Assembly (NCBI GenBank): GCA_030065205.1
Contig: JASJDN010000116.1
Span: 1 to 16,325 of the forward strand
DNA length: 16,325 bases
Direction: 5' to 3'
Origin: Crocosphaera sp.
GTDB taxonomy: Bacteria; Cyanobacteriota; Cyanobacteriia; Cyanobacteriales; Microcystaceae
Shown: positions 1-16,325 of the stretch, piece by piece
Numbering within the stretch: the stretch's first letter is position 1
How the letters are laid out: the number at the start of each line of letters is the position of its first letter
Translations under genes and position numbers: made by a program
Notes under the pieces: model-generated
What the model was told of the DNA's origin: nothing
Database searches by the model: none
The model's input: only the letters and a program-made list of their open reading frames with translations

Positions 1-1
1 A

Positions 2-184
2 ATATGGTTAAATGTTCGTGAGTGGGAATGCCCTAAATGTGGCACTAAACATGACCGCGACATCAACGCAAGTAACAATATTTTGGCCGCAGGGCAAGCG
101 GTGTCAGTCTGTGGAGCGAGTGTAAGACCCGAAGAGAGTAAATCTCGGAAGGCAACTGCATTGAAGCAGAAACCTAGATCGTGA
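2..184 (+). CDS. tnpB: TnpB/OrfB RNA-guided endonuclease, C-terminal 60 aa (5'-truncated by the window edge)
   Basis: Frame-2 translation is [60 protein letters not shown]. The CPKCG...DRDxNAxxNI motif is the zinc-ribbon plus final RuvC Asp segment typical of IS605 OrfB/TnpB C-termini. Stop TGA is at 182-184. Confidence 0.85.
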
Positions 185-240
185 GGTTTAGGAATCACCG
201 CCCTAAGCGCGTAGCGGAGGGCGCGTGAGGATGTCAAGAT
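60..240 (+). ncRNA. Putative omega-RNA (right-end RNA) scaffold of the TnpB element
   Basis: By established knowledge, TnpB guide RNAs are transcribed from the 3' end of tnpB plus the IS right end. Here that region contains the structured GC-rich hairpin at 196-227. The boundaries are inferred, not observed. Confidence 0.4.
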
Positions 241-262
241 TATAGCTTATATTTTTATGATT

Positions 263-314
263 AAAAGGAGGAATTGTAATCTGAAAAGAAGTAAACGATT
301 CAGCAATTCCTCCC
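263..314 (-). terminator. Possible intrinsic terminator downstream of the 54-aa ORF
   Basis: A 10-bp perfect inverted repeat (ggaggaattg 267-276 / caattcctcc 304-313) starts 10 nt after the stop of ORF 323-487. On the minus strand it is followed by TTTTAATCATAAAAAT. The 27-nt loop is large, so this call is weak. Confidence 0.3.
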
Positions 315-322
315 TATTTCTG

Positions 323-487
323 TTACAGTATATAACCACCAGGGGGAGGGGTTGGTTCACCAGGGGGTAAAGGGTGTCCAGGGACTGGACAATGTCCGCC
401 ACGTACTCCTTTTAATTCCTCCAATGTGAGGTCTTGAAACTGTGAGATTGGCTTGTCATTTTTCTGTTTGTGTTGATTGTTTTTCAT
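323..487 (-). CDS. Small ORF (54 aa) resembling a double-glycine-leader bacteriocin/RiPP precursor peptide
   Basis: My own reverse-complement translation is MKNNQHKQKNDKPISQFQDLTLEELKGVRGG|HCPVPGHPLPPGEPTPPPGGYIL*. L-12, E-8, L-7, V-4, G-2 and G-1 fit the classical double-glycine leader consensus (LSxxELxxIxGG). The ORF is absent from the supplied track, presumably because it is below the length cut-off. It is on the same strand as the upstream cupin gene. Confidence 0.5.
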   Translation of the reverse strand: MKNNQHKQKNDKPISQFQDLTLEELKGVRGGHCPVPGHPLPPGEPTPPPGGYIL

Positions 488-621
488 ATTGTCTGTCTGA
501 TTAAGTTCATAAAGTCAAACTATATTTACTTTATGGGGTTTAAAAGCTTTTTACCACCTATCTTTAGGAACTTAAGCAAGAAGTTAATACCAATTCTCAA
601 AAGTTAATAGAGACTTAAGTC

Positions 622-686
622 GTCATTGCGAGAGTTAATATAAATAGTAAGTTTTGATTTTTACTAAAAATACCCCAAAGCAATCC
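622..686. repeat. Degenerate remnant of the GTCATTGCGAGGGG-type MITE (family A)
   Basis: gtcattgcgag at 622-632 matches the family A terminal repeat. aaaataccccaaagcaatc at 667-685 matches the reverse complement of gattgcttcggggtatttt, with one mismatch, from the hairpin of the family A copies at 10670, 12380 and 12608. Confidence 0.4.
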
Positions 687-688
687 AT

Positions 689-1030
689 TTAGTTTAATTC
701 CTGCTCAAAGTTTTCTAAATTTCCGTGAATGGCTAACCAAATACAAGGAGGATTACTACTGGTAAAAATAACCCGATGTTTTTGATGAGCTTTAATTAAT
801 AAATAATCCCCTGCTTTGAGGTCAATTGAAGAGTTGTCTAAATATAATAAAGTTGCGTCTCCTTGTAATAAAATAACCCATTCATCCTGTTCTTGATCGT
901 ACCAAGTTCCTTCGGGGGTGGTTTGTCCTGTGGAAATGATACGCTCAATTTTTATATTTTTGTTATTAATAATCGTCTCAAAAAATTCTTGATTATTCAG
1001 ATAATCAGGTAACTTAAAAATATTGTTCAT
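689..1030 (-). CDS. Small cupin-fold protein (113 aa), function unknown
   Basis: The full ORF shows a single-barrel cupin pattern: ...DEWVILLQGDATLLY...LKAGDYLLIKAHQKHRV...W. The canonical HxH metal motif of cupin motif 1 is not obvious. Confidence 0.75.
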   Translation of the reverse strand: MNNIFKLPDYLNNQEFFETIINNKNIKIERIISTGQTTPEGTWYDQEQDEWVILLQGDATLLYLDNSSIDLKAGDYLLIKAHQKHRVIFTSSNPPCIWLAIHGNLENFEQELN

Positions 1031-1044
1031 TCTAAATTCTAAAA

Positions 1045-1160
1045 GCAGTTTTCATATCAATAGATTAACAATTCATTATACAAATTCTTCCCACACTCCC
1101 CACCCCTCCCACACTCCCCACACTCAATTGAAACCCCTATCCAAAAAACCCAAGACACGA
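1045..1160 (+). repeat. Dispersed intergenic element (family C), copy 1, with a 4-unit CCCACACTC nonamer array at 1090-1125
   Basis: gcagttttcatatcaatagattaac... and the array cccacactc/cccacccct/cccacactc/cccacactc align with 6571-6683. This copy lies in the divergent cupin/glmU promoter region. Confidence 0.7.
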
Positions 1161-1195
1161 TATACTCCTTTCGGGATCTGTTGATGGATAGAAAC

Positions 1196-2563
1196 ATGGT
1201 AGCAGTAGCAATTCTAGCAGCCGGCAAAGGAACACGGATGAAGTCTAACTTGCCTAAAGTATTACACACTTTAGGGGGGCGATCGCTAGTACAAAGGGTA
1301 CTCGATAGTTGTCATCTCATTAACCCATCTCGCAAATTAATTATTATTGGTTACGAAGGGGAACAGGTTAAACAGTCCTTTGAGGATACCTCATCCCTAG
1401 AATTCGTAGAACAAAAAGAACAATTAGGCACAGGCCACGCTATACAGCAATTATTACCCCATTTAGAAGGTTATGATGGGGATTTATTCGTTTTAAACGG
1501 AGATGCGCCTTTATTACGCCCTGAAACCTTAGAAAATTTATTGCAGATTCATCAAAAAAATAATAACGCAGCCACCTTATTAACGGCTAATTTACCCAAC
1601 CCTAAAGGGTATGGACGAGTTTTTTGCGACGGAAATAACCAAGTTAGTCAAATTGTAGAAGATCGCGACTGTAATGCGGCACAGAAAAACAACCATCGGG
1701 TAAATGGGGGAATTTATTGTTTTAACTGGCCAAAGTTAGCGCAAGTATTACCGAAACTATCTACCAACAACGATCAAAAAGAATATTATTTAACTGAAGT
1801 TGTAGATTATCTTAACCCGGTGATGGCCGTTGATGTGGAAGATTATTACGAAATTAATGGGATTAACGATCGCTATCAACTCTCTCAGGCTAATGATATT
1901 CTACAAGACCGTATCAAAAAGCGTTGGATGAGTGCAGGGGTGACGATGATCGATCCTGACAGTATTACTATTGATGATACGGTTATTTTAGAACCTGATG
2001 TGATTCTTGAACCTCAAACCCATCTACGGGGGAATACGTCTATCGGTGCAAAAAGTCGTATTGGTCCGGGAAGTCTCGTTGAAAATAGTATCATTGGGGA
2101 ACAAGTAACGGTACTTTATTCGGTTATTAGTGACTCAGACGTTGCGTCTCATTGTCGCGTTGGCCCTTATACTCATCTACGGGGAGAGGCGAAAATAGAA
2201 GAATCTTGTCGTATTGGTAATTTTGTAGAGATTAAAAAGACTCAGGTGGGAAATAAGAGTAATGTTGCTCATTTATCCTATCTTGGGGATGCAAAGTTAG
2301 GACAACAGGTAAATGTAGGTGCGGGAACTATTACCGCTAATTATGATGGGGTTAAGAAGCATCCGACTATTATCGGCGATCGCACTAAAACGGGAGCAAA
2401 TAGTGTGTTTGTGGCACCGGTAACGTTAGGAGAAGAGGTAACAGTAGCTGCCGGATCGGTTGTGACAAACGATGTTCCAGATCATGCTTTAGTTATTGCT
2501 AGACAACGACAAAGAATTATTGAAGATTGGAAGGCGAAAATAGCTCAAAAACAATCAAAATAA
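1196..2563 (+). CDS. glmU: Bifunctional UDP-N-acetylglucosamine pyrophosphorylase / glucosamine-1-phosphate N-acetyltransferase
   Basis: The N-terminal signature is [24 protein letters not shown]. A nucleotidyltransferase domain is followed by left-handed beta-helix hexapeptide repeats (...[23 protein letters not shown]...). The ORF track starts at TTG 1181; I prefer ATG 1196 because it gives the canonical N-terminus. Confidence 0.95.
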
Positions 2564-2566
2564 GGA

Positions 2567-2722
2567 ATGAAAACAGATACTATTTTTTATCGTCTTTTTC
2601 AATCTTTCCCCAGCATCTTCTTTGAATTAATTCGACACCCTGTTGATGAAGCAGATAACTATCGTTTTGACAGAATGAACAGTAATCTTAGGCACATAAT
2701 CCTATTATGTCCATTCCTGTAG
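2567..2722 (+). pseudogene. N-terminal fragment of a DUF2887 / Rpn-like (PD-(D/E)XK putative transposase) family gene
   Basis: MKTDTIFYRLFQSFPSIFFELIRHP... matches the remembered conserved N-terminus of the roughly 230-aa cyanobacterial DUF2887 proteins. Similarity is lost after about 35 aa, and the frame stops at 2720-2722, exactly where the GTAGGGTGGGCAA element begins. Confidence 0.55.
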
Positions 2723-2872
2723 GGTGGGCAAACACTGAAAGATACTTCATGATCAGGTTAGGTAATTATTTTTGCCCACCGTTTCTATTCAAGAATAATA
2801 TAACGATGATGGTGGGCAATTAGAGAAACTATCTTGATTAAGCTATCAATTATCCCTGTTTGCCCACCCTAC
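2719..2872. mobile_element. MITE-like foldback element with GTAGGGTGGGCAAACA terminal inverted repeats
   Basis: gtagggtgggcaaaca at 2719-2734 and its exact reverse complement tgtttgcccaccctac at 2857-2872 form a 16-bp perfect TIR. Internal copies of TTGCCCACC (2772-2780) and GGTGGGCAA (2811-2819) are also present. The element appears to truncate the DUF2887 reading frame. Confidence 0.6.
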
Positions 2873-2879
2873 GCTTTTT

Positions 2880-3095
2880 CTACAACCGAGTAATTAACAT
2901 TCCTGTTAAGGTTGCAAAGGAACTTTGAGCAAGATCAGTAATTAGATCAGGGGTTGGTTTATCTTGGATACTTAAGACGATTGAACCAACCACACAGACA
3001 ATTAACGTTGACGAGAGAACTTTAGCAATGTTCACGCTTAAGGGATGCTGATTATTGTCTAGTTTGTCCTGTTTATTAGGTTTTTTGAAGAACAT
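2880..3095 (-). CDS. Hypothetical small membrane protein (71 aa)
   Basis: The evidence is only an ORF with one hydrophobic segment (LSSTLIVCVVGSIVLSI). I recognise no family signature, and the ORF lies in a region of mobile-element debris. Confidence 0.25.
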   Translation of the reverse strand: MFFKKPNKQDKLDNNQHPLSVNIAKVLSSTLIVCVVGSIVLSIQDKPTPDLITDLAQSSFATLTGMLITRL

Positions 3096-3188
3096 GATAC
3101 ATTTTCTAATTCAATAAGAGGGTGCATTTAGCCTGGCAGCTTCGTTAACCTTACCCTAGATTGGGTTTTATAGTGGTTTTAAATAAGT

Positions 3189-3551
3189 TTGAGACACAGT
3201 AGTGTGAGCATCTTGTTCACTATGTCAACAAGAAAGAAAATAAATGATTTAATGCTATCTCAGTTATGGGTAGGTCTTTGGAGTCCCGTTAGCTACAGTT
3301 ATGCTCGTCGTGGACAGCAAAAGCTCTTAGAACAGACGAAAAAACGGGGAAAAAGGTTAAATATTTTAGGTCTTTATGCCATAGGAGTTAGTTTTGACTA
3401 CGGACTAAAGCTAGGCTCTTTTAAGGGAGACTCTTACCTGAAGTTGATGGACTGGCAAGCTCAACAAGCTTCTCAACGCTTAAAAGAGACTGGACAAATC
3501 ACAGTGATTGTTCAAGATAACCATCCCATACACATGAGTAAAGTTGCATAG
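3189..3551 (+). pseudogene. Internal fragment of an IS630-family DDE transposase
   Basis: ...SPVSYSYARRGQQKLLEQTKKRGKRLNILGL...SFDYGLKLGSFKGDSYLKLMDWQAQQA...TGQITVIVQDNHPIHMSK matches the central catalytic region of cyanobacterial IS630-type transposases, including the VQDN Asp. The N-terminal HTH part and the C-terminal D/E part are missing, and the frame ends at 3551. Confidence 0.7.
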
Positions 3552-3892
3552 GATGTTAAATAGCGATCGCACCAACGTAACATGGGTAAATTTTTATGAG
3601 AAACGGCTAAGGTTCCATAGGGAATATTATTATCTAATTGTCGTTTAATAGCCTCAATAACTTAACAATCAGGTTTAAGTTGTGAGAAAATGACCAAGAG
3701 GATTTAACACTGTTAAATCCCTACAAAAGCTTATTGGTAGGGACATAATATTATTATGTCCTCATGGGTTCTCATATATCATTCCTGATTGCTATCGGAG
3801 GGGAATGCTTTCAGCTAAAACTCAGCTTTCTATCATTTACGGTTTAGTTAATTGTGAGAAGATAACAGTACGCCCATCTTACATTGTTGGTA

Positions 3893-5314
3893 ATGTTGCT
3901 GATTAAATCTTCCCCTAGTGTAAAACAACTGTTGCATCTAACTTCTCTCCGAGTTCGACTCACCCTTGGTATTGCTGCAATGTCCATTTTAGGACTGGGT
4001 GGGGTGGTTATTTGGATTAGTTGGCAAATGCAGAGTATTCTAGTCGTTACCCATAAAAATAATACAAGCTACATTGCGGAGCGTTTTCCCTCTGATGTGG
4101 AAATCTATAGCGATATGGTTTCTTTGCGAGAAGGAACTCAAAAGGCCATTGATAACCTGTCTAACCCCCAAACATTATTATGGGTGAAGAGTCCCCAAGG
4201 AGACATCTGGTCCCAGTCTCAAGTTTTGAAAATGGGAATGAGAGGAAATGATTTAGTGTCTTTGACAGATATTTCGCCTCAACCGGAATTACAACGGGTT
4301 AATAATCGTTATTGGTTGCTATGTTCGACGAAATTAGTGGTTAAAGGGGTTAATTTAGGGAATTTTTATATTGCTCAAGATATTACCAGGGATCAAATGA
4401 TGTTTTGGAGTGTCATGCGTAGTCTGTTGATTATAAGTGTCATTGCAACTATTTTCATGACCATGGCCATTGCTTGGTATATTCAAACCTCTCTGACACC
4501 GTTAAAACGGATGAGTCAGATGACACAAGATATTTGCACGGAAACGTTAGGAAAGGTACAAATTGAGTTAGAAAATGCGCCGAGTGAGGTCAAAGAATTA
4601 GCAGGAACTTTACAAACGACCTTAACCCGTCTTTCTGATGCTTGGGAAGATCAACGTCAGTTAGTCAGTAATGTTTCCCACGAGTTACGCACCCCGTTAA
4701 CGGTGGTTTCTGGTTATTTACAAAGTACCCTACGCAGGGGAAATAATTTAACGGATATCCAACGAGAAGCGTTAGCAACCGCTTCATCGGAAGCTGAGCG
4801 TACGGTTCAATTATTACAGGATTTACTCGATTTAGCTAGGGCCGAAAATGGAGGGATGTATTTTCATCTAGAAACCATTGTCCTCAATGAGTTATTACCC
4901 GAAATTGCGGGAATGGTTCATCAATATCCTATCCCTGTGCAGATTTCTCTTCCTGATGATTTAATCAAAGTGAAAGGGGATAAAAATCGCCTCAAACAAG
5001 TGTTTTTGAATTTAATCGACAATGGGGTTAAATATTCCCATTCTCCTGAACCCATTTTCCTGAAACTGAGTCAAGAGAAACAACAGGCAAAAATAGAAGT
5101 GTGCGATCGCGGTGTGGGTATTCCGTTAGCGGATCAAACTCGCATTTTTGAACGGTTTTATCGGGTGGATGAAGCAAGAAGTCGGAACGTTGGGGGAACT
5201 GGGTTAGGGTTATCTATCGTCAAAACCCTAGTAGAAGGGATGGGGGGAACTATCAAGGTTGTTTCTCAACCGGATCAAGGTACAATTTTTACGATTCTCT
5301 TTCCTTTGTCTTGA
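3893..5314 (+). CDS. Membrane sensor histidine kinase (two TM helices, periplasmic loop, HAMP, HisKA, HATPase_c)
   Basis: The recognisable boxes are H-box VSHELRTPLT, N-box LNLIDNGVKYS, G1 DRGVGIP, F-box FERFYRVD and G2 GGTGLGLSIV. The two hydrophobic helices are LGIAAMSILGLGGVVIWISW and LLIISVIATIFMTMAIAWYI. The track starts at TTG 3884; ATG 3893 is more likely. No response regulator gene is adjacent. Confidence 0.9.
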   Translation: MLLIKSSPSVKQLLHLTSLRVRLTLGIAAMSILGLGGVVIWISWQMQSILVVTHKNNTSYIAERFPSDVEIYSDMVSLREGTQKAIDNLSNPQTLLWVKSPQGDIWSQSQVLKMGMRGNDLVSLTDISPQPELQRVNNRYWLLCSTKLVVKGVNLGNFYIAQDITRDQMMFWSVMRSLLIISVIATIFMTMAIAWYIQTSLTPLKRMSQMTQDICTETLGKVQIELENAPSEVKELAGTLQTTLTRLSDAWEDQRQLVSNVSHELRTPLTVVSGYLQSTLRRGNNLTDIQREALATASSEAERTVQLLQDLLDLARAENGGMYFHLETIVLNELLPEIAGMVHQYPIPVQISLPDDLIKVKGDKNRLKQVFLNLIDNGVKYSHSPEPIFLKLSQEKQQAKIEVCDRGVGIPLADQTRIFERFYRVDEARSRNVGGTGLGLSIVKTLVEGMGGTIKVVSQPDQGTIFTILFPLS

Positions 5315-5388
5315 TCGGGTTTAATTATTTTAATAAATATGATAACTTTAAATAATTCTCTATTCCCTATTATCATAATTGATTGAGG

Positions 5389-6567
5389 ATGAATACAACA
5401 ACCAAAGAACCTAACAAATATTTATTATTATCAGGAGATGGTGAACGTCAGAAACTAGAAGTTAATTTCTGGTTAATCTCTTTGATGGGTTTATTACTAT
5501 TTATTGCCATTTATACCCTGACTTTACTGTTCTTAAGACCCACGTTTATTGGGGTTCTTTTATATGAAAGGGGGTTTACTCAATTTTTGGTCATTTATTT
5601 GGCTTGTTTTGTCGTATCTTTAACGGTCATTAAACTGATTAAATTACAACAAGAATCCTTGGCGTTACGTCGTTCTTGGGTTCCACAAACCGTTACGTTT
5701 GATAATCCGCGATCGCGGGATTTATTGACCTTACAAAACAATTTAACTAAACAGAATCAACTATTACCCATTCGTTGTAGTCGCATTTTAGGGGCTTACA
5801 TTCAGTCAGGAAGTCGTAAAATTGCCTCGGAATTAGCGTTAGATGATTCGACGTTTTATTTGAGTGCAACGGATGCTTCTTATAGCTTTCCCCGTGTTCT
5901 GGTTTGGGCGATTCCCCTATTAGGATTTATTGGTACGGTAATCGGGATTAGTCAAGCGGTTAATGGGTTTTCTAGTTTCCTGGAACAAGCGGGAGAAATT
6001 GAACAAATTAAAGAAGGAATTGGTACGGTAACCAGTGGGTTAGCGGTAGCATTTGACACCACGTTATTAGCTTTATTATTAAGTGTTTTGGTGATGATTC
6101 CTTTAGTTTTAGTAGAAAGAATGGAATCCCGTTTGCTGCTCAGAATTGATATTTATATCAATGATTTTGTGTTACCTCGTCTCAAAGAAAGAAGTGAAAA
6201 TCTAGATTACGATGGCATTAATCAGTCTATTCGTCAAGCCTTTCAAGATTATTTACCTAACCCTGAAGCATTAATTAAACCCGCAGAAATCTATGCACAA
6301 CAAGCAGCCGAAACTTTTTCAAAAAGCTTTATTTCAGAAATCGAAAAATTACAACAATTAAGCGGTAATTTAATCGAACAACTGGACAAAATCAATAACA
6401 TGAGCATCGAAGAAAAAAGCAAATTTCTTGAAATGTTAGATCAACAATTAAACGTCAATCGAGAACTTTCTCAGTCTATGATTACAGAAATTAAACACAT
6501 TCAACCTATCCTCGAAAAATTAAGTAAACCTCGTTTAATCACTTTTACCGATTCCGAAGAACTTTAA
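5389..6567 (+). CDS. MotA/TolQ/ExbB-family proton-channel protein with a roughly 150-aa C-terminal coiled-coil extension
   Basis: Four predicted TM helices are present. The last pair carries the MotA_ExbB signature (FPRVLVWAIPLLGFIGTVIGISQA ... TSGLAVAFDTTLLALLLSVLVMIPLVLVE). The tail from about residue 246 (nt about 6118) is heptad-like and rich in E/K/Q/L. The track start is TTG 5383, with an ATG at 5389. Confidence 0.85.
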   Translation: MNTTTKEPNKYLLLSGDGERQKLEVNFWLISLMGLLLFIAIYTLTLLFLRPTFIGVLLYERGFTQFLVIYLACFVVSLTVIKLIKLQQESLALRRSWVPQTVTFDNPRSRDLLTLQNNLTKQNQLLPIRCSRILGAYIQSGSRKIASELALDDSTFYLSATDASYSFPRVLVWAIPLLGFIGTVIGISQAVNGFSSFLEQAGEIEQIKEGIGTVTSGLAVAFDTTLLALLLSVLVMIPLVLVERMESRLLLRIDIYINDFVLPRLKERSENLDYDGINQSIRQAFQDYLPNPEALIKPAEIYAQQAAETFSKSFISEIEKLQQLSGNLIEQLDKINNMSIEEKSKFLEMLDQQLNVNRELSQSMITEIKHIQPILEKLSKPRLITFTDSEEL

Positions 6568-6570
6568 TTT

Positions 6571-6683
6571 ACAGTAGTTTTTATATCCATAGATTAACCA
6601 TGAAAATAAAAATTATCCCCACACTCCCCACCCATCCCACACTCAACTTAACTCAAAGATTGATACACCCCATTAAAAACTGC
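6571..6683 (+). repeat. Dispersed intergenic element (family C), copy 2, with a 3-unit nonamer array at 6618-6644
   Basis: cagtagtttttatatccatagattaac...cccacactc/cccacccat/cccacactc...accccattaaaaac aligns with 1045-1160. This copy occupies nearly all of the 120-bp gap between the MotA-like and first ExbD-like genes. Confidence 0.7.
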
Positions 6684-6687
6684 TACT

Positions 6688-7164
6688 ATGCGTCGTCGTT
6701 CTTTTGCTAAAAAATCCCTAGAAGTTGAATTGTTTCCCTTTCTTTCAATTTTAGCTTGTACCATTGGTACTCTCATTTTATTAATCATTGTTTTAACGAC
6801 TCAACTACTCAAAAATGAACGAGAAATCACCATTATTGCCAAACAAGAAACCACCGGAGAAAATCAAGGTAAAATCCCCAAATATATAGAATGCCGAGAG
6901 GATGGAATCTTATTACATCCTAGTCAAGTTTTTGTCCCTAAATCTGATATTAATAATCGGCGATCACCCCTAAATCAATTAATTCGGGAGGTACAAAAAA
7001 ACAAAGATAAACAGTATTTAATTGTTGTCCTTCGTCCCCAAGGAATTGATGTGTTTCAACAAGTTAGAGACATAGTAGAAAAACAGGGGATTGATATTGG
7101 ATACGAACCCATTGATGAAGATTGGAAATTAAAAATAGAAGAATTAACTAACAATGAGAACTAG
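6688..7164 (+). CDS. ExbD/TolR-like single-pass membrane protein (158 aa), divergent; TM Asp replaced by Ser
   Basis: The N-terminus MRRRSFAKKSLEVELFPFLSILACTIGTLILLIIVL aligns by eye with ExbD ...INVTPFIDVMLVLLIIFMV (PF-[IL]-x), with Ser20 at the Asp position. The C-terminal motif is LIVVLRPQGIDVFQQVRDIVEKQGIDIGYEP. The gene sits directly downstream of a MotA/ExbB gene. Confidence 0.55.
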   Translation: MRRRSFAKKSLEVELFPFLSILACTIGTLILLIIVLTTQLLKNEREITIIAKQETTGENQGKIPKYIECREDGILLHPSQVFVPKSDINNRRSPLNQLIREVQKNKDKQYLIVVLRPQGIDVFQQVRDIVEKQGIDIGYEPIDEDWKLKIEELTNNEN

Positions 7165-7855
7165 AAGATATCGTCATTTAAACTCACCCAATCAAAACCT
7201 AGATTCTTTCTTAGATATTTTGACCAATACCGTCGGTGTATTAATGTTTATTAGTTTATTTATTACCGTTGTTGCAGTGGAATCAAGTACCATTGTTACC
7301 ACACCTTTAGTATCTAATACTGAGAAAAAACCCCGATTTTTTGAAGTCAGAAATAATAAAATCTCTTATATCAATGATGAAGAAATTGATCGTCAAATTA
7401 CTCTGTTAATGAAAAATCTTCCTGAATGTTCTGTCCCTGAACTTCCCACTAACTTAGACACTTACACTTATCAATATTATCTCAATCGTATTCAAGAATA
7501 TGAAAATTGTCGAGCGCAAACCCTTCAAAGTTTTCAACGGTTTAGAGGAGAAACGGAACATTACAAAGTCAAATTTTATGACCTTGATGCACTTATTTAT
7601 GAACCCATAACTCCCGAAACAGGAGAATCTTATAAAACCATTGCTCAAACGGATTCCAGTTTTAATCAAACCTTAGAAAAGTTTGATCCTCAAACAGATT
7701 ATTTAGCATTTTTAGTCCGTCCCGATAGTTTTTCTGCGTTTAGAATGGCGAGAAAACAAGCATGGAAAGCAGGATATAATGTCGGTTGGGAACCGTTAAA
7801 ACAAGAAACTCCTATTGTGTTTGGTTCCAACGGCAGAACCGTGGGAGTACAATAA
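7154..7855 (+). CDS. ExbD/TolR-like single-pass membrane protein (233 aa), paralogue of the preceding gene; retains the TM Asp
   Basis: The N-terminus is MRTRRYRHLNSPNQNLDSFLDILTNTVGVLMFISLFI, with Asp21 (codon 7214-7216) at the ExbD/TolR/MotB Asp position. The C-terminal motif LAFLVRPDSFSAFRMARKQAWKAGYNVGWEP parallels that of the 158-aa protein. The start overlaps the upstream stop by 11 nt. Confidence 0.55.
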   Translation: MRTRRYRHLNSPNQNLDSFLDILTNTVGVLMFISLFITVVAVESSTIVTTPLVSNTEKKPRFFEVRNNKISYINDEEIDRQITLLMKNLPECSVPELPTNLDTYTYQYYLNRIQEYENCRAQTLQSFQRFRGETEHYKVKFYDLDALIYEPITPETGESYKTIAQTDSSFNQTLEKFDPQTDYLAFLVRPDSFSAFRMARKQAWKAGYNVGWEPLKQETPIVFGSNGRTVGVQ

Positions 7856-7886
7856 AATAAATTGATTATTTTCCTGTTTACTTATT

Positions 7887-8327
7887 ATGTCAATTTTTCA
7901 CACCTTATTAAAGCTATCCACTGACGAAAGTATTGGTTTCTATAATATTACCGAATCTGTACAGCAATTTATTAACACAACTAACATAAAAAATGGCCAA
8001 GTTATTGTTTTCTCAAGACATACAACCACTGCACTTGTTATCAACGAAGATGAAACCCGATTATTAGAAGATATCAAAACCTATTTAACCAAATTAGCTC
8101 CCCCCACAGACGCTTATTTGCACAATGATTTACATTTACGAGATGTCCCTCCTGATGAACCCGAAAACGCTCATTCTCATCTCATGGCCATGACGTTAAG
8201 TACCAGTGAAATTATCCCTATTGTAGACGGAAAATTAGCCCTTGGAACCTATCAATCTTTGATGTTAGTAGAATTAGATGGACCCAGACAACGGACTGTT
8301 TTTGTTCAAGTATGTGGTGAAAGTTAA
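7887..8327 (+). CDS. yjbQ: YjbQ/UPF0047-family protein (annotated in databases as secondary thiamine-phosphate synthase enzyme)
   Basis: The family pattern is ...NITESVQQFI...NGQVIVFSRHTTTALVINEDE...HNDLH...ENAHSHLMA...GKLALGTYQSLMLVELDGPRQRTV. The gene lies 31 nt downstream of the preceding gene on the same strand. Confidence 0.85.
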   Translation: MSIFHTLLKLSTDESIGFYNITESVQQFINTTNIKNGQVIVFSRHTTTALVINEDETRLLEDIKTYLTKLAPPTDAYLHNDLHLRDVPPDEPENAHSHLMAMTLSTSEIIPIVDGKLALGTYQSLMLVELDGPRQRTVFVQVCGES

Positions 8328-8330
8328 TGA

Positions 8331-8433
8331 ATATAGCATTTTTCGGACTCATGAGGTACACCTAACTCCTGCCTACTGCCTCCTGCCTCAAAGCGATCAC
8401 CTTTGTACCTCACAAGTATGGGAACTGCTATAT
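8331..8433. repeat. Foldback repeat (family B), complete copy, containing a CCTGCCT heptamer triplet
   Basis: atatagcatttttcggactcatgaggtac ... gtacctcacaagtatgggaactgctatat form imperfect terminal inverted arms. The central cctgcct/actgcct/cctgcct heptamers are present. The copy starts 4 nt after the yjbQ stop. One arm recurs inverted at 10875-10932. Confidence 0.65.
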
Positions 8434-8515
8434 TCACAGTATCAGAAAAGATAGTTAGATAGGAGTCAATAGTTATTGACCCCTATAATATTAACGTTGA
8501 TTATTTAAGGTTATA

Positions 8516-9010
8516 TTACTTAGTTAAATGCTGTATTTTGCTCAAAAAAGAGTTTTGATATTTGATCAATCCCATAGCTTCACATCCACTAGAAATTACT
8601 CCCATTGAGACTAAACCAATAGATAATAATCCCATCGTTACTGTCCCACAAGAGATTAAACCCATCGGAACAATTCCGATAGAAATCACTCCCATTGGAA
8701 CAATTCCAATAGAAATTACTCCCATTGGAACAATTCCGATAGAAAATAAAGGTAATCCCATTGGGTTATGGTGATGAGAATGAGTCAGAGATGGAGAAAA
8801 TAAATGACTAAGATGATGAATATCTATGGGATAAATTATAGTCCCTAAAACTAACATTAAGATGAGACTTAGAAGGATTATAATAAAAAAAATATTACCC
8901 CTTAGTTGTCCGTTATTAATTAATAATAACTTAGAAATGCTTTGCTCTTTAATGATGGTTTGATTGGTCGTATCTGTTTCTTGAAGTTGCTGAATTGTTT
9001 GAGCGTTCAT
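8516..9010 (-). CDS. Hypothetical membrane protein with a His cluster and a tandem hydrophobic Gly-containing decapeptide array
   Basis: The 164-aa ORF has an N-terminal polar region, a TM helix (IFFIIILLSLILMLVLGTIIYPI) and a His-rich segment (HHLSHLFSPSLTHSHHHNP). These are followed by PMGLPLFSIGIVPMGVISIGIVPMGVISIGIVPMGLISCGTVTMGLLSIGLVSMGVISSGCEAMGLI. I do not recognise the family with confidence. Confidence 0.6.
   Translation of the reverse strand: MNAQTIQQLQETDTTNQTIIKEQSISKLLLINNGQLRGNIFFIIILLSLILMLVLGTIIYPIDIHHLSHLFSPSLTHSHHHNPMGLPLFSIGIVPMGVISIGIVPMGVISIGIVPMGLISCGTVTMGLLSIGLVSMGVISSGCEAMGLIKYQNSFLSKIQHLTK
8561..8770. repeat. Seven in-register 30-bp tandem repeats inside CDS 8516-9010
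   Basis: The units begin at 8561, 8591, 8621, 8651, 8681, 8711 and 8741. The three central units (8651-8740; agaaatYactcccattggaacaattccRat) are nearly identical, and the outer units are progressively diverged. Both strands are open across the array. Confidence 0.85.
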
Positions 9011-9261
9011 TGTTTTTAAGTTGCGGGGATAACATTGGTAGATAATGTTAGTGTTCCCATAAAAGTCTTGAAAATAAACAAGACTATAAAAAATACTTAA
9101 CCTTAAGTTAAGAGTAATTAATAAATAATTATTTCCTTGACTTTAGCTCAATAGATTAAAAAATTAAACAAATCTTCACATTCATGATACATTGATTAAG
9201 AATGGGACTAACTTAACTAAACGTTAGCCTGCACAAGACCTCACAAAGATAAGGATAAATT

Positions 9262-10221
9262 ATGCCTTTTACTTTAGATTCAGCCCGTAATATTTTTCCG
9301 AATACCTTAGCTGCTGATGCTGTTCCTGCAACTATCGCCAGATTTGAGCAACTCAGCGCCGAGGACCAACTGGCTCTCATTTGGTTTGCTTACTTAGAGA
9401 TGGGTAAAAATATCACCGTTGCTGCTCCTGGTGCGGCCAATATGCAGTTTGCTGAAGGTACGATTAAAGAGATCATTAACATGACCCCTTTAGAGCAAAG
9501 TCAGGCAATGTGCGACTTAGCCAACCGTGCCGATACATCCGTCAGTCGGACTTATGCGACTTGGAGTCCTAATATCAAGCTTGGTTTTTGGTACGAACTA
9601 GGAAGATTAATGGAACAGGGCAAAGTTGCTCCTATTCCTCAAGGTTATAAGCTGTCGGCTAATGCTAATGCTGTCCTCGTAACCATTACAGGTTTAGAAC
9701 CAGGTCAACAAATTACCGTTCTTCGCAATTGTGTGGTGGATATGGGTTATGACCCCAGTAAAATGAGCAATTTCCAAAAGATTAGTGAACCGGTTGTCCC
9801 CCCCAAAGAAATTGGACAACGGACTCAAGTGAAGATTGAAGGGGTTGACAATGCAACTATCCTTAGCTACATGAATAACTTAAATGCGAATGACTTTGAT
9901 GCTCTCATCGCATTATTCACCGAAGATGGAGCCTTACAACCTCCCTTCCGCAGACCGATTGTTGGTAAAGAAAACGTGCTGCGTTTCTTCCGTGAAGAAT
10001 GTCAAAATCTTAATTTAATTCCCGAACGCGGAGTCAGTGAACCGGCTGACGATGGTTTCACTCAAATTAAAGTCACAGGAACCTGTCAAACCCCTTGGTT
10101 TGGTGGTGGTGTTGGTATGAATATTGCTTGGCGATTTTTGTTGAATCCTGAAAATAAAATTTTCTTTGTGGCCATTGATTTATTGGCTTCTCCCAAAGAA
10201 CTATTGAACTTAGTTCGTTAA
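9262..10221 (+). CDS. ocp: Orange carotenoid protein (OCP1-type; N-terminal carotenoid-binding domain plus NTF2-like C-terminal domain)
   Basis: The 319-aa protein MPFTLDSARNIFPNTLAADAVPATIARFEQLSAEDQLALIWFAYLEMGK...QITVLRNCVVDMGY...NIAWRFLLNPENKIFFVAIDLLASPKELLNL is near-collinear with my memory of the Arthrospira and Synechocystis OCP sequences. It is followed by an FRP gene. Confidence 0.97.
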   Translation: MPFTLDSARNIFPNTLAADAVPATIARFEQLSAEDQLALIWFAYLEMGKNITVAAPGAANMQFAEGTIKEIINMTPLEQSQAMCDLANRADTSVSRTYATWSPNIKLGFWYELGRLMEQGKVAPIPQGYKLSANANAVLVTITGLEPGQQITVLRNCVVDMGYDPSKMSNFQKISEPVVPPKEIGQRTQVKIEGVDNATILSYMNNLNANDFDALIALFTEDGALQPPFRRPIVGKENVLRFFREECQNLNLIPERGVSEPADDGFTQIKVTGTCQTPWFGGGVGMNIAWRFLLNPENKIFFVAIDLLASPKELLNLVR

Positions 10222-10325
10222 TTGGGAAAATTTTTGCTATATTTTTAAGAATAGTAAAATCACAATTAATACGATAGATACGCTCTACTGGTTAGGGCGT
10301 ATTCTAATGACTTCAAAATTCCGCT

Positions 10326-10655
10326 ATGAATACGAACACTCAACAATCATTAGAAACAGATCAAAAAATTGCCCAAGAAGCATTGAAAAAAGCTTATGCT
10401 AGAGAAACGGAAGCACTGGTGGCTGAAATTACTCAAAAAGCCAGTTGCATCACTGATATTAACGACATTTGGGCTTTAAGTGACTATTTGAACAGTCAAC
10501 GCTACAATATCGATGGTAAGTATGACTGTCGAGAGTCTACGTCCCTTTTTGTATTGGCTCAATTGGTTAAAGAAAGATGGTTAACCCTTGATGAATTAAG
10601 CGGTTTAACCCCTTCGACAAAAGCAAAATTAACTGCGTTGGCAAAGATGTCCTAA
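10326..10655 (+). CDS. frp: Fluorescence recovery protein (FRP)
   Basis: The 109-aa protein lies immediately downstream of ocp. The motif ...ALKKAYARE...DIWALSDYLNSQRYNIDGKYDCRESTSLFVLAQLVKE... matches the remembered Synechocystis Slr1964 pattern (...LFRKAYQRE...LWKLHDFLSAKRHEIDGKYDDRQSVIIFVFAQLLKE...). Confidence 0.9.
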   Translation: MNTNTQQSLETDQKIAQEALKKAYARETEALVAEITQKASCITDINDIWALSDYLNSQRYNIDGKYDCRESTSLFVLAQLVKERWLTLDELSGLTPSTKAKLTALAKMS

Positions 10656-10669
10656 TAAGAGAGTTATTT

Positions 10670-10838
10670 GTCATTGCGAAGGGAGTTAATCACGACTCTA
10701 CACTAATTTATCGTTATTATTCCCCCGAAGCAATCTCCCATAGACATAGAGATTGCTTCGGGGTATTTTTAATGAAAATTAAAACTGACTGTTGATATTA
10801 TCCCTCGCAATGACAGTTGACGATTATTGAAGTTATAC
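10670..10838 (+). mobile_element. MITE-like element family A, copy 1 (GTCATTGCGA[A/G]GGG ... CCCTCGCAATGAC)
   Basis: The terminal inverted repeats are gtcattgcgaaggg (10670-) and tccctcgcaatgac (-10814). The central 15-bp hairpin is at 10723-10763. A further 24 nt (agttgacgattattgaagttatac, to 10838) are shared with copy 2 only. Confidence 0.8.
10723..10770 (+). terminator. Terminator-like hairpin carried by MITE copy 1, just downstream of frp
   Basis: The structure is ccccgaagcaatctc (10723-10737), an 11-nt loop, gagattgcttcgggg (10749-10763) and then gTATTTTT. The left stem begins 68 nt after the frp stop and is on the same strand. Confidence 0.5.
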
Positions 10839-10874
10839 CAAATCCGATTCTTAAACCTATCTTATCTTCTAGAA

Positions 10875-10932
10875 GAGGCAGGAGGCAGGAGGCAGGAGTT
10901 AAGTGTACCTCATGAGTCCGAGAAACGCTATA
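10875..10932 (-). repeat. Family B repeat, half copy in inverted orientation
   Basis: The reverse complement (atagcgtttctcggactcatgaggtacacttaactcctgcctcctgcctcctgcctc) matches 8333-8389 with 4 mismatches in 57 nt by eye. It contains GGCAGGA x3. Confidence 0.7.
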
Positions 10933-10997
10933 AATGAGAATTAAGTTGCAAAAAATATAGGTTAGGGAAAACAACAATTGAACTCTAGTTAATCGGT

Positions 10998-12230
10998 TTA
11001 ATCACTGTAAGGAAAATCAGAATCTTTCGCCTTTTTGACCATTTCTAAGTCAACCTTCAACGATTGAGCGATTATTTCCTCAGAGACTCCGTGCTTTAGT
11101 AGAGCATCTATTGTTTGAAAAATAGAAATCTCGGGAGTAACACCCTTGAGTCTTCCCTGATCATCTAATTGTTCAAAGGTCATTTGAGGACAATCTGGTT
11201 GACGTTGAGCAGCGAAAGAAAATAGTCTCTCACAATAGCCATCTAGACCATCTAACTTATGATCGTCTACAGAAGTAAACTTGCCATTATAACCTTGTCT
11301 CCCTGGGATTCTGATTCTTTTCCCGTTTTCATCAATCCTAAACAAGCAATCGATATCTCTATTTATCTTATTAAGACGTAGCATACATCCTTCACGGGAA
11401 TAACGATAAATTAATTCACGAAAAGGAATATCTGGAACGGGATCATTATCGTTCATAAATCGCCAGTATTGATACTTTAACCTCTCATTAATGAGATTTC
11501 GATAAAGAATATTACCAACACGAGGCGCACCGAATGTATAAACACCAGATACATCGATTCCTTGCTCTAGTAAATAGTTAGCTGCAAGAATAGCGATCGC
11601 ACCTCCTAAACTATGTCCAGTTAACCAGACACTCTCTGCGGAGCTTAGTCGGTTTATCACAAAGTCCTGATAGAGTTGATGGCGTAGAAGTTCTTTAAAA
11701 GCAGCCAAAAAACCACGATGAACCCTCGGTTTTTTACTGAAAATAACGGCTAAAGGATTCTCATGTTCGTATGGTTTATCTGTATAATCGAGTTCACGAG
11801 AACGGAATTTAAAATTTGTTGCCCAGTCACTAACTTTTTTTTCAGACCCACGGAACCCAATAATAGCAGTGTTTTTATGAAAAATAATTAATCCTTGGGT
11901 GTCAGCAATATACTTCTTTTTGTTGTCACCAATATCTTCGTCATCATCTTCAATATCTTGACTATCAATAAAGATGGTTTTTTGGATATCTTCATAACTA
12001 CATCCCCAACTATATAGAGTCGATCGCACCGCTTCTTCGTACCCTATATTCATACGTTTTGCATTCACAGACTTTAAATAACAGAGTTGAGAAATATTGG
12101 CGCAGATGTAAGCATTTTCAAAGTTAGGTTCTGATTGTTTGTAGTCTGTTGGGGGTGATAATCTGGGGGTAAAAAAATCAAAAGCAGAACGTTGCATTTG
12201 GGGTGTTTCGGGATTCAATGTAGAAGTCAT
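10998..12230 (-). CDS. Class-3 (Lipase_3) alpha/beta-hydrolase lipase with a roughly 100-aa C-terminal extension
   Basis: The nucleophile elbow is VWLTGHSLGGAIAILAANYL. The Asp motif is FMNDNDPVPDIP, and a later VDDHKLDGLDGY segment contains the putative His. An acidic insert DIEDDDEDIGD is present. The C-terminus ends ...KKAKDSDFPYSD. Confidence 0.85.
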   Translation of the reverse strand: MTSTLNPETPQMQRSAFDFFTPRLSPPTDYKQSEPNFENAYICANISQLCYLKSVNAKRMNIGYEEAVRSTLYSWGCSYEDIQKTIFIDSQDIEDDDEDIGDNKKKYIADTQGLIIFHKNTAIIGFRGSEKKVSDWATNFKFRSRELDYTDKPYEHENPLAVIFSKKPRVHRGFLAAFKELLRHQLYQDFVINRLSSAESVWLTGHSLGGAIAILAANYLLEQGIDVSGVYTFGAPRVGNILYRNLINERLKYQYWRFMNDNDPVPDIPFRELIYRYSREGCMLRLNKINRDIDCLFRIDENGKRIRIPGRQGYNGKFTSVDDHKLDGLDGYCERLFSFAAQRQPDCPQMTFEQLDDQGRLKGVTPEISIFQTIDALLKHGVSEEIIAQSLKVDLEMVKKAKDSDFPYSD

Positions 12231-12379
12231 AATTGATTCCTCTAGGTATCATAGAGTTAACTTACTCTTAATCTAGTAGTAATTTGAGAAGAAGTTTCTG
12301 ATAAATACCTTATCTTTAAAGATTTGTTATTTAAGTTAAAGTAGCTTAATAATTTAGTTTATTGTCTGTGGATTTAATT

Positions 12380-12547
12380 GTCATTGCGAGGGGAGTTAAC
12401 CACTACTATAGACCAATTTATAATCATTATTCCCCCGAAGCAATCTCTATGTCTATGGTAGATTGCTTCGGGGTATTTTTAATGAAATCAAGACTGACTA
12501 TTGATATTACCCCTCGCAATGACAGTTGACGATTACTGAAGTTATAC
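12380..12547 (+). mobile_element. MITE-like element family A, copy 2
   Basis: The TIRs are perfect 14-bp repeats: gtcattgcgagggg (12380-12393) and cccctcgcaatgac (12510-12523). The central hairpin is at 12433-12473. The 24-nt extension to 12547 is shared with copy 1. Confidence 0.85.
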
Positions 12548-12607
12548 ATCTTCCAATAAAATTTCTTGCATCATATTATTATCAAGATTAGACATTATTT
12601 TTTAATT

Positions 12608-12751
12608 GTCATTGCAAGGGGAGTTAACTACTACTATAGACCAATTTATAATCATTATTCTCCCGAAGCAATCTCTATGTCTATGGTAGATTGCTTCGGG
12701 GTATTTTTAATGAAATCAAGACTGACTATTGATATTACCCCTCGCAATGAC
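12608..12751 (+). mobile_element. MITE-like element family A, copy 3
   Basis: Copy 3 differs from copy 2 at only 3 positions over 144 nt by eye, and lies 60 nt downstream of copy 2 in the same orientation. The 77-aa ORF 12566-12799 in the track is an artefact of this element. Confidence 0.85.
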
Positions 12752-12799
12752 GGTTTATTATTGTTTCAGTTAACCTCTACAATTTTTATAAATAAATGA

Positions 12800-13999
12800 T
12801 TAACTATTAATAATTAATTGATCCACATCTTCGGGTAATATTTGCTGCATAATATAAGGGTTAACATCAGGAATAGTAACTAAACGATTGGCTTGTTTTT
12901 CAATGGCTTTTTCAAACATATTTCTCACTAATCTACCATTACCAAAACTTTTATCCCGATGATCATATAATTCTTTAAATCGGGTTAATAATACTTCTTT
13001 TGCTGCTTCAGTTAGAGTATAATGATGTTGATGGCAAAAGATATCAAAAATTTTAATTAATTCCTGTGGGGTATAATCTTCAAAATAAAAATAACGACTA
13101 AACCGAGATTTTAATCCAGGATTAGAGTTAACAAAACGGGTCATTTCATCTCCATAACCAGCCACAATCACCACTAATCTATCCCGATAATCTTCCATTC
13201 TTTTTAATAACATATCAATGGCTTCTTGTCCAAAATCATTACCAGGATCGACAGGTTTTAGGGTATAAGCTTCATCAATAAATAATACGCCATCTAGAGC
13301 AGAATTCACTAATTCATCCACCCGTTGCGCGGTTTGTCCCACGTATCCGGCCACCATTCCAGAACGATCTGTTTCAATTAAATGACCTTTTTTCAGTATT
13401 CCTAATTGTTGATAAATTTGCCCCATTAATCTCGCGACGGTGGTTTTACCTGTGCCTGGAGAACCACAAAAAACCGAATGCAAGGTGATAGAAACGGGTT
13501 GTAACCCTTGTTTTTCTCGTAACTTTTGGACTTTAAGAAAGTTGATATATTGACGAACTTCATCTTTTAAATGATTCAGTCCAATGAGTTTATCTAATTC
13601 TTTTAATTGTTCTTCAATACTAGACTTAGGAGACGGGGAATAATGAGGAGTATAAGCAGGGGGAGGGGATGATTTTTGTGATTCTTGTTGTCTCACTTTT
13701 TCTCGATCATATTGAAGTTGCTGTCTGCGTCTTTCTTCCCTATTCAATTCTGTTTGTTTAATTCTTTCTTGTTCTATTTTTAATTCTTGTCTACGTCTGA
13801 TTTCTGCTCGTAGTCTTGCTTTTTCTCTTTCTAATTCTTGTTGTTTTTTTAAGAGTAATTGATAGTCTTCTTCTTGTTGAACCAAACGGCGATCGCGTTC
13901 CATTTCTTGTTGCTGTTTGGATTTTTTTTGCTGTTCTTGCTGTCTCAGTTTTTCTAAATCTTGTTTAATTTGATCATCATAATTAGGAAAGTCTGACAT
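12800..13999 (-). CDS. AAA+ ATPase of the CbbX/SpoVK/EccA-like clade with an N-terminal charged coiled coil and a Pro-rich linker
   Basis: Walker A is FCGSPGTGKTT and Walker B is VLFIDEAY. The clade-typical segments are ...MVAGYVGQTAQRVDELV... and ...LVVIVAGY...NPGLKSRFSRYF. About 110 aa of E/R/Q/K-rich heptad-like sequence are followed by SSPPPAYTPHYSPSPKSS. The track starts at TTG 14014; ATG 13999 is preceded by GGAG and gives the N-terminus MSDFPNYDD. Confidence 0.9.
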   Translation of the reverse strand: MSDFPNYDDQIKQDLEKLRQQEQQKKSKQQQEMERDRRLVQQEEDYQLLLKKQQELEREKARLRAEIRRRQELKIEQERIKQTELNREERRRQQLQYDREKVRQQESQKSSPPPAYTPHYSPSPKSSIEEQLKELDKLIGLNHLKDEVRQYINFLKVQKLREKQGLQPVSITLHSVFCGSPGTGKTTVARLMGQIYQQLGILKKGHLIETDRSGMVAGYVGQTAQRVDELVNSALDGVLFIDEAYTLKPVDPGNDFGQEAIDMLLKRMEDYRDRLVVIVAGYGDEMTRFVNSNPGLKSRFSRYFYFEDYTPQELIKIFDIFCHQHHYTLTEAAKEVLLTRFKELYDHRDKSFGNGRLVRNMFEKAIEKQANRLVTIPDVNPYIMQQILPEDVDQLIINS

Positions 14000-14172
14000 T
14001 CTCTTTAACTCCAACGGATTAAACCGTGCCTAATTGTTCCTTTATTTAAGATTATCAGATTTTTAATCATAAAAATTTCCTAAATTTTTTCCTGATTGTT
14101 GATGAAATTTGACCCCCAATCCCGAGACATTCGATAGACTATACGGGAGTGTGTGTAAGTATTATTCATAAT

Positions 14173-14628
14173 ATGACCTATTTGTGTGGTAAAGTCTCCT
14201 CTCGTCCTTTAATGATCGCTTTATTTTCCCTGATGTTGGGTTTAACTGCTGTTCCGGTACGAGGACAACAACGGATATATAGTCCGATTCCCATTAAATC
14301 TAATGGACCAGTTGCCGATCGCCTCTCAGATCAAGATATTCCGACAGGAGAAGGTGGGTTTGCAAAGGATTACTGGATACAACTAGAAAAAGGGGATCAA
14401 GTCGCCATCGATCTCACGTCTGACGAATTTGATAGTGTGGTGCTATTATTAGGGGCCGATGGTGCCACTATTGCCGAAAATGACGATGGTCCAGACGGAA
14501 GTACCAACTCGTTACTCTTTTCTCGCATCACTGAAACGGGCCGCTATATTATCCGTGTTCGTGCGTTTGGAGAAACCGGAGGGGGCAATTTTCGCCTCAA
14601 TGTCACCCGTTTACGGCCTGTGAATTGA
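14173..14628 (+). CDS. Secreted stand-alone pre-peptidase C-terminal (PPC)-domain protein
   Basis: The signal-peptide-like N-terminus is MTYLCGKVSSRPLMIALFSLMLGLTAVPVRG|QQ. The PPC pattern is ...DYWIQLEKGDQVAIDLTSDEFDSVVLLLGADGATIAENDDG...GRYIIRVRAF...GNFRLNV. The track begins at GTG 14149; ATG 14173 is preferred. Confidence 0.7.
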   Translation: MTYLCGKVSSRPLMIALFSLMLGLTAVPVRGQQRIYSPIPIKSNGPVADRLSDQDIPTGEGGFAKDYWIQLEKGDQVAIDLTSDEFDSVVLLLGADGATIAENDDGPDGSTNSLLFSRITETGRYIIRVRAFGETGGGNFRLNVTRLRPVN

Positions 14629-15369
14629 TAACAGACATAAAATCAACGTTTCTGTCCATTCTACCACTGCCCCGTAGGTGTCCCCAGTATGACCCCCAAA
14701 GCGATGATGAAACCAAGCAGCAACCCCTAACGCGATCGCCATTCCTATCCCTGCTACTGTTAACCCTAACCTCCATTGATCGGGGTAAAATAGGATAAAT
14801 ACCCCAGTCATTCCCCATAAAGCGATGAAACCTCCTAATATATCTTGGGGAACTTTCATATACTGTTTATGAAACGCTCCTTTTCCAGTGGGTTTGAGAT
14901 AGGGATAAAAGGCGATCGCATTCACTTGTCCCCATCGTCCCCAACCATAGGCCATCATTAACCCCCAACAGCGATGGTCAACAATGGCACTCAAAGCAAC
15001 GATTTTCAACAAAATGAGCATTGTGCCGGCCATAACCCCAAATGCCCCTGTAACGCTATCCTGCATCACTTCTAGGCGTTTTTCGGAGTCGGTAACGGCT
15101 AATCCATCGGCACTATCCATGACTCCATCTAAGTGTAATCCGCCGGTGAAATAAATCCCAAACCCAATAATTAAGGCACTTCGGACGGTGATGGGAAATC
15201 CTATCCAGTTAAATAGTATATCGATGATGGCTAATAATGCGCCGATTCCTAGACCAATGATGGGGGACCAACGAGCGATCGCCTGAAAATTTTTTGGCCA
15301 ATGATCAGGTAAGGGAATAATGGTATAAAAAATAATCGCCCCTAGTAGGGATGGGATAGCAGTTTTCAA
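14611..15369 (-). CDS. cobS: Adenosylcobinamide-GDP ribazoletransferase (cobalamin synthase)
   Basis: The 252-aa polytopic membrane protein carries CobS motifs: ...FYTIIPLP..., ...TGGLHLDGVMDSADGL... and ...FGGHTGDTYGA... Confidence 0.92.
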   Translation of the reverse strand: MKTAIPSLLGAIIFYTIIPLPDHWPKNFQAIARWSPIIGLGIGALLAIIDILFNWIGFPITVRSALIIGFGIYFTGGLHLDGVMDSADGLAVTDSEKRLEVMQDSVTGAFGVMAGTMLILLKIVALSAIVDHRCWGLMMAYGWGRWGQVNAIAFYPYLKPTGKGAFHKQYMKVPQDILGGFIALWGMTGVFILFYPDQWRLGLTVAGIGMAIALGVAAWFHHRFGGHTGDTYGAVVEWTETLILCLLSIHRP

Positions 15370-15869
15370 TTTGGTTTAGTGGAATTGTTATCAATTTTAG
15401 AGAAGATTGAAGATTTAACTACCTATGTGTAGAAACTTTACGATCCCAAAATTAAGGGTTATCTCTCAAAGGTTCAAGAAATGCTTAGGGAATATTGCGG
15501 TAACATAATGTTAGATGGCACTTGGCTGAGGGTCATTTTCACCCATTTGACTATTTTAGCCTGGCCTTGAACTGACATGAGTTCGGTGTTAAATGATTTT
15601 TGATTCTTATAATCGTCTTTTTCCCTAAAGACTGGATCGGACTTTCAGCTTATTCCGAACTCAGACTAACCTAGATGCCTAATTTTATCTCAATCTAATC
15701 ATGCTACCAGACAACAAAATCAGGATGTCTCCTAGCGTTGGTTGAAAGTCGTCAGCAAAATTGTTTCTCTGCTCCCATTTAGAGAGAAAAGCTTATTCTG
15801 GCTTTCTCTTTATAACTCCTACAGTCTTTAGACTGAATTACCAATTGTTGTGCTTTCAGGCAATTTCTT

Positions 15870-16325
15870 ATGAGTCACCATCACCCCTCACACCCGTTCC
15901 CAGCCCCTTGTATTATTGATTTTGGGATTATTGTTAATGCTGAGGACATGAAACGTATTCTCAACGATCTCGGAAGGGTTCGTTATATTCATACCCTCGA
16001 TGGACAGCTAGAAAGCGAAGGGGAGGGATGGATCGTTGAAGTCTTTAATGATCCGAATCAAGCAACCATTGTGGTTAATCGTTCTTTGTATCTCAATGTT
16101 CAAAGTTTCGATTATTTACAACTTCAACAGTCCGAAAAGCAAGAAGCGTATTTTGATTTGATTCAGGATCGTCGTTGTTTACGTTTAATTCCCATTACCT
16201 ATGCTTCTCCTCTTCCTGAGAGTAATTCTAATATGGATGCTGCTGCGTTAGAAGCGATGGTTACTCAAGTTTTAGCAGCAAAATGGGATATGCAGTTAGA
16301 TGATGAGGATGATTGTCCTTTTTAG
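15870..16325 (+). CDS. Hypothetical protein (151 aa) with a His-rich N-terminus (MSHHHPSHP) and an acidic C-terminus (DDEDDCPF)
   Basis: This is a complete ORF ending with TAG at the window edge, and its codon usage resembles that of neighbouring genes. I do not recognise the family. Confidence 0.55.
   Translation: MSHHHPSHPFPAPCIIDFGIIVNAEDMKRILNDLGRVRYIHTLDGQLESEGEGWIVEVFNDPNQATIVVNRSLYLNVQSFDYLQLQQSEKQEAYFDLIQDRRCLRLIPITYASPLPESNSNMDAAALEAMVTQVLAAKWDMQLDDEDDCPF

Follow-up and report, generated by a model that had tools for sequence, protein, structure and literature searches.

ExbB-ExbD and TolQ-TolR are 5:2 proton motors in which the channel gene precedes the axle gene and the axle protein carries an essential transmembrane (TM) Asp (D25 in ExbD, D23 in TolR). 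To our knowledge, the two axle subunits are identical in all motors of this superfamily whose structures have been solved. Operons of the ExbB-ExbD1-ExbD2 type exist in other bacteria, and the Myxococcus AglR-AglQ-AglS system combines one TolQ/MotA-like gene with two different TolR-like genes, with AglQ and AglS both keeping the TM Asp. In Zorya, the MotA-like ring protein ZorA bears a long C-terminal coiled-coil tail of variable length and is paired with ZorB, which has a peptidoglycan-binding domain. In Synechocystis, sll0477-sll0478-sll0479 (exbB, exbD3, and exbD4) form a single transcription unit, TU3083, in which the first gene is annotated as 'ExbB-like' and the other two as 'hypothetical' (PMC4195498, PMC8634477). 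This unit is 6.7-fold up on iron depletion, in strain 6803 it carries a Fur box, and the literature treats it as a third ExbB-ExbD set (PMC4195498, PMC8634477). Many cyanobacteria possess ExbB/ExbD homologs without TonB (10.1101/2021.11.08.467730).

Here we describe a cassette of three genes, A-B-C, in a MAG of Crocosphaera, a unicellular marine cyanobacterial genus. The window, meaning the whole stretch of DNA analyzed, comprises 16,325 nt. The first-pass annotation of this DNA had recorded three linked genes on one strand, and the ORF list agrees, with all three on the plus strand (Table 1). At E ≤ 1e-3, 1178 homologs were found for A, 545 for B, and 414 for C; with hundreds of homologs per protein, these genes are not chance ORFs. 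We hold with moderate confidence that A, B, and C constitute a stand-alone, ion-driven motor of the inner membrane, belonging to a distinct and uncharacterized subfamily of the MotA/ExbB-TolQ and ExbD/TolR superfamily.

Table 1. Positions of the cassette genes, their parts, and their neighbors in the window
Feature	Position	Strand	Description and basis
Sensor histidine kinase	3884..5314	+	Two-TM, HisKA and HATPase_c (Pfam/NCBIfam); ends 74 nt before A ATG
Gene A	5389..6567	+	392-aa four-TM MotA/ExbB-superfamily channel subunit (ORF list, Pfam, hydropathy)
A TM3-loop-TM4 core	5875..6108	+	Residues 165-242 (TTG numbering); Pfam match region
A C-terminal tail	6115..6564	+	About 150 aa, predicted helical/coiled-coil (alignment A3, PDB profile search)
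A-B spacer	6568..6687	+	About 120 nt with a small dispersed repeat; strain-specific insertion, outside the motor system
Gene B	6688..7164	+	158-aa single-pass ExbD/TolR-like subunit (ORF list, hydropathy, AF2, Foldseek)
B stop/C start overlap	7154..7164	+	11 nt (direct sequence reading)
Gene C	7154..7855	+	233-aa single-pass B paralog (ORF list, hydropathy, hhalign, AF2)
YjbQ/UPF0047	7887..8327	+	Starts 31 nt after C

Gene A belongs to the MotA/ExbB superfamily. The form that begins at ATG 5389 is NCBI MDJ0662122.1, and an alternative TTG start at 5383 would give 394 aa (5383..6567). Its earlier description as a four-TM MotA/TolQ/ExbB protein is confirmed by a hydropathy scan, which yields four TM segments, and by Pfam MotA_ExbB (PF01618), which residues 165-242 match with 29.2 bits against a gathering cut-off of 22.9 (E 8.3e-7). 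PF01618 also stands in the precomputed annotation of nearly all A homologs. The core carries the motifs PLLGFIGTVxGI (T185) and AFDTT (D225, T227), and T185, D225, and T227 are invariant in alignments A3 and A4, two non-cyanobacterial members included. With hhalign, residues 176-244 of A4 aligned with residues 139-194 of an E. coli ExbB sequence (E 1.6e-4, probability 50%); in this pairing, T185 of A appears to correspond to ExbB T148, T227 to ExbB T181, and TM3-TM4 to ExbB TM2-TM3. The core profile matched no PDB chain, whether of an ExbB, MotA, or ZorA core.

The length of A ranges from 392 to 682 aa between species; the core and the final ~25 residues are conserved, with large indels in between (A3). 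The tail ends in the conserved motif LKPxLEKLSKPRxITxVE. When the full-length A profile was compared with the PDB, coiled coils and the ZorA tail were the sole matches in the tail region. A cytoplasmic placement of the tail is predicted from MotA-type topology. The coiled-coil tail had been missed in the first-pass annotation.

Genes B and C had been read as encoding two single-pass ExbD/TolR-like proteins with paralogous C-termini. Hydropathy gives each a single N-terminal TM segment, and profile-profile comparison with hhalign joins them over this segment and the C-terminal domain (98% probability, E 1.6e-13); they are paralogous, both being distinct proteins. The TM motif of C, NLDSFLDILTNTVG, contains an invariant Asp21 (codon 7214-7216) in register with TolR D23 (hhalign), and Asp occupies this position in 97/97 aligned C proteins. 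The TM motif of B, ELFPFLSILACTIGTL, has Ser20 (codon 6745-6747) at the TolR Asp23 position in the hhalign register. Ser20 is invariant in alignment A1, and Ser occupies the position in 74 of 81 aligned loci (and in most cyanobacteria), Asp in the other 7. The D21 to which attention had been drawn earlier exists in C only; that B lacks a TM Asp had been missed.

From its modeled TolR-like fold and a weak ExbD signal, B appears to be a remote ExbD/TolR relative. The AF2 model of B (pLDDT 77) comprises a TM helix followed by beta-beta-beta-alpha-beta-alpha-beta(-beta), and its best PDB match in Foldseek is TolR (5by4; E 7e-3, prob 0.99, TMt 0.51). Pfam ExbD (PF02472), the single Pfam family matched by many B members, is weakly matched by 20 of 71 B homologs, below cut-off and with a best E of 1.4e-4; B of the window gives no match to PF02472 at E ≤ 1, and the B profile found no ExbD or TolR chain in the PDB by sequence. 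When B and C were aligned by hhalign with a single TolR sequence, support was confined to the TM helix. Some B proteins are already labelled ExbD/TolR in databases (JGI, UniRef). B proteins of other phyla carry additional coiled coil, linkers rich in proline/glycine, and 2-3 copies of the domain. The domain databases have a gap here, as thousands of proteins with B-like domains belong to no Pfam family.

Protein C consists of the elements of B plus an inserted helical/sheet subdomain of ~80 aa with conserved Cys92 and Cys119, the C-terminal beta-alpha-beta unit being common to both. A structure search with its AF2 model (pLDDT 77.6) returned no convincing fold match, C gave no Pfam, NCBIfam, or PDB sequence match, and PF02472 was matched by 0/71 C homologs. 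The ATG of C lies within the 3' end of B, whose TAG stop occupies 7162-7164, and the two genes therefore overlap. Translational coupling of B and C, as had been suggested, is plausible, since other lineages also show overlaps, of 4-11 nt (4 nt in Gloeothece and Chroococcidiopsis).

The cassette resembles ExbB-ExbD and TolQ-TolR in its MotA_ExbB core, whose GTVxG and TT motifs pair with ExbB T148/T181, in the single-pass, putatively N-in partners with an ExbD/TolR-type TM motif and a predicted alpha/beta periplasmic domain, in the essential TM Asp kept in C, and in the position of the channel gene ahead of the axle genes. It differs from them in that A has four TM segments and a coiled-coil tail of 150-440 aa, two non-identical axle paralogs are present where those motors have one, B has Ser for Asp, C carries the insertion and the Cys pair, and neither TonB, TolA, nor Pal is linked; the sequence likeness lies at the limit of detection.

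As all solved relatives do, A may form a pentameric ring, one that encircles the TM helices of B and C. One B-C heterodimer is the most likely axle, and is favored because the two proteins are paralogous, adjacent, and often translationally coupled. It is possible that protons pass between the TM3/TM4 face of A (T185, D225, T226/T227) and Asp21 of C; as the Asp of B has been lost, only one protonatable site would remain and the axle would be asymmetric. Through their predicted TolR-like periplasmic domains, B and C could couple the motor to an envelope component, while the cytoplasmic tail of A might serve as a second output or a regulatory arm. The most likely use of the motor would be to drive a process of the envelope or of uptake, and not motility. 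Since it has two different axle paralogs with Asp in one only, the cassette offers a natural test of whether rotation needs both sites.

The A-B-C cassette is nearly universal among cyanobacteria and also occurs outside the phylum. The gene order A-B-C was found in 59 of the 77 loci having enough upstream sequence; it is kept in Gloeothece, Chroococcidiopsis, Oxynema, Lusitaniella, and Nostocales, and also in three non-cyanobacterial contigs. Separated loci exist as well (B-C without A at 4 loci, C alone at 10, and A without B or C at 2 Crocosphaera MAG loci), so that the three genes are not obligatorily co-encoded, and C alone is retained on picocyanobacteria-like contigs. The family tracks cyanobacterial phylogeny at 45-95% identity, and no copies of the cassette were found in phages or IMG/VR.

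Unicellular, baeocystous, and filamentous lineages carry the cassette equally, which argues against the gliding or surface-motility motor of AglRQS type that the first-pass annotation had placed in a filamentous, probably gliding host. The host is the unicellular Crocosphaera, nothing links the genes to gliding, and a survey of neighboring genes showed no recurrence of gliding, type IV pilus, or Glt-like functions. The parallel with AglR-AglQ-AglS holds for the gene count of one MotA-like and two TolR-like genes and goes no further: the long tail of A has no equivalent in AglR, no closer similarity of B and C to AglQ/AglS than to other TolR proteins can be detected, and the families are not specifically related. 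We regard a gliding function as highly improbable.

The cassette had also been described as an orphan motor, and the synteny bears this out. In a survey of two genes on either side (125 neighbors, 34 lineages), no TonB, TonB-dependent receptor, Plug, or OmpA family recurred, and no other window ORF of at least 80 aa matched TonB, TolA, Pal, a TonB-dependent receptor, OmpA, or ZorB-D. Of the two outcomes that the first-pass annotation had named as refuting its reading, a lack of the ExbD/TolR fold in profile or structure searches and a consistent embedding beside tonB and receptor genes, neither was found. The flanks vary by lineage and are largely housekeeping genes; no partner is conserved.

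An ordinary Ton energizer, in which a divergent ExbB-ExbD-ExbD complex powers TonB and TonB-dependent receptors encoded elsewhere for iron uptake, would be in keeping with the ExbB-ExbD1-ExbD2 operons mentioned above, with the ExbD label given to some B proteins, and with the iron-starvation induction of a Synechocystis unit counted among ExbB-ExbD sets. Crocosphaera watsonii and CCY0110 moreover possess 1-2 TonB-like genes and one TonB-dependent receptor (PMC2771747), and with TonB-like genes elsewhere in Crocosphaera genomes, an unlinked TonB client is possible. We nevertheless consider this explanation unlikely, as no TonB, receptor, or Plug family recurs beside the cassette in 34 lineages, A, at 392-682 aa, bears a long coiled-coil tail absent from ExbB, B is without the essential Asp, and the likeness to ExbB and ExbD is marginal. 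Moreover, C persists alone on picocyanobacteria-like contigs, while Prochlorococcus has no TonB-dependent receptors (PMC2771747).

Judged by its published description, Synechocystis sll0477-0479 is probably the likeliest published counterpart of the cassette. Both are cyanobacterial three-gene units with the same annotation pattern; they differ in that iron induction and a Fur box are reported for Synechocystis, whereas the Crocosphaera cassette follows a sensor kinase in a window without an iron-related gene. Synechocystis is absent among the 120 matches listed in each of the A, B, and C homolog searches, and the genome-contig scan, run with a single protein query, returned close relatives only. 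Anabaena alr4587 (exbB2) was weighed as a counterpart alongside sll0477-0479, and no literature was found on cce_1738-1740. Should the cassette be the counterpart of sll0477-0479, it may be relevant to the puzzle of ExbB/ExbD without TonB, and experiments in a tractable model could reveal the client.

The commonest neighbor is a gene for a 70-aa LapA-domain protein (LPS assembly protein A) directly after C, at 19 loci in 7 of 39 lineages. It would speak for a motor for Tol-like functions or LPS/outer-membrane homeostasis, a substitute for TolQRA-Pal in which B and C would use their periplasmic domains on peptidoglycan or the outer membrane. One non-cyanobacterial locus adjoins fabZ-lpxA and a SurA-like gene, one cyanobacterial locus adjoins NlpC/P60 and Mur ligase genes, the best fold match of B is TolR, and the extended B of other phyla resembles periplasm-spanning proteins of the TolA/TonB type. 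The LapA linkage is restricted to those 7 lineages and is absent from this window, and neither Pal, TolB, nor OmpA was seen as a partner. A Tol-like role seems to us quite unlikely.

Some copies in Nostocales and Microcystis lie in defense islands. Both plasmid copies do so, one with type III-B Cmr and viperin-family genes and the other with methylase, SLATT, helicase, DUF559, HNH, and GIY-YIG genes; Cuspidothrix likewise shows the order Cmr - CARF-HEPN - A-B-C, and a Tolypothrix copy is found among transposase and XRE genes. The wide spread of the cassette and these defense-island copies had been missed in the first-pass annotation. A Zorya-like anti-phage sensor, whose MotA-like ring and long cytoplasmic tail report phage-caused envelope damage, is suggested by these contexts and by A itself: its best PADLOC/NCBIfam matches are ZorA models (E 3e-5 to 4e-6), and the ZorA tail, like that of A a coiled coil of variable length, is the sole motor protein in the PDB matched by the A profile. 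The matches to ZorA models are weak (ZorA_2 at 26 bits against a cut-off of 100; PADLOC ZorA at E 1e-5 to 1e-2) and cover the shared channel core only. Two different partners accompany A, neither with the OmpA-like peptidoglycan-binding domain of ZorB nor with a PADLOC match; no ZorC/D/E/F/G effectors belong to the cassette, no ZorC/D/E-like gene being conserved beside it or adjacent in the window. Defense neighbors occur in only about 3 of the 34 lineages surveyed, the flanks consist mostly of housekeeping genes, and the distribution, which follows cyanobacterial phylogeny, looks vertical. The defense interpretation, prompted by the plasmid contexts, was down-weighted by the neighbor survey, and we think it very unlikely.

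The cassette fits no role named so far for such motors, be it TonB, Tol-Pal, flagellum, gliding, or Zorya. Within the stand-alone motor that we prefer, a broader joint reading can be put forward tentatively, and we consider it somewhat unlikely as a whole. The cassette would represent a new multi-phylum class of ring-and-axle ion motors, with an axle that is an obligate asymmetric heterodimer of proton-binding C and non-protonatable B and a ring with a length-variable cytoplasmic coiled-coil arm. Such a motor would be related to Zorya but serve a housekeeping role, linking an event in the envelope to an output or signal in the cytoplasm with neither TonB nor TolA involved, and in other phyla B itself would have become a periplasm-spanning transducer.

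The sensor kinase and YjbQ genes are, as first noted, adjacent to the cassette and on the same strand, but they are not general partners: of 39 lineages, only 3 (Crocosphaera, 'SU2', and Gloeothece PCC 7424) have a kinase ortholog directly upstream of A, and YjbQ adjoins C in this window only. Both were rejected as motor partners on synteny. The kinase is a clade-specific neighbor that is possibly a regulator and not a core part. A Fur box could not be called in the kinase-A interval, Rfam gave no matches, and promoter and terminator scans gave counts no higher than in shuffled sequence. The AT-rich spacer between the kinase and A is kept in most Crocosphaera and missing in some, in which A lies within ~30 nt of the kinase. 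Between A and B, other Crocosphaera loci have a gap of 6-16 nt, and a second copy of the repeat found in the longer spacer of this strain is located at about 1045-1150 in the window; none is expected by chance.

The cassette comprises A, a MotA/ExbB-type channel gene, followed by B and C, which encode two ExbD/TolR-like single-pass paralogs. The ORF list and a hydropathy scan (four transmembrane (TM) segments in A, one N-terminal TM segment each in B and C) bear out the three co-directional, linked genes of the first-pass annotation, and direct reading of the sequence reproduces its 11-nt overlap, with the start codon of C lying within the 3' end of B (…AAC AATG AGA ACT AG…). A carries the proposed MotA/ExbB channel signature, matching Pfam MotA_ExbB over residues 165–242 at 29.2 bits against a curated threshold of 22.9, and B and C have no match in Pfam, NCBIfam, or PADLOC. 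As had been stated, no TonB, TolA, Pal, TonB-dependent receptor, OmpA, or ZorB–D gene was found by a family scan of the other ORFs of at least 80 aa in the window. Family matches place a HisKA/HATPase_c sensor kinase 5' and a YjbQ/UPF0047 gene 3' of the cassette; the remaining ORFs encode a GlmU-like protein, a DDE transposase fragment, a GLTT-repeat protein, OCP and fluorescence recovery protein (a standard photoprotection pair), a lipase, an AAA ATPase, a PPC-domain protein, CobS, a cupin, and one protein without a family match. C is 100% identical to QNJ42_21955 of a Crocosphaera sp. MAG, A and B belong to the same contig (33 kb), and close relatives occur in C. watsonii, C. subtropica (where B is cce_1739), C. 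chwakensis, and 'Cyanothece'. Crocosphaera is a unicellular genus, so the filamentous, gliding host assumed at first was mistaken; the accompanying proposal that the cassette is a gliding motor is the least favored of the four alternatives weighed here.

Features of the cassette and its surroundings in the window
Feature	Coordinates	Strand	Remarks
A	5383..6567	+	TTG start, 394 aa; ATG at 5389 gives 392 aa, NCBI MDJ0662122.1 (ORF list)
B	6688..7164	+	158 aa (ORF list)
C	7154..7855	+	233 aa (ORF list)
Repeat, first copy	6568–6687		between A and B
Repeat, second copy	~1045–1150		upstream of GlmU-like gene
120-aa ORF	3189–3551		between GlmU-like gene and kinase; weak match to the DDE_3 transposase family; likely remnant of such a gene
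Kinase–A spacer	5315–5388		AT-rich
OCP gene	9262–10221		Carot_N + NTF2
Fluorescence recovery protein gene	10326–10655		follows OCP gene

Across 43 aligned homologs the core of A is highly conserved, consisting of TM1–TM2, a loop of about 85 aa, and TM3–TM4 with the motifs PLLGFIGTVxGI and AFDTTLLAL. The helical tail that follows varies through large internal indels from about 150 aa in Crocosphaera (392 aa in total) to about 440 aa (682 aa in total), and the last 25 or so residues are again conserved (LKPxLEKLSKPRxITxVE). By analogy with the MotA-type topology, this tail would be cytoplasmic. When compared by hhalign with an E. coli ExbB sequence, residues 176–244 of A (numbered from the TTG start) fall on ExbB 139–194, pairing T185 with T148 and T227 with T181. 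Asp225 in TM4 is invariant and is also present in two non-cyanobacterial members. The nearest subfamily models in NCBIfam and PADLOC are those of ZorA, far below cut-off; against the PDB, coiled coils and the tail of ZorA were the sole matches to the profile of A, and the core profile matched nothing.

The paralogy of the C-termini of B and C was upheld by a profile–profile comparison built on 71 aligned homologs of each (probability 98%, E 1.6e-13), in which the two families align between the TM helix and the C-terminal beta-alpha-beta unit, both included, and C has a mid-protein insertion of about 80 residues relative to B. The AlphaFold models of both proteins have a pLDDT of about 77. After its TM helix the B model reads beta-beta-beta-alpha-beta-alpha-beta(-beta), and its top fold match in the PDB is E. 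coli TolR (5by4; E 7e-3, probability 0.99, target-normalised TM 0.51). ExbD (PF02472) is weakly matched by 20 of the 71 B homologs (best E 1.4e-4), being the sole Pfam family matched by many of them, and by none of the 71 C homologs. Neither profile found an ExbD or TolR chain by sequence among solved structures, and the whole-chain C model gave no convincing fold match. B can be considered a remote ExbD/TolR-type protein, moderately supported by its fold, with sequence similarity at the detection limit. The same character had been ascribed to both subunits at first; it stands for B through the TolR match, and C would belong to this fold only via B. The best Foldseek PDB matches of the C model were the CARF-domain proteins SSO1393, Cam1, and ring nuclease Sis0811, all weak (E 0.04–0.3, TM ≤ 0.25); curious as they are beside the type III CRISPR neighbourhood of the Nostocales copies, they probably reflect generic alpha/beta similarity.

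A TM aspartate is the essential residue in ExbD, TolR, and MotB. Using hhalign and a TolR reference sequence that agreed with PDB TolR chains over residues 1–142 (291 bits), we found that the Asp of TolR EINIVPLLDVL pairs with Ser in B (EVELFPFLSIL) and with Asp in C (NQNLDSFLDIL). Asp21 of C is invariant in the family alignment; across every locus retrieved, all 97 aligned C proteins carry it. Ser20 of B is invariant in the close family; at this site the aligned B proteins have Ser (74/81) or Asp (7/81), and Asp is frequent in more distant single-domain relatives. B and C are not equivalent at the one residue essential in ExbD, TolR, and MotB, and the D21 named in the first-pass annotation exists only in C.

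On the best-supported reading, A-B-C would be a divergent, stand-alone representative of the superfamily of motors that pair ExbB/TolQ/MotA with ExbD/TolR proteins, and assignment as a motor is reasonable. To the observed family membership of A, fold of B, B–C paralogy, Asp/Ser asymmetry, and conservation pattern, a working model would add a ring of A subunits around a putative B–C heterodimer. It is possible that Asp21 of C and T185, D225, and T227 of A form the ion path, with B as the non-protonatable partner in the axle. The TolR-like periplasmic domains of B and C may engage an envelope component as client, while the tail of A might serve as a second, cytoplasmic arm. Confirmation of an asymmetric axle and a cytoplasmic arm would make the finding more interesting.

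The A-B-C order recurs in Gloeothece PCC 7424, Chroococcidiopsis, Oxynema, Lusitaniella, Symploca, Caldora, and Nostocales, as well as on three non-cyanobacterial contigs (L026, L027, and L029); L027 encodes an A of 618 aa, a B of 165 aa with Asp, and a C of 212 aa (99.9% to the C profile). A metagenome scan yielded 79 additional loci. Among the 77 loci having enough upstream sequence, counted with our own ORF calling and HMMs, 59 have A-B-C, 4 the same order behind a caller or frameshift artefact, 4 B-C without A, and 10 C alone. The cassette is separable, as A occurs without B-C, or B-C without an upstream A, on some contigs. Two Crocosphaera MAG loci retain the kinase and A and lack B and C, in whose position lies a sulfite/nitrite-reductase-like gene. 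Split cassettes were seen at L010 and L011 (8001–9185), L038 (6677–7871), and L077. Several C-alone loci lie on GC-rich contigs, with hisF after C and DUF3177 and CofD genes upstream, that appear picocyanobacterial-like from their composition and gene content. Stand-alone C-like genes with an intact Asp motif were noted at L097, L101, L104, and L110 (C at ~10001–10654) and at L080, L085, L087, and L094; on contigs other than the GC-rich ones, some are followed by a LapA-domain gene.

An exhaustive B-profile search of the representative library returned 2992 cluster representatives (E ≤ 1e-3), including proteins of 400–970 aa with two to three domain copies. Secreted B–C fusions also exist (e.g., protein P0382), and no Pfam family falls on these matches, long B-types and fusions included. 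Outside cyanobacteria, long B-type subunits of 500–970 aa (P0383, P0391, P0400, and others, and that of L026) combine the same FPFL(A/S)VLLC TM motif with a long stretch of coiled coil, low-complexity linkers rich in proline/glycine, and two to three B domains. The L026 B gene (8001–10370) encodes 789 aa, in which coiled coil and proline/glycine-rich linkers accompany repeated domains.

The foremost alternative is a plain Ton energiser working with an unlinked TonB, given that Crocosphaera genomes carry genes for a single TonB-dependent receptor and for one or two TonB-like proteins (PMC2771747). However, a synteny check for adjacent TonB or receptor genes found none recurrent: among 125 neighbouring genes (±2) from 34 lineages, neither these families nor OmpA recur. 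ExbB/D homologs without TonB are reported in many basal cyanobacteria (10.1101/2021.11.08.467730). LapA_dom heads the Pfam families among these neighbours with 5 occurrences, followed by histidine kinase (4) and by receiver and RuvA (3 each); the others are scattered housekeeping genes. A Tol/LPS-type envelope role comes second, for a LapA-domain gene directly follows C at 19 loci in 7 of 39 lineages (e.g., L087, 8186–8398). This most frequent conserved neighbour (LPS assembly protein A domain) is a 70–80-aa membrane protein and is absent from the window. The kinase and YjbQ genes reported to flank the cassette are indeed present, as local links; an orthologous kinase precedes A in no lineages but Crocosphaera, 'SU2', and Gloeothece PCC 7424 (3 of 39), and YjbQ linkage is not kept across loci.

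A Zorya-like sensor, third in rank, is suggested by copies near defence genes. Both plasmid copies, the only two, lie inside defence islands: on Anabaena cylindrica pANACY.03 (L031) type III-B Cmr genes precede the cassette and a viperin-family gene lies nearby, and on Microcystis NIES-2481 p1 (L030) it sits amid methylase, SLATT, helicase, DUF559, HNH, and GIY-YIG genes. Cuspidothrix (L032) has the order Cmr, two proteins without a family match, A-B-C; at the Anabaena-type locus L023 a CARF-HEPN gene is immediately 5' of A, and in the A. cylindrica-type loci L023 and L031 such a gene stands between the Cmr module and the cassette. Nevertheless, the pattern is confined to about 3 of 34 lineages, phage and IMG/VR searches returned no copies, there is no conserved effector, and B and C lack the peptidoglycan-binding domain of ZorB. 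The Tolypothrix copy has transposase and XRE neighbours.

In Synechocystis PCC 6803, sll0477-sll0478-sll0479 form one transcription unit annotated 'ExbB-like', 'HP', 'HP' whose expression rises 6.7-fold when iron is depleted (PMC4195498); its genes bear the names exbB, exbD3, and exbD4, and a Fur box is recorded for this strain (PMC8634477). The annotation pattern is that of A, B, and C, and as a lead we consider orthology likely. The cassette, whose database annotation goes no further than 'MotA/TolQ/ExbB family' and two hypotheticals, has probably already been counted, without analysis, as a third ExbBD set in Synechocystis. The passages retrieved from two recent surveys, on MotAB stators with their non-flagellar relatives and on TonB/TolA force transducers, contain no description of this subfamily. 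In Anabaena, an exbB2 (alr4587) insertion mutant did not grow without fixed nitrogen (PMC8262864).

The kinase–A spacer (…TATGATAACTTTAAATAATTCTCTATTCCC…) is kept in most Crocosphaera, and a comparison of these spacers revealed no assignable operator. Its reduction to about 30 nt at L006, L010, L011, and L012 suggests co-transcription of A with the kinase in those strains. Finally, the A–B gap, 6–16 nt in other Crocosphaera, holds, in this strain alone, a dispersed repeat of about 110 nt with CCCACACTCCCCACCCnTCCCACACTC, which looks like a small MITE-type element.
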